Assembly (NCBI GenBank): GCA_044226015.1
Contig: JBGAHS010000002.1
Location: forward strand, 465,571-529,570
Reading direction: 5' to 3'
Source of the DNA: Candidatus Obscuribacteraceae bacterium
Lineage (GTDB): Bacteria; Cyanobacteriota; Vampirovibrionia; Obscuribacterales; Obscuribacteraceae
Length of the DNA stretch: 64,000 bases
Shown here: piece after piece, positions 1-64,000 of the stretch
Layout of the letters: every line of letters starts with the position of its first letter
Numbering within the stretch: position 1 is the stretch's first letter
The notes under the pieces: generated by a model
The model's input: only the letters and a program-made list of their open reading frames with translations
What the model was told of the DNA's origin: nothing
Databases searched by the model: none
Made by a program: the position numbers and the translations under genes

Positions 1-981
1 TGGTGTGAGCTTCGATTGTGGAATCACTAATGCTGCGCCTTTGCTCACCATATAATTTGCGTTATGGGTCTGATGGTCTGCGGCTGCATACGGATATGGA
101 ATGAACAACGCAGGAGTTCCGGTCACTGCTAACTCGGAAATCGTCATAGCGCCAGCTCGGCAAATAGCCATATCAGAGGAAGCGAACGCAACTGAGAGAT
201 CGTCAAAGTAATCCCGCAAGAAATACCGACTGTTCGAGAGAACAAGAGGATTCAACTGCTCTCTTACTTCATACAGATTCTTGCTGCCAACCTGATGGAT
301 AACTTGAATGGGTGGATCAAGCTCCATGAGTTTCGGCAGTGCAGCTATAACCGCGTCATTAATCGCCTTTGCTCCTTGCGAGCCCCCAGTGATGAGAAGG
401 GTTTTCAGATCGGAGCGCAGCCCAAGTACGGCACACGCAGCATCGCGCTTCATGGGATTCACAAAGCTCTTACCAACAGGATTTCCATTAACCACAATGA
501 GTCCCTTCGAGGGTTTCAGTCGTGTGTAAGCACCCTGCATTCCACATGAAACAAGGCTCGCTGCGCCAGAAAGCAAACGATTTACCAAACCTGGATGTGC
601 ATCGGGCTCATGAATTGCATAAGGAATTCCACAAAGCTTTGCTGCAACAAGCGCGGGCGCAGATGCGTAGCCACCTGTTCCAAGCACCACTGTGGGATTG
701 AAGTCAATCAGCGCTCTGCGTGCATCAAACACAGCACCAATAAATTGAAAAGGCCAGGCGAAAAGACGACCAGAAAACCGCCGCGGCAAGCCAGAAACCT
801 CTATTCCAACGAAGTCTAATTTTCGATCCTGCGCAAGTTTTTCTTCCATATGCCCGCGCGCACCCATATATAGGATGGACTCGACTTCTGGATCGTCACG
901 AAGTTGCTCTGCTACGGCCAGCGCTGGATAAATATGACCACCAGTTCCACCGCCAGTTAACACTACTCTGTGTCGGGGCAT
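1..981 (-). CDS. murG: MurG undecaprenyl-PP-MurNAc-pentapeptide GlcNAc transferase (3' end runs off the window)
   Basis: Manual translation from ATG at 981 gives MPRHRVVLTGGGTGGHIYPALAVAE; GGSQGA motif present; directly downstream of ftsW. Missing from the ORF track because its stop lies outside the window. Confidence 0.95.
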   Translation of the reverse strand, partial: MPRHRVVLTGGGTGGHIYPALAVAEQLRDDPEVESILYMGARGHMEEKLAQDRKLDFVGIEVSGLPRRFSGRLFAWPFQFIGAVFDARRALIDFNPTVVLGTGGYASAPALVAAKLCGIPYAIHEPDAHPGLVNRLLSGAASLVSCGMQGAYTRLKPSKGLIVVNGNPVGKSFVNPMKRDAACAVLGLRSDLKTLLITGGSQGAKAINDAVIAALPKLMELDPPIQVIHQVGSKNLYEVREQLNPLVLSNSRYFLRDYFDDLSVAFASSDMAICRAGAMTISELAVTGTPALFIPYPYAAADHQTHNANYMVSKGAALVIPQSKLTP

Positions 982-983
982 CT

Positions 984-2125
984 TTAGTGCTCCTCAGAGC
1001 TGTCTTCTTCTTCTTCTTCCTGACCCTTATCTCTAGAGATAGATAGAAGAATGCCCACCATAGCTAGAGTGATAACCATAGACGTGCCCCCATAGCTCAA
1101 AAAGGGCAACGTGATACCAGTGACTGGAAGCATTCCTGTGCAAACCATGATGTTTACCAGAGCTTGTAGCGAAATTTGGCTTGTAATGCCAATCGCAAGG
1201 AAGCGACCGAACAATGTGCGAGCATTCAAAGCAATCTGGAAGCCATAATATGCAAACATTCCGAAGAGCGAAAGAATTGTGAGACAACCAAGCAAACCGA
1301 ACTCTTCTGAAATCACCGCAAAAATAAAGTCGGCATGTTGAACAGGCAAATAGAACAGCTTCTGCAAAGAATGGCCGAATCCTTGACCCCAGAGCCCGCC
1401 TGAACCAATGGCAAGCTGTGCTTGAATGATATTCCAGCCTTCTTTCTGTGGATTCAAGTCTGGATTCAGCCAGCTTTGAATTCGCGCCATCTGGTAAGGC
1501 GTCTTTTGTACGTGATGCCAACCCAGCGCACCACCGACACCAATAGCGCTGAGAATTAATAGCGTATTCGTGCCACTGACGAAGAGCATGGAAAGCAAGG
1601 TTCCAAGAATCATCATCGCAGTTCCAAGGTCAGGCTGTTTGACGACAATTCCCGCCATTGCCATTACGAAGATAATGCGAATGAAAACGTTGCGATGCCA
1701 CCAGAAATACTTCGAAACTCCTGACGCCATAAGAATAATGGTGGCAACTTTCGCTAACTCAGATGGCTGGAATTGAATAGGTCCAATAGGAATCCAGCGA
1801 CTTGACCCCATTTGCGTTACAGACAGATGTGGAACGAGGGTAATTGCAAGAAGCACAAGCGCCGCGATAGCCAGCGGCCAAGCAAACTTTTTCAGTTTTC
1901 TGTAGTCATACTTACTGAGCGTGAACATACAGAACAAGCCAATCGCGCAAGCAATAGCCTGCTTCCGCAAATACGCAGTTGAGTCCTGGAAGTTTTGCAG
2001 AGCGTCAGGAGCCGATGCGCTAAATACAGCCATAAGACCAAATCCGCACAATGTAATAACAAGCGTTATCAGCGCGCGGTTAGGTAAGCCACGAAATTCC
2101 TGGCCAATTAGATTGGAAGCATCAC
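984..2125 (-). CDS. ftsW: FtsW SEDS-family peptidoglycan polymerase (start uncertain)
   Basis: QPSELAK, QPDLGT, IGSGGLWGQG, HADFIFAVISEEFG and GITLPFLSYGGTS motifs; lies between murD and murG. The best RBS+GTG/ATG (2125/2122) is one base out of frame (see findings). Confidence 0.93.
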
Positions 2126-2142
2126 GCTTTCTCCCTGAGGGA

Positions 2143-3516
2143 TTAGGGTTTTGCTGCCATTTCGATTCTGGAGCGGACAAGATTTTTGAAGACACGTCCT
2201 CTATCCTCGAAGTCCTTGAACATATCGAAACTTGCACAAGCCGGCGATAAGACGACAGGGCCCTTGTTCAAACTGGATGCGAGGTCGACCGCCTCTTCCA
2301 TTGTTTGAACAAGTTGAACATCGGTAAAATCAGCGTCACTAAGAGCACGATTGAAGCGCTCTTTTGCTTCGCCCAAAAGGATGACTGCGGATGCATGCTC
2401 TTTTATGCTCTGCACCAATTCGTCCAACGGAGTATGTTTATCTTTTCCGCCTGCTATCAAAACGATCTTTTCATTGACAAAAGACTCTAGTGCTTTGATT
2501 GTGGAGTTGGGATTTGTGGCTTTAGAGTCATTGTAGTATTTGACACCGTCTATAGTATCAATATATTCAAGACGATGCTCTAGCCCCGGGAAAGACTGCA
2601 AAGCTTCAACAATCTTCTCCGTTGCAACGTTTAGCACAGCAGCCACAGAGACAGCGGCTAGCGCGTTTTCCAAATTATGCTTGCCGATAATCTTCAATTC
2701 GTCCTTATGACAGAGAATCTGCGTGCGCCCATCAATGCGATAACTAAGGAAGTCGTACTGCATGAATGCGCCTTGAACGGCCGCCTCTAATTGCGTGTCA
2801 ACACTAAACGGAAAAATCTGTGAATTAGGGCTGAAATCAGCAATGATTGGATCATCCTGATTTAGTACAGCATATTGGTTGAATTGTTGTTTGGCAAACA
2901 ATTTCTGTTTGGCTTCTGTGTAAGCTTGAAGATCACCATGCCATTCGATGTGGTCAGGTGTCAAATTAGTCCAAACTGCAACTTTTGGAGAAAGACGATC
3001 GCAATAATGCAGCTGATAAGAACTGATTTCGGTAACCAAATAATCTGGTGACTTTTCCAATTCATCAAGAATTGGCACACCAATGTTTCCGCAGACTAAT
3101 GCTTTGTGACCAGCGACGTTCAGAATGTGAGTCACTAGAGAGGTAGTTGTCGACTTCCCATTTGTACCCGTTATCCCGATAAGAGGAATTGTAGTCTCGC
3201 GAAAAGCTAATTCAACATCGCAGATAATGTCTTTTTGCTTCTCCTGAAGCTCCCGAATGATCTCACTGCCAGGTGATATACCTGGGCTGACCACCACTAG
3301 TTTCGAGAATTCTTTTGCGCGTTCAGAGTGCCCGCCAAACTCAAGCTCAATGCCCTGAGATTTTAGCTTTTCAATTTGCTCGCTCATTTTCGGGCTAGCT
3401 TCAGCGCTTTCCGAAAGCAATACTTTAGCTTTGCGTCTAGCTAGAAATTCTGCAGCTGAAATGCCGCTGCGTCCTAACCCTAAGACTAATACCTTCTCAT
3501 TAGACCAGTCTGTCAA
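2143..3516 (-). CDS. murD: UDP-N-acetylmuramoyl-L-alanine--D-glutamate ligase
   Basis: GLGRSG, ITGTNGKSTT, GLEHRLE, YNDSKATN and LSPACASFDMF motifs; TTG start at 3516 preceded by GGAG. Confidence 0.96.
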   Translation of the reverse strand: MTDWSNEKVLVLGLGRSGISAAEFLARRKAKVLLSESAEASPKMSEQIEKLKSQGIELEFGGHSERAKEFSKLVVVSPGISPGSEIIRELQEKQKDIICDVELAFRETTIPLIGITGTNGKSTTTSLVTHILNVAGHKALVCGNIGVPILDELEKSPDYLVTEISSYQLHYCDRLSPKVAVWTNLTPDHIEWHGDLQAYTEAKQKLFAKQQFNQYAVLNQDDPIIADFSPNSQIFPFSVDTQLEAAVQGAFMQYDFLSYRIDGRTQILCHKDELKIIGKHNLENALAAVSVAAVLNVATEKIVEALQSFPGLEHRLEYIDTIDGVKYYNDSKATNPNSTIKALESFVNEKIVLIAGGKDKHTPLDELVQSIKEHASAVILLGEAKERFNRALSDADFTDVQLVQTMEEAVDLASSLNKGPVVLSPACASFDMFKDFEDRGRVFKNLVRSRIEMAAKP

Positions 3517-3778
3517 GCTCGTCTCCAGTGCAATGATGATCGTCCGCAAGTATTCTAACAAAGTGCTTTGAAAGCGGGCGTGTTCTAAGAAAAGCTTGAT
3601 ACGAGCGGATTAGAGTCGCCCGCTTCGATATCGCGCAGACATACAATAAGCGCCCTTTCTGAGAAACGCTTAACAGAGGATTCAAATACACACATTGTCA
3701 TGAATTAAACGGAGCTAAGATTTAGCTTCAAATACAGATGAAAATTATTTTCAGCTTGGTGGTCGTTTCCATGGTCCT

Positions 3779-3928
3779 CGGTTTTTCTTACCCAAATTGA
3801 AGACTCGACCGGTACCGATGTAGTTCTCCGGTTTTTCTTACGCCAATTCAAAACTCGACCGGTACCGATGTAGTTCTCCGGTTTTTCTTACCCAAATTCA
3901 AAAACTCGACCGGTACCGATGTAGTTCT
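3779..3928. repeat. 3 tandem copies (50-51 bp period) of the CGGTACCG-core palindromic repeat
   Basis: ACTCGACCGGTACCGATGTAGTTCT repeated; cores at 3810, 3860 and 3911. Confidence 0.95.
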
Positions 3929-3942
3929 AGCGCAGAGCCACC

Positions 3943-3974
3943 AAAGAAAAACCGCCAGAGAAATCTCTGGCGGT
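3943..3974 (-). terminator. Intrinsic terminator of the TPR gene
   Basis: ACCGCCAGAG-AAAT-CTCTGGCGGT hairpin followed by a U-tract on the minus strand. Confidence 0.85.
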
Positions 3975-3996
3975 CGATAAAGTGCAATCCTGACGA

Positions 3997-5877
3997 TTAA
4001 TGACCTGATTTTCTAGCTTTCTCGTCAATCTTGAAAGCTTTCTCCTCGTTCCTCGCAATCCGCTTATTGAGCTTCTCGATTTCCTTTGGAGGCAAATTCG
4101 GAGTCAGTGCCATATAAGCCTTGATTTGAGCGTTTGCTTCACGCAAATCTTTGCTCTGAACTGGAGACAATCGCTCTAGTGTATCCGCCACACCAATTCG
4201 AGCATCAGCGTTGCGTGGATTTCCGTAAATCGCAGCATGGTATTTATCGATTGCACTGGCTAGTTGTTTGCGTTTAGCAAGGTCACTTGCTAGCGTCAAA
4301 TCCTGTCTTGCTGTTTCACGAGCCTTCTTCACTTGATCAAGACCGCGCTTGGCACGCTCTTCTCCACCGGGGAAAGAAGAAGCCTTTTTGTAAGCAGCTT
4401 CAGCATTGTCCAAATCTTTGATCATCAAAGCGAGATCGCCAACTGCAAAGGTCTGCTTAGAATCAGGAGCCGAAGTAATTACCTGACTCATCAGCTGCTG
4501 CGATTCCTGAAACTTATCCTGTGCAAGAAGGGCTTCAGCATATGCCATGCGCTCGCCATCCGTTCTCGGTGGTGGAATTGTTTTGAGATCAACTTGTTCA
4601 CCGGACATCATGCGAATTTTAGCCATTGCTAGTCTCAACTCCATATCGTTTGGGTTGAGATCAATCGCCTTTTGCAGCCTAGCTTTGGCTGTTTCGTAGT
4701 CATTAGATGCAAAGAATGCACCACCACTTTCCTTCTGCGACTTCAAGAAATACGCGCGGGTGACACCTTTTGCAGCTGCTGCGTTGCCAGGATTAACTGA
4801 CATCACTTTCTCATACTCTTTGATTGCATCATCGAGTTTCTCAAGCTGCAAACTTTCATCAGCGATTCGCATATGCAAATCTTGATTGTCTGGCATTAAC
4901 TCAAGCGCGCCACGCAATTCGGAGATCGAGAGTTCAAGGTCGCCACGACCTTCTCTAATATCCGAGATATGCAAATACACTTCTGGATTCTCAGGCTTGA
5001 TCAATGTCGCTTTGTGATATTCACTGATGGCAGCATTCAAATTGTTTTGTGCCTGGTAGCATTCACCCATGGCCTGATGCGCAGGATAGCTGTTCGGATT
5101 CTGGTAGAGAGCTGTGTTCAGTTCTTTAATAGCAGCATCTACATTTCCCATTTTCAAGAAAGTCTTGCCCAGACCATAGTGAGCAGTTGAATTACCCGAA
5201 TTGAATTGAATTGCTTGCTTGAATGCGCCTTCTGCTTCTCCCAAACTATTTTGCGAGAGCTTCAACATTCCAAGCCCAGCATAAGCTTCCGAGTATTTGG
5301 GATCGCTTTTGATAGCTTCCTGATACTCCTTAGCTGATTCATCAGTGCGTCCTTGTTCTCTAAGTGACTGAGCTAATTGATAATGCGCTTCAGGAGAGTA
5401 TGGATCCTTTTGCAATGCCATACGACACTCATTCTCAGCCTGTTTCAGCATTGACTCACGTTGCTGACGAATAGTCATATTCGACGAACTGAGCCTATTC
5501 ATGAGAACAAGCGCTTTACCAGCATGAGCAACAGCATTAGTTGGATCAAGCTCAATTGCCTTGTTGAACTGTTCTTCAGCGGCATCTAACTTATATTGTT
5601 TTCCAAGTGCCATGCCGTAACCTGCGATTGCTGCAGGGTTTTTAGTATCACGATTCATGACAGTATGGTATGCATCTGCTGCCTTAGCCCAGTCACCTTT
5701 TGAAAGCATTTCATCGGCTTCAACCAGGTCTTTGGAAACTTTGCCTTTTAGCTTAGTCTTCTCTGCAAGCTGGATATGATCAGTAGCAGATGCCCCCTGA
5801 AAAATCCCAATGCCGAGACTCAGTGCAACGATTACTACCGGTACAAGGCGCTCTTTGCGACTAAATCTTGCTCTCAT
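3997..5877 (-). CDS. Exported tetratricopeptide-repeat protein
   Basis: N-terminal hydrophobic signal and many TPR units (e.g. EAHYQLAQSL...DPKYSEAYAGLG). Confidence 0.9.
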   Translation of the reverse strand: MRARFSRKERLVPVVIVALSLGIGIFQGASATDHIQLAEKTKLKGKVSKDLVEADEMLSKGDWAKAADAYHTVMNRDTKNPAAIAGYGMALGKQYKLDAAEEQFNKAIELDPTNAVAHAGKALVLMNRLSSSNMTIRQQRESMLKQAENECRMALQKDPYSPEAHYQLAQSLREQGRTDESAKEYQEAIKSDPKYSEAYAGLGMLKLSQNSLGEAEGAFKQAIQFNSGNSTAHYGLGKTFLKMGNVDAAIKELNTALYQNPNSYPAHQAMGECYQAQNNLNAAISEYHKATLIKPENPEVYLHISDIREGRGDLELSISELRGALELMPDNQDLHMRIADESLQLEKLDDAIKEYEKVMSVNPGNAAAAKGVTRAYFLKSQKESGGAFFASNDYETAKARLQKAIDLNPNDMELRLAMAKIRMMSGEQVDLKTIPPPRTDGERMAYAEALLAQDKFQESQQLMSQVITSAPDSKQTFAVGDLALMIKDLDNAEAAYKKASSFPGGEERAKRGLDQVKKARETARQDLTLASDLAKRKQLASAIDKYHAAIYGNPRNADARIGVADTLERLSPVQSKDLREANAQIKAYMALTPNLPPKEIEKLNKRIARNEEKAFKIDEKARKSGH

Positions 5878-6314
5878 AACGCTCCTTATTGAATGCCCGA
5901 GTTATTCCCGTCCATGTTATGTTCTTTGATTCCCTGTCACCTTAACCGGTAGCATTGTTTAATACTCAACTTAACAAGAGCAGAATCTTCTACCGCTAAT
6001 AGCAAGGACCAACTGGCAACACCAACTGCTCCAAACACTGAGCAACTCGACAGTCCAGACGCGACGAGACCAGCAGCAGAGCCAACAAACGCGAAGTAAA
6101 GCAAGCGAAACAAGAGAAATCAAGTTGCCAGAGTAGAAACGTCGCACTCTTTCCTTCTATATAATTGAACGCGGCCGAATCAAAGATTCAAAATTTGTTT
6201 TCGAGTCATACATATATAGATGGTTAGATTGATAGATTGAAGCTGTCGATCAACCTAGAAGATCCGAGCCAAAGAAGAGCGGAAATCGCTGGCAAGCGCT
6301 TAAATGGAGGCAAG

Positions 6315-7070
6315 ATGTCTGGACATTCTAAGTGGGCAAACATCAAAAGACACAAGGCAGTCGTCGACGCGAAAAAGGGCGCAGTTTACGCCAAAATGGC
6401 ACGAGAAATAATTGTCGCCGCAAAAATGGGCGGAGCTGACCCCGCAGGAAACTTCAGATTGCGGACGGCAATAGAGAAAGCACGTGCAGAAGGCGTTCCC
6501 AACGACAATATCCAGCGTGCCATCGAAAAAGGTGCAGGCGGTGGTGGCGCAGATTCTATAGAAGAGTTGACCTATGAAGGCTATGGACCTGGTGGAGTCG
6601 CGGTATTAGTGCGCTGCGCCACAGACAATCGCAATCGAACCGCAGGCGATATTCGCAGCTACTTTTCAAAATGCGGTGGCAATATGGGTGAAACTGGGTG
6701 TGTCTCCTGGATGTTCAAGGAACAAGGCGAAGTATTCATCAATCGCCCAGTCAAAACATCGGATGATGACTTAATGCTGCTCGCCATCGATCTTGGAGCC
6801 GAGGACATTGATACCAATTCAGAAGAGTACATAAGGATTGTCTGCGATTCAGCCTCACTTGAAGGTCTACGCGAAGGGCTTTCAAAAGCAGGTATCAAGC
6901 CAGAATCATCAGAAGTTGTAATGACGCCGTCTTCATCCATCGAGATTCAGGATAAGGAACAAGCGAAGCAACTGATCAAGATGCTAGATCTGATTGAAAA
7001 CCACGATGACGTACAACAAGTGCACGCAAATTTCGAAATGGATAACGCCTGGCTCGAAGAACTGGTGTAG
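6315..7070 (+). CDS. yebC: YebC/PmpR family protein
   Basis: MSGHSKWANIK start, YEGYGPGGVA and TDNRNRT motifs; GGAGG RBS. Confidence 0.95.
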   Translation: MSGHSKWANIKRHKAVVDAKKGAVYAKMAREIIVAAKMGGADPAGNFRLRTAIEKARAEGVPNDNIQRAIEKGAGGGGADSIEELTYEGYGPGGVAVLVRCATDNRNRTAGDIRSYFSKCGGNMGETGCVSWMFKEQGEVFINRPVKTSDDDLMLLAIDLGAEDIDTNSEEYIRIVCDSASLEGLREGLSKAGIKPESSEVVMTPSSSIEIQDKEQAKQLIKMLDLIENHDDVQQVHANFEMDNAWLEELV

Positions 7071-7805
7071 CGACGACTTTTATAGAGGCTTTCCAAACAG
7101 CACAAGCTATTCAAAGAACTGATTCAGAATGAGCTTTGCTGCCTATTGCGACGAAAAAATTATAAGTGCGTGCACTGCTGATGGCGCTTGCGAAGCCGTT
7201 TTTCCTTTCAACGAATAATGCCCTTTACACAAAAATTTCCTTTCCATCGCATTCTTTTTTTGCGCAGCAAACAGAGTTTTTTCTTGGGGCTAGACATAGA
7301 CAAGATCTTAAACTCGTCACGAAAATCACAATGTTTTGCAAACGAAAGTTACAAGCAAAGAGATCTCCCTGTTGGCATCACGGGTGTATATACAATAGCC
7401 TTGCTGATAGCGGCATTCGGGCAATCAAGTGGAGATCTAGTACAGAGAATTTTGCAGAATTAGGACGCTTTTTATCTAGCTTTTACAAGTTGTTACAAAC
7501 TGCGAGCCAAGAGGTTTATAGACAACTCTATGAGTTTCAGCTTAATTCTGCCCGCATCCATCCAGTCGATGATTTTCGCGATTCTTGACTTCGGTCACTT
7601 GGCGGATCCGCAGTGTCAACCTCTTGACCATGAACTTCCTCTAAGAAAGGGCGTATCGCCGGCACACGGGAAAATTTCCGAGTTGTCAGAAGATCTTTGA
7701 CTCCGACTGAGCTTCTCTGATAACTTTTCGCCTGCTTCGAAATTGCCAACACCAGTCGCGAGTTCATAGATTCTCTCCCGCGACGTACAACTCAGAAAGG
7801 TTGAT

Positions 7806-8642
7806 ATGGGTTCAACAATGAGAGCAAAACCAAATGGATGCCTCCGTTCGCTAGCAATAGCGTTTGCATCTTCCCTGGCTATTTCACTGCTCAGCAGTGC
7901 TGCCTATGCTAGAGACATAGCACCGGAAGTAGTATCACGGGTATGGCTGGAAGGTGACAAACAAGTCGCAGCCGTGCTCTTAAACGGAGACGAAATCGCC
8001 AGATTCAAATCAGATGAAGCTGATGACGACGATGCAGCAGAAGAAGCTGAAGACCTTGCGGTGAAGCTTCAAGAATTGATCAGCGACAAAAAGTTTGACG
8101 CAAATTTGCTCGTGCCTTCAAAGGACAGCGATAAGGCTATCATCAAGCACGATGGAAACATCGTCTGCTCGTTCGACCCATACGCTGGCCAAGATGACAA
8201 ACCAGAGGACGACAAGAAAGTCGAGACCCAAGTTTTTACAGCAAGCAACAAAGTCGTCAACGCGTTGCGCCTGGCTTTCGGTGTCCCTGCTCTTAGTGGA
8301 ACAGCTACCGACATAGCAGAAAAAATTGGACAGAGGCTTGAAGCACTTGGACAATCGTTTTCTGGAGCAGCTTCCTGGTACGGCGGACGCTTCAACGGCA
8401 GAAAATGCTCTGATGGCACTCGCTTCGATCAAGAGAGACTCACAGCTGCTCACAGAAGCCTGCCATTTGGAACTAAAATTCTTGTCAAAAATCGCAAGAC
8501 CGGTGATACATGTATCGTTGAAGTCAACGACCGTGGACCGTTTATCGATGGACGCGTAATCGATGTTTCAAAAGCTGCCGCAAGAGAGCTGAACATGTTG
8601 AGCTCCGGAATTGCGATGGTCGACTGCACAATCCTGCAATAG
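7806..8642 (+). CDS. rlpA: RlpA-like septal lytic transglycosylase (DPBB domain) with signal peptide and acidic N-terminal domain
   Basis: ASWYG, LTAAHRSLPFGT and VNDRGPF..GRVIDVSKAAA motifs. Confidence 0.88.
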   Translation: MGSTMRAKPNGCLRSLAIAFASSLAISLLSSAAYARDIAPEVVSRVWLEGDKQVAAVLLNGDEIARFKSDEADDDDAAEEAEDLAVKLQELISDKKFDANLLVPSKDSDKAIIKHDGNIVCSFDPYAGQDDKPEDDKKVETQVFTASNKVVNALRLAFGVPALSGTATDIAEKIGQRLEALGQSFSGAASWYGGRFNGRKCSDGTRFDQERLTAAHRSLPFGTKILVKNRKTGDTCIVEVNDRGPFIDGRVIDVSKAAARELNMLSSGIAMVDCTILQ

Positions 8643-8794
8643 TGATTTACAGAGCACAAATAGCTCGTACTGGGGTTTTCCCAGCAGAGAGATTTTGTTC
8701 TGAACTCTTCAATCTACACAAATCGCATTAGTAGCGCCTCATAAAGAGCATATCTGTTAGAATGCTCGCAGTTAGCGATTGGGGTTGTCATTTT

Positions 8795-10249
8795 ATGACA
8801 GCAAAGCCACGAGTACGAATAGCACCAAGTCCCACCGGAGCATTGCACCTTGGGACAGCTCGTACAGCGCTCTACAATTTTCTTTTCGCTCGCCATCATC
8901 GAGGTGAGTTCATACTTCGCCTGGAAGATACTGATGAAGAGCGTTCAAAAGAAGTACACACCCACGACATCCTCGAAAATTTGAAGTGGCTTGGTATCCA
9001 CTGGGATGAAGGTCCAGATATCGGAGGACCCTATCCACCTTACAGACAAACTGAAAAGACCGATCATTACGAGCAAATCGCACACAAACTGATTTCGCAA
9101 GGCAAGGCTTATTTCTGCTACGCAAGCCCTGAGGAATTAGATGCTCTGCGCGAGGAACAAAAATCTAAAGGACTCGCTCCACGTTACGATAACCGCGGGC
9201 GATACCACACAAAAGAAGAAATTGAAAAATTCACCGCTGAAGGACGTATACCAGTGATCCGCTTCAAGGTGGAAGACGACCGTGTGGTCAGCTGGAAAGA
9301 TGCGATCAAAGGCGAAATTCAAATCCACACCGATGATATCGGTGGAGATATGGTCATAGTAAAATCAAGCGGCATCGCAATCTATAATTTCGCAGTTGTA
9401 GTGGATGACGTGGACATGAAGATGACCCATGTCATTCGTGGTGAAGATCACATCCACAACACAGCTAAGCAGATTTTGCTCTACGAAGCTCTCGGATACG
9501 AGAAACCGATATTCGCTCATGTACCTTTGATATTCGATATGGACCGTCAAAAACTCTCCAAGCGCAAGCATGGGGAAGCGGTGCATATCAGCAAGTACCG
9601 CAAAGACGGATACATGCCTGAAGCAATCATGAATTATCTGGCGCAGATGAGCTGGTCTCCGGCTGAAGGCAAAGAGATCTTCTCTGTCGGCGAAGCATGC
9701 GAGATGTTCGATTTGGCTAAAGTCAGCACGCATCCGGCTGTATTCGACTTCAAAAAACTCGATTGGTTCAACGAGCATTACATCCGGAGTCTACCGCTCG
9801 ACGAGATAACAAATCGCGCGCTTCCATTCCTTTCAGAACACGATTACATGCAATATCCAGAAACGGAATTGGAATCAATCGTGGGGCTTGTCAGAGATGG
9901 ACTCACTTCTCTCAGTCAAATTAGCCAGGCTGCGGCATTCTTTTTTGCCGATGAAATCAAGATCTCAGATGAACTCAGCAACGGACTGATGAAAGAAGAC
10001 AAATCAAAGAAGGTACTAGGCAGGGTTCAGGAACTCATTCACAAGTTTCCCTGGGGTGATGCAAAAGGCTGTAAAGCCTCAATTGACGCCATCGGTAAAG
10101 AACTTGGTTTGAAAGGAAAGGACCTGTACTGGCCCGTACGCGCCGCATTATGCGGTAACACCTCCGGACCAGACCTGGGTGCAACTCTTTCCATTCTCGG
10201 CGAAAAGAGAGTCAAACAGCGTATAGAGCGACTGCTTCAGCCGTGTTGA
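8795..10249 (+). CDS. gltX: Glutamate--tRNA ligase
   Basis: RIAPSPTGALHLG, LRLEDTD, HVIRGEDH and KLSKR motifs. Confidence 0.97.
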   Translation: MTAKPRVRIAPSPTGALHLGTARTALYNFLFARHHRGEFILRLEDTDEERSKEVHTHDILENLKWLGIHWDEGPDIGGPYPPYRQTEKTDHYEQIAHKLISQGKAYFCYASPEELDALREEQKSKGLAPRYDNRGRYHTKEEIEKFTAEGRIPVIRFKVEDDRVVSWKDAIKGEIQIHTDDIGGDMVIVKSSGIAIYNFAVVVDDVDMKMTHVIRGEDHIHNTAKQILLYEALGYEKPIFAHVPLIFDMDRQKLSKRKHGEAVHISKYRKDGYMPEAIMNYLAQMSWSPAEGKEIFSVGEACEMFDLAKVSTHPAVFDFKKLDWFNEHYIRSLPLDEITNRALPFLSEHDYMQYPETELESIVGLVRDGLTSLSQISQAAAFFFADEIKISDELSNGLMKEDKSKKVLGRVQELIHKFPWGDAKGCKASIDAIGKELGLKGKDLYWPVRAALCGNTSGPDLGATLSILGEKRVKQRIERLLQPC

Positions 10250-10320
10250 AGCCTCGTTTTTGCAGCACTGAAACGCAGTGCTAGTCGTAATACATATTTG
10301 AACTGTTAGGAGAAAGTCTT

Positions 10321-11799
10321 ATGACGGGTCTCAGAATTTTCAATACCCTGACTAATAAGAAGGAAGAATTTGTTCCATTGAGCCCAGGCAAGGTCCTTAT
10401 GTATGCCTGCGGTCCTACTGTCTATGATTTGAGCCATCTGGGTCATGCCAGAATGACCATGACTTTTGACGTGATACAACGCTATCTCCGCTTTATCGGA
10501 TATGACGTGACTTTCGTGCGCAACATCACAGACATTGACGATAAAATTATCAATCGGGCAAAAGAGCTTGGCATCAAGCCAGAGTTGCTTTCCAGAAGAT
10601 TCACGTACACATTCTGGAAGGACATGGACGATCTAAATCTGGCGCCACCAGATATAGAACCACGTGCAACGGAATACATACAGCAGATGATTCAAATGAC
10701 CGAAGGCTTAATAAAAGCCGGACATGCATATGAATCTAGTGGTGATGTTTATTTCGACGTTCTTTCCTTCAAAGAATACGGCAAGCTAAAAAAGCAAAGC
10801 GTCGATGACCTCATGCATGGTGCAAGAGAGCAAGTTCGCAGCCAGGAAGAACTGAAAGAAAAAAAGAAAAACCCGGTTGATTTTGCTTTATGGAAATCAG
10901 CCCCGGAAGGAGAAACCGGTTGGAGCAGCCCCTGGGGCTGGGGAAGGCCAGGCTGGCATCTTGAGTGCTCCTCTATGATTAAAAAAGTCCTGGGTGAGAC
11001 AATCGACATTCATGGCGGAGGTGAGGACCTGGTCTTCCCACATCATGAAAACGAAATTGCTCAGTCGGAAGCGCTTCATGGAAAACCCCTGGCGCGATAC
11101 TGGATTCATAACTCATTTGTACAAATTGATCAGGAAAAAATGTCAAAATCATTGGGCAATTTCGAAACGATCCAATCTGTGCTATCGAATTATTCTCCGG
11201 ATGTTGTTCGTTTGTTCATTTTGCAAACTCACTACCGAAGCCCAATTGAGTTTTCGACAGAAAGCATCGAGGCGGCGAAATCCGGTACAGCTCGACTTTT
11301 ACGAGCAGCTCGTATGGCTCAGAAGCTCGACGGTCACAACGGTGAGAAGAATGGCAAAATTGTGACCTACCTCACAGCAGACCATCCGTGCATGGTAGCT
11401 CTGAGAAGTGACACAGCTGCAGGCGAAGCAATCACAAAGTTGCACAATGACTTCATTGAAGCAATGAATAATGATTTCAACACACCACAAGCGGTATCAG
11501 CACTATTCCAAATGGCAGACATGGCCTTTTCAAGCAAAGATGCAGAATTAGCAGCTAAGTATGCAGCCGCAATCAAATCATACGCGGACGTTCTAGGACT
11601 GCGCCTGATTGATACAGGAAAGATAATCGATACAAAGACGGGGTCTCAACTCGTTGAACTCTTGATCGAAATGCGCGATGCTGCACGAGGCAATAAAGAT
11701 TACAAACAATCTGACTTGATTCGCGATTCATTACTTAAGTTAGGAATTAAAGTTATGGACGTAAAAGGCGAAGCCAAAGCCCAGTGGGAAAAGGAATAG
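10321..11799 (+). CDS. cysS: Cysteine--tRNA ligase
   Basis: CGPTVY..HLGHAR, GRPGWHLECS, DIHGGGEDLVFPHHENE and KMSKS motifs. Confidence 0.97.
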   Translation: MTGLRIFNTLTNKKEEFVPLSPGKVLMYACGPTVYDLSHLGHARMTMTFDVIQRYLRFIGYDVTFVRNITDIDDKIINRAKELGIKPELLSRRFTYTFWKDMDDLNLAPPDIEPRATEYIQQMIQMTEGLIKAGHAYESSGDVYFDVLSFKEYGKLKKQSVDDLMHGAREQVRSQEELKEKKKNPVDFALWKSAPEGETGWSSPWGWGRPGWHLECSSMIKKVLGETIDIHGGGEDLVFPHHENEIAQSEALHGKPLARYWIHNSFVQIDQEKMSKSLGNFETIQSVLSNYSPDVVRLFILQTHYRSPIEFSTESIEAAKSGTARLLRAARMAQKLDGHNGEKNGKIVTYLTADHPCMVALRSDTAAGEAITKLHNDFIEAMNNDFNTPQAVSALFQMADMAFSSKDAELAAKYAAAIKSYADVLGLRLIDTGKIIDTKTGSQLVELLIEMRDAARGNKDYKQSDLIRDSLLKLGIKVMDVKGEAKAQWEKE

Positions 11800-11822
11800 C
11801 TTCACAGATTCGCTGATCTCAT

Positions 11823-11860
11823 AACCGTATCTCAACATAGGAGATACGGTTTTCCTTTTT
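11823..11860 (+). terminator. Intrinsic terminator after cysS
   Basis: AACCGTATCTC...GAGATACGGTT stem followed by TTCCTTTTT. Confidence 0.85.
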
Positions 11861-12108
11861 AGACTCACGACATTCGTGAGCGATCCGAACAAGCCGCTTG
11901 TTTTTGATGTCTACGCTGAGAGCTTCTGGAGATGCGATTTTCACGCCGACGAATACAGCAAGATTGACCGCACGGATCTAAGGTTTTTCTGCGCATAAAG
12001 TGAGCTCTGCAGTAAGAAAAACAATTTTCAATTCTTTTTTTGCATTTTCATTGAACTTTTTCGACCTCATTTACGTTTTAAACAACAGAAGGTATGAGGT
12101 AAAGAATA

Positions 12109-13095
12109 ATGCGAAAGAGAAAAGAGAAAAGCAAATTCGCAGAACTGTATCCAGCATTTTGTAAGGAATTCCCTGATGAAGAACATTGCGTTAGGATGCT
12201 TAGTCAACAACGCATGAAAAAAGTCATCCCTTGCAAGAAATGCAAAGGTACAAAATTCGTACACACAAATACCTACAAGCAATATTACTGCGAAAATTGT
12301 GGTCAGGAATATTTCACCTTTGCTGGAACCTATTTCGAGAGGTGTACATATTTCCGCGCGCGGGTGGCTGCAATCTGGTTTAAACAACGCAAGATACGCC
12401 CCTCGCCACTCGAATTTGCCCAGTACTTTGGCATGGCTCTTTCCACAGCTCAGGACATTTTGAACAACGTGGGGTTTATCTCTCTGGAAAAAATGAATCA
12501 GAGAGAAACGGAGACATTGTCCTCATCAGAATTTCTTGAAATATACTGTCGTCGCAGTCTGCAAACTCCAGCCCGAGAGCATCCTCGCGCAGAGCAAAAC
12601 GAACTAGACGATCACTTCAAAGAGATAGACCAGACTACAGATGAGGCTTTTAATGTTGAGCTAGATGAAACTGAACTTTTGGTGCTCGACGAATTGTCCA
12701 CAGAGAAGGGAAAAAACGTTGATGACCTGATCAGCAAAACCAGCCTGGAATTTTCGGATATCTTGATGGCTCTGAGCCAGTTACAGTTCAAAGGGCTAGT
12801 GGATTTTACAGCAGAACAATTGTTCAAGCGAAAAAAGAAAATTCCTAAGCCAAACAATAATGAGGCACAAAAAAAGTTCATTGAGAAATTCACCGAGTCG
12901 ATTAAAGATAAGTGCCACCGTATAAGCAGAAAATACATTCAGGTCTACCTCGCGGACGCCTGGGCGACCGAACAAGATGACATATGGACAGATGAATTCA
13001 TGGCAGAACTTCTTGAACGAAAACCACTCTCAAGGGCGGCTATGCGAGCCTATACATCGCCTTATTATCTACAAATACCCTGCTGCGCCAGCTAA
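12109..13095 (+). CDS. IS1595-transposase-related protein: Zn ribbon + HTH + DprA-like winged helix + IS1595-like C-terminal motif, with no recognisable DDE core
   Basis: FPDEEHC...CKKC...YYCENC...AGTYFE resembles the IS1595 zinc ribbon; LDETELLVLDEL...VDDLISKTSL...LSQLQFKGLV resembles DprA_WH; HRISRKYIQVYL resembles the IS1595 C-terminal H.VS.KYL..YL motif. Confidence 0.7.
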   Translation: MRKRKEKSKFAELYPAFCKEFPDEEHCVRMLSQQRMKKVIPCKKCKGTKFVHTNTYKQYYCENCGQEYFTFAGTYFERCTYFRARVAAIWFKQRKIRPSPLEFAQYFGMALSTAQDILNNVGFISLEKMNQRETETLSSSEFLEIYCRRSLQTPAREHPRAEQNELDDHFKEIDQTTDEAFNVELDETELLVLDELSTEKGKNVDDLISKTSLEFSDILMALSQLQFKGLVDFTAEQLFKRKKKIPKPNNNEAQKKFIEKFTESIKDKCHRISRKYIQVYLADAWATEQDDIWTDEFMAELLERKPLSRAAMRAYTSPYYLQIPCCAS

Positions 13096-13222
13096 GGAAA
13101 GAGACCCAGAACGGTCTTGAATCCTCTCCATAAACTGTTTCTTTGTGGCAAGCAGTCGCAACAATAGTGCCTCAGAAAACTCCTCAAATTCGAACCTGCT
13201 TGGTTTGAAGCGAACTCACAAT

Positions 13223-13270
13223 GCCCCAGAACAATGTGCAGCCAGGCATGGCTGCACATTGTTCTGGGGC
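13223..13270. repeat. Perfect 22-bp inverted repeat with a GGCA loop
   Basis: GCCCCAGAACAATGTGCAGCCA-GGCA-TGGCTGCACATTGTTCTGGGGC. Confidence 0.95.
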
Positions 13271-13295
13271 TAAAATTGTCAACAACCCCGTCCTA

Positions 13296-13363
13296 CAATA
13301 AAGGCTGCACCGGTACCGATGTAGTTTTTTTGTTTTTGAGCGGTACCGGTGCAGCCTTTATTG
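13296..13363. repeat. Perfect 23-bp inverted repeat, each arm containing the CGGTACCG core
   Basis: CAATAAAGGCTGCACCGGTACCG-22 nt-CGGTACCGGTGCAGCCTTTATTG. Confidence 0.95.
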
Positions 13364-13459
13364 GATCACGCCTACGGAGCTCCAGTTTGACATCTGGCAG
13401 CAAAAAATTTGACTCGGTGAACGCGACCAGAGTCTTTTAGTTTTCTGTTAGCAAAAGTT

Positions 13460-13543
13460 CGGAGAGGGTGGGATTCGAACCCACGTGGCGTTAACCCATC
13501 CGCTTTCGAGGCGGCGCCGTTGTGACCGCTTCGGTACCTCTCC
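13460..13543 (-). tRNA. tRNA-Ser (anticodon CGA), CCA not encoded
   Basis: Reverse complement GGAGAGGTACCGAAGCGGTCACAACGGCGCCGCCTCGAAAGCGGATGGGTTAACGCCACGTGGGTTCGAATCCCACCCTCTCCG folds as a cloverleaf with a long variable arm. Confidence 0.96.
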
Positions 13544-13811
13544 TCAATGCTCAGATTGTAGCAAATAAGGATAGCTCAAGGCTAAAGCGCCATCAGCACG
13601 TTATTACAAATCGATATTTCTCGCTGCAACGATCCAGGATTAAGGACTTCTTAGCTTGAATATCAGCAACAACCCTATGTTTGACAAGCGAACTGAATTT
13701 CTTCCCAATATTCATTTGGAATTCTGAGTTACTACGACATTGGCAACAAAACAAAACACACTTGCAAACCATGCAAGTGTGTAATTTTTCTAACAATATA
13801 GATATCTGGTC

Positions 13812-14489
13812 CTAGTTGCTGTGGCTCACTGCCGTTCCCGCTATCTGCCTGCTCGTCTCTGCATGCTGTTTAAGCGCAGACATAACACCAGGCATATCTG
13901 TCCGAACCTGACGCTTTATCAGCGGCGGTGGGAGAAATAAACCACCATTAACATAGCTTGCATACGTCACCAGAGTTGAGTTGCCATCGCTTTGTGGTTC
14001 AAGTTTCCAAAAGCCATCAACTTCTCTGAAATCGCCACTCACTCTGTGCCATTCGTACAGCTTGTTAGCAGTTTCTTTCACTTCGATAACATAATCAAAG
14101 GTTGTCGGCACACCACTCGGCTTGATCTGATGCTGCACCAGCTTGGTATTACCTTTGTCCTTTACAAGTTTGCACTTTTTGAGACAAGGGAAAATTTCTG
14201 TTGCATTTTCGTAATCAGTGAGAATTTTCCAGACAGCTTCTGGCTTCACATGGACCAGAATTTTGCTCACCTGATAATTCTTATCACCAATTTTCTCTTC
14301 ATTTATTTCAACTGAACCAGCAGACTGAGTCTGCATTGATGCTTTGTCAATTGACTTTGCGCATACGCTATCAATGGATACAAATGAATTGATCGCGAAT
14401 ACGCTAAGCAATGCAAGCGATATTTTAGAAATACTCACGCGGGACCGCCCTCTAGAACTGCGACTTACTGACCGCTGTCTGTGTGCCAT
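13812..14489 (-). CDS. SRPBCC/START (polyketide cyclase-like) protein with signal peptide
   Basis: PEAVWKILTDYE and WHRVSGDFREVDGFWKLEP motifs; N-terminal hydrophobic segment. Confidence 0.85.
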   Translation of the reverse strand: MAHRQRSVSRSSRGRSRVSISKISLALLSVFAINSFVSIDSVCAKSIDKASMQTQSAGSVEINEEKIGDKNYQVSKILVHVKPEAVWKILTDYENATEIFPCLKKCKLVKDKGNTKLVQHQIKPSGVPTTFDYVIEVKETANKLYEWHRVSGDFREVDGFWKLEPQSDGNSTLVTYASYVNGGLFLPPPLIKRQVRTDMPGVMSALKQHAETSRQIAGTAVSHSN

Positions 14490-14664
14490 CAAATACAATA
14501 CTAAATTCCTCTTATGTGTCAACAAGGTTTTCAAGTATGTCAAATCGAGCCAGCAGCGTGTAATCATGACCCATAAGTACACTGCGAACGAAATTCTACC
14601 CCTTTTCATTTCAAGGGCTCAAGTAAATTGGACTCATGTTGAAAAGAATTACGCTTTAAGACTA

Positions 14665-15594
14665 ATGACTAAGCTGAATAAGAAAAGAATCGCTAATTCA
14701 GTATTAATCTACAACCCGAAATCAGGCTCAGCATTGGATCGTGATATCTGGTTGGGTACGATTGTTGACAAACTTTGTACATCATTAGAACAATCGGTCA
14801 CAGTAGGTGCCACCAGCTCCGGTGTCACTGCTGCTGATATTCTCAAAAGATTTATGGCATTATCGCCTGACCTGGTGATAGCTGCTGGTGGCGATGGAAC
14901 TATCAGACATATTCTGGGTTCGTTCGCAGAAGCGAAGGTAGAAATTCCTGTCGGATTAATTCCTTTCGGGACAGGAAATCAATTGGCTCGAAATCTTGGA
15001 ATTCTGGAAGACAGTATTTTTGTTGACCCATTACAAAGATCCATCGACGTTATCGGAAGCGCGAAAACCCGCTGCATTGATTTGGGTATCTGCAACGGAC
15101 ATTATTTCTGCGTCGGAGTTGGCGTAGGACCTGTTTCTGATGCAATCCTCACACCAACACAGGAAGAAAAGCAAAACTGGGGAATGCTTGCATACGTGGG
15201 TCCAATGATCCAGACCTTAACATCACAAGCCGTTCAATTTCGCATCACCGCAGATGGTGACACTTTCGAAGTAAAAGCACTTGGGGTTATAGTTTCGAAC
15301 GTTGCTGATATGGGTTTCGCCCGAATATCAGAGGGGGCGCGACTAGACGATGGTTATCTTGATTTGTGTGTAATTCCTCTGGGTGACTTCGGCGATTATG
15401 TAAAGCTTGGATTCAATCTGGCTAGTTCTGTTCTACTTGGAGAAACACCTTTTTATCAGCGACGAGTCAAGAACGTATTGATCGAAAGCAAAAATGGACC
15501 GGCTATTGCAAACATAGACGGCGACCACATTGGATTTACGCCAATGAAAATTGAAGTTCTTCCAGGATCAGTGAACATTCTATGTCCCAACTAA
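14665..15594 (+). CDS. Diacylglycerol kinase (YegS/BmrU) family lipid kinase
   Basis: IYNPKSG, AAGGDGT, IPFGTGNQLARNLG, LDDGYLD and NIDGD motifs. Confidence 0.92.
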   Translation: MTKLNKKRIANSVLIYNPKSGSALDRDIWLGTIVDKLCTSLEQSVTVGATSSGVTAADILKRFMALSPDLVIAAGGDGTIRHILGSFAEAKVEIPVGLIPFGTGNQLARNLGILEDSIFVDPLQRSIDVIGSAKTRCIDLGICNGHYFCVGVGVGPVSDAILTPTQEEKQNWGMLAYVGPMIQTLTSQAVQFRITADGDTFEVKALGVIVSNVADMGFARISEGARLDDGYLDLCVIPLGDFGDYVKLGFNLASSVLLGETPFYQRRVKNVLIESKNGPAIANIDGDHIGFTPMKIEVLPGSVNILCPN

Positions 15595-15704
15595 ATCCAT
15601 TTAGTAAGCATGCTGTTTTTCAAATCAGCAAATAACTATTATGCAAAAGTTCGATCATCGACAGGAAAGGAGACTTGTTCCCAAAGCTCCAATTTTTCGG
15701 CTGT

Positions 15705-15863
15705 AGTTCCACCGGAAATCTCAGGTGAAGTTCCAGATATTCACACATGAGGTTCCACCGGAAATCTCATGTGAAATCCCGCCGGGAGCCTCTAATGAAG
15801 TCCCACAAGTATTCACACACGAAGTTCCACCGGAGTCTTAGGAAGTTCCAGCGAGGAGTTTCA
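15705..15863. repeat. Degenerate ~21-24 bp tandem repeat between convergent genes
   Basis: About 7 units beginning AGTTCCA/AGTCCCA, e.g. AGTTCCACCGGAAATCTCAGGTGA and GGTTCCACCGGAAATCTCATGTGA. Confidence 0.75.
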
Positions 15864-15888
15864 AATCAAACTCAAATGGATGACTGAC

Positions 15889-18510
15889 TCAAGACCAATA
15901 TTCTTTAACGAAACGACGTTCGTCTTCGGGGTTCGAAATCTTTCCATCAAGCAAAGCGTCACGCAGGCTGTCCAAAACTTTGCCCACGGAAGGTCCTTTT
16001 GGCACCCCTAGCGCAATCACGTCCGTTCCACGCAACGTTGGTTTTACATCCTTAAGTTCTTCGAAGAAGATCTTGATACTTCGCCGTAAGCTAGACGCCA
16101 TTGGAGCAACACATACGCATATTGCTAAAGAATGGAGATCATGCCCATGCAAAAGCTTGTAAAGCGACGAGCGGCTTGCACCGGGTTCAAGCGCTAGCAG
16201 CCCGCGCAGGATGCGCTGTGCGTCAATGATTGAGTTACGTTCATCCTCCGATAGGTGTAAGCGCATCAAAGCATCATTTAAGCGCTTATCGGGTAACTCA
16301 GATAACAATACGCCCAGGTATACGGCAAATTGACGCGGCAGCGGATAACTTGAAAGAAGCTTTTCTGCTCGCCGGATATGCAATCGTGTCATCCTGCTGT
16401 AAACAATTTCAGAGTCAAGAAAACGCAGCCCACCTCCGACTTCATTCAAAATATCGAGAGCCTTTAGACGAGTATCAGACTGAAAAATTGAACGAAGCTC
16501 TTCCTTAAGACGAACACCTCCAAGATTATCAAAGATACCAAGCTCGATTGCACGCTCAGCCTGTAATCTAGACCACAAGTCCATCTCGAAATTAAGTCGT
16601 GCTGCAAATCGAGCAGCTCTAACAATTCGAGTAGGATCCTCAATGAAACTAAAGTCATGCAAAATTCTGACGACTCCATTTTGCAAATCGATAAGCCCAT
16701 TGAAATAATCAACTAACTTGCCAAACCTATCAGGATGCAAACACATTGCCAAAGCATTGATAGTGAAATCACGCCGACATAGATCCTGTTCAAGGGAAGA
16801 AGGCTCTACAGTAGGAAGAGCTGCGGGATATTCATAATACTCAGTTCTGGCAGTCGCTATATCAATCTCACGTTCGTGAGGGAGATATGCAGCCAAAGTT
16901 GCAGTGTCAAAGCGCGAATGCTCAACGAGAATCTTGTACTTCTCGGGAAATTTTTCTACAAGAGCATTCGCCAACTTACGTGCCGATCCTTCTACTACAA
17001 AATCAAGGTCGAAGTTAGGTCGGTCCAGAATCAAATCTCTGACACAGCCACCAACAAGATAGGCCGTCATATCAATTTCAGAAGCCACAGCACCAAGCTC
17101 TTTATACAGTGGCAGGAGATCTGGCTCAATTGACTCGGCAAGTCGTTCGGTTTCCACCACTGTCAGCTGAGGATTAATAACACCTTTCGATTCAAACTGA
17201 AGCTGATCTCCATATAATGCGCCGAGAAGCTCATTGCGCCCTATTAGACCAAGTAGCTTTCCGCCAGCGCTAAGAACAGGTAACCTCCCAATGTCCTTCC
17301 CAAGCATGAGAGTCTGAACCTCTCGTAGTGGCGTATCTGGTGTCACAGAAATAACGGGATGGCTCATAAAACCGCGGACAGGCGCATGCGCTAATTTGTG
17401 ATGTTTTGCCTTATCAACATCTCGAATAGATACCACCCCAGCGGGCTGCTCCTTTTCCATGACGACTAAGCCATCTACGCTGTAACGCAACATGATTCGA
17501 CCAGCTTCTTCCATACTCGTTTCCGGTCTTATTGTCCTTACTGGACTGCGCATAATTTCTTCGGCTTTCACTTCAGGACTCAGGTGCCTCGATAGAGTTT
17601 CTACAACAAACTGGTGTACTTGCTCCACTGATTTGTTTTTGACCACAGCGGAGACAGCCCCCGAGTGGCCACCACCTCCCAATAATTTTGCAAGTGTTCT
17701 CAAATCGAATAGTGAAGTTTCACTGCGTCCAACAATATGAATGCGGTCCTTCATTTCAACGATCGAAACAACAGCATCCGCCGCCGAATTCTCCAGCAAT
17801 CTACTCGTGATCTCAGCAAGCCCTTCTACAAAATCGGCCGTTTTTCCCATTGCAACGGTCAACATATCGCCGCCGAGGTTTTCGGTGCGTGACGCATTCA
17901 ATAGCGTTTCATACAAAGCTGCTTGCTCATGATTGAACTTAGGTCGAATTATCTCATTGATAATTTCCATATCGGCCCCTTGAGATAAGCAGTATGCAAT
18001 GCCCAGGGCATCCAATTCAGTAGTGCCACGGTGTGTCAAACAACCCGTATCTTCATAAATTCCGGCAGCAATTATCGTTGCTTCAAGAGGCGTCAACTTC
18101 ACAGTTTTCTTTCTCAGAAGCTCTGCCAGTATACTGGCTGCAGCTCCAGTTATTTTGTGAACCGAATCTTTTCGCGCCCCGTCCAACAAGCTCTCCGAAT
18201 CTTTTTCATGATGGTCAAAAACTGTATAGCTGCCATGCTCCAGATAAGCGGAAAACAGCCGGCGCGCGCGATCGTCCAGTCGATCAAGACGCTGACAATC
18301 AACAAGATACACATGCTTGACCATAGACCAATCAATATATTGCAAATCGACTAGCGGAAGCTTATCCCTATAAAGTGCCAGGAAGCTCTTTAGACGCTGT
18401 GATAAGGGTTGCGCAGGAACGATTCTCGCCGATGGAGATAGCTTATGCACGGCCAGCTGGCAAGCCAAACAGTCGAAGTCCATATTCCGATGTGCAAGAA
18501 CCAGTTCCAT
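15889..18510 (-). CDS. DHH-DHHA1-CBS-nucleotidyltransferase (A-adding-type tRNA nucleotidyltransferase)
   Basis: HRNMDFD, DHH and GGGGH motifs, two CBS domains, then VGGCVRD, DLDFVV, RRDFTINAL and EDPTRIVRAARF. Confidence 0.92.
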   Translation of the reverse strand: MELVLAHRNMDFDCLACQLAVHKLSPSARIVPAQPLSQRLKSFLALYRDKLPLVDLQYIDWSMVKHVYLVDCQRLDRLDDRARRLFSAYLEHGSYTVFDHHEKDSESLLDGARKDSVHKITGAAASILAELLRKKTVKLTPLEATIIAAGIYEDTGCLTHRGTTELDALGIAYCLSQGADMEIINEIIRPKFNHEQAALYETLLNASRTENLGGDMLTVAMGKTADFVEGLAEITSRLLENSAADAVVSIVEMKDRIHIVGRSETSLFDLRTLAKLLGGGGHSGAVSAVVKNKSVEQVHQFVVETLSRHLSPEVKAEEIMRSPVRTIRPETSMEEAGRIMLRYSVDGLVVMEKEQPAGVVSIRDVDKAKHHKLAHAPVRGFMSHPVISVTPDTPLREVQTLMLGKDIGRLPVLSAGGKLLGLIGRNELLGALYGDQLQFESKGVINPQLTVVETERLAESIEPDLLPLYKELGAVASEIDMTAYLVGGCVRDLILDRPNFDLDFVVEGSARKLANALVEKFPEKYKILVEHSRFDTATLAAYLPHEREIDIATARTEYYEYPAALPTVEPSSLEQDLCRRDFTINALAMCLHPDRFGKLVDYFNGLIDLQNGVVRILHDFSFIEDPTRIVRAARFAARLNFEMDLWSRLQAERAIELGIFDNLGGVRLKEELRSIFQSDTRLKALDILNEVGGGLRFLDSEIVYSRMTRLHIRRAEKLLSSYPLPRQFAVYLGVLLSELPDKRLNDALMRLHLSEDERNSIIDAQRILRGLLALEPGASRSSLYKLLHGHDLHSLAICVCVAPMASSLRRSIKIFFEELKDVKPTLRGTDVIALGVPKGPSVGKVLDSLRDALLDGKISNPEDERRFVKEYWS

Positions 18511-18600
18511 TAGTCATCGCTTTCGCCGCAACGGTTATATTATAGGTTTATCTTAGCCTATGTCCGGGTATCTTTTGAGACACATTTAGAGATCTTGCAA

Positions 18601-19623
18601 ATGACAGCTCTTCAGGATATTTATTTCATCACTTCCTGCGTCGGATTTCTTTATGTCATAGTCACCGCACTCGCTGGCTCATTTCATGGAAAGGTTGGAC
18701 ACCATTCCAATGGTGGACATTCTCTGTTACAAGGGAAAACAGGCAGTGCTTCACACGGCGGAACCGGGGCTCATGGCGCACGCGGAGGGACCGGCGCTCA
18801 TGGAGCACACGGCGGGACCGGCGCTCATGGAGCACATGGAGAGACCAGAGCTCATGGAGCACACGGCGGGACCGGCGCTCATGGCGCACACGGCGGGACC
18901 GGCGCTCATGGCGCACACGGCGGGACCGGCGCTCATGGCGCACACGGCGGGACCGGGGCTCATGGCGCACAAGGCGGGACCGGCGCTCATGGAGCACACG
19001 GCGGGACCGGCGCACCAGGCTCTCACAACACCGGCACCGCTGGTGGTGACGCACCGCACGCAGGAAAGAGTTCGCCCACGAACTCAAACAATACTGGACT
19101 ACATCAATTGCAAGTGCAGGGACCGGACAATATCTCAAATTCGCTCGTGGATTCCCCAACTAGCCTGAACCAACAAAAGCCACAAGTCCCAATCTTGTAT
19201 TTGGCAATTTTGGATATACTGAGTCCCCTGAAACTTGCCTGCTTCGCCTTTCTCTTTGGCGCAACTGGCATGCTCCTACTTAAATTCATTCCAGGATATC
19301 TCAGCGCAGTTCCAGCAGCCATCATTTCATGGTTCCTCGCATCCGCATTTTTCAAGTTGCTGGGAAACATGCTCTTGCGAATGAATTCGAGTACGAATTT
19401 CAAGAAAGAGAATCTCATCGGTTCTCTAGGCGAGTTAAGCCTTTCGATTGAAGCCGGGTCCATCGGCGAGATTGTAGTCAGAACAGGTAGTTCCAGATAC
19501 AACTTTCCAGCGCGAGCAAGAAACGCGGAGCAAACTATAAAGAAACTTATGCAAGTTATCATTGTTGACATTAAAGACGGTATTTTCGTTGTAGAACCCT
19601 TTGAAGAAAATCTGGTTTCCTAG
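18601..19623 (+). CDS. NfeD/YqiJ-like membrane protein with a His-rich Gly-X-Y repeat
   Basis: N-terminal TM, 10x HGGTGAHGA, FAFLFGATG TMs and a C-terminal OB-fold (LIGSLGELSLSI...GEIVV...PARA). Confidence 0.82.
   Translation: MTALQDIYFITSCVGFLYVIVTALAGSFHGKVGHHSNGGHSLLQGKTGSASHGGTGAHGARGGTGAHGAHGGTGAHGAHGETRAHGAHGGTGAHGAHGGTGAHGAHGGTGAHGAHGGTGAHGAQGGTGAHGAHGGTGAPGSHNTGTAGGDAPHAGKSSPTNSNNTGLHQLQVQGPDNISNSLVDSPTSLNQQKPQVPILYLAILDILSPLKLACFAFLFGATGMLLLKFIPGYLSAVPAAIISWFLASAFFKLLGNMLLRMNSSTNFKKENLIGSLGELSLSIEAGSIGEIVVRTGSSRYNFPARARNAEQTIKKLMQVIIVDIKDGIFVVEPFEENLVS
18754..19023 (+). repeat. 10 x 27-bp coding tandem repeat (HGGTGAHGA)
   Basis: CACGGCGGGACCGGCGCTCATGGCGCA repeated. Confidence 0.97.
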
Positions 19624-19656
19624 AAATCAAAGTTCGCTTAGACAATCTGGTAGTCA

Positions 19657-20379
19657 ATGAATCACATACTTATTTCATACTGGGCATGCGCTGGTTTAGG
19701 CTTTCTCTACATCGTAGGGATGGCAGCAATCGGTCATTTGCACGGGACTGAAGATTTTGATACCGAAGGAGGAGATCCAGGAGATGTTGACGCTCCGGCA
19801 AGCGCAAATGGCGAAGGTGGGGATCCGGGCGATGTTGATATCGACACTGATGGGGGCGATCCGGGCGACGTCGATGCGAATTCAGGAAGAGCTCATTTTC
19901 ACAACCAAACAAACATTTTGGCTGTAGAAAAAAAACGTACAGCGCGAAATGATGGCTGGTACTTTAAAGCTCTTGGGATTTTGAGCCCAACAAAGCTTGC
20001 AATGTTTCTGTTCTTTTTTGGTGCAACCGGAGTGATGACTATTCAGCTTGCGCCGACGCTTGGTTTACTTACCATAATCCCAAGTGCTATGGCTGGCTGG
20101 CTTATTAGCAAGATTATTCTGGCAGTGATGGGTAATTTTGTATCTCGTTTGCACTCATCTACAAACTTCAGACAAGACAGCCTTGTCGGTACAGAAGCGA
20201 AACTGAATTTGTCTATTGAACCTGGAACTCTGGGAGAGATCACTTTCACGACAAAGGGGGGGCGCTACAATGGTCCCGCTCGCGCCAAGAATAAAGAACT
20301 TGCCATTTCGAATCTGCGAAAAGTAATCATTTGCGACATCGAAAACGGCGTATATGTTGTAGAACCTGTCGAAGACTGA
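19657..20379 (+). CDS. NfeD/YqiJ-like membrane protein with Asp-rich GGDPGDVD repeats
   Basis: Paralogue of the upstream gene (ILSP.KLA.F...FGATG, SSTNF...L.G, PARA.N); 3x GGDPGDVD. Confidence 0.82.
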   Translation: MNHILISYWACAGLGFLYIVGMAAIGHLHGTEDFDTEGGDPGDVDAPASANGEGGDPGDVDIDTDGGDPGDVDANSGRAHFHNQTNILAVEKKRTARNDGWYFKALGILSPTKLAMFLFFFGATGVMTIQLAPTLGLLTIIPSAMAGWLISKIILAVMGNFVSRLHSSTNFRQDSLVGTEAKLNLSIEPGTLGEITFTTKGGRYNGPARAKNKELAISNLRKVIICDIENGVYVVEPVED

Positions 20380-20480
20380 TTCAACACCAATAACAGCACA
20401 CACGGATATCTGCAGAGTATCGACCACAGCAGATGTAGCCGAACGTGCAATAATACCGAGCATCATGAGCGCGTCATAGA

Positions 20481-21614
20481 GTGTTTGCTCCACCGATGAG
20501 AATCAAAGAGTTCGTTTCACATTGCTCTCTAATTATCTTGTCTGTTGGGACACTCAATTTTACGTCCCAACCTTTATTTGCAAGTGAACTGGGCGGCGAA
20601 GGCATTGGCGTGAAGCACCGACCATACAAAAGCGTAGCGCCGAATACCGCCGATGCCTCAACCGGATTTCCCGATAGCAAATCCACAGGCTCTCGAATCG
20701 AGCAATCAACTTTGCTTGCATCGGGCTCTGAAGACCGCGAATCTTTGGACTTTCAAGCAAAGCAATCGAATCTTCTTGCAGTCGGATTTCCCGATAGCCA
20801 ATCCACAGGCTCTCGAAAGCCTGAAACCCCGAAATTAAATGGCGATCCGCGAGCAAGCAATGTTGACCAACTTATCGATTTGCTCGGGCTGACGGACACT
20901 ATCCAAAAGCCAAAGGCAAAAAAATAACAGCCAACTAGACGAGCTGATTTTGAATCAAAAAGTGATGAAAGCCATACAGTATGCTGCTCTGGAACTTGAG
21001 GAAGCACTTGCAAATATTGATGGAGACCTCGCTACCACAAACATGCAATACAGCTACTTCTCCGCAAAACATGACCGAGCGCTAGCATTAAACAATGCTG
21101 CCACATTCATCAGCTCAGGCACACTAGGATTAATGGATTCTGCCACAGCATCCACATGGCGCCCCCACCGACCTCTGATGTGCTAGGATTGTTGGGAAAT
21201 GCAAGTGCCATCGGCATACCACTGCTAGGATTTGTGCCACCCAGATACAAGATAAAGCAATCCAATGCGCCAGACGGAAATGCACTAGCTCCCATATTCG
21301 GTAGAAAGCCACCCGAGCCAGAGTACGATCCGATTATATGGAAGTATCTTGAAACTGTTCCAGCAAAATCGAAAGACAATCTGACAAGAAGACAAATACT
21401 TTTGCGCGATTGGGATAAATTGCGTGGGGTCAAGTCTAAAGACGGTCAAGCGAATGCGTCTGTCGACGAACTCATCGAAGTAAAAAAGAAATCTAGAGTT
21501 TCGCTCGGAACACTTAAAACGCGGTCAGAACTGCTAGTCGATCTCCGTGCGCTAGTTCAGCAAATGTACAAAGATATTTCGGATCTTAACACCAGCGTAA
21601 TGGGTTTAGATTAA
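20481..21614 (+). pseudogene. Exported hypothetical protein split into 3 ORFs by two single-base frameshifts (pseudogene or assembly indels)
   Basis: Removing one A from the A7 run at 20918-20924 joins ORF1 to ORF2 (KAKNNSQLDELILNQKVMK); adding one base near 21150 joins ORF2 to ORF3 (MAPPPTSDVLG). Confidence 0.7.
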
Positions 21615-21616
21615 GC

Positions 21617-21707
21617 TAGACCGGTCGTCTATTGCACAGTCCAGTTTTTGACGAAGCTGAAAACCTGTAATCGCTGGCTATTTCAGAGATCCATAGACCG
21701 GTCGTCT
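21617..21707. promoter_or_regulatory. Two copies of a TetR-like palindromic operator TAGACCGGTCGTCT(A) upstream of the SPFH genes
   Basis: Identical 14-mers at 21617 and 21694, with TAGAC-N5-GTCTA dyad symmetry. Confidence 0.6.
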
Positions 21708-21895
21708 CGAATGCGCTAACAAATTTGCCACCATATATGAAACCGTATCTGGCATCAATTTGTTGTAAATGTATTAAAGAACTAGGTTCTGTTTATGGGA
21801 TGCGTATACTGATTGTATTGACATTACAAACGCTCCTTTCAGTTATAGATTTCCCCAACAATGTCAATTTCAGGGAGTTGAAAAAACAAAAGAAA

Positions 21896-22531
21896 ATGGA
21901 CCAAGTGATACTGTGCAGCCTGCTCGGGTTGGTATCTACGGTTCTTATGCTTCTAGCAGTTGTTGCTAAAAGCTTTATGAGATGCCCCCCAAATACCGCG
22001 TTAGTGATACAAGGTAAGCAGGGGAGTGAGCCGCGCGTCATCACAGATGGTGGCACTCTCGTCTTCCCACTATTCGAGACTGTTAGAACAATATCGTTAG
22101 AATCAATGCAAGTTTCTTTCAATAATCGTTCTCCAATAAGCAGCTCAAATGGTGTTCCACTGATAGTAAATCTAATTGCTCAAGTGAGGGTTCAAAACGA
22201 TCTCCGCTCGATCGCAAAGGCCGCACAAACATTGAGCAACAAAGACACTGCCGAAATAGTTGAAACAATTCAAAACGTCATAAGCTCAAAGGTTAAAGAC
22301 GAAATAAATGAAACAACAGTAGATGATTTGATTGCAAACGCAACAGAGTTTTGCAACGACGTGATGAAAAATTCGAATCCAGAACTGAGCAGGTTTGGCT
22401 TACGACTAACTGGACTTGAACTCGTTGACATTTTCGACAGTGCCGGCTATCTCGCTAAAGCAGGAAAAGTAAAAATAACAGCCGCCCAGGAACAATATCT
22501 CACCGGGCTTAGCTGGAGTCACAAAACATAG
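21896..22531 (+). CDS. Short SPFH-domain (flotillin-like) protein lacking the flotillin coiled coil
   Basis: TM followed by CPPNTALV...GGTLVFPL; paralogous to the N-terminus of the next gene. Confidence 0.85.
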   Translation: MDQVILCSLLGLVSTVLMLLAVVAKSFMRCPPNTALVIQGKQGSEPRVITDGGTLVFPLFETVRTISLESMQVSFNNRSPISSSNGVPLIVNLIAQVRVQNDLRSIAKAAQTLSNKDTAEIVETIQNVISSKVKDEINETTVDDLIANATEFCNDVMKNSNPELSRFGLRLTGLELVDIFDSAGYLAKAGKVKITAAQEQYLTGLSWSHKT

Positions 22532-22629
22532 CTTTAGCGCCAATAAGAGAAAACAGACATGGCTTCATCTGCCAAACGAAGCCAATAAATACAACAACAA
22601 CAAGTAAAACAAGATACGGGAGTATCATC

Positions 22630-24351
22630 ATGGAACTATCATTCATCGCCCTTCTAGTCATGGGATTTGTGTTGCTATCTATGATTTTCGTGATGTTTGT
22701 CGGCATGTTTCAAAAATGTCCGCCAAACACTGCGTTAATCGTCTACGGTGCATTTAGCAAAGAGCCTCGTGTCGTCAAAGGTGGTGGTACGACTGTCTTC
22801 CCTTTAATCGAAGCAGCGCGTCCATTGTCCCTGGAAGTCATGACAATCGATGTGAAATCATCAGCTCCCATTATTTCCCGCAATGGAGTGCCTGTTTTTG
22901 TTGAAGGTGTTGCACAGGTAAAAGTCGACGGCGACGATGATTCAATCAAAACTGCCGCCGAACAGTTCTTGAGCAAAGATGCTCAGGAGATAGTAACTAT
23001 CGCTCATGAAACACTGATCGGTCACTTGCGCGGCATAGTTGGCACAATGGAAGTCGAAGAACTCATCCAGAGCACAGAATCTTTCTCTAGAAAAGTTCTC
23101 GAGATCACCATTCCAGACTTACACAAAATGGGTCTGACCATCGTTTCATTCACCATCAAAGAGATACGTGACTCAGTTGGATACCTCGAACAGTTAGGTC
23201 GTAAGCAAGCTGCTGAAACGAAGCAACGTGCTGACATTGGCGTCGCTCTGGCAACTAAAGTGACAGAAGTTGCTAAGGCTGAAGCCCTGCGTGAAACTCA
23301 AATCGCTCAATCGACAGCTGCTAGAGAAACAACTATTGCTAAGGCAAACGCAGAAAGAGACTCAAGAATTGCTCTGGCTCACGCTACACAGGAAGGCGAA
23401 AAGGTTCAATTAGAAAACGCTGCAAAAATTGCTGAAGCTCAGCGCGACCTCCAGGTCAAACAATCTGAATATGCCGCAGAAATCGCACAGAAAAAAGCAT
23501 ACGCCGACATCGCAGGTGAAATCGTTAAGGCGCAGAATACGCAGAAGCTAATCGAAGAGCAACAGAAGATCAGAATCGTTGAAGCGCAAAAAGCTGTTGA
23601 GCTCCAGGCAGTTGAAGTTCAAAAACGCCAGGTGCAATTGGAAGCTGAAGTTCAAAAACCAGCGGAAGCTGAACAATTGAGAACTCGCATTTACGCGCAG
23701 GCTGAGCAAGAAAAGAGAAAACTGCTTGCACAGGCTGATGCTGAAGGCGCAAAACTGAGAGCTCTTGGTGAAGCTGAAGCTTTGAGGATTAGAGCGCAGG
23801 CAGAAGCTGAAGCTACGCGAGCCACAGGATTTGCAATGGCAGAGTCCAAAAAAGCTCAAGGTCTAGCCGAAGCTGCAGTAATCGCTGCTAAAGGTGAAGC
23901 TGAAGCCCAGGCTATGATTAAGAGAGCCGAAGCTTACAAGATGTACAACGACGCTGCTATAGCTTCAATGATCATCGACAAGCTTCCGCAAATCGTCGAA
24001 TCGGCTTCTGCTCCTCTCTCGAAGATCGGTCAAGTCACTGTTCTTTCGACAGGTGGAGACAGCATAGGCGCAAGCCGCTTAACGCAAGAAGTAGTTAATG
24101 CAGCAGCGCAAAGCATGCACCTCGTCAAAGGACTCACTGGCATCGACCTTGCTTCAGCTCTCGGCAAACATGTTGGCGTAGCTAATGATGCAAAAACTGC
24201 AATAGACGTTCAAGCTAAGGCGAACAACGGAAGCAACGGCTCCAATGGTGCAGCAGGGCAACCAGCTCTTGCAGCCGCAGGAACTAGCTCATCTACAACA
24301 ACCGCACCCTCGGTAACAAGCATTCCTCCTCGCCCACAACAACAAGGCTAA
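22630..24351 (+). CDS. Flotillin family protein (FloT/YuaG-like)
   Basis: SPFH domain (GVAQVKV, AAEQFL, ETLIGHLRGIVGTM) and a long EA-rich coiled coil. Confidence 0.95.
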   Translation: MELSFIALLVMGFVLLSMIFVMFVGMFQKCPPNTALIVYGAFSKEPRVVKGGGTTVFPLIEAARPLSLEVMTIDVKSSAPIISRNGVPVFVEGVAQVKVDGDDDSIKTAAEQFLSKDAQEIVTIAHETLIGHLRGIVGTMEVEELIQSTESFSRKVLEITIPDLHKMGLTIVSFTIKEIRDSVGYLEQLGRKQAAETKQRADIGVALATKVTEVAKAEALRETQIAQSTAARETTIAKANAERDSRIALAHATQEGEKVQLENAAKIAEAQRDLQVKQSEYAAEIAQKKAYADIAGEIVKAQNTQKLIEEQQKIRIVEAQKAVELQAVEVQKRQVQLEAEVQKPAEAEQLRTRIYAQAEQEKRKLLAQADAEGAKLRALGEAEALRIRAQAEAEATRATGFAMAESKKAQGLAEAAVIAAKGEAEAQAMIKRAEAYKMYNDAAIASMIIDKLPQIVESASAPLSKIGQVTVLSTGGDSIGASRLTQEVVNAAAQSMHLVKGLTGIDLASALGKHVGVANDAKTAIDVQAKANNGSNGSNGAAGQPALAAAGTSSSTTTAPSVTSIPPRPQQQG

Positions 24352-24385
24352 TCTTTCAAGAACGAAAGGAGCTGCACACACAGCG

Positions 24386-24419
24386 AAGGTCCTCGAGAAA
24401 TCGAGGACCTTTTCTTTTG
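24386..24419 (+). terminator. Intrinsic terminator after flotillin
   Basis: AAGGTCCTCGA-GAAA-TCGAGGACCTT followed by TTCTTTT. Confidence 0.88.
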
Positions 24420-24475
24420 ACAGAAGATTTTCAGAAAGCTTTCCTCGCGACCTTTTTATGACTGTTTCACGTGCG

Positions 24476-24698
24476 AGAATCTTCGCCTCGCACCCCGCAG
24501 ATTTTCCCGAAAACTCCATCGGTACCGGTTGAGTTCTCAGATTTTTCTGCGCCTCGCACCCGCAGTTTTTCCCGAAAACTTCATCGGTACCGGTCGAGTT
24601 CTCAGATTTTTCTTCGCCTCGCAACCGCAGATTTTCCCGAAAACTTCATCGGTACCGGTCGAGTTCTCAGATTTATCTGCGCCTCGCACCGCAGATAA
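24476..24698. repeat. 3 tandem 65-bp copies of the CGGTACCG-core repeat (opposite orientation to the 32.6 kb array)
   Basis: Cores at 24520, 24585 and 24650; unit includes GCAGATTTTCCCGAAAACTYCATCGGTACCGGTYGAGTTCTCAGATTTTTCT. Confidence 0.95.
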
Positions 24699-24774
24699 AG
24701 CTTGAATCTGACACTTCGATTCAAAAATAAAGAAACAAGTGCGATAATTAGACCTCATCACTTGAGAGCCTCAA

Positions 24775-25329
24775 TTGTCAATCAGACTCACAATTACTGG
24801 AGCCAGCGGAGTAGGCAAAACGACTCTTGCTGAATGCATCGCAGAATTACTGGAACTGCCTTTAATACCGGAATTAGCTCGAGAGCTATGTTCGGAAATG
24901 GGTTACCCACGAATCGGCGACATTCCTGACCAGGAAAAATTCAAACGCGATGCCTTAGAACGACAAATAGATACAGAGTTGAAACACGAATCATTTGTTG
25001 CCGACCGCTCTGCCATCGACACCTGGGTGCTATGGCAGCGTTGGAATATTTGCACGGCAATGACTTATGACACTGAAGCGATTTATGAATTAGTCAGCAA
25101 GCACATCAGCCACTACACGCACATAATCTACATCCCTCCGATGTTCAAGGCAGAAGAAGATGGATTTCGCTGGACCGAACCTGATTACATCAAGCAAGTC
25201 GACCGCATTATTCGCATGACTCTTTACGAGCTTGACCTCTGGGAAAAAGTCATGGTTATAACAAAAGACAATATCACCGAACGCATCCTTGAGGTTCAGC
25301 GATGGATCGAAAGGCAATCGGTAACATGA
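24775..25329 (+). CDS. P-loop AAA_28/NadR-like nucleotide kinase
   Basis: ITGASGVGKTTLA Walker A, PELARE and FVADRSAID motifs. Confidence 0.82.
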   Translation: MSIRLTITGASGVGKTTLAECIAELLELPLIPELARELCSEMGYPRIGDIPDQEKFKRDALERQIDTELKHESFVADRSAIDTWVLWQRWNICTAMTYDTEAIYELVSKHISHYTHIIYIPPMFKAEEDGFRWTEPDYIKQVDRIIRMTLYELDLWEKVMVITKDNITERILEVQRWIERQSVT

Positions 25330-26330
25330 AGTCGATTGCACCACATCTGGTATTACTGTTTACGCTTGGCATAGCTGCATGTTTCGCCGAATCAAAAGCT
25401 GACGAGAAAGTCCCATCGGCAAACCTTAGCTTGAAATCTGCTTCCTCCGCTAGCGTTCCAACACCAGCAACAGCCAAAAGGCTTATCTCAACAGCTCCTT
25501 CTAACACAGAACTTATTTATAGCCTCAACGCAGGGAGAAGTCTTGTAGGAGTTTCAGAAAGCTGCAACTTCCCTCCTGAGGCAAAAAGTAAAGAAGTTAT
25601 ATCCAGCTTCAACTCCTTAAAAATGGAAAAGGTCGCCCAGCTAAAACCAGATTGCATCTTTCTTGTAAGCGGGCAGGAATCACTAGCACATAATTTGAAA
25701 AAACATGGATTCAACTCCGTTCTGCTAGACAACAGTTCCATTGAAAACATTAGCAAGAATCTGTTAGCCATTGGCAAGGTCACCAAGCAGGAGAACGAAG
25801 CCGTAGCGCTTGGCAAAGCTTTTGACATGGCAATCAGGAAACTGAAAAAGCTTACATCAAGCGACAAAAAACTTCCCCGCGTATTTATCTGCGTCTGGCC
25901 ACAACCGCTAATGTCGGCAGGCAAAAGTAGTTTTATGAATGAGGGTGTCACTATAGCTGGTGGCATAAATTGCACGGGAGATTTGCCACAACCCTATCCG
26001 CGCGTCAACCAGGAAAAACTCGTTCTTTTGAAACCGGATCTAATAATAGTTCCCGCCGAACAATCGAGAGAAAAGTTCTGGGATAAAGCTCCGTGGATTA
26101 GCATGAAGGCAGTTAAGGAAAACCGTATCTATGTCGTCCCGCAGCACGAAACAGACTGCCTGACGCGGCCCACTTTGCGTTACATAGATGCACTCAGCTG
26201 GCTTGCCTGCAAGCTCCATCCCGAACTCAAAACAGCCATAGACAATTGGCATTCGGAAGCGGTTGAGTCATTAAAAGTCCTCAAGAGTGATCAAAAATCA
26301 TCCTCTCGGAAATCATCCTTCCGTACGTAG
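25326..26330 (+). CDS. Helical-backbone ABC substrate-binding protein (BtuF/cobalamin- or heme-binding type)
   Basis: Signal peptide, RLISTAPSNTELIYSL, LVGVS..CNFP, AGGIN and RPTLR motifs. Confidence 0.85.
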   Translation: MKSIAPHLVLLFTLGIAACFAESKADEKVPSANLSLKSASSASVPTPATAKRLISTAPSNTELIYSLNAGRSLVGVSESCNFPPEAKSKEVISSFNSLKMEKVAQLKPDCIFLVSGQESLAHNLKKHGFNSVLLDNSSIENISKNLLAIGKVTKQENEAVALGKAFDMAIRKLKKLTSSDKKLPRVFICVWPQPLMSAGKSSFMNEGVTIAGGINCTGDLPQPYPRVNQEKLVLLKPDLIIVPAEQSREKFWDKAPWISMKAVKENRIYVVPQHETDCLTRPTLRYIDALSWLACKLHPELKTAIDNWHSEAVESLKVLKSDQKSSSRKSSFRT

Positions 26331-26558
26331 AAAAAGATTCATCTAAAGGCTTTACTAAGTACATTGACTTGATGATGGAGGTTAGAAAGTCTGATTTCAG
26401 GCGTTTTTCGTATTTGTCCAAATATTTACGCCACGGATGACACTTAGCCATATGGCTCGAGGTAGTGGCTATAATCTTGGAGGTTAGGATTCGCTCGATG
26501 AACGAATTTTCACGACCACATGTCAAGCTCTCGGCAGCATTACCAGTAGAGATTTGAA

Positions 26559-27950
26559 GTGCACTTCAGCAACATAGAACCAAACAACACGGCAGGGCTG
26601 ACAAACGAGTCAGCAAACAATCACCTCGTTGTAGTCGGCATCAATTACCACTCGTGTCCGATATTCATTCGCGAGAAGTTCGTAATCCCGGATTCCTGCA
26701 TTAAGCATGCTTTACAAGCTTTGACCCATATGCCGCATCTCAAGGAAGCAGCGATACTTTCAACCTGCAACCGTACAGAAGTATATGCAGTTGTTAGCGA
26801 TGTCCAGGCGGGGCTCAGAGAAATAGAGTCATTCTTTGCTTCGACTCAAAAGCTTGCAGACCATGATGCTCTGAAACCGAATTTCAAACTTTTAAGGGAC
26901 GACGTGGCACTCCACCTCTTTAGAGTCGCTTCCGGACTAGACAGCTTGGTACTCGGCGAAGGACAGATTGTCGCCCAGGTTAAGAACGCTTTCAAGCACG
27001 CAGTCGATGCTGGCACTGCCAAAACGTTCCTGACTCAGCTCTTTCAGACCGCTCTGTGCACCGGCAAACGAGTTCGCACAGAAACAACGCTCGGTCGCCG
27101 TGCGGTCTCTGTCAGCTCGGCAGCAATTGAAATGGCTCGCGAAACCTTTGGCGGACTGAACGACAAGACCGCTCTCATTGTAGGCGCTGGTCACATGGCT
27201 CAACTCAGTGCCAAACACCTGCTTGCAGACAATGGTACCAGCAGACTCTTGATGATCAACCGGACGGCTGAACGGCTGGAACATTTTTCAGGCAACAAAT
27301 TACCAAACAAGGACAGACTTGATATTTCGCAATCTTTCAGCAACCGCTATGAGCTGATGAATGAGAGCGATCTAGTCATAGTATCCACAAGCTCGCCGAA
27401 ATATCTGCTCACTAAAGCTGAGCTGCAAAAGCACCTCAAGCCTGGCAAGAAAATCTGCATAATCGACATCTCGGTGCCAAGGAATGTAGAGCCCGCAGTC
27501 GCTGAACTTGATGCTGTCACTCTCTACCACGCAGATGATCTGGCTAAAGTAGTAAATGCAAATCTTGCCGAACGAGAGGCTTTGACAGCAGACGCCGAGC
27601 GCATCGTATTTGAGATGCTCACGGAATATGAAAACTGGGAACGCTCGCTTTTGATAGCGCCAACTTTAACTGAATTCCGCAAAAAAATCGAAGCAATTCG
27701 TGTGGAACATCTGGTGAAGCACGAGCGCCAGGAAAACGACGAGTTTGAAGCACTGAGTCGAGCGTTGATAAATCAGATTCTTCATCAACCAACTACGCAG
27801 TTGAAATCAACAAGTGACTACCATCTTTTAAAACAGCAGGCAGAAGCACTGCGCAAACTGTTCCAGCTTGATATTTTTGGTGAGGAAACGGGGTCCTCGT
27901 GCCCTGCTTCGGCAGCAAATCAAATTCACGCACACGCGAAGCAGATGTAG
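26559..27950 (+). CDS. hemA: Glutamyl-tRNA reductase
   Basis: LSTCNRTE, HLFRVASGLDSLVLGEGQI and DISVPRN motifs. Confidence 0.96.
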   Translation: MHFSNIEPNNTAGLTNESANNHLVVVGINYHSCPIFIREKFVIPDSCIKHALQALTHMPHLKEAAILSTCNRTEVYAVVSDVQAGLREIESFFASTQKLADHDALKPNFKLLRDDVALHLFRVASGLDSLVLGEGQIVAQVKNAFKHAVDAGTAKTFLTQLFQTALCTGKRVRTETTLGRRAVSVSSAAIEMARETFGGLNDKTALIVGAGHMAQLSAKHLLADNGTSRLLMINRTAERLEHFSGNKLPNKDRLDISQSFSNRYELMNESDLVIVSTSSPKYLLTKAELQKHLKPGKKICIIDISVPRNVEPAVAELDAVTLYHADDLAKVVNANLAEREALTADAERIVFEMLTEYENWERSLLIAPTLTEFRKKIEAIRVEHLVKHERQENDEFEALSRALINQILHQPTTQLKSTSDYHLLKQQAEALRKLFQLDIFGEETGSSCPASAANQIHAHAKQM

Positions 27951-27962
27951 GCACCGAAAGTA

Positions 27963-28925
27963 GTGGCAAAGAAAAAGTTTGTTGTTGGTACGCGCGATAG
28001 TATTCTCGCTCGGCTGCAGACAGATCTTGTGCTCAAGATTTTGAAGGAAAAATTTTCAAATCTCGAATTTGAAATTATTGCAGTTAAAACTAGCGGTGAC
28101 AAAATTTTGCACAAACCTCTTGCAGAGCTCGGCGGGCGGGGCGTGTTTGTTAAAGAGCTGGAGGAATCTCTTCTGAGGAAAGAAGTAGATTTCGTCGTAC
28201 ACAGCTTGAAGGATCTACCAACCGAAATTCCCCAACATCTAAACTTAGCAGCCACAATAAACAGGGCGGACCCTCGAGATGTTTTGCTGGGCAAATCGCG
28301 AATAAAGTTCAACGAACTGCCAAGCGGGTCCCGAGTTGCAACATCCAGCAGACGCAGAGCGGCACAGCTTGCGGCTATCCGTACAGATATTCAATTTGTG
28401 GACATTCGCGGAAACATTCAAACGCGCTTGAGAAAACTGGAAGAAGGTCAATGCGATGCAATGATTCTTGCAGCTGCTGGTCTGGAACGCCTTGAGCTGG
28501 CAGATCGAATTAGCCAGTATTTTGAACCAGAAGAATGCGTACCAGCTGTAGGACAGGGAGCGCTTGGCATAGAATGCCATGAAGATAATAAGGAGCTACT
28601 TTTATTACTTGAACAAATAAATGATGAAGTGGTTTGGGCTTGTACAAGCGCTGAAAGAGCACTTCTCAATCAACTGGGCGGTGGATGCTCGGTGCCCGTG
28701 GGAGCTCTTGCACAAATGCTGGATGACGGAAGCGGCAGAATTGAACTTCGAGCTGTGGTCGCTTCCATGGATGGAAAGCAAGTTTACAGAGCATATGCCA
28801 CCGGGACCTTAGGTGAAGCTGAATCAATGGGAAAAAAGCTTGCCGAAGAACTATCGTCGCAAGGCGCCGGCGCTGTAATAGAAAGCTTATTGAACCAGAA
28901 TATTGGTGAAGTTTCGCCTCCCTGA
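27963..28925 (+). CDS. hemC: Hydroxymethylbilane synthase
   Basis: GVFVKELE, VHSLKDLPT, RGNIQTRL and GGGCSVPVG motifs. Confidence 0.96.
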   Translation: MAKKKFVVGTRDSILARLQTDLVLKILKEKFSNLEFEIIAVKTSGDKILHKPLAELGGRGVFVKELEESLLRKEVDFVVHSLKDLPTEIPQHLNLAATINRADPRDVLLGKSRIKFNELPSGSRVATSSRRRAAQLAAIRTDIQFVDIRGNIQTRLRKLEEGQCDAMILAAAGLERLELADRISQYFEPEECVPAVGQGALGIECHEDNKELLLLLEQINDEVVWACTSAERALLNQLGGGCSVPVGALAQMLDDGSGRIELRAVVASMDGKQVYRAYATGTLGEAESMGKKLAEELSSQGAGAVIESLLNQNIGEVSPP

Positions 28926-28940
28926 CATTTAGAGGTTGAG

Positions 28941-29729
28941 ATGAACGCCGCAAAGCAACTTAATGGAAAACGTATCCTGGTTACCAGACCGGCGCATCAG
29001 GCGCAGAAACTATGTAATTTGCTTCAAGAAGCCGGTGCGGAAGTATTCTGCCTTCCACTGCTCACAATTGGCGCACCAAAAAGTTGGAAAGACTTTGATG
29101 CAGCTTTTAAGAGCCTGAGCGAATATCAGTGGATAATTTTTGCTAGCGCAAATGCAGTAGAATCAACCATCGAACGAGCGCAAGCACTGAAGCTAGTCGA
29201 ATCTCTACACAAAATTGAAATTGCCTGCGTCGGCAAAGCAACAGCAGCCTGTCTTGAAGAGCTGGGATTGACACCCTCACTGGTGCCTAACAACTTTGTG
29301 GCAGAATCGCTCATCGAAGAGTTGAAGAAAAACGGCCCGGGTAAAGCACTCTGGCCAAAGACCACTAAAGGGCGGCTTCTTATCAAAGATGATCTTGAAA
29401 AACTAGGATGGAAGGTCGATGTTGTACACTCGTATATTACAGAGGGTCCGGAAGATCCGCACGCTTGCGCAAGAGAATTAGCGAATATGCTTCGCGAAAA
29501 AAACATCGACGTTATTACTCTAACCAGCTCAGAAACAGTTCTTCAACTCCACGCGATAAATGATATGTGCAAGACCGAATTTTCCACATCAATCGACAAA
29601 CTTAAATTGGCAGTAATCGGGCCTGAAACAGCGAAAACATGCCAAACTCTTTTTTCTCGCGTTGACATCCAGGCTGAGGAGTATTCAATGAAAGGTTTAG
29701 TCGAAGCTCTCTGCAACTATTACAGATAA
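28941..29729 (+). CDS. hemD: Uroporphyrinogen-III synthase
   Basis: ILVTRP, WIIFASANAV, ACVGKATA and VIGPETA motifs; follows hemC. Confidence 0.93.
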   Translation: MNAAKQLNGKRILVTRPAHQAQKLCNLLQEAGAEVFCLPLLTIGAPKSWKDFDAAFKSLSEYQWIIFASANAVESTIERAQALKLVESLHKIEIACVGKATAACLEELGLTPSLVPNNFVAESLIEELKKNGPGKALWPKTTKGRLLIKDDLEKLGWKVDVVHSYITEGPEDPHACARELANMLREKNIDVITLTSSETVLQLHAINDMCKTEFSTSIDKLKLAVIGPETAKTCQTLFSRVDIQAEEYSMKGLVEALCNYYR

Positions 29730-29831
29730 TTTTTTGAAGTCTTTTTGAATCAGAGATTTGAAAGAACTTCTGTGCCAACTTGGCGTATCCATTTCGCCCA
29801 GTCGATGCCGACTTCCTCAGCCACGCCTAAG

Positions 29832-29910
29832 CGGTGGAGTTTTCAGGAAAATCTGTGTGGGCGCGCCGGAGAAAAAACGCGAAACTCGAGCGGTACCGCC
29901 TTTCGGTACC
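29832..29910. repeat. Degenerate copy of the CGGTACCG-core repeat
   Basis: GGAGTTTTCAGGAAAATCTG...GAAACTCGAGCGGTACCG, between convergent genes. Confidence 0.75.
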
Positions 29911-29954
29911 AAATTCCTCAGCCTAAGCCTTTTGCTCAGACCAAGCAGACCAAT

Positions 29955-30911
29955 TTATGTCCCCCTTAACAGGCGGTATTTTCTCAACATACTTTGTAGC
30001 TCAGCATAAAGACGCTCTACTTTTCTTACACCGTCACCACCGATGGTGAATAAAAGAGCATTCTTAAATTCGTTGGCACTCTGATAACGCTCATCCGCAT
30101 CCTCATCCATCGCCTTTAAGACGACTTTCTCAAGATCCTCAGGAAAAACGGAATCAGGACTGAGCTCCAAGAATGCCGACGGATGCAAATATTGGCGCTC
30201 ACGCAAAGTCGCTTTTATTTTCGCTCCAGAAAAAGCAGGTTTTCCATGCAACATTTCATACATCAAAACTGCCAGCGAGAAAATATCAGCTCGAGCATCG
30301 ATTTTTTTTCCTCTAATTTGCTCTGGAGAGTAATAGCAAATCTCCTGGTCGGCCAGCGTAATAGCCTGATAGGATCGCGCGGCGTTCTTATCGAAATCTG
30401 TATAAAATTCGCAGGACTTCGAAAGGTCGATCACTTTAGCAATTGCAGCAAGATCATCCGACTCGTGTAAAAAAATACGCTCAGGACGAAGACATCCACT
30501 TACAACAAAATTACGATGCATCACAGTCAAGGCATCACAAAGCTGAATCACTATAGGCAGCGCTTCCTCGAATGTAAAAGCTCCATGTTCCAAGATCAAT
30601 CGGCGCAACGAGCGCCCATCAAGAGCTTCTTCGACGATAAGAGAATTTTGTCCTGTTGTAGGCTCAAAATTCAATATTCGAATTATGTTTTTTGAACTCA
30701 AGCGAGAAAGCACTTCTGCTTCGAATTGCAGATTTTTGTGAGCCGATAAGTCCCCAGTGCTATAAACAGAAAGGGTCTTAAGCCAAACAGGAATATTATC
30801 CGGTTCGACAATTGCTGAATAAAGCTCAGTCTCATCGCATTTGTCGAGCAATCGGATCACTCGATATTGCCCATTTATGATGTCGCCGGATAAAAGCGCC
30901 CCAGTCTCCAT
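29955..30911 (-). CDS. Hanks-type Ser/Thr kinase fold, probable pseudokinase
   Basis: YSPEQIRG and DARADIFSL retained; Gly-loop lost, HRDLKPEN replaced by SGCLRPER, DFG by DLS. Confidence 0.85.
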   Translation of the reverse strand: METGALLSGDIINGQYRVIRLLDKCDETELYSAIVEPDNIPVWLKTLSVYSTGDLSAHKNLQFEAEVLSRLSSKNIIRILNFEPTTGQNSLIVEEALDGRSLRRLILEHGAFTFEEALPIVIQLCDALTVMHRNFVVSGCLRPERIFLHESDDLAAIAKVIDLSKSCEFYTDFDKNAARSYQAITLADQEICYYSPEQIRGKKIDARADIFSLAVLMYEMLHGKPAFSGAKIKATLRERQYLHPSAFLELSPDSVFPEDLEKVVLKAMDEDADERYQSANEFKNALLFTIGGDGVRKVERLYAELQSMLRKYRLLRGT

Positions 30912-31024
30912 TAATTATCTACCAGAATCAGCCGAAGATCCCCTGAATCAGCGGGTTCAAGGATATAGTTAGTATATCGATTTTTGTAGTGAAGAAGTTC
31001 CGCAAATTACTCTGGAGATTAAAA

Positions 31025-32050
31025 ATGTCCCCGGTGACAAGTAAACAATCTGGCACGGAAGAAAAGAGCAAAACAGCAGTTCCGACACCAGATCACAGAA
31101 TGCGACGACTCAGAGCATCTGAAGGTCTGCGCGCAATGGTTCGAGAGACCTATATCAGGCTCGACAAGCTCATTTATCCGTTGTTCATCGTAGAAGGCAA
31201 CGGCTTCCAAAAGCCGATATCTTCGATGCCCAACATTCATCAACAGAGTATTGATGTTATGCTCAAAGAAGTCGAAGAGGTCGCAAAAGCCGGGCTTCAG
31301 TCGGTTATATTATTCGGAATTCCCGCAACAAAAGACACAGAAGCATCTGGTGCCTGGCGCTCAGACGGCATTGTGCAAAAAGCAACACGTGAAATAAAGA
31401 AGCGTTTTCCCGAACTGTTAGTTGTAGCCGATACATGCCTCTGTGAATACATGAGTCACGGACATTGTGGAATTGTGGAAAATGGCAAAGTCGTAAATGA
31501 TCCTAGCCTAGAAATTCTAGCTCGATCTGCTGTTTCACAAGCCGAAGCTGGAGCAGACATTATTGCACCATCAGACATGATGGACGGAAGAATAGCTGCA
31601 ATACGCCATGCCTTAGACGAAGCAGGTTTTCTCGATATACCAATAATGGCTTACAGTGCGAAGTTCGCTTCCGCATTTTATGGTCCGTTTAGAGAAGCTG
31701 CTGAATCTGCGCCACAATTCGGTGATCGCAAGACCTATCAGATGGATCCACCAAATATTCGCGAAGCACTACAAGAAATCGAACTAGATATTTCCGAAGG
31801 TGCGGACATAGTAATGGTCAAACCAGCTATGCCGTACTTAGATGTAATTAGCAAAGCTAGAGAGATTACCAGGCTGCCAATTGCGGCATATAATGTCTCA
31901 GGAGAATATTCCATGGTCAAAGCAGCCGCGGCTAATGGCTGGATTGACGAGAAGAAGGTCGTAATAGAAAGCTTGACAGGCATCTTCCGTGCCGGAGCCG
32001 ATATTGTGATTACTTATCATGCCCGTGATTTAGCCAAATGGCTGTCCTAA
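31025..32050 (+). CDS. hemB: Porphobilinogen synthase
   Basis: [35 protein letters not shown] and AYNVSGEY motifs. Confidence 0.97.
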
Positions 32051-32076
32051 GCGCTTTGTTTGAGGAAGTATATTAG

Positions 32077-32541
32077 ATGAAAACCAGTACCGCTTATCAA
32101 ATCAGTTTCGCCAACGCCTTTGCAGATCTCTATCTGGACAAGGAAAACGGTGAAGTCGCTCTTGATTTGAGACGCCAGGAAATCACCATTTATCTCAACC
32201 AAACGCAGTACCAGGCACTTGTTCTTCTTGTTCAGCAGAGCCTGGAAGACGAGGAGTTTTTGGAATATCTCAATTGGCAGAAAGACCCGCTTCAGTGCGA
32301 TGAGAATCGCATTTTTGAGATCTGCGGACCAGACCATATGGTCTGTATGGCGTGCACTCCGAGCTACGAACGCGTCAAACTGACTTTCGAGATCGGAGTA
32401 GCCGTCGATCTCTCTTTTGCCGATTACCAGGGGCTTGCAAGCCTACTTAAGGAAGCTCAAGCAGACCTAGAATGGCGTAGAGAGTTGCTACGCTGGAACA
32501 TGCAGGATCAAGGCGGTGACTTCGCCACCGGCAACGACTAA
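32077..32541 (+). CDS. Hypothetical protein with an internal duplication
   Basis: 154-aa ORF with GAGG RBS, just downstream of hemB and followed by a terminator. Confidence 0.75.
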   Translation: MKTSTAYQISFANAFADLYLDKENGEVALDLRRQEITIYLNQTQYQALVLLVQQSLEDEEFLEYLNWQKDPLQCDENRIFEICGPDHMVCMACTPSYERVKLTFEIGVAVDLSFADYQGLASLLKEAQADLEWRRELLRWNMQDQGGDFATGND

Positions 32542-32565
32542 AACTGCTATTGCAAAGATGAACCT

Positions 32566-32602
32566 AAGAAGCGGATTTCACGAGGAATTCTGCTTCTTTT
32601 TT
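32566..32602 (+). terminator. Intrinsic terminator
   Basis: AAGAAGCGGATTTC...GAATTCTGCTTCTT followed by a T-tract. Confidence 0.8.
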
Positions 32603-32621
32603 ATTGCGCATTCTGACAATT

Positions 32622-33147
32622 CGGGAGAATCTGCGCCCCGCCACCGCAGAAAAACATGAGAACTACATCGGTACCGTTTGAGTTTCGGGAAAATCTGCGC
32701 CCCGGCCGCCGCAGGAAATCATGAGAACTACACCAGTACCGTTTGAGTTTCTTGGAAAATCTGCGCCCTGCCGCCGCAGAAAAACATGAGAACTACACCA
32801 GTACCGTTTGAGTTTCTTGGAAAATCTGCGCCCTGCCGCCGCAGAAAAACATGAGAACTCCACCGGTACCGTTTGAGTTTCTTGGAAAATCTGCGCAGAA
32901 AAACATGAGAACTACACCGGTACCGTTTGAGTTTTCGGGAAAATCCGCGCCCCCGCCGCCGCAGAAAAACATTAGAACTCCACCGGTACCGTTTGAGTTC
33001 TGCGAAAATCCGCGCCCCTGCCGCCGCAGAAAAACATGAGAACTCCACCGGTACCGTTTGAGTTTTCGGGAAAATCCGCGCCCCGCCGCCGCAGAAAAAC
33101 ATGAGAACTCCACCGGTACCGTTTGAGTTCTGCGAAAATCCGCGCCC
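32622..33147. repeat. 8-unit tandem array (~65 bp period) of the CGGTACCG-core palindromic repeat
   Basis: Cores at 32669, 32734, 32799, 32864, 32918, 32984, 33049 and 33114; consensus GGGAAAATCYGCGCCCYGCCGCCGCAGAAAAACATGAGAACTMCACCGGTACCGTTTGAGTTTTC. Confidence 0.97.
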
Positions 33148-33169
33148 AAATAATATCCCGTCAGGGTTA

Positions 33170-34192
33170 TTACTTGCTGGCGTAAACCACGGGCGACTCA
33201 GGTCCCCAATACTTGGAATCAGGTCTGGTGTAACCGCTGAAACCGCAATCTTTCAGCATCTTTTGCAACTCAGCTTCAGTGAAGACGCAGCCCTGCTCCG
33301 TGAAGAGAAACATATTTATTGCAAACAACTGCGCAAATGGCGGGCCACTTCGCTCGTTATTGCTTATCATTTCAGCGATCACAATTTTTCCGCCTTTCTT
33401 CAAGCTGCGATAGACTTCCTTGAGAAGGGCTTCAGAGCGTTCGCTTCCTTCGCTATGCAAGATGTGTCCAAGTAAAACAACATCGTACTTTTCTGATTCT
33501 AGCTTGCAATCACTCCAGTTCCCTGCAATGTAGGAATACTGAGATCCAACGCTGTATTTGTCGGCAAAGCGCTTGGTGACTTCGAGAACGCCCGGAAAAT
33601 CCAACGCATCCACATGCACATTTTTGCTGCGTTCAGCAAAAGGAATGCTCCATACACCGCTGCCAGCTGCGACATCGAGCACTTTAGTCCCTGGGGGCAT
33701 CTGCTCCACCTTAAGTTCGCTAGCCAGCGTATTGGCAGTTGAGTAATTCATGGGGAATATCGCAGCAGCAAGAGTCGGGAAAAACTCCTCCGCCCCTTTG
33801 GTCTGGTTGATTTTGGAGTAAGGAGCCCCGGTCTTCACGCTTTCAGAAAGCTGCATCCAACCGTCCTTAACACCATCCATCAACAAATAATCACCCATAT
33901 AGAGCGGGCTTTCTTTATCGAGGTAGGGCCGCGAAGCCTCCACTACTGAAAACCTGTCGCCTTTTCTCTCAAGCAAATCAAGAGCCAATAGCGCGTTTAG
34001 TAGAAGCTCGGTCGCTGTAACATCCGTTTTCAACTCAGCTGCAAGCTCAGCAGCCGTAAGGGGTTTCCTGGACAGAGGCGAAAAGAAATCTAGCCTGAAA
34101 GCTGTCATGAAAGCTTGCAAAGCCCACGCCCCATGCATGATTTGCATGATGCGAAGTGGCGGCTGCATCTTTGTCATTTCAAGAGTAGTCAT
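33170..34192 (-). CDS. SAM-dependent O-methyltransferase (dimerisation domain + Methyltransf_2)
   Basis: wHTH-like N-terminus, VLDVAAGSG, ALDFPGV and YDVVLLGHILH motifs; GAGGAGG RBS. Confidence 0.9.
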   Translation of the reverse strand: MTTLEMTKMQPPLRIMQIMHGAWALQAFMTAFRLDFFSPLSRKPLTAAELAAELKTDVTATELLLNALLALDLLERKGDRFSVVEASRPYLDKESPLYMGDYLLMDGVKDGWMQLSESVKTGAPYSKINQTKGAEEFFPTLAAAIFPMNYSTANTLASELKVEQMPPGTKVLDVAAGSGVWSIPFAERSKNVHVDALDFPGVLEVTKRFADKYSVGSQYSYIAGNWSDCKLESEKYDVVLLGHILHSEGSERSEALLKEVYRSLKKGGKIVIAEMISNNERSGPPFAQLFAINMFLFTEQGCVFTEAELQKMLKDCGFSGYTRPDSKYWGPESPVVYASK

Positions 34193-34384
34193 AGCCCCTC
34201 CTCGAGGTGGTCGATTTATGTGAACCAATATTTTAGACCTCAGCGGAATTTAGAGCAGCAAATAAATATTCTAAAGAGATGAGAAATGCCCGCAGCTGCG
34301 CTCCACGCGCAAAGGGGCCAGAGAGCACTGAAAAATCAATATACAGCAGGTTGGCAAGCTCTCGCCCATGCCTTGTGCATCAGC

Positions 34385-34390
34385 TATAAT
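34385..34390 (+). promoter_or_regulatory. -10 box of the SRP RNA promoter
   Basis: Perfect TATAAT about 7 nt upstream of the SRP RNA 5' end. Confidence 0.65.
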
Positions 34391-34397
34391 TTTTAGA

Positions 34398-34492
34398 ACA
34401 GATCGTTGGGTGCGGCGGAGACCTGCGAACCTGGTCAGGGGTGAAAGCCAGCAGCCATAAGTTGGACCCTTCGGGTGTGCTCAACGGTCTGT
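34398..34492 (+). ncRNA. ffs: Signal recognition particle 4.5S RNA
   Basis: Helix-8 signature AACCTGGTCAGG-GGT-GAAA-GCC-AGCAGCCATAAG within a long hairpin closed by ACAGATCGTTGGG/CTCAACGGTCTGT. Confidence 0.9.
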
Positions 34493-34526
34493 ATTTTCAA
34501 TGCCAAGAGCGAACTAGGACAATAAC

Positions 34527-34793
34527 ATGACTAAAAAAGGGTCCTCTGAGCAGCCTCCAGAAACCGATCAAAGCACCCTCCTGGGTCAAATCCTTGTGGA
34601 GCTGGGTTATATAACCGTTTATCAGCTCGATGAGTCGCTGCAGATTCAGAAAGAAAGTGACGCAAAAGGCGAAGAGCACCAGACTCTTGGAGCTATCCTT
34701 CTTGAATTAGGCTATTGCTCAGCTAATCAACTTATACGTGCGATTCAAGTGCAGGTAGAGTACAGAAAAGCGGCAAAGGCTCCAAAATCGTAA
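34527..34793 (+). CDS. Stand-alone MshEN-like (T2SSE_N) domain protein
   Basis: Two motifs, LLGQILVELGYITVYQLDESLQIQ and TLGAILLELGYCSANQLIRAIQVQ. Confidence 0.75.
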   Translation: MTKKGSSEQPPETDQSTLLGQILVELGYITVYQLDESLQIQKESDAKGEEHQTLGAILLELGYCSANQLIRAIQVQVEYRKAAKAPKS

Positions 34794-34913
34794 TCTCGAC
34801 CCTTTGAACACAAATTCAGGGTTGTCCCGATTTCCCACATGCCCTTGAGGATATAAACTTTTGTTAGTATGCCAGAGGGTCAAGGGCATATTGAGTCTTA
34901 GGGGTGCAAATCT

Positions 34914-37250
34914 TTGGGAGCCAAGTTAAATTTCAGCTTCATAGCGACCATCCTGGTGATGTGTATCGTCCAGGCGATTTTCACGCTTGTAGTTGACATT
35001 AACAAGAACCACGCAAAAGCAATTGCGATTGTCGACCCTGCAATTGATTGCGTAAACAAAGAAATTATTTCAGTCTATAAAAAGAATGCTCAAATCGCTG
35101 CAGCGATCGAAGGCAACGCTGACTTTAAGAAAGCCGTTTCAGCCAAAGATAGAGGCGCTGTCGCCGCAATAGTTAAGTCCACTTTTGATCGCGTAGGGTT
35201 TGACGGCTACGCAACGATTATCAATGAGCAAGGACAGGTCTTCTTCAGCAGCGATGCACCAGGAAAAGCCGGCTATCCAGCAGATGACCTGAATCGCCCT
35301 CTTGTTCAAAGCGCATTTTCAATTCCATCGGCACAGGGTGGAACATTCGCCTCCGCGCTCTGCGCTCTATCCTGCACCAAAGCATACACCTTATCGAGCC
35401 TCGTCCCCATCGGAATTGGTGGCAGAAACCAGGCTGTTCTAGCTGTGAGCACACCATTTAGCAATGAACTGTTGCTGGGCATGGAACGAAAAATCAAACT
35501 CACGAAAGACAATCTCAAAGAATTCGAAATGGCGTTTTACGTGATGGCAGATGCGCAAGTAAAGGCTTGCTCAGCCAATTTACAAGCAATGAAGCCACCT
35601 CCGGCTTTTCTTGCAAGCTTGAACAATGCCAAAGGAGATATTCTTGGCGAAACGCCAAAAGAAAAGCAGGCTGATGGTTTCCTCTGGAAAAACCTACCTA
35701 TAAAAGGTCCCAATACGACGAACGCGATGGGACAAATAATTGTTTGCGCTCCTATGCCAAACCAACTGGCAAGCTTTTCGCTGTTGGCTTTGCAGCTGGC
35801 AATCGGCGCTGTTGCGGCCATTGTTCTGGCGTTGGTTTTCTCCGCAGCTTTGTCAAAGCGATTCAATCAATCAATGTGGTTCTTAAAGCAACGCGCGAAG
35901 GATCTTGCTGAAAACAAACGGGATTTGCCCTCCCTGAGTGTGCTCAGCGGAGACTATCTTGAATTGGCAGAAATGATGGACACAGCTCTCACCAATCCAC
36001 GCGCGATGGTCTTGAACTTGAAGCAAACTGTATCCAAGCAGGATGAAGAACTATCAGAACGGCAGCGACAGATCGATGCGATAAACAGCCAATTGGAAAT
36101 GGTGAACAGACAACTCACTGCTCACAATAGACAATCAGTTGATATCAGCAATCAAGTTCAAACGGCAAACAAGCAAGCGATTCAAATTCAACAGAAGCTC
36201 GACGCCGTAATGCAGTGCTCGAGCGAAGGCGTATTATTGCTGGATCCATATGGAAGCCTACTGGCAGCGAATCCAACCTTCCTTCGCTGGACAGGGACAG
36301 ACGAACGAGAAATTTTCGGAAAAGTCTGTTTTGATCTGGTAAAAAAACCTGGCGAACCAAAAGATCTCCACACAATGTCTTTCGCTAACACATCCGGTGG
36401 TCCAAATGATCTTATCAATCAGTTCTTCCCAGAAGGGGTTGTTTATCATCGATTCGAGAACAAACATACGGACGTGCTCATGCACCTCCAGCCTATTGTC
36501 GGAGAGGATGGAAACATTCAGGGATACATAATGGTGCTTCGCGACAAATCACTTCACGCTGAAGTGGCACGCCTGCGCGGAGAGATCGTAACCATGCTGG
36601 GAGATGATATCCGCTCTCCTTTAGCGACGGCAGAATCTTACTGGAAAAACCTGCAACAACAGCTGCCCAACATGCCTCCTGCGGTGGCTCAAAACCTGCT
36701 AGAAATGCATAAGACGTACGAAACCATGATGGGCATGGTGGATAGTTACTTAATGATGTATGGCGGATTCGTGCCACCACCTGTAGAGCAGATCCCCAGG
36801 GAGCAAGTTTCAGTAACACGACTCATCGGTGAGTGCCTGGAAACAGTCTCACAACATGCACGAGCGCAGCAAATAATGCTCGACTACAAGACTGTCACCG
36901 GTCTTCCTACCACAGCGATTAACAAAGAAATTGTCAGGGACATAATTATCAACCTTCTAGACAAGATGATCTCCGTCACAGCCCCAGGCGGCAGAGTGAG
37001 GGCTGAAACAACCATCAAAGGTAAAGAAATCCGCTTGATTATCTCTAGCTCTGGACCCGCCCTGCAGCAACTTGAAATAGAGGACATGTTCATCGGATTT
37101 ATTGGCGGTAAACACGCTGAAGATACTTATCAAACACGCTTGAACATGTACCTTGCTCGAAACAACGCCGAGCGTCTAGGCGGACGCATTTGGGCAGAAT
37201 CTGAAGCAGGCAGAGGAACTGCAATCTTCCTGACTCTTCCTGTTCACTAA
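34914..37250 (+). CDS. Membrane sensor (periplasmic domain, coiled coil, PAS) with degenerate HisKA/HATPase
   Basis: Two TMs, PAS (EGVLLLD...ANPTF), H-box reading LGDDIRSPL, C-terminal LGGRIWAESEAGRGTAI. Confidence 0.85.
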   Translation: MGAKLNFSFIATILVMCIVQAIFTLVVDINKNHAKAIAIVDPAIDCVNKEIISVYKKNAQIAAAIEGNADFKKAVSAKDRGAVAAIVKSTFDRVGFDGYATIINEQGQVFFSSDAPGKAGYPADDLNRPLVQSAFSIPSAQGGTFASALCALSCTKAYTLSSLVPIGIGGRNQAVLAVSTPFSNELLLGMERKIKLTKDNLKEFEMAFYVMADAQVKACSANLQAMKPPPAFLASLNNAKGDILGETPKEKQADGFLWKNLPIKGPNTTNAMGQIIVCAPMPNQLASFSLLALQLAIGAVAAIVLALVFSAALSKRFNQSMWFLKQRAKDLAENKRDLPSLSVLSGDYLELAEMMDTALTNPRAMVLNLKQTVSKQDEELSERQRQIDAINSQLEMVNRQLTAHNRQSVDISNQVQTANKQAIQIQQKLDAVMQCSSEGVLLLDPYGSLLAANPTFLRWTGTDEREIFGKVCFDLVKKPGEPKDLHTMSFANTSGGPNDLINQFFPEGVVYHRFENKHTDVLMHLQPIVGEDGNIQGYIMVLRDKSLHAEVARLRGEIVTMLGDDIRSPLATAESYWKNLQQQLPNMPPAVAQNLLEMHKTYETMMGMVDSYLMMYGGFVPPPVEQIPREQVSVTRLIGECLETVSQHARAQQIMLDYKTVTGLPTTAINKEIVRDIIINLLDKMISVTAPGGRVRAETTIKGKEIRLIISSSGPALQQLEIEDMFIGFIGGKHAEDTYQTRLNMYLARNNAERLGGRIWAESEAGRGTAIFLTLPVH

Positions 37251-37251
37251 T

Positions 37252-37390
37252 GGATTTTCCCAAAACTTCACCGTTTGAGTTCTCTCGTTTTTCTTCGCCT
37301 TCACCTGCGCAGATTTTCCTCAAAAAACTCCACCGGTACCGTTTGAGTTCTCTCGTTTTTCTTCGCCTTCACTTGCGCAGATTTTCCCCA
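37252..37390. repeat. 2 copies of the CGGTACCG-core repeat (first copy has its core deleted)
   Basis: ACCGTTTGAGTTCTCTCGTTTTTCTTCGCCTTCAC twice; intact core at 37334; between convergent genes. Confidence 0.92.
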
Positions 37391-37529
37391 AATCCGTTCG
37401 GCATGGTCCAACCGCATCAGCTAAATGAATCAATGGCACAGCAGCGGTCACATGAAACACCACCTCGAATCTTTGAGCAAAACGCACACGCCGCTCGAGA
37501 TTATTGTCATCTCCACCGAATTCGGCGAA

Positions 37530-38102
37530 CTATACCGTCTGCTTTTCCGGTTCTTGCACTACTTCTTCCACGGCAACAGCAGCGGCTGCAGCCGCCTTAT
37601 CACGAGCTTCCTTTGCCTTAATTGCAATCTTCTTCTGACGGTCAGCAACGAACTGCCTTTCTACTGGCCTGTTCTGAACCTTCAACATCTGCGCGTAATA
37701 TTGCAGAGTCATTAAGAGTTCAGTTGTATCTTTGCCAAAAAGTGTTTCCTTCATCTCGATGGCGATTTTATAGTGCTTTTCTGCAACGGGGTACATTTTG
37801 CGTGCGCTATAAAGCAAAGCAAGATTATGATGATTCAGCGCTATATCAGGATGGATTTCACCATGAATACCAATTCGAATATCTAGAGCCCGCTTGTAGT
37901 GCGGCTCGGCCATTGTGAATTTGCCTTGCTCATGATACATAGCGGCAAGATTGTTCAAAGTCAGCGCCAAACGATCATCCTGCTCACCAAACTTCTCAGC
38001 CTCTTCTAGAGCAGCTAAGAACTTCACTTCGGCTTCCGGAATTTTTCCACGCTCGTAAGAGTTGTTGCCTTCTTCAATCAATCTCTTCCAACTGTCGCTC
38101 AC
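37530..38102 (-). CDS. Tetratricopeptide-repeat protein (kinesin-light-chain type)
   Basis: LALTLNNLAAMYHEQGKF..AEPHYKRAL...HGEIHPDIA; probable GTG start at 38102. Confidence 0.85.
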   Translation of the reverse strand: MSDSWKRLIEEGNNSYERGKIPEAEVKFLAALEEAEKFGEQDDRLALTLNNLAAMYHEQGKFTMAEPHYKRALDIRIGIHGEIHPDIALNHHNLALLYSARKMYPVAEKHYKIAIEMKETLFGKDTTELLMTLQYYAQMLKVQNRPVERQFVADRQKKIAIKAKEARDKAAAAAAVAVEEVVQEPEKQTV

Positions 38103-38402
38103 TTCAATGACCCCATAAGGCTTACCTATCGGGGAGATCCTAGCAGCTGTGCCAGCGACTAACAACTCAAACCATCTCAAAAATGAGACTCTTTGTGCTA
38201 TGTTCACACTTTCGCTTGGCAACAGGCGCCTGTTTTCTTACCTTGCGCCCACAAGCAGCCTGAAACATCTTATCGGGTCCGCCTGAACTAAACTGAGAAT
38301 TATGCAGACAAAAATGCTCCAACCGCACAACAGATTGGAGATTCGGTTTGCAAAAGCATGGACGGAAGAGGTCCCGTCAGCCACCCATTTGCAAGCGAAC
38401 AT

Positions 38403-38813
38403 TCAGCGCTTTGGCAACCATTGAAAGAGCTTTTCTTGCAGTTGCTCGTAAGTGAATGGAATAGGCAAGTAATCATCCATTCCCTGCTGAATACAAAGAT
38501 CATAGTTAGCCTGAAGATGTCCAGTAACTGCAATGATGGGCAACTTCCTATTATTCGCCAACTGGCGAACTTTTCTTGTGCATAAGGGTCCATCAACTCG
38601 TGGCATAAGCCAGTCCATCAGTATGAGATCACAATGACCGTTTTGTAGATGTTTCAAGGCTTCGCCACAACAATCAACAATGTGAGCTTCGATGCGCAAC
38701 TCATCGGACAAGAGTTCAAAAATTCTTGCGTACTGCGGATTATCATCAATTACGAGGACTTGAGACCGGGTAACTGCAGAGTCGATTGATTTTAGTAACA
38801 CTGAATCGTCCAT
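38403..38813 (-). CDS. Single-domain response regulator (receiver)
   Basis: VLVIDDN, DLILMDWLMPRVDG, PIIAVT and GMDDYL motifs; the conserved Lys of the KP motif is replaced (LPIP). Confidence 0.9.
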   Translation of the reverse strand: MDDSVLLKSIDSAVTRSQVLVIDDNPQYARIFELLSDELRIEAHIVDCCGEALKHLQNGHCDLILMDWLMPRVDGPLCTRKVRQLANNRKLPIIAVTGHLQANYDLCIQQGMDDYLPIPFTYEQLQEKLFQWLPKR

Positions 38814-39220
38814 GGGCAAGCCCTTTCAATAACAATGCAGTCCGTCATTAATAGCGAAGTCGAGTCATTCGATAATGTTCACCAGACCATCCCAAAACTC
38901 TGTCCTGATATGACAGTACCAAACATTTTCCCAGATCATCAACCCTAACTTTTCTGTTAGGGTATCAATAAGCAAGTCACCAAGCTGACTTGAAGCGACT
39001 CTGCACCCACTTACAGATAAGCAATCAATAAATATCCTTGGCTAGGTTACCGCATCAGCGATACCATAGATGGTACCAGCTTGATGTACGAAGAGTGAAA
39101 TAGATAACTCATCCACCGAAAGCCAATGCTCACTCTCATGAGTGAGGGGTGGAACAAAAAGGAAGAGAGAGCAACTGACAAATAGCAAATAACAGATGGC
39201 AAACAACAAATTACAAATCA

Positions 39221-39253
39221 ACAAAAAGGAGGGAGCAGAAAGACTCCCTCCTC
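39221..39253 (-). terminator. Intrinsic terminator after the protease gene
   Basis: GGAGGGAG/CTCCCTCC stem with a U-tract on the minus strand. Confidence 0.8.
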
Positions 39254-39271
39254 AAAACTGAATATCTATAC

Positions 39272-39985
39272 CTACTTGTTTTTGTGCAAGAGGTCCAGCT
39301 GCTCTTTCAAGTCCTTAGCAGGAGTGGCAAGACTTACATCACTGCTTTGCCCACCCTCGTGGATTGCTACTACCTTGCCAGACTTATCAACATAAGGACC
39401 GCCGGAATACTGGTGCCCAACGCTGTTATAAGTATCAAAAATCAGAAAGTCGCGATTTTTGTCTTCCCCACCTAACTCCGGCAGATCCTGGTCCTTCCTC
39501 AGCCCAGTGCGCTGGAAACTACCAACTTTGAACTCTGGATCCCATCGTGTCCTACTTAATCGCACGGTCTCGTCACCAGGCTTAAGCGCATTATCAGATA
39601 TAGTCAGCGCCTGACACTGTGTTTTTGGATCAGTAATTTCAAGCACTTTGATGAAAGCAAGGTCATGAGCAGGATCCTGCTTCAAAATACTTGCCTTATG
39701 CTTTGAGCCATCGTTCAGCGTAACCTCCAACTCAACACTCAATTTGTCGTCGATGTGAATCACATGGTTGTCGGTAACCATTTCACACTGACCTATGTTT
39801 GCATTGTCGGAAGAACTTCTTACAAAAAAACCTGACCCAGCCGAACCCATGACTTGCTTGCCCTTGTCATAGTGAGAGGCAACTACATTGCCTACGCTCG
39901 GTCGAGCAGCTTCGTACAAAGCTTGAGCAGCCTCTGTAGGCTCATTCTTATTAGCACTCTCCGTAGAGATAATTCTGTCATTCAT
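39272..39985 (-). CDS. Trypsin-like serine protease without a signal peptide
   Basis: GSGFFV, TDNHV (His), HDLA (Asp) and YSGGP (Ser) motifs. Confidence 0.88.
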   Translation of the reverse strand: MNDRIISTESANKNEPTEAAQALYEAARPSVGNVVASHYDKGKQVMGSAGSGFFVRSSSDNANIGQCEMVTDNHVIHIDDKLSVELEVTLNDGSKHKASILKQDPAHDLAFIKVLEITDPKTQCQALTISDNALKPGDETVRLSRTRWDPEFKVGSFQRTGLRKDQDLPELGGEDKNRDFLIFDTYNSVGHQYSGGPYVDKSGKVVAIHEGGQSSDVSLATPAKDLKEQLDLLHKNK

Positions 39986-40199
39986 CGCACTTCCTCAAAT
40001 CGATCCTCATGCTATCGATTATGTTTTCAGCAAAAAGTGATGTCACCCGTAATATCACCAATCAAACTCATTTCTGAACATATACTCAATATGGGCCAGC
40101 TCCAATTGCAGATGGTACAACGGTTCTCAAAAAAAAAACGTACCGACAGAAACACATCAAGAGGTGTGCCAAGCATCGGTCCACCATGGGTGCGGACGA

Positions 40200-40432
<233 letters not shown>

Positions 40433-40567
40433 TTTCCGCAGCATAAGACTGGCGAACACAAAGCGGTTCATATTCATTGATAATGGCGAACTACAAAAAC
40501 TACTCTTCATGAGTGTTTGGTAGGATACCAGCAGTTTCACCTCAATACATTCGTCGCGAGCAAAATC

Positions 40568-40987
40568 ATGCCAAAAGAATCTGCCGGTTGCCTTCTCTAT
40601 AAGTTAGATAATGGGGAATTGTCAGTATTATTGGTGCATCCCTCTGGAAACTACAACAAGAAAACCCCTTGGACCATTCCAAAAGGTCTTGTAGACGACA
40701 ATGAAGAAAAGGAAATGGCAGCACGCAGAGAAACAAGAGAAGAAACCGGAGTGGAAGCAGGCGAACTCGTACCACTTGGCTTAGCAATTCAAGGCAAAAG
40801 TAAAAAACACATCTACGGCTTTGCTGGTGAGGCTCCCTCTGACGCAGCCCCGCATTGCGCCTCGTGGGAGGTAGACAAATCAGAATTTGTTTCAATGGAA
40901 GCCGCCAGAAAGCTCATACATCCCGATCAGTTGATCTTTCTAGAGAAATTGCTTGAACACCTAAAAGACAGCATTTCTCGGCACTAA
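40568..40987 (+). CDS. NUDIX hydrolase
   Basis: WTIPKGLVDDNEEKEMAARRETREETG Nudix box. Confidence 0.92.
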   Translation: MPKESAGCLLYKLDNGELSVLLVHPSGNYNKKTPWTIPKGLVDDNEEKEMAARRETREETGVEAGELVPLGLAIQGKSKKHIYGFAGEAPSDAAPHCASWEVDKSEFVSMEAARKLIHPDQLIFLEKLLEHLKDSISRH

Positions 40988-41058
40988 AATTTACTTCCCA
41001 AAAATAAAATTGGTGCATTCGGAGCAGGCTTAATTCGCAAGAGCTCGCGCACTTCCAA

Positions 41059-41305
41059 ACCAGCACCGCACTAACACTAGATCCCGCACCCGCACCGCAC
41101 CATCACCAGGTCACGCACCCGCGCCGCACTAATACAGGTCCCGCTCCCGCACTAGCACTAGATCCCGCACCCGCACCGCACCATCACTAGGTCACGCACC
41201 CGCGCCGCACTAATACAGGTCCCGCACCGCACCAACACCAGATCCCGCACCAGCACCGCACTAGCACTAGGTCCCGAAACCGGCACCAGATCTCGCACCA
41301 GCATC
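41059..41305. repeat. Degenerate 23-29 bp GCACC-rich tandem repeat with an ~81-bp higher-order duplication
   Basis: CACTAGATCCCGCACCCGCACCGCACCATCAC at 41076 and 41157; extends into the last codons of the esterase gene. Confidence 0.88.
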
Positions 41306-42343
41306 AGAACTTTTCTTCTTGTCGTCAGCTACGTTTTGTTTGCCACCCACGAATACGATAGTTCGCTTAAATACGTCAGAATTCACATCACTTTCAGCCA
41401 TGTTAACTTCTCTATGCGAAAGAGGCACCGTAAGCCACTCCACGGTTCCACCAGCCGCTTTCATGGCATCCACAAATTTCTGATGTTGAGCCGTTGCATC
41501 CTTTCTCTTTTCCCCCGAGAACATGAGAAACTTCGGATACTTACTGCCCTTATGAATATTTAGAGTTGGAGACGCATCAGTATAAGTTTTGGGCTCATGA
41601 CCAAAAGCTGACTCAAACATGCCTTTGGTTAAGATACCAGCAGCAATACCATTCTGCTCCGAAGTTCTGTCGAACAGATCCAAAGTCGCCGTATCAAGAC
41701 TCACAACCCCCTTAATGTCAGCCAATGATAGTTTGTGCGCCTGAACAAAACGACCGTTGGTTCCCAGCAAATCAACAAGATGCGCTCCAGCAGAATGCCC
41801 CATCAAGTAAACATTCTCAGAGTCTCCACCGTATTTTGCAATATTCGCTTTGACCCAAGCAAAGGCCGACGCAACATCCTCTTCGTGTGCCGGATGCTTC
41901 ACTTCAGGAGATAGCCTGTAATTTGCGCTCACGAACACCACTCCGTGCTCTGTGAAAACACTTCCCTTGTCCTTGTGCGCTTGCTGAGATTTGTCACCGC
42001 CCCGCCAACCACCGCCGTGCGCAAACAGCACCACGGGTAGTGCCTTGGCATTCTTGGGAGTATAAATATCTAGCTTTTGCAGCTGATCCTTTCCATAGGG
42101 AAGATCGACCGCCACATCCATGTTCGGGTTTGCCGGAACAGCAGAAGGTGCATCAGCTGAGGCTCTCCTTCTTTGAGCACGAGATTGCTTCAACTTTTCG
42201 AGAAAAGGTCTTGTCCCATTGGCTCCGCCGGCTTCAGTGCTACCCTGCCCTTGTGCTAGACACGTTGAAGGAAGCGACCCCAGCGACCCTAGGGGAAGCA
42301 ATCCCAATACGATCAAAGCAACTCTTAGATGTTTTCCCATCAC
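41267..42343 (-). CDS. Exported alpha/beta hydrolase (carboxylesterase)
   Basis: Signal peptide, HGGGW, NYRLSP and GHSAGAHL motifs. Confidence 0.92.
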   Translation of the reverse strand: MMGKHLRVALIVLGLLPLGSLGSLPSTCLAQGQGSTEAGGANGTRPFLEKLKQSRAQRRRASADAPSAVPANPNMDVAVDLPYGKDQLQKLDIYTPKNAKALPVVLFAHGGGWRGGDKSQQAHKDKGSVFTEHGVVFVSANYRLSPEVKHPAHEEDVASAFAWVKANIAKYGGDSENVYLMGHSAGAHLVDLLGTNGRFVQAHKLSLADIKGVVSLDTATLDLFDRTSEQNGIAAGILTKGMFESAFGHEPKTYTDASPTLNIHKGSKYPKFLMFSGEKRKDATAQHQKFVDAMKAAGGTVEWLTVPLSHREVNMAESDVNSDVFKRTIVFVGGKQNVADDKKKSSDAGARSGAGFGT

Positions 42344-42371
42344 AAACTTCCTCAGTCGAAGAAGCTGAGTA

Positions 42372-43409
42372 TTATAGCCCAGATTTTCGTCTCACAGACA
42401 ACGCGGGAATCTCCATCCGTCCAATCGCAGGCATGAAGCGCGAAAATGGCCTGTGGCTTGTAGCTTTACTTGTGTCTACAATGATCTCATCGAGAACCGG
42501 TCGCGTCCCTGCAGCTCGTTCATAACCTAATAACTCAGCAGTCCCCTCGCTTATGCCACGAGGAGCCGTAACGGTTACATCACTCATTGAGTGTTGTGGC
42601 AACCACTGTGATATCGCTGCGACAGGTTGCTGCTCTGTCGTCCCAGCGATAACAGTTCGCTCAAGACTCTGCAGCCCTCCTGTTGCTTGAACAGCCGCTA
42701 GCTGCTCACCACCAGAAGCTACAGCTGCAATTGTAGGTTCTTTCCTTATTTGTGCCATTCCTCGTTCAAATACCGAGGCAGATTTGGGCAACACGGTCAT
42801 ATCGCCTGCCGCCAAGCGCTCAAGAAACGCCAGACTGTCCCTAGACCCCGCATTAGCCACAGGATCGCCGAGTGCAGGTGCTGCTGCACCCCATGAATAT
42901 GCTTCCGGTTTCCCAAAACCTGATGCAATCGAATTGACAGGCTGTGACGCTCTACCCAGCGCAGTAGCTTCGGCAGTACTCAAAACTGGGCCAACTCGTG
43001 CGGCTGTGTTCAAGCCCGCACCTTCGGTCAGAGCAGCTCCTGCAAGGCTAGTTTCAGGCAATAATCCAGCTCCAGCAGCAATTTTCGAAGTACCCATAGA
43101 ACCCAAAGCTCGGCTCTCTAGATTTAGCATTTTGGCAGACGAAGACTCAGTCAATGAAAGTGCGTCCTTCGCGAGTAAGCGAGAAAGCGCTCGCCCACCG
43201 AAAGTAAGCGCGACCAAGCCCGCAGTAACTGTGACGCCAGTTAGAATTTTGTTGTTCTCAATCCAGCTGCCCCAACTTTCGTCTGCAAGCTTATTCGCTG
43301 GAGCTGACTCTGCCGGTGCATTGAGCAAATCCGAGCGCTTTAATTTGAAAAAGTCGTCCATTTTAGAATATCCACTGCCTCCTGATACTCTAAACGAGTC
43401 AGCTGACAT
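42372..43409 (-). CDS. Hypothetical Ala/Gly-rich protein with one TM-like segment
   Basis: Long ORF; hydrophobic ILTGVTVTAGLVALTFGG; no family recognised. Confidence 0.6.
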   Translation of the reverse strand: MSADSFRVSGGSGYSKMDDFFKLKRSDLLNAPAESAPANKLADESWGSWIENNKILTGVTVTAGLVALTFGGRALSRLLAKDALSLTESSSAKMLNLESRALGSMGTSKIAAGAGLLPETSLAGAALTEGAGLNTAARVGPVLSTAEATALGRASQPVNSIASGFGKPEAYSWGAAAPALGDPVANAGSRDSLAFLERLAAGDMTVLPKSASVFERGMAQIRKEPTIAAVASGGEQLAAVQATGGLQSLERTVIAGTTEQQPVAAISQWLPQHSMSDVTVTAPRGISEGTAELLGYERAAGTRPVLDEIIVDTSKATSHRPFSRFMPAIGRMEIPALSVRRKSGL

Positions 43410-43804
43410 TTTGGAGCTGAGGATGGGAAGGATACGAAGTGATCCCAATATTAGTGAATTCATTCTCTCATTTAGACATCGTTTTACTTAGAGCGCAGAG
43501 GAGGATTAACAGCTGGCAACTGTGGCTCAATACAGCATCATTTTTTTCTGCAGGTGAGGAGAGCTCCATCAACAATTGCAACAATGAATCGAATAAGTAG
43601 AAATGCGCTCAATCCAAGGCGACTCAAGCACTCGAATAATCAAATCGATTGCAAACATAATTCTCTTACAAAATGCCCTCAAAAATAAGCACTGCGCGGC
43701 TTTCTCTACTAATTCAAGCATCTGCAATTTTCCCAACAGAAGTGGGAAAGGTATGAATGGCAAAAGCTAAGTCTGTTGAATTGTGCTCTATACGGACCTT
43801 TCAA

Positions 43805-44662
43805 TTATCTCAATGAACACTGACTCAGTGCGGAAATTGAGAACAACGGGCTGTGGGTTAACGCAGTTTCTTCTTTTGAACTTGTTGCTATCAAGCAGAT
43901 TTCTTCCACGGCGGAAAGATGCCTTCGAGCATCCTCAAAGGTCTGTGATGCAATTAAACTCGCAATATGCATTGAGAGTAAGGGTCCCAAAATCATTGCA
44001 GAACCGAAAACTCTACAACGTCCACTGGCAATTTCAAACTTGCTCTCGTTTACAAGCAAAAAGATTTTGCTCTCGAATAACCCATCAACGCCTGGCTCAG
44101 TCTCTGTGGCGAGTCGAACCTTATTCACCATTTGTTTTGAATCAAAATGAGAATCCAAAAGAATGTGACTGATAGAAGCAAAGTCATCACAACTAGTGCT
44201 GTCACAAGCGCTTAGATGCAATAAACAGCTCCTGTATTCGTACTTTCCTTGCGGATCTGTCACCTGCGAACTATTCTCTTTCCAATCCCAAACCAGAGAA
44301 TCCATCACTTGAGCCACCTGTTCAGCAGTAAGCGAAGAACAGTCCGCCATGACAATTCCTAACTCTGCTTCTGATGCAATTTTTTCTCTCAGTCCAACCG
44401 GCTCAGACATCTCACCAAAGTCACAATACAAGAAATCAATGGCGAGGAGCGCGTCAAACTCTGCCGAACTTAATACAAAATCGAAACACATGTTCTCGAA
44501 TCCTGCGCATCCCTCGACACAAGCAGAAGGATCATTTAGTTCCATGATCTCACTCAATTTGACTTTTGGAAAGACATGCAAACCCGCAGCGCTGCTTGAA
44601 CAAGTAGGCAGCTGGTCAAGAAACGATTCCCTGCGTCCCAAAAGTCTTTTCTTTCGCATCAT
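43805..44662 (-). CDS. DUF2726-like domain protein
   Basis: VFPKVKLSEI...FDFVL...LLAIDF...REKI pattern. Confidence 0.6.
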   Translation of the reverse strand: MMRKKRLLGRRESFLDQLPTCSSSAAGLHVFPKVKLSEIMELNDPSACVEGCAGFENMCFDFVLSSAEFDALLAIDFLYCDFGEMSEPVGLREKIASEAELGIVMADCSSLTAEQVAQVMDSLVWDWKENSSQVTDPQGKYEYRSCLLHLSACDSTSCDDFASISHILLDSHFDSKQMVNKVRLATETEPGVDGLFESKIFLLVNESKFEIASGRCRVFGSAMILGPLLSMHIASLIASQTFEDARRHLSAVEEICLIATSSKEETALTHSPLFSISALSQCSLR

Positions 44663-44744
44663 AATTTATTTGTTCGACACCTTTTGAAGTATCTAGAAAT
44701 GCTATCAATTCGAATTTGAAATTTACCTGAAACGAAGTTGTCAG

Positions 44745-45476
44745 CTAGAGCGCACCGGGAAACTTGCGCATCAAATCCACAATAAGAGCAACTGCTGCGA
44801 GATCCGTCAATAGACCGTGAGAAAACCCTGCAGCCAAGACCGAACCAGTTCTCCTGTAAATTATCGCGAGCATTGCACCATACGCAGCTAAGATCAGACT
44901 GGCTAACTCAGCTGCGATGGGAAACATTACCAATCTGAAAATAAAGTAGTGAAACAGAGCATAAAGAAGGGACGACACGATGATCGCAAAGTGCGGAAAC
45001 GGTGGGTTCTTTATTCGTTCGAACACTCTCAAAACAGTTCCACGCCAATAAAATTCCTCGATAAACGGATTTACGACAACTGCATAGAGATTCAATAACC
45101 AGAGATTGCTCTTACTCCAGCCTAATTTATTCATCAGCGCAACTGCCGCCACATCAGAGAGAACTTTCTTTCCTAGAATTTCATACGCAAGCACAGTGAC
45201 GACAGCAAATAAAATAGCAAGTGCAGAAAGAATCACGAAAAATCGCCACGAGGGGAACGATAGATCTTTCGTCCAGATTTTTCTGGACAGCAATAGGGCC
45301 GGCAGCAAACAACCGTAGTGATATAGCCCATAAGCCCAAATCGCACTGCTAAGCTTATACAGCCCAACCCACATAGCTACACAAGGCAAAAGACTCCACA
45401 AAACAACAAGCCAGACGACTCCATCAGAGAAGTGGCTTCCTTGCTCACTTGAAGATTCAATGGCTGTATCTGTCAC
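44745..45476 (-). CDS. CPBP (CAAX/Abi) intramembrane metalloprotease
   Basis: EEFYWRG, YALFH and SHGLL motifs; multiple TMs. Confidence 0.88.
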   Translation of the reverse strand: MTDTAIESSSEQGSHFSDGVVWLVVLWSLLPCVAMWVGLYKLSSAIWAYGLYHYGCLLPALLLSRKIWTKDLSFPSWRFFVILSALAILFAVVTVLAYEILGKKVLSDVAAVALMNKLGWSKSNLWLLNLYAVVVNPFIEEFYWRGTVLRVFERIKNPPFPHFAIIVSSLLYALFHYFIFRLVMFPIAAELASLILAAYGAMLAIIYRRTGSVLAAGFSHGLLTDLAAVALIVDLMRKFPGAL

Positions 45477-45728
45477 GTCATATTCGCCGTAAGAATGCTA
45501 TCCCAAACTATTATGGCACAGCCCTCTGACGAAGAATTTCGGTCGACACAACTATGCACAGCATGCAACATTGCATCTAGCACGCAACAATGCAGCACAG
45601 CGCGCAAGATTGCCCTGCTCACAACAACAACATTGCATCTAAAATGCATTGCATTTACACGCAAATACATCCACCTGCAACAACGAATTAGGAGCTGCCT
45701 GAGCTAACCCTCAACGCCAGCAAAGAGC

Positions 45729-46922
45729 CTATTTGTGCTGCTTCCGGTGCCTGCTTTGAACTTCAACTGGAGTCTTTGAAAGGTCATCACCGTAAAACAT
45801 ATTTAGATCAACAGAATCGCTGTTAATTCCAGGCACTTTTCCCTTTTCGGAATACTGCCAAAAATCCCACTTTGTCCACGGCTTCGGGATGATGGGCTCA
45901 GGCACATTATAGTTGGCAATCCACAAACTGTATTTGGCTAACTCTGGCGAATTCTTCAATACCTCGTTAAAGAAATTGGGACTGCCATAGATAGTGATTT
46001 GCGGTGCCACACCCAACTCTTTTTGAACACCCTTGCACCAATCATCAATCATCTTTATGCGTTGCTCTATCGTGTATGGCTTCCAGAGCTTCTCATCTTC
46101 AGTATCAATCACAAGGCGCAAAGCATTGGCATCAACCTTGCCTACAGTTTTTACAAAGTTCTGTATCTGGTCCTCAACAGGTCTAGGCGGTCTAAAATAA
46201 TGGTAATAGCCTACAGTAAGCCCGGCATCCACCGCGCCTTTTCTATTTTGAGCAAACTTAGAGTCGACCCAGTCACCACCCTCGGTGGCTTTCAAGAAAG
46301 CAAACTGATAACCGGCTTCCTTCACTTTCTGCCAATCGATATCTCCTTGATGAGCAGAAACATCAATTCCCTTAATTCGCTTTACAGCTGAGTCTACCCT
46401 CTGTTCAATTTCGCCTTCGGACCAGAGCTTCACATGATCTGTCTTGTTGTAAAAATCGCGCCCCCACTCTTTGAAGTCACGATCACGAATTCGCCGAGAT
46501 TCAGTAAGAACTTCCTCAGGACTCAGTTTCAACTTCCCATCTTTGACTAGTTGCTCTAAAACCTGATATGGTCCCCAGCCTTCCTTCAGTTCAGCATTCT
46601 CGATATTGTTAGCATTGTAGCGAGACCTAAACATATTTCTTTCTTCAAACAGTCGTTGTTCATTCGGCTTCAATACGACCTTAGGGTCTGCAGTATTGCT
46701 TGCTTCATCTGCAACCTTTGTTCCAGCAGGAGAAGCCCCGGCATTCCTTTCTCCACTAGATGCAGTCGGCGGCAAATTCTTTTGTTTTGCGGTAGGCTCA
46801 ACTGACGATCGCTCACCCATCAGCGCAACATACTCTTCTCGCAAATTATCACTGCCAGACCCAGAACTGGCATTCCTCTCCACAGTGCTTTCCCTGCTAC
46901 GATCTTGAAACGAATCCACCAT
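45729..46922 (-). CDS. GH25 lysozyme with a long N-terminal extension and no signal peptide
   Basis: GIDVSAHQGDIDW, KATEG, GYYHYF, DTE, LWIANY, FWQYS and VDLN motifs. Confidence 0.92.
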   Translation of the reverse strand: MVDSFQDRSRESTVERNASSGSGSDNLREEYVALMGERSSVEPTAKQKNLPPTASSGERNAGASPAGTKVADEASNTADPKVVLKPNEQRLFEERNMFRSRYNANNIENAELKEGWGPYQVLEQLVKDGKLKLSPEEVLTESRRIRDRDFKEWGRDFYNKTDHVKLWSEGEIEQRVDSAVKRIKGIDVSAHQGDIDWQKVKEAGYQFAFLKATEGGDWVDSKFAQNRKGAVDAGLTVGYYHYFRPPRPVEDQIQNFVKTVGKVDANALRLVIDTEDEKLWKPYTIEQRIKMIDDWCKGVQKELGVAPQITIYGSPNFFNEVLKNSPELAKYSLWIANYNVPEPIIPKPWTKWDFWQYSEKGKVPGINSDSVDLNMFYGDDLSKTPVEVQSRHRKQHK

Positions 46923-47034
46923 AAGAGTTCCCCAGTGCCCAAGCACTCTTACATTAATCCTCTGGAGAAATTTGCATAGATTCAGAATGCGGTAAACACT
47001 AATAAGGACAACTGAAGTTTTTTCTCACAATACT

Positions 47035-47655
47035 TCAGCCTTCGCGGCTCCAAACATTTACTTGAACCACATTCTCAATAGAATCGTTCGCATAAAGCAA
47101 CTCGGTATGCCAGCCACCTTCATAGTAGAAAAACTCAGCAGCCTGTGTAGCATCGCGCTTTTTCAAATCGTCATCATCATGCTCAGTAATGGAACTCACA
47201 TTGCCGGGTAGCAAGCGCTGCATTACTTTCAGCGCATCATCCCGCTTTATGCCACCGTTCGAATATTTGACCTCGATGCTAAATGGCAAAGAGTTTCTAC
47301 AATGAACAGCGTAAGCACCACCGAACTCGTCAGCCTTACGCCCCATATACTGAGTTTTTTCACCAAAATGCCCCGGTTCGAAATAGGAAAACTCTGCTGA
47401 TCTAGACAAACCAACTTCTTCAATATCAATGTGCAAATTCGACACAGTGATGGGCTCAGAACTTCCCGATTTCTTTTTTGCAGCTGATGAATTGATAGAA
47501 ACAGCAGCCGCACCCGAGCTACTCGGCTTCGATGTAGCAGGTCTCTCCTGTACAAGATCTTTAGTTTCGTTAGCTTGCTTGCAGCCACTCAAGCCTGACA
47601 ACAAAGTCAGCAAGAGCAGCAAAGATGTTAAGTGTGGGGGAGTCGATTTACGCAT
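47035..47655 (-). CDS. Hypothetical lipoprotein
   Basis: Hydrophobic stretch ending in the lipobox LSGC. Confidence 0.75.
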   Translation of the reverse strand: MRKSTPPHLTSLLLLLTLLSGLSGCKQANETKDLVQERPATSKPSSSGAAAVSINSSAAKKKSGSSEPITVSNLHIDIEEVGLSRSAEFSYFEPGHFGEKTQYMGRKADEFGGAYAVHCRNSLPFSIEVKYSNGGIKRDDALKVMQRLLPGNVSSITEHDDDDLKKRDATQAAEFFYYEGGWHTELLYANDSIENVVQVNVWSREG

Positions 47656-47733
47656 TCGTAAAGAATAACCCAACAACATTCGTGGCGAAATACCCTGTAT
47701 AGTTATGCGTGTGATTCTAAATCTGCATTTAGC

Positions 47734-48858
47734 ATGAGCAACCCTCAAGTTTCCATCTGCCTACCCGTCTACAATGGCGCCAGACACCTCTCAGCAGCAA
47801 TCGAGAGCGCCCTTTCACAGACATTTGGAGACTTCGAATTACTAATCGCAGATGATGGCTCTTCCGACGGAAGTGCAGAAATAGCAAACACATTCATAAA
47901 ACAAGATCAGCGCGTTCGCTACTGGAAAAACGAGCAGAGACAGGGGCTTTTTGGAAATTACAACGCTTGCATAAAGCAGGCACAGGGCAAGTTCATCAAA
48001 ACGTTTGCACAAGATGACATATTTCACTCAAACGCACTTGAAGAAATGGTCAATCTTTTGGACAGCGAACCGAATGTGGCCCTGGTAAGTTCATCTCGCG
48101 AAATCATAGATGACAATGGCGAAGTCAGCGAATTTAAGCAACCAATAAAATCGAATTTCCGCGCTCGGGGAAAAGATGTCATCACATTCCACTTGATCGC
48201 CCTCAATAATTGGGTAGGTGAGCCGAGTACAGTGATGTTTCGCAGAGAATTCGCTGGCTCTGGTTTCGATAATGCTTATTATCATTATGGCGACATAGAA
48301 TACTGGTTTCGCATCTTAGAGCATGGCGACTTTTACTATTTCGAAAAAGCCCTGACACAATTTAGAAGACACGCAGCGAGCCAAACGGACAAGAATCATC
48401 GGGAAATGTTTTTTGCTTTGGACATTCTACGAATGAGCTCCAAATATCGTCACCTTCTTGCAGAGTTCGAACCAGAAGAGTTGTTCAAACGCCGCATAGC
48501 AGAGAAGATTGCACTTGAACATGGACACGTTTTGAGTGCCGCCGAACCGGAAAACCTTTTCGAGATGTACGAAAAGGTTTTTCTAGCAACAGAAAACAAG
48601 CAAATCGCCAGTAATTACACAGAGTTGGAATTACAGCGCTTACAAGCAGAAGCCGCGGGATTCAGGCTTCTAGCATCAATGTCTTTGACTACAATATCAA
48701 AGCTTATCGAAGAACTAGACCACGAAAAACGTTGCAGAGTCATCGAACACGATCGCTTTGTCGAAGAAGTTAGTAAAATGCAGAGCAGCATTTACTGGAA
48801 GTTATCCAGCCCACTGCGCAATCTAAAGAAAGCCCTGAAGGGCTCAAGCAATACCTGA
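47734..48858 (+). CDS. GT2 glycosyltransferase with a C-terminal coiled coil and S..WK helix
   Basis: VSICLPVYNG, DDGSSD and GEPSTVMFR motifs. Confidence 0.92.
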   Translation: MSNPQVSICLPVYNGARHLSAAIESALSQTFGDFELLIADDGSSDGSAEIANTFIKQDQRVRYWKNEQRQGLFGNYNACIKQAQGKFIKTFAQDDIFHSNALEEMVNLLDSEPNVALVSSSREIIDDNGEVSEFKQPIKSNFRARGKDVITFHLIALNNWVGEPSTVMFRREFAGSGFDNAYYHYGDIEYWFRILEHGDFYYFEKALTQFRRHAASQTDKNHREMFFALDILRMSSKYRHLLAEFEPEELFKRRIAEKIALEHGHVLSAAEPENLFEMYEKVFLATENKQIASNYTELELQRLQAEAAGFRLLASMSLTTISKLIEELDHEKRCRVIEHDRFVEEVSKMQSSIYWKLSSPLRNLKKALKGSSNT

Positions 48859-48882
48859 TTCGAACGAACTTAATGCAGTACC

Positions 48883-49977
48883 TTAGTACACGAAAGCTCG
48901 TTGCCTTAGGGTGCTTTTATTAGCCTTTTGCAAGCGCTTGTTCATGGTATCCATGTCATAGTCACGATGTGACGCAAAGGCAGACCAGCTGTTCTTGTTA
49001 TGCCAGCGAATAACAGGGTTCATGAACTCATTTTTTTGGAACCATGAAATCACTGACTCTCGTGCAACATAAAATGCAACAGGAGCAGTCAGATGGTCAA
49101 ATACAATATGATTGATTTCGGTGAAATCGAAGCGCGAAATATAGTTCATATATGACTGGTAAAACAGATCTGGCAACCAGGGAATGCTTTGTTGCAGCTT
49201 GGTCCAAGGTCTAGATATGAACTTTGCATTCAAGTAAACGGGAATAGATAGGATTGTCGAAAGCACTTTCAGCATACCTGTTGGAAGGTTGGATGTGAAT
49301 GCCTTTCTCAAAGGACAGACAAGGTTGGTAATCCACCAATTGTTTTCTTTTCCGTAAACCCAAATGCTGAGAGCTCCGCCTGGTCGCAAAGTTTTGGCGA
49401 CTGAAGAGAAGCCAGCCTGGGGATCATCCATGTGATGAAGAACACCTACTGAAAAGGCAAAGTCAAAAATGTTGTTGAATGGTAATTGGCGAATGTCGGC
49501 TTGAATCAAGTGTATCTTCGGCAAATGTCCAACGTTCTTGTAGGCTACGTCAACGGCGTTGCCGATGTCGATTCCGAAAACAAGCTTAGCGCCTGATTCC
49601 ACAACAATTTGCGCATGCCGTCCCTTACCAACACCAGCTTCAAGGACAATCTTATCGTCCATAAAATCGGGATCTACTGGAAAAATCCAATCATAAAACT
49701 GCTGCTTATAGCGCTCATCAAGCCGAGAAAACTCCTTCCAGGCATTGGCAAAACGCTCCCCAGTGTTCAAATCGGTTGAGGAACTTAAACTGGGGTCAAC
49801 CATTCTGGGAATGCCATGAGTAATGGCAAACCTCTGCAAGCAAGACTTGCAAGTAAGCGACCCTGTGATAATCTCACGACCTTCTCTGTTGTCCATAGGA
49901 ATTGATTCATCCTCTTGAAGAATGAATTGTCCCTTGCAAGAAATACATGCCAGATAGGGTAATAAACTGGGTTTCAA
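48883..49977 (-). CDS. Trm112-like Zn domain fused to a class I SAM methyltransferase
   Basis: LACISCK...GSLTCKSC...GIPRM, VLEAGVGKGRH and GVLHH motifs; TTG start with GGGAG RBS. Confidence 0.88.
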   Translation of the reverse strand: MKPSLLPYLACISCKGQFILQEDESIPMDNREGREIITGSLTCKSCLQRFAITHGIPRMVDPSLSSSTDLNTGERFANAWKEFSRLDERYKQQFYDWIFPVDPDFMDDKIVLEAGVGKGRHAQIVVESGAKLVFGIDIGNAVDVAYKNVGHLPKIHLIQADIRQLPFNNIFDFAFSVGVLHHMDDPQAGFSSVAKTLRPGGALSIWVYGKENNWWITNLVCPLRKAFTSNLPTGMLKVLSTILSIPVYLNAKFISRPWTKLQQSIPWLPDLFYQSYMNYISRFDFTEINHIVFDHLTAPVAFYVARESVISWFQKNEFMNPVIRWHNKNSWSAFASHRDYDMDTMNKRLQKANKSTLRQRAFVY

Positions 49978-50188
49978 GAGTGTTCTCCCAAAAAAGTCGC
50001 CCGAATCGCTCTCCAATCGCAAAAGAAGCCAAGAGAGTTATAACTATTCTATTGTCTGACTAGCTTGGCAAGCAAGCCAGTCAGTTTAAGCAAAAAGCCA
50101 ATCCGGTTTTGAACAATTTCATCTCAGAAATCCAAAGAGGCTGAAAAATCAAACGTCTCGGGCATATTAGCGCTAACCCCGCCCAAAA

Positions 50189-51436
50189 TTAGACAACTCT
50201 CAGATTAGGGATCGGAATTATAAATTTTCCACCCATAGTTCTGAAGTCCTTCTGTTGCTCAAGAATCTCATCGGCAAAATTCCAGGTCAAAAGAACAACA
50301 TAATCAGGTTTGTCACTAATAAGCTTTTCGGTTCCGTAAATCGGCAAATAAGTACCCGGGGTGTAATGACCTTGCTTGACCGTGCTTCGGTCAACCACGT
50401 AATCCACGAGCTGCTTATCTATACCAAAATAATTCATCAAGGTACTGCCTTTTGCTGAGGCACCGTAAACTGCTATGCGCTTGCCTTGAGCCCTCAGATC
50501 TTGCAGCATCCTTAGCAACTCAGACTTCAAATTCTCGACCTTCCTCGAAAAACTTTGATAGTAGCGATCATCAAAAATACCATCATTTTTTTCTTGTTCC
50601 AGCAAGTTTTTCACAGCATCAGACCGGGCTTCCTTCTTCTCTATGAAGAGCCGCAGCGAACCACCATGAATCTCTAGCTGCTCTACCTCGTTGATGAAAA
50701 GCCTATGCGAACTGAACAAACTATCGAGAGCCGTCAGTGAGAAATAGCAAAGATGCTCATGATAAATGGTATCAAACTCGGTATTATCGAGCATGGGCTT
50801 CAAGTAGGGTACTTCAATGACTGCAAGTCCGTCAGCTCGAAGAAATTCGTGTAGCCCAGCAACCAGTCCATTCAAATCTGCAACGTGAGCAAGCACGTTG
50901 TTAGCATGCACAACGTCTGCCTGATGTCCTTGTGCCACTAGCTTGACCGCAAGTTCTTTGCCAAAGAAATCGCAAACAGTATTGATGCCTTTTTGCCGCG
51001 CCATTACAGCAATGTTTTGCGCCGGCTCGATGCCTAAAACATTGATGCCTTCACGCATGTAGTATTGCAAAAGATAGCCATCATTGCTGGCAATTTCGGC
51101 TGCAAGATGCTTGCTAGAGAGCTTTTTCTTCCAGAGCAACTTCATCACTAGCGACTCGGCGCTCTTCAATGTGGTATCAGCAAAAGAAGAACAATACACG
51201 TAATTCGAAAACAGAATTTCCGGCGACACAGTTTCAGTGATCTGCACCAGAGAGCAATCGGAACATCGTACAAGCTTCAAGGGAAAACGTTGTTCAAGAG
51301 CCTTCTCGGAGGGATCCTTCAAAAGCGAATTCGCAAGTGGAGTCTCTCCCAGAGACAATACTTCCTTGAGATTGCTGCCAGAGCATATACGGCAGGTGGT
51401 CTCAGTTTTTGAGGGAGCCGTGGTGCCTTTATTCAT
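50189..51436 (-). CDS. NDP-hexose C-methyltransferase
   Basis: CRIC...C..CSLVQ, EIASNDGYLL, FDTIYHEH, HGGSLR, YGASAKG and WNFADEI motifs. Confidence 0.93.
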   Translation of the reverse strand: MNKGTTAPSKTETTCRICSGSNLKEVLSLGETPLANSLLKDPSEKALEQRFPLKLVRCSDCSLVQITETVSPEILFSNYVYCSSFADTTLKSAESLVMKLLWKKKLSSKHLAAEIASNDGYLLQYYMREGINVLGIEPAQNIAVMARQKGINTVCDFFGKELAVKLVAQGHQADVVHANNVLAHVADLNGLVAGLHEFLRADGLAVIEVPYLKPMLDNTEFDTIYHEHLCYFSLTALDSLFSSHRLFINEVEQLEIHGGSLRLFIEKKEARSDAVKNLLEQEKNDGIFDDRYYQSFSRKVENLKSELLRMLQDLRAQGKRIAVYGASAKGSTLMNYFGIDKQLVDYVVDRSTVKQGHYTPGTYLPIYGTEKLISDKPDYVVLLTWNFADEILEQQKDFRTMGGKFIIPIPNLRVV

Positions 51437-51456
51437 TTGTATAGTCCTACTTGATG

Positions 51457-52017
51457 TTAGCCGCGCATTGCAGCTTCAACTTCCATTAATTCTTTCAAAG
51501 TCGGAGACTTCTCGTCTCTGGCTGACACAACACTTACGGGAAGCGGCCAGACGATGCCGATATCGGGGTCGTCGAATTTGATGCCGCGCGCGTGCTGAGG
51601 AGAATAGATTTGACTCAACATGTAATGCACTTCAGCATTATCAGTAAGTGTTTGATAGCCGTGTGCAAAGCCTTCTGGAATGTAATACATGAGCTGATTC
51701 TCTTCGGAAAGCTCAAAGCCCTGCCACTTTTTGAATGTAGGTGAATTAGGACGCAGATCAACGATAACGTCGTAAATTGCGCCTCTAACACAACGGACCA
51801 ACTTAGTTTCAGCATACGGGGGAAGTTGGAAATGCATTCCTCTGACTGTTCCTTTCGTCTTATTGAAAGAACTGCTGGTCTGCCTGATTTGCGCATTCAA
51901 TCCATGCGCTTCAAAATCTGGAATCGCAAAGGTGGTTGCAAAATAACCACGATTGTCTTCGATCTTTTCTATTTGTACAGTGAATGCGTCTTTGAGGCTT
52001 ATTTCTTTGAAAATCAT
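51457..52017 (-). CDS. rfbC: dTDP-4-dehydrorhamnose 3,5-epimerase family
   Basis: DNRGYF, GTVRGMHFQ, KLVRCVRGAIYDV and IPEGFAHGYQTL motifs. Confidence 0.92.
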   Translation of the reverse strand: MIFKEISLKDAFTVQIEKIEDNRGYFATTFAIPDFEAHGLNAQIRQTSSSFNKTKGTVRGMHFQLPPYAETKLVRCVRGAIYDVIVDLRPNSPTFKKWQGFELSEENQLMYYIPEGFAHGYQTLTDNAEVHYMLSQIYSPQHARGIKFDDPDIGIVWPLPVSVVSARDEKSPTLKELMEVEAAMRG

Positions 52018-52156
52018 ATGGAATGCGTCGACAGGGAAAAAACTATAGTTTGATGGTAGTCTAAGGTCTTGCCGTGCAGAAACGCCGCCTCAGCGGGTTA
52101 AACGTGCTTAAGTCGTAAATCTGAAGCAAGTAAACGCGGCTTACGGGAGCAGAATA

Positions 52157-53164
52157 ATGAAGAGTTTCTGGACTGACAGACGGGTGCTAATCACCGGTGC
52201 CACGGGGCTATTGGGTTCATGGCTCACGAGAAGACTGATCGACAGCGGCGCTGAGCCAGTTTGCCTCGTTCGTGACTGGGTTCCACAGAGCGAATTATCC
52301 CGCGCTGGACTAATGGACCGTTGCCGAGTGGTTCGCGGCGAACTTTGTGACCTGGAGTTTATTGAACGAGTTTTAGCAGAGTACGAAATTGAGACTGTTT
52401 TCAATTTGGCTGCTCAAACTATCGTAACAATCGCCAATGCAAGTCCGTTGTCTACATTTGAATCTAATGTTCGTGGCACATGGGTTTTACTCGAAGCTTG
52501 CCGCCGGGTTCCATTCGTAAAACAAATAGTGACGGCATCTTCGGACAAAGCATACGGTGAGCAGAAGATACTTCCATATACAGAAAATATGCCACTTCAA
52601 GGGCAGCATCCCTATGACGTAAGCAAGTCATGTGCAGATTTGATTGCGCATTCTTTTGCACACAGCTACGGAGTGCCTGTAGCTATAACCAGATGCGGCA
52701 ATTTCTACGGTGGTGGAGATCTGAATTGGAATCGCATCGTCCCCGGCACTATTCGGTCAGTCTGTCGTGACGAAGCACCAATCATTCGCTCGGATGGAAA
52801 GTTTCTGCGTGACTACATTTATGTCGAAGATGGGGCTTACGCCTGCATGTTGCTCGCCGAAAAAATGGCAGAGAACCCAAAGCTGGCTGGAGAAGCGTTC
52901 AACTTCTCAACCGAGTCACCGCTCACAGTAATGGAACTCGTAGAAAAAATTCTTCGACTGATGGGCTCAAAGCTAGAGCCTCAAATTCTTTCAAAAGCCA
53001 GCAATGAAATCAGAGACCAATATCTCTGCAGCGAAAAAGCCATCAAGCTGCTTGGCTGGAAACCACAGTACAAAGTGGATGAGGCTTTACTAAAAACTAT
53101 TGATTGGTATCGCGAATTTTTCAACAGCGAAAAAAACGTGCCCGGATTAGCTCAACTCGTGTAG
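52157..53164 (+). CDS. NDP-sugar 4,6-dehydratase (CDP-glucose 4,6-dehydratase-like)
   Basis: [27 protein letters not shown] and GNFYGGGD motifs. Confidence 0.88.
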
Positions 53165-53170
53165 CCTCGC

Positions 53171-56029
53171 ATGCTTTCCGAAAAGCGCAAATCAACCTTA
53201 GCTATGATGCTTGTTATGGGCAGCATAGCGGCGTTTTTCTATAAGACCGTTTTTTTGGGAAAACCCCTGGCAAAGCTAGGACTTCTGCCCTCGCTTGATG
53301 CGATGTTTAACCCATCCCTGAGAAAAGCGATAATCGAATTCAAAGATCCATCAGGCTATCTTATTTTCTTTCCCAATGGATTTTTCGAAGAAAGCATGTG
53401 GTCGCGCCTCGTTATACCAATGTGGAACCCGCTTGTTGGCTGCGGTTACCCGCTGTTTGGCGACCCTCAATCATTCCTATTTTCTCCGGCTCATCTCTTG
53501 GGACTGTTCTCCAGCCCTGATATGTACAACCTGGGATTAGTACTTGAGATAGCACTCGGCGGAGCAGGCATGGTGGTGCTCAGCCGATTCCTAAAGCTAT
53601 CACTGCCTGCAAGCGTACTGGCGTCCCTGGCATTTGCTTTGACACCACGGGTACTGGCACAAGTTGACATAGGCGGAAACGAGTGTTTCTGCCCCTGGAT
53701 ATTCCTGGCATTCTTCTGGCTTGCCGCCAAGCCTGGTTTGCTCAGAGCCGCGCTGGCAGGTCTGGCAGCTTCGCTGCTCGCCTTTTCTGCGCATCCAGAA
53801 ACGGTATTTTTTGAAGTGTTTTTTTCAGCGATGCTGTCATTTTTCACAATGGCGATTGCCGATACTAACAGCACAGACAGTCGATTAACACTGCTAGCAA
53901 AAATTGCAAGAGCATCAGCGCGCGCATTAGGACTGCTTATGGTATCAGCTGTAGTATCAGTCACCGTGGCGTCACCGCTGCTCTTACCCTTTGCCGAGTT
54001 TTTGCGACACGCAACTTTATACAAAGAAAGTGCTGGCGATGGTTCAAGTGGCAGCAATCTCAAAGAATACATGCAGGGCTTTTATTTTGGCTTCGGACGT
54101 GAACCGTTTTTTCTTGGCTCGATAACTGCGCTTTTGTTTCCCCTGGGAGCTTTCGCACCGTACAAGCGAGCACTGCCGCTCATGCTCTGCGCATTATTTG
54201 GATTCATCATCTGCGTTCCACAGGGATTTGTTCTCGATTTTATTTCGCAAAAACCAATCAGTTACGTTAACACCATATACGCCATTCCTCCTCTTCTGCT
54301 TGTGCTTTCCTTACTAGCCGGCATGGGTCTTGATGCACTCTCTGAAAAGCACTCCAAGAAAAAAACGCTGGCATTTTTTATAGTTCTATTTCTGAGCCTA
54401 ATTCTCTGCGCTGCTTATCCAATTTATGAACAAGAGAGACAAATGGCCTCTCATGACCTCGCCTTGCTCTGGAAGAATGCACGTAATGCTCTTACTGCCA
54501 CTTCAATCTTTGCCACAATTGCTGCCGTTCTCTGCATTCTGCTCGTAAAAGCGCAGAAATTCAGAACCATTGCAATCATGGTCCTGGTAAGTTTGAACTT
54601 TGCCAGCCTGGCGATGATGTGCAGAAACATACTGCCTGTGAATCCGAAGTTCGATTTCACAGCCCCAGCACCTCTGGCATATTTGCGCGATCAAAACGCG
54701 AGGACCGTCTGCACCGGTACAAACTTCCTCCTGCCGAATTCCAATGCCGACTTCGGACTTCAGGATATTCGCTGTTTCAGCCCGCTTCTACCTACCCGCT
54801 ACATGAGGTTCATCCGCGCCTGCAATGCGCAGGTTTATAATCTCTACTTCTATGCATTTCCCGATAACTGCTCACGCCTTTTAGACCTCGCAAGTGTGAA
54901 ATACATTTGCACCCGAAATGGCATCAAAGGATATGATGACCTTATGGACCCGGCGCTAAAGTTAGATGCCCCAACAGGAATGCGCATTTTACCTGGCTTG
55001 CGCATCAGTGAAAGTTCCTACTATTTTGACTCCGAAAATTCCCAACTAGATATTCACCTGAAATGGAAAGTACACGACAATTGCAATAACAGGTACTCCA
55101 CTCAGTTTGTTGTGTTAGACAAGAGCGGAAAAGAACTCTGGTCAAGCAAAGAATTCATCAGTGCCCCGGCAGATAGCAAAGGGCATTATCGCGACGACAA
55201 TACATCAATTCCTATAGCACAGAATGCAGAGCTTCCTGCACGGCTCTGCTTGCGAGTCACTGACACTTGGATTTCACAGGCTATCGAACCCGATGCAATG
55301 TGCAAAAGCATTAAGCACTTGTTCTTACTCTGCGAACTGCCCAAAGTGAAAGCTCAGAGCAAGATTCCAAAACACTTCAGACTAGCTCGCGAATTCACTG
55401 CAAACTCCTGCCGAATTTACGAAAACCAGAAAGCCCTTCCCCCAGCCTATCTAATCTTCAATGCTAAGCACCACAAACGCAATGACGAAGGTTTGTTGAA
55501 AGAACTGGATGCAGAGGGCTTCAACCCACAATCAACCGTATTACTAGAAGACTCAACAAGCGAAGCAGAAGCTAATGCTAAGAACCAAACGGAAGAAACA
55601 TCGCCTCGTCGCTTACAGCCCTTGGAACTGAAGCGCATTGATTGCAACACACTACTGATTACTTGCGAAGCACCAGAAGACGCTTATCTGGTACAAACTG
55701 ACAATTTCTATCCAGGGTGGAAATGCTTTGTCGATGGAAAAAATACAGAGATCATTCAAGCCAACTATCTGTTCCGAGCTATTCGCCTTGGCAAAGGCAA
55801 GCATGAAATCAGATTCGCATTCATGCCCACCGGCTTTTTTGGCAGCATCTGTGTTTCGCTGACTCTTATTGCTGCAATAGCAACACTGGCTTTTGTCAAC
55901 AGAAGAAAATTGTTTACCAGTGATAATGAATCTTCAGCTCATCTGGCTAGCGAAAGCTCAATGACAAACTCTCCAAATCAAAAGGACACAGACTCTGCAC
56001 AAACTGCGCAGACACCACAGATTGAATGA
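53171..56029 (+). CDS. YfhO-family GT-C membrane glycosyltransferase
   Basis: PMWNPLVGCGYPL motif, many TMs, C-terminal YPGWKCFVDG...ANYLFRAI..GKGKHEIRF. Confidence 0.88.
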   Translation: MLSEKRKSTLAMMLVMGSIAAFFYKTVFLGKPLAKLGLLPSLDAMFNPSLRKAIIEFKDPSGYLIFFPNGFFEESMWSRLVIPMWNPLVGCGYPLFGDPQSFLFSPAHLLGLFSSPDMYNLGLVLEIALGGAGMVVLSRFLKLSLPASVLASLAFALTPRVLAQVDIGGNECFCPWIFLAFFWLAAKPGLLRAALAGLAASLLAFSAHPETVFFEVFFSAMLSFFTMAIADTNSTDSRLTLLAKIARASARALGLLMVSAVVSVTVASPLLLPFAEFLRHATLYKESAGDGSSGSNLKEYMQGFYFGFGREPFFLGSITALLFPLGAFAPYKRALPLMLCALFGFIICVPQGFVLDFISQKPISYVNTIYAIPPLLLVLSLLAGMGLDALSEKHSKKKTLAFFIVLFLSLILCAAYPIYEQERQMASHDLALLWKNARNALTATSIFATIAAVLCILLVKAQKFRTIAIMVLVSLNFASLAMMCRNILPVNPKFDFTAPAPLAYLRDQNARTVCTGTNFLLPNSNADFGLQDIRCFSPLLPTRYMRFIRACNAQVYNLYFYAFPDNCSRLLDLASVKYICTRNGIKGYDDLMDPALKLDAPTGMRILPGLRISESSYYFDSENSQLDIHLKWKVHDNCNNRYSTQFVVLDKSGKELWSSKEFISAPADSKGHYRDDNTSIPIAQNAELPARLCLRVTDTWISQAIEPDAMCKSIKHLFLLCELPKVKAQSKIPKHFRLAREFTANSCRIYENQKALPPAYLIFNAKHHKRNDEGLLKELDAEGFNPQSTVLLEDSTSEAEANAKNQTEETSPRRLQPLELKRIDCNTLLITCEAPEDAYLVQTDNFYPGWKCFVDGKNTEIIQANYLFRAIRLGKGKHEIRFAFMPTGFFGSICVSLTLIAAIATLAFVNRRKLFTSDNESSAHLASESSMTNSPNQKDTDSAQTAQTPQIE

Positions 56030-56095
56030 AGATATCCGATAATCAGACAGACAGACAAAACACCAAACTTAAGCGTCAAAACGACAAAGGCCGAA

Positions 56096-57244
56096 ATGGA
56101 AGCGACAATAACACCGATAGTTTCAATCGTAATGATTGCCTACAACGACGGGCGGTATATCGCTGACATTCTAAATAGCATTCTGGCACAGACCTTTTCA
56201 AACTTTGAAATTATTCTGATAGACAACTCTTCAACAGACAACACAGCTGAAGTCATAGCAGGTTTTTCCGACCCGCGCCTACGCTCCTTCAGAAATGAGA
56301 ACGTCGGATTAAGTGAGGGCTACAACATCGGTATTGCAAAAGCACGAGGCGAATACATTGCCATCTCTAATGCCGACGATTTGTGGAAAGCTCAGAAACT
56401 CGAAAAACAACTTGAGCTAATGCAGGACGAAAGCGTAGGCGTCGTTTTTTGCACCGCAGATCTCATAGACGACAACGGCAGACAACTCTCTGATGAAGAG
56501 GCTAAAAACTATCCCTTCAACTTCGAAAACAGAACGAGCGAAGAGAACTACCAGCGTCTATTTTTCAATTCAAACTACTTCTGCGCACCTAGCGCTCTCA
56601 TTAGAAAGGAGCTTCTACAGCAGCGCCCATTTGATGCAATGCTGATTCAATTACAAGACTTCGAAATGTGGTTACACCTGGTGCAGAAGAAGGCGTTCAA
56701 AACCGTGCAAGAATCCTGCTTCCAATACCGAGTCAGGCTCGATGGATCAAATCTGAGCTTGAGCCAGAAAAACAAAAGTCGAGTAGCTTTTGAGCTGGGA
56801 ATAGTCTATCGCCATTTCTTCGATAATGTAGACCAGAACTTCTTCAAACGTGCATTTGCCAGCCACCTTCGCAACCCTGACTTCAACAGCACAGAAGAAC
56901 TAGAGTTTGAAAAGGGCTTCCTCTATCTAAAGATGCAACACCCCGCAATTTACGCTCTTGGTCTTGAAAAACTCTACGAGCTAATGTCAAATCCAACAAG
57001 CAGAAAATTTGGCGAAGAAAGATACAAAATCAAAATGAGAGATGTCTGGGAACAGGCTCTGCTGCCAGTCTACAACGACCCAGCTCAGTTCCACGAAACG
57101 GTCAATCAGCTTGAGCGCCTAAACGCCGAGCTAAAATGCGCACAAAATGAATTGGCTCAAGTCAAATCGACGATGAATGCTATCACCAGTGGAAAGTTCT
57201 GGAAATTAAGAGAAAAGGTTTACAGACTGCTGGGAAAATCTTGA
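56096..57244 (+). CDS. GT2 glycosyltransferase with a C-terminal coiled coil and SGKFWK helix
   Basis: VSIVMIAYN, DNSSTD, ARGEYIA..ADDLW and QDFEMW motifs. Confidence 0.92.
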   Translation: MEATITPIVSIVMIAYNDGRYIADILNSILAQTFSNFEIILIDNSSTDNTAEVIAGFSDPRLRSFRNENVGLSEGYNIGIAKARGEYIAISNADDLWKAQKLEKQLELMQDESVGVVFCTADLIDDNGRQLSDEEAKNYPFNFENRTSEENYQRLFFNSNYFCAPSALIRKELLQQRPFDAMLIQLQDFEMWLHLVQKKAFKTVQESCFQYRVRLDGSNLSLSQKNKSRVAFELGIVYRHFFDNVDQNFFKRAFASHLRNPDFNSTEELEFEKGFLYLKMQHPAIYALGLEKLYELMSNPTSRKFGEERYKIKMRDVWEQALLPVYNDPAQFHETVNQLERLNAELKCAQNELAQVKSTMNAITSGKFWKLREKVYRLLGKS

Positions 57245-57299
57245 CAAGCCCATCTACAGTCAGCGCCAATCAGAGCCTTCAGGCTACGGCGCAGCCCTA

Positions 57300-58235
57300 C
57301 TAGCGCGCCATTTGGGGCGGGCGGCTCTTTCCTTTGCGCCACCATTCCATACTCAGACGCAATCCATCTTCCAGACTATACTCAGGTTTGAATTTCAATT
57401 CATCCCTTAAGCGGGTAATATCCGCCACTACAAGCGGTGCCTCATCCTGCTCGATCTTTGCAAGATCATGATCTAACAAATACTCTTTATCAATTAACTT
57501 TCCGATCAATTGCGTCAGGTTCTTTATGCTAATAGATTCTCCCGAAGCTATATTGACGGCTCCTTGAACGCGAGAATTCAGCAACATAGTGAACGCTCTT
57601 GCCACATCGTTCACATACATGAAGTCCCGCTCTTGCGATCCTTCACTACAATGAGCAACCTCATCTGAGAGTAATGCATTAATGACGTATGGAATGACTC
57701 GACGCTTGTCTTCTCCCGGTCCATAAAGCCAGAAAATTCTTCCCCACGCAAATTCTACACCAGACATAGTGGCATTTTGCTGAGCCGTCTGAAATAGACT
57801 TGATTTACACTGCCCATAGAGAGTAGCAGCATTCAAAGGACTGCTCTCAGACAGCCGACCCGATTCCCAGTCATATTCAGCACAACTACCCGCCCCAACA
57901 AATCGCTTTCCGCCCGACTCCGTAAAAATTTTTAGTAAGTGGACGCTGCCACGCAACCATTCCCAATTCAGTCGTGAGTCCCAGAATTTGCCGGGCTCCG
58001 TATACCAGGCTAGGTGCAGCAACTGAGTACACCCTAAATGTCCAATTACCGAACTAACTTCCTTTGGCTCAAGCAAATTGACTCTATGCCAGTTCAGTCG
58101 ATCTCTCTGAGGCAAGGAAGATTGCTTCTGCTCATTGTTGTAGAGCGCATGAATGGTGTAACCAGCTTCCAGTAAGTGCTCAATACAGTGCTTACCAATA
58201 AACCCGTTAGCGCCTGTCAGTATGACTGATTCCAC
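57300..58235 (-). CDS. NAD-dependent sugar epimerase/reductase
   Basis: TGANGFIG, HLAW, GSCAEY, YGQCK and RDFMYV motifs. Confidence 0.9.
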   Translation of the reverse strand: MESVILTGANGFIGKHCIEHLLEAGYTIHALYNNEQKQSSLPQRDRLNWHRVNLLEPKEVSSVIGHLGCTQLLHLAWYTEPGKFWDSRLNWEWLRGSVHLLKIFTESGGKRFVGAGSCAEYDWESGRLSESSPLNAATLYGQCKSSLFQTAQQNATMSGVEFAWGRIFWLYGPGEDKRRVIPYVINALLSDEVAHCSEGSQERDFMYVNDVARAFTMLLNSRVQGAVNIASGESISIKNLTQLIGKLIDKEYLLDHDLAKIEQDEAPLVVADITRLRDELKFKPEYSLEDGLRLSMEWWRKGKSRPPQMAR

Positions 58236-58408
58236 TGTTCATCCTTTCAGATTATCTTCCAGGGACTCCAAAGCCATTACTTTAACAGAAAGAGCCCATT
58301 AAAAGGCATATACCCTCTACAGTCCACGATCATGCAGAAAGCAAATAGCCTGCCTAGCAAGATATTCCTGAGCCACGACTCAAAAACCGGATAGTACAGA
58401 AGACACTA

Positions 58409-58435
58409 AGAGCCCCCACTTTAAGTAGGGGCTCT
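58409..58435 (-). terminator. Hairpin downstream of the giant Gly-rich gene (possible terminator)
   Basis: AGAGCCCC/GGGGCTCT stem; weak U-tract. Confidence 0.55.
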
Positions 58436-58459
58436 CCAGAGTTTGAAATAGATGCAGAA

Positions 58460-61400
58460 CTAGTTCAGATATCCTTTGAATTGACCTTTACGAGAAGTCA
58501 AAACATGCAGCACGGCAGCATTCTTAGCTATTCTAGCGTGCAAGCGCCTCTCTTCGGGGCTTCCAGAAGTCGAAAGCCTCTTCAAGACCGGCAGATGCGT
58601 ATATGCCGAAGGTATTGAGTAATCACTTACAAGCACACGACTGCCATTTTTCGTGCTCGTTTCAGTCTGGCTGCGCACTGCAAGATTGGGCAACGGGGTG
58701 ATGTCTTTCCAAGAACGTTTATCACTTGCCTGACTAACCACAAGCTGCTCTCCAGCTCGCAGATGGAATTCCTGTCCATCGACCAGAACTGCAATATCAC
58801 CATTTGCAGAATCATGAAGCCCTAGAACCGCGAATTGCTCTCCTTTCGAGATTAAGAAAGCAGCAGCTCCTTTTGCAACATAAACACGCGATTTTCCGAT
58901 GCTAGCATTGCTTTCATGCGACTCAGAGCCGAGCAGCACGTTTTCAAACGGCAAACTCTCATCCTGAATTGTAAGTCCAGCATTTTGCACGAAGGCTACT
59001 GGTCTAAAATTCGCAGCTCGAGATGATTTGAGATACTCAATTCGTTCTCTCATCTGCGGAAGCGCAGCAATATTTCTTCTGCTCTGGCGCTTAAGAGGAC
59101 GCCAGAAATCAGAATTGTCATCGGAGTCGTCCATTGTGGTGCGCACCGCTCCGGCAGCTCCGTTAAAGCCAGGACCGCCATTGCTACCTGAGACACCCGA
59201 TGGGAATCCTGACCCTCCACTGCCTCCAGAACCGAAATTTGGAGAAGCGAGGCCAAAAGACACAACAGCTAATGATGCTGAAGCAGTTGGAATGACTACC
59301 ACTCCACCGTTGCCCCCCGAGCCAGCGTTGCCGCCGTTGCCTCCATTGCCACCCTTGGAAATCGACCCAGAGCCGCCTCCGCCACCACTGGCACCGTCAC
59401 CACCGGCGCTTCCGATGGCATTAATAGTGATACCTGGTCCAGCGGAAATCTTACCACTGACCACAAATACACCACCGTTGCCTCCGCGCCCCCCGGTTCC
59501 ACCGACTCCACCGATAGCCCCAGATGGACCCGAACCTCCAGCTCCACCAGTCGCGGCAGTTCCAGCAACCCCACCATTAGCCAGGAGGTTACCGTTCAGG
59601 GTCAATGTTCCGCTCTTTCCAGGGTTAAGCGTTACGTTCCCCCCGGTACCACCGGTGCCACCATTACCTCCTCTGCCGCCGACACCACCTGATGTGAGTG
59701 CGCCAACACCGCCGTTGCCTCCGATGGAAGCATCCCCTCCAAGACCGCCACTCGCATCAAACGAAAATGTATTTATGTCGGCATTAGTTGAGAATGTTAC
59801 GTTGCCGCCGTTGCCTCCAGCACTTCCGGCACTTCCAGAACCTCCGGCTCCGCCTAGACCGGCGGTGCCATCACCCCCAGCTCCAGCCGTAGCAGCCCCG
59901 AGCGCACCAAATCCACCCGTGTTTGTGACAGTAAACACCGTGATTTTCCCTGTGGTGCTTGTTACATTAATGATACCACCTAAGCCACCAGCACCCGAGG
60001 TCAAAACCGCACCACCAGCGCCACCACGAATACCCGTTTGACCAGCTCCAGCACCTCCAGCGATGACACCAGCCCTGCCTCCGGCCGCTTCCAGATCAAT
60101 ACTTGAAATAATTCCTGTAGTCGTCTTATAAGTTATTGTTCCGCCCTTCCCACCGGCACCAACTCCAAGATATGCACCACCAGCACCACCTGTCGAAGTG
60201 GCGACCAAACCGGAATTACCACCGGCTCCGCCTACGGAGTCAGAATTTCCTGAGGCTCCACCCACAGCTTCAACGGCACCAGTAGCAATCTTGCCAGTAG
60301 TAGTAGTGATTGACAAAATTCCGCCGGCGCCACCATTGCCAGTTCGACCGGAAGCCCCTCCAGCACCGCCGGAGCCGCTACTAATGGAATCACCACCAGC
60401 ACCACCTGAAGAGGAAGGCGCCTGACTACCACCACTACCACCTGAGACATCCAAGTTTGCTGTTCCGCCGAAACCTACAGTAGTCAGGGAAATTGTGAGA
60501 GTCCCACCTTTGCCACCCGCACCACCATTGCCGGCTGAACCTCCAGCGCCTCCGGTTCCCTGATTGGATATACCACCGTCTCCACCGATGAAGACACCTC
60601 CACCGCCGGCGCCACCGGTTGCATTGACAGTGGTAATGTCTGGCGCTCCGAGAGCCAAAATAGTGATGGAACCGCCAGCACCACCAACTCCCCCAGAGCC
60701 GCCTGCCGAACCAGCAGCGGCATTGCCTTTCTCTACACTACCTGCACTACCGCCATCTGGTGTAGATGAAGGACCTAGACCAGTGGAACTGCCGACTCCG
60801 CCAGACGCATCCAATGAACTAGAGGGCATTCCAGTGAGACTTCCTTTCAGAGCACTGATTTTGATGGTACCGCCAGCGCCACCAGCGGCACCAGCACTAC
60901 CGGCGCCACCAGTTGTAGCTTTAGCGCCCGAAGGCGTCAAAAAGCCACTATTGCCTCCGTCGCCACCCCGTCCTAGAATCTGCCCTGCGGCACCGCCAAC
61001 ACTGCTGATGGTCACACTGCTTAAGCCATCCACACTTGAGACATTGGACTTAGTAGAAGTGATAGTGACAAGTCCTCCAGCACCTCCAGCACCGGCGCTT
61101 GAGGCTGCGCTACCATTGGCAGCACTACCAGTCGGATTGACCACGTTACCGCCATCGCCACCCCTTCCGGCGGCGTCACCACCAGCTCCTCCTGAAGCGA
61201 ATATGCTGCCCAGCGAAACCGTAGAAAGAGCAGTCAATGTGACACTACCAGCACTGCCGCCTTTTCCCGCAGCTTGGGAAGTTCCAGCAACGCCACCAGC
61301 ATTGTTTCCATTACCACCATCGCCAGCATCGTTGTTTGCGCCGCCAATTCCTCCCGATGTGTTTATGGTATCAAGAATGAGTGTTCCTGCTCCAGTGTTA

Positions 61401-64000
61401 GCCAGGGCCAGCACAGAGCCACCAGCTCCACCGACCCCACCAGCACCGCCCTTGCCACCGGCACCACCTGCGGCAGTGGCTGATGCATTCGACAAACTAA
61501 ATGAAGCATCGCCCCCGTTGCCACCGTAGCCGGCTTCACCTCCGTTGCCGCCTACCAATTGTATGTTGGCGAGCGCGCCATTTATGATTGGAGCTGTAAG
61601 TTTCACGGCACCGCCAGCCGCACCAGCACCGCCATTACCACCGATTCCGCCGATTCCACCATTACCATTGTTTGAGCAGCAAGAGTCACCAGCAAGTCCA
61701 CCATTGCCTCCATTGGCGCCTAAGAGCTGAATACTTATAATGCCACCTATCGAGCTGCTTGCCGTAATAGTCACATTCCCTGACTTCCCCGCAGTGCCAC
61801 CATTGCCAGCGTTTCCGCCATTTCCAGAATTGTAGAAGGCACTGCTTCCATTACCGCCATCACCCCCTACAGAGCCAGCACCACCTCCACCCACAATCGA
61901 CTCTAATGTGACACTCCCTGCAGTAGCAGTCATGGTCACATTGCCACCAACACCGCCCGCAGCACCTACCCCACCATTTCCGCCAGCAGGTCCGTTCGAG
62001 AACGAAGTTCCACCATCGCCACCAGCACCAGCGTCAAAGCTCGCCCCCCCCACACTGATCAGCGAAGCATTGCTGGTCACACTCTTAGCAGTGAACGTAA
62101 TAGCGCCGCCTGCGCCACCTGCAGCAGCCGACCCACCGAGGCCTCCTTTGCCCGCAAGGTAGAGCTGAGAATCGTTACCAGCGCCACCAATACCACCAAA
62201 ACCAGAGCTTCCACCACGAGTATCTATGTTACTTGCATTTGTAGAGCCTAAAAATATGTTTCCAGCAGCAGCACTCACGGTTACAACTCCGCCAGCAGCA
62301 CCTACTGCGGCAGTAACAGCGTTGCCGCCATTGCCACCGTTGCCCAAAGCACCACTAGCAATACCACCACTTCCAGCCGCAGGTGCAGTGCTAAACGCCA
62401 CAGATCCTCCCGACGTGACGATAGAGATTTCATCCCCAACATTAAAGCGATCTACATCACTTGTGGTAGCGGTAAGAGCCACAGCACCGCCAATACCTGG
62501 TCGGGCGGAGAGAGCGAGGTTTCCGCCTGCGCCACCATTACCCAGTGAACCAACACCACCATTTCCTGCGTTACCAGACACAAACGCCGATCCGCCTGCT
62601 GCTGAAATTGTCGCATTTGAATAAATAATCTTAGTCCCAACTAGCTTGACAGCCCCTGCATTTCCGGCAGAACCGACCGAAGCAAGAACATTGCCTCCGG
62701 CACCACCATTGGTACCACCGTCTCCGCCATCCCCAGCAGAACCGGGAACGCCCAGTCCAGCGCTTCCTCCATTTGTAGTTATCGAGCTTAAGAAAGTGAC
62801 TAAGCCTGACTTAGCAGTGAGGCTCACAATACCGCCATTACCACCAGCACCATTAGCGCCGCCTGCACCACCAGCGCCGCCGCTAGCAATTGTAGATTCT
62901 CCGCCCGCCCCACCACTAGCCCCGGTGCCGCCCGAACCACCGACAGCTCCAATACCAGCCCCTAAGGTGAGAGAAGTCCCAGCAGACAAAGTCACATTTC
63001 CTGCTGCACCTCCGGCCCCAGCCAGAGAGGAGTTGCCAGCAGCGCCAGCAGCCGTCGACGAGTCTCCAGAACTTCCGCCGTTCTGTCCATCGCCGCCTGC
63101 ACCTCCCGAGGAATCAATAGTCAATTGAGCGCCTAGAAAAGTACCAGACGTGAGGTTGACAGCACCGCCCAATCCACCCGCGCCACCGATACCAGCTGAG
63201 CCACCAGCCCCGCTTGAACCAGTGGATGAAGCCCCTGATGAGCCACCATATCCAGCGATACCGCCACCCCCTCCCACGGCGAACACTTTGCCTGTCAAAC
63301 CTAATGACGTACTTGCAGATATGCTGACAGCGCCAGCATTGCCGCCTTTGCCACCAGCGCCACCAGTTCCTCCAGCGGCAGAGTTGCCAAACGAGGCTAC
63401 CCCAGAATCAGCTGCCCCACCCGAGGCTGAACCAGCACCGCCAGAGCTGATGATTGATATGTTTTCCGAGCTCGACAAAAGAATACCGCCAGCACTAGCC
63501 TTCAAAGTGATAGCGGCACCATTTCCCCCAGCCCCAGGTAGCCCAAGAGAACCGCCCTTGCCTGAAATGCCACCAGTCGAGGCGCCGCCTGGCGCACCAT
63601 TAGCTACAGCACCAGCAGCGCCACCACTGCTAGAAATTTGGAAGAAGCTGGCTCCAGCCGTATTGACCGAAGCTCCCTGGAGAGAAATAAAAGACCCCCT
63701 TCCACCAGCTCCAGCATTACCGGAATTGCCACCATCTCCCCCAATAACTCCCATACCGCCAAAACCACCAAAACCAGAACCGCCTCCCAGACCGCCGCTG
63801 GCGTTGATATCAGAGAACAAATTGAGCACGCCCGAAGATGTCACTGTAACAGAACCAGCACTGGCGCCACTGCCGGCATTGCCTCCTGCTGCACCCTTGC
63901 CTGCAGTGCCAAGCAGCGCATCGCCACCGACACCGCCACTGCCTCCGAATCCGCCATCGCCCCCAGTTATCACTAACGCACCGAGGGAAATGTCTCCCTT
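58460..64000 (-). CDS. Giant PE-PGRS-like Gly-rich repetitive protein with a globular C-terminal domain (5' end outside the window)
   Basis: Frame stays open to the window edge (>1840 aa); GGxGGxGG blocks alternate with hydrophobic beta-strands; about 220 non-repetitive C-terminal residues. Confidence 0.9.
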   Translation of the reverse strand, partial: KGDISLGALVITGGDGGFGGSGGVGGDALLGTAGKGAAGGNAGSGASAGSVTVTSSGVLNLFSDINASGGLGGGSGFGGFGGMGVIGGDGGNSGNAGAGGRGSFISLQGASVNTAGASFFQISSSGGAAGAVANGAPGGASTGGISGKGGSLGLPGAGGNGAAITLKASAGGILLSSSENISIISSGGAGSASGGAADSGVASFGNSAAGGTGGAGGKGGNAGAVSISASTSLGLTGKVFAVGGGGGIAGYGGSSGASSTGSSGAGGSAGIGGAGGLGGAVNLTSGTFLGAQLTIDSSGGAGGDGQNGGSSGDSSTAAGAAGNSSLAGAGGAAGNVTLSAGTSLTLGAGIGAVGGSGGTGASGGAGGESTIASGGAGGAGGANGAGGNGGIVSLTAKSGLVTFLSSITTNGGSAGLGVPGSAGDGGDGGTNGGAGGNVLASVGSAGNAGAVKLVGTKIIYSNATISAAGGSAFVSGNAGNGGVGSLGNGGAGGNLALSARPGIGGAVALTATTSDVDRFNVGDEISIVTSGGSVAFSTAPAAGSGGIASGALGNGGNGGNAVTAAVGAAGGVVTVSAAAGNIFLGSTNASNIDTRGGSSGFGGIGGAGNDSQLYLAGKGGLGGSAAAGGAGGAITFTAKSVTSNASLISVGGASFDAGAGGDGGTSFSNGPAGGNGGVGAAGGVGGNVTMTATAGSVTLESIVGGGGAGSVGGDGGNGSSAFYNSGNGGNAGNGGTAGKSGNVTITASSSIGGIISIQLLGANGGNGGLAGDSCCSNNGNGGIGGIGGNGGAGAAGGAVKLTAPIINGALANIQLVGGNGGEAGYGGNGGDASFSLSNASATAAGGAGGKGGAGGVGGAGGSVLALANTGAGTLILDTINTSGGIGGANNDAGDGGNGNNAGGVAGTSQAAGKGGSAGSVTLTALSTVSLGSIFASGGAGGDAAGRGGDGGNVVNPTGSAANGSAASSAGAGGAGGLVTITSTKSNVSSVDGLSSVTISSVGGAAGQILGRGGDGGNSGFLTPSGAKATTGGAGSAGAAGGAGGTIKISALKGSLTGMPSSSLDASGGVGSSTGLGPSSTPDGGSAGSVEKGNAAAGSAGGSGGVGGAGGSITILALGAPDITTVNATGGAGGGGVFIGGDGGISNQGTGGAGGSAGNGGAGGKGGTLTISLTTVGFGGTANLDVSGGSGGSQAPSSSGGAGGDSISSGSGGAGGASGRTGNGGAGGILSITTTTGKIATGAVEAVGGASGNSDSVGGAGGNSGLVATSTGGAGGAYLGVGAGGKGGTITYKTTTGIISSIDLEAAGGRAGVIAGGAGAGQTGIRGGAGGAVLTSGAGGLGGIINVTSTTGKITVFTVTNTGGFGALGAATAGAGGDGTAGLGGAGGSGSAGSAGGNGGNVTFSTNADINTFSFDASGGLGGDASIGGNGGVGALTSGGVGGRGGNGGTGGTGGNVTLNPGKSGTLTLNGNLLANGGVAGTAATGGAGGSGPSGAIGGVGGTGGRGGNGGVFVVSGKISAGPGITINAIGSAGGDGASGGGGGSGSISKGGNGGNGGNAGSGGNGGVVVIPTASASLAVVSFGLASPNFGSGGSGGSGFPSGVSGSNGGPGFNGAAGAVRTTMDDSDDNSDFWRPLKRQSRRNIAALPQMRERIEYLKSSRAANFRPVAFVQNAGLTIQDESLPFENVLLGSESHESNASIGKSRVYVAKGAAAFLISKGEQFAVLGLHDSANGDIAVLVDGQEFHLRAGEQLVVSQASDKRSWKDITPLPNLAVRSQTETSTKNGSRVLVSDYSIPSAYTHLPVLKRLSTSGSPEERRLHARIAKNAAVLHVLTSRKGQFKGYLN

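Follow-up and report, generated by a model that had tools for sequence, protein, structure and literature searches.

Intergenic palindromes of the REP, BIME and REPIN type go with RAYT (TnpA-REP) proteins, form tandem mosaics at gene 3' ends, and come as one repeat class per cognate gene. DNA uptake sequences, for their part, are non-palindromic and recognised by a surface receptor. In Neisseriaceae and Pasteurellaceae they are short motifs spread genome-wide, some of them in coding DNA, which act at DNA import and are retained by transformation-linked drive or selection (accessible part of PMC2397512). In the SsnA/NTS system of Neisseria, which affects natural transformation, a gene is flanked by its own palindromic repeat, variants of the repeat are paired with variants of the protein, the repeats cluster around many genes, and SsnA itself acts as a GIY-YIG nuclease on single strands, cutting them at hairpins (accessible part of PMC11893778).

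The window studied here, a stretch of 64,000 nucleotides from a Candidatus Obscuribacteraceae bacterium (genome G000; 8.19 Mb in 13 contigs, 92% complete), carries palindromes at six loci together with a cognate gene, and for each of these nearest systems one of its defining features is missing here. Its palindromes resemble those of REP/REPIN-RAYT in being intergenic tandem mosaics at gene 3' ends, but the cognate protein belongs to another lineage, the fields of sites are centred on genes, a Y1/HUH transposase (PF01797) was not found in the 92%-complete genome, and the half-site profile of aligned cores holds no GTAG-type tetranucleotide tag. They recall uptake sequences as short motifs, in part coding in related genomes, that would be retained by a transformation-linked drive or selection; in contrast to them, they are local and gene-centred, palindromic, of several subtypes per chromosome, and linked to a cytoplasmic protein. 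With SsnA/NTS they share a gene flanked by its own palindrome and the pairing of repeat and protein variants, whereas each gene copy here centres a distance-dependent field, and the protein is unrelated to SsnA and devoid of a nuclease motif, the GIY-YIG family being absent from the best 25 of 45 Pfam families of 36 members. An effect on transformation would be common to both systems if the DprA domain and the promoter motif described below are a reliable guide. Compared with parS and matS sites, the fields do not cluster at the origin or terminus. We found no description of such a gene-field system in the literature searched, which lay mostly outside subscription journals. Our preferred reading, to which we assign a probability of about 0.6, is that a transposase-derived gene lacking the DDE core sits at the centre of the palindrome field and that its protein likely binds these palindromes; we predict this protein to be made with the competence genes, to recruit ComM, and to bias transformation locally in favour of the gene.

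Palindromes in the window

The earlier note on this DNA had reported 18 cores at six loci, all of which we recovered in place, and a search with its pattern returns 15 window sites at no more than one mismatch against none in 100 shuffles. The first locus, 3779..3928, is a three-core array with cores starting at 3802, 3852, and 3903, a period of 50-51 bp. The second, 13296..13363, adjoins the cognate gene as its cognate site and comprises two cores, one starting at 13303 and the other centred at 13341-13348, which lie 219 and 249 bp past the stop codon. Another three-core array occupies 24476..24698 (cores starting at 24512, 24577, and 24642; period 65 bp), and is followed by a lone degenerate core starting at 29883 within 29832..29910. 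The eight-core array on which the earlier note focused, 32622..33147, runs from a core at 32661 to one at 33106 with a period of ~65 bp, and two of its eight cores read CAGTACCG. The last locus, 37252..37390, combines one core at 37326 with a core-deleted unit near 37260. Array periods of 50 and 65 bp, as proposed earlier, are borne out, and so is the location at gene 3' ends: gene calls and the tRNA place four loci between convergent genes and two 3' of a tandem gene. Hairpins visible in the sequence precede three of the six loci. Among Rfam models, only SRP and tRNA match in the window, with no match for the repeats. Next to the eight-core array, the plus-strand ORF at 32077-32541, 3' of hemB, encodes a 154-aa protein with a genus-wide identity of 95-98%, as compared with ~80% for hemB; no Pfam match at E<0.09 was found for it.

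A family-wide skeleton with regional subtypes

The cores indeed belong to a dispersed family, as the genome-wide search returns 93 exact cores and 189 at no more than two mismatches (57 loci). Exact cores are clustered regionally, on parts of contigs C1 and C7. Tandem-repeat and k-mer scans report further regional repeats with other centres, and all regional repeats have in common the skeleton A-N-C-G-N-T-A-N-C-G-N-T, which matches intergenic DNA 389 times, against 2-57 times for 15 control skeletons. The window arrays are one regional subtype of this skeleton palindrome, and not a free-standing REP family. Of 119 intergenic loci, we retained 94, with 364 sites: 71 carry several copies, and 23 are singles that differ from those by no more than three mismatches; the other 25 singles were left out.

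The proposal that the repeat is lineage-specific stands for the exact GGTACC core, present in none of 60 relatives, and fails for the underlying skeleton, which is family-wide. We find tandem skeleton pairs in 71 of 103 genomes of the family, reversed-pattern controls giving 0-4 in all but three. The commonest form has an ATAT centre; this family is rich in it, and the other families of the class show background levels. A search of GTDB for the exact core returns at least 80 loci in scattered taxa, with one match each among the matches listed, and a metagenome scan returned one locus.

Pairing between the arms was measured at free positions, the skeleton positions being fixed by definition, and amounts to 0.40 against 0.28 expected at position -5 and 0.35 against 0.31 at -8. 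Because this is only slightly above chance, the conserved feature seems to be particular bases and not a hairpin, and the suggested role as an RNA 3' hairpin is poorly supported. The sites favour convergent spacers (35 of 94, as compared with 614 of 3523) and are scarce in divergent, promoter-bearing ones (13 of 94 versus 943 of 3523). Units at different loci of G000 have long linkers in common, and 56-bp flanks are also common to loci; the shared linkers imply copying besides point mutation. In G000, coding DNA within 50 kb has no site of the right subtype, unlike that of its relative G061, which like the shared linkers counts against the preferred reading, and since the G000 sites are intergenic only and amplified into arrays, copying contributes in this genome. 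A plain REP/BIME or MITE reading finds little support, for PF01797 is not found in G000 and orthologous sites of a related genus stay in place, partly within ORFs, and decay upon gene loss. Of the options raised by the earlier note, that of a protein-binding site fits best.

Other repeats were encountered in passing. Contig C11 of G000 carries, at ~15 loci, a distinct ~35-bp intergenic repeat confined to that contig, and GGATCC occurs within many unrelated tandem repeats on many contigs. At several loci of two relatives (L142 and L143 in G067 and G068), palindrome pairs ~68-72 bp apart flank a conserved inner motif.

A cognate gene centres each field

The window contains a gene that the earlier note overlooked, at 12109..13095 on the plus strand, encoding a 328-residue protein (P0001) with an IS1595-type scaffold devoid of the DDE core. 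It lies between cysS and the 3' end of tRNA-Ser(CGA) (13460..13543, minus strand). When the 436 proteins encoded within 3 kb of a site were used as queries, one paralogue family stood out, with 8/8 members within 1 kb of a site as compared with 4% of all genes. Proteins of this gene family range from 320 to 530 residues, and in all eight G000 paralogues the adjacent site is found 84-478 bp downstream of the gene. A long inverted repeat at 13223..13270, read from the sequence, separates the window gene from its palindromes, and similar hairpins follow several paralogues. Integration at tRNA genes was discarded as a general explanation, since a tRNA lies near just one of the eight paralogues. 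The 19 tyrosine-recombinase and 4 serine-recombinase matches did not yield a site-linked family; a Xer-like recombinase gene 2.6 kb from an array, at G000:C11:1297351, is probably there by chance.

The density of loci falls with distance from the gene, from 10 per 100 kb at less than 10 kb to 7.9 at 10-25 kb, 4.5 at 25-50 kb, 1.7 at 50-100 kb, and 0.6 at 100-200 kb. Leaving aside adjacent loci, 44 of 86 lie within 50 kb of a gene, while in 5000 random placements this number averaged 11.7 and never exceeded 34. At 51 of 56 loci, the central hexamer is identical to the one in the nearest gene's own site (p 3e-4 by permutation, which gave a mean of 13.75). Most paralogues centre a field of their own subtype of roughly 50-100 kb. 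The eight proteins form one clade in a quick tree, in which the two with GTTAAC sites are sisters. Other observations count against the strict picture or the preferred reading: by whole-arm similarity the match to the nearest gene's site drops to 39 of 56 loci, 15 of the 94 loci are 100-400 kb away from a gene, another 15 sit on gene-less contigs, and around paralogues G and H a field of the matching subtype is almost missing (1 of 5 loci up to 100 kb away). Patterns for parS, the DnaA box, and dif showed no tie to the fields, and the synteny of fields between genera showed no clear excess.

A transposase scaffold with a DprA-type winged helix

P0001 comprises an IS1595-type zinc ribbon and helix-turn-helix, an RRS-x-x-TPA-x-x-HP-x-x-E motif, a winged helix at residues ~183-243, and an IS1595-like C-terminal helix. 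Transposases of the IS1595 family (PF12760 and PF12762) align with it at the zinc ribbon, the helix-turn-helix, and the C-terminal helix, and the Atlas, which places the protein family in Candidatus Melainabacteria, reports IS1595 transposases as the nearest named clusters after the family itself. The PF12760 zinc ribbon is below the curated cut-off in P0001 (E 5e-4), with its four cysteines invariant. In contrast, the RNase H/DDE core of IS1595 transposases does not align, the third acidic position is variable, and the segment is replaced by another domain. Among 146 of 150 listed homologues (650 clusters were found), the four cysteines are the only invariant residues, R149, S150, T153, H158, P159, E162, R274, K275, and Q278 are nearly so, and neither a catalytic triad nor an invariant tyrosine is conserved. 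Protelomerase- or recombinase-like chemistry was dropped for want of an invariant tyrosine and of a serine-recombinase motif.

DprA_WH (PF17782) matches the middle domain of 34 of 36 members at E<=0.05, that of P0001 weakly (E 0.013). With a winged-helix profile built from the family only, the C-terminus of the host DprA reaches 86 bits, compared with 38-56 bits for the paralogues and 23 bits for the next unrelated protein; no other protein of the host is as near to the middle domain as the DprA domain. The predicted structure is confident (pLDDT 91.6), and a Foldseek search of the PDB returns winged-helix regulators only, none of them at E<=0.001. These alignments describe an IS1595 transposase scaffold in which a DprA-derived winged helix has taken the place of the DDE core. 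The winged helix of DprA recruits ComM in two species and is not a DNA-binding domain in one, and ComM can extend or collapse D-loops (accessible part of 10.1101/2024.10.21.619469). Unlike in DprA, the winged helix is here fused to a transposase scaffold and not to the Smf single-strand-binding domain, and its binding to ComM is a prediction. The interface glutamate, located by alignment to the V. cholerae interface residue, is retained by 80% of the family; the window protein has a glutamine instead, which speaks against the preferred reading. ComM itself is present in G000 (G000:C1:781419-782957) and in 59 of 60 relatives.

Terminal inverted repeats and an 8-bp target duplication were not seen around the gene, and 18 gene copies of G099 have no ends in common, copies that are old and whose ends may have decayed. 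Recent, ordinary IS1595-type copies of ~1 kb are present in G082 and G061 (L209-L211 and L213-L214), with ends unlike the palindrome.

A promoter-like motif shared with comM and other genes

A promoter-like motif, TGAAC-N17-CGT, precedes the cognate gene at 12052..12076 on the plus strand and is found upstream of all eight paralogues; we take it to resemble ECF-sigma promoters. A possible decayed half-site with an array-type linker, judged by eye, lies upstream of it at 11967..11995 on the plus strand. A matrix trained on 17 strict matches, seven of the eight paralogues included, returned 38 matches in the genome, and 23 genes downstream of them were checked in Pfam, comM being recognised by position. 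The motif precedes comM and the genes for RadC, UPF0102, a phosphoribosyltransferase that we label ComF-like, RecJ, XseA, and an SbcC-like protein, as well as those for DnaB, DnaE, ribonucleotide reductase, and a sigma factor fragment. UPF0102 presumably corresponds to YraN. YraN is a partner of ComM (accessible part of 10.1101/2024.02.06.579203). Against the preferred reading, several motif-bearing genes are unrelated to DNA, and the motif was not found in the 160 bp checked for dprA. At L185 in G062, a palindrome variant is located between the two boxes of the promoter motif, which suggests self-repression.

Fields and their decay in related genomes

Homologues of the gene are present in 88 of 103 family genomes, with 0 to 20 matches per genome. 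In 72 genomes for which both counts are available, and which as kin are not independent, the palindrome count is 0-5 in the 9 without a gene match and has a median of 23 in the 59 with at least two matches. Gene-centred fields, distinguished by arm or centre variants of their own, are found in G061, G082, and G085: 31 of the first 50 of 62 G061 sites and 14 of 20 G082 loci fall no more than 50 kb from a gene, in 7% and 13% of the DNA, respectively, and G085 has three such fields. Relatives mostly have the adjacent site upstream of the gene, 87-140 bp before its start at 16 of 29 loci; a script places it upstream in 10 of 18 gene copies of G099. Shorter gene copies (287-318 residues), apparently without the winged helix, occur in G082 (C1 near 852.6k, 1195k, 1366k, 4281k, and 4380k) and in G085 (C1:2311550). 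Three of the five in G082 have an adjacent array or pair, and each has 0-1 dispersed sites within 50 kb, as compared with 0-4 for four full-length copies, a weak hint that the winged helix is needed for the field.

Three comparisons bear on gene loss. At one orthologous place, the gene is present in G061, G065, and G062 and absent in G021. Across a 20-kb stretch of G061, all nine sites are kept in G065 (84% identity) and in G062 (73%), and none of the nine in the gene-less G021 (74%). In the wider G061 field, the skeleton is kept at 11 of 13 sites in G065, 8 of 12 in G062, and 1 of 11 in G021, with core identities of 0.99, 0.94, and 0.60 and flank identities of 0.82, 0.67, and 0.69, respectively. 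Five of 16 G061 sites are within ORFs, and several differ from G021 without indels. About 4 of the 11 losses in G021 are deletions, contrary to the preferred reading, and the rest are substitutions. In genus g51, G085 displays 14 sites in 40 kb around the gene, and G092 has the gene and most of these sites in common with it, one 23-bp site-bearing indel distinguishing the two. Pieces fetched from six congeners without the gene, with both flanks syntenic in four of the six, contain 0, 0, 0, 0, 1, and 3 sites in 19-33 kb; a three-copy array in G090 and one site in G091, near the gene-less locus, are also at odds with the preferred reading. Lastly, four genus relatives retain cysS, tRNA-Ser, and the downstream genes of the window locus, and have neither the gene nor a site in 10-20 kb. 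In all three comparisons, gene-less relatives have no sites or decayed ones and carriers retain theirs; the upkeep of the sites depends on the local gene.

A strain from another study has one extra 65-bp unit at the 29832 locus. The 40 of its 133 differences listed in the allele comparison include 30 changes in the gene, 22 synonymous and 8 non-synonymous, with nearly identical flanks. At 25802-27347 of the window, a patch of dense differences in run X2, also with near-identical flanks, resembles a recombination tract. Runs X5-X7 cover small pieces of the window.

Proposed mechanism

According to the preferred reading, a dimer of the protein would bind the double-stranded palindrome through the zinc ribbon and helix-turn-helix of the transposase, while the DprA-type winged helix would dock ComM. 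The bound protein would most likely let ComM abort the D-loops that incoming gene-less DNA forms in the flanks, and the gene would in this way escape curing. Sites would be favoured according to their proximity to the gene; they would arise through point mutation and local conversion and, in G000, multiply via tandem duplication of 27-120-bp units. Protection from curing is the direction we favour because it would explain the locality, as only sites where donor flanks pair would help the gene persist. The distinct dialects within one cell suggest some cis action, a known trait of several transposases.

Alternative explanations

The opposite direction survives best among the alternatives, although we consider it unlikely: the protein would bind sites on incoming DNA, as single-strand hairpins, load ComM, and favour integration, a drive like that of uptake sequences but acting near the gene only. 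The winged helix of DprA normally loads ComM productively (accessible part of 10.1101/2024.10.21.619469), the sites are uptake-sequence-like in being kept in place and partly within ORFs, and the differences of the second strain concentrate on the gene as if it had been exchanged (35 of 38 listed, on one contig). However, a drive of this kind would require strict cis action to remain local and subtype-specific, and the arms are often mismatched at free positions, which argues that the hairpin is not the conserved feature.

Somewhat less probable is a local copying of the palindromes, as REPIN- or MITE-like elements, by the protein acting as a cis-preferring transposase, its chemistry left unspecified. 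The fall in site density with distance from the gene, the 56-bp flanks common to units at different G000 loci, the copy number that varies between strains, the indel between G085 and G092, and the unrelated places that the gene occupies in different genera would all suit such copying. It is difficult to reconcile with a protein that conserves no triad or invariant tyrosine in 146 of 150 listed sequences, with orthologous sites kept at 73% flank identity, some of them in frame in ORFs without indels, with ordinary IS1595 ends that are unrelated to the palindrome in these genomes, and with the lack of common ends around the 18 gene copies of G099.

We give slightly less credit again to sites that would organise host chromosome domains in the manner of parS or matS, each paralogue bridging the region around it. 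Such sites would account for the regional clustering, and a ParB_N match was not found in the 92%-complete, 8.2-Mb genome; yet the fields are away from the origin (C6 near 815 kb) and the likely terminus (C9 near 139 kb), gene matches vary from 0 to 20 per genome, the fields show no clear excess of synteny between genera, and the DprA domain and the promoter are left unexplained. Least probable of all are operators of a local transcription regulator, for which the upstream site at 16 of 29 loci in relatives makes autoregulation plausible there, or RNA 3' hairpins, which like operators could suit the preference for convergent spacers in G000, since divergent promoter-bearing spacers are poor in sites, free-position arm complementarity is 0.35-0.40 against 0.28-0.31 expected, and neither explains the decay of a whole field upon loss of one gene.

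Significance

Mobile elements resist "chromosome curing" by breaking or repressing competence genes, comM included (accessible part of PMC12378983). The preferred reading of a protein that biases transformation around its own gene would, with slightly better than even odds, define a new class of selfish gene: a transposase without transposition, equipped with a captured DprA hook and a competence promoter, that builds a binding-site territory of 50-100 kb and decides which allele wins in transformation, with several dialects per chromosome. If true, a gene controlling recombination in its own neighbourhood only, through sites that thin out with distance, would follow another strategy and be the bacterial counterpart of a drive locus. 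With the gene-loss comparisons, it becomes possible to test directly how repeated palindromes arise and are maintained, and a sequence-specific ComM adaptor could serve as a tool to steer integration. For this uncultured lineage, the width of the fields would, if the reading is true, record the reach of transformation.
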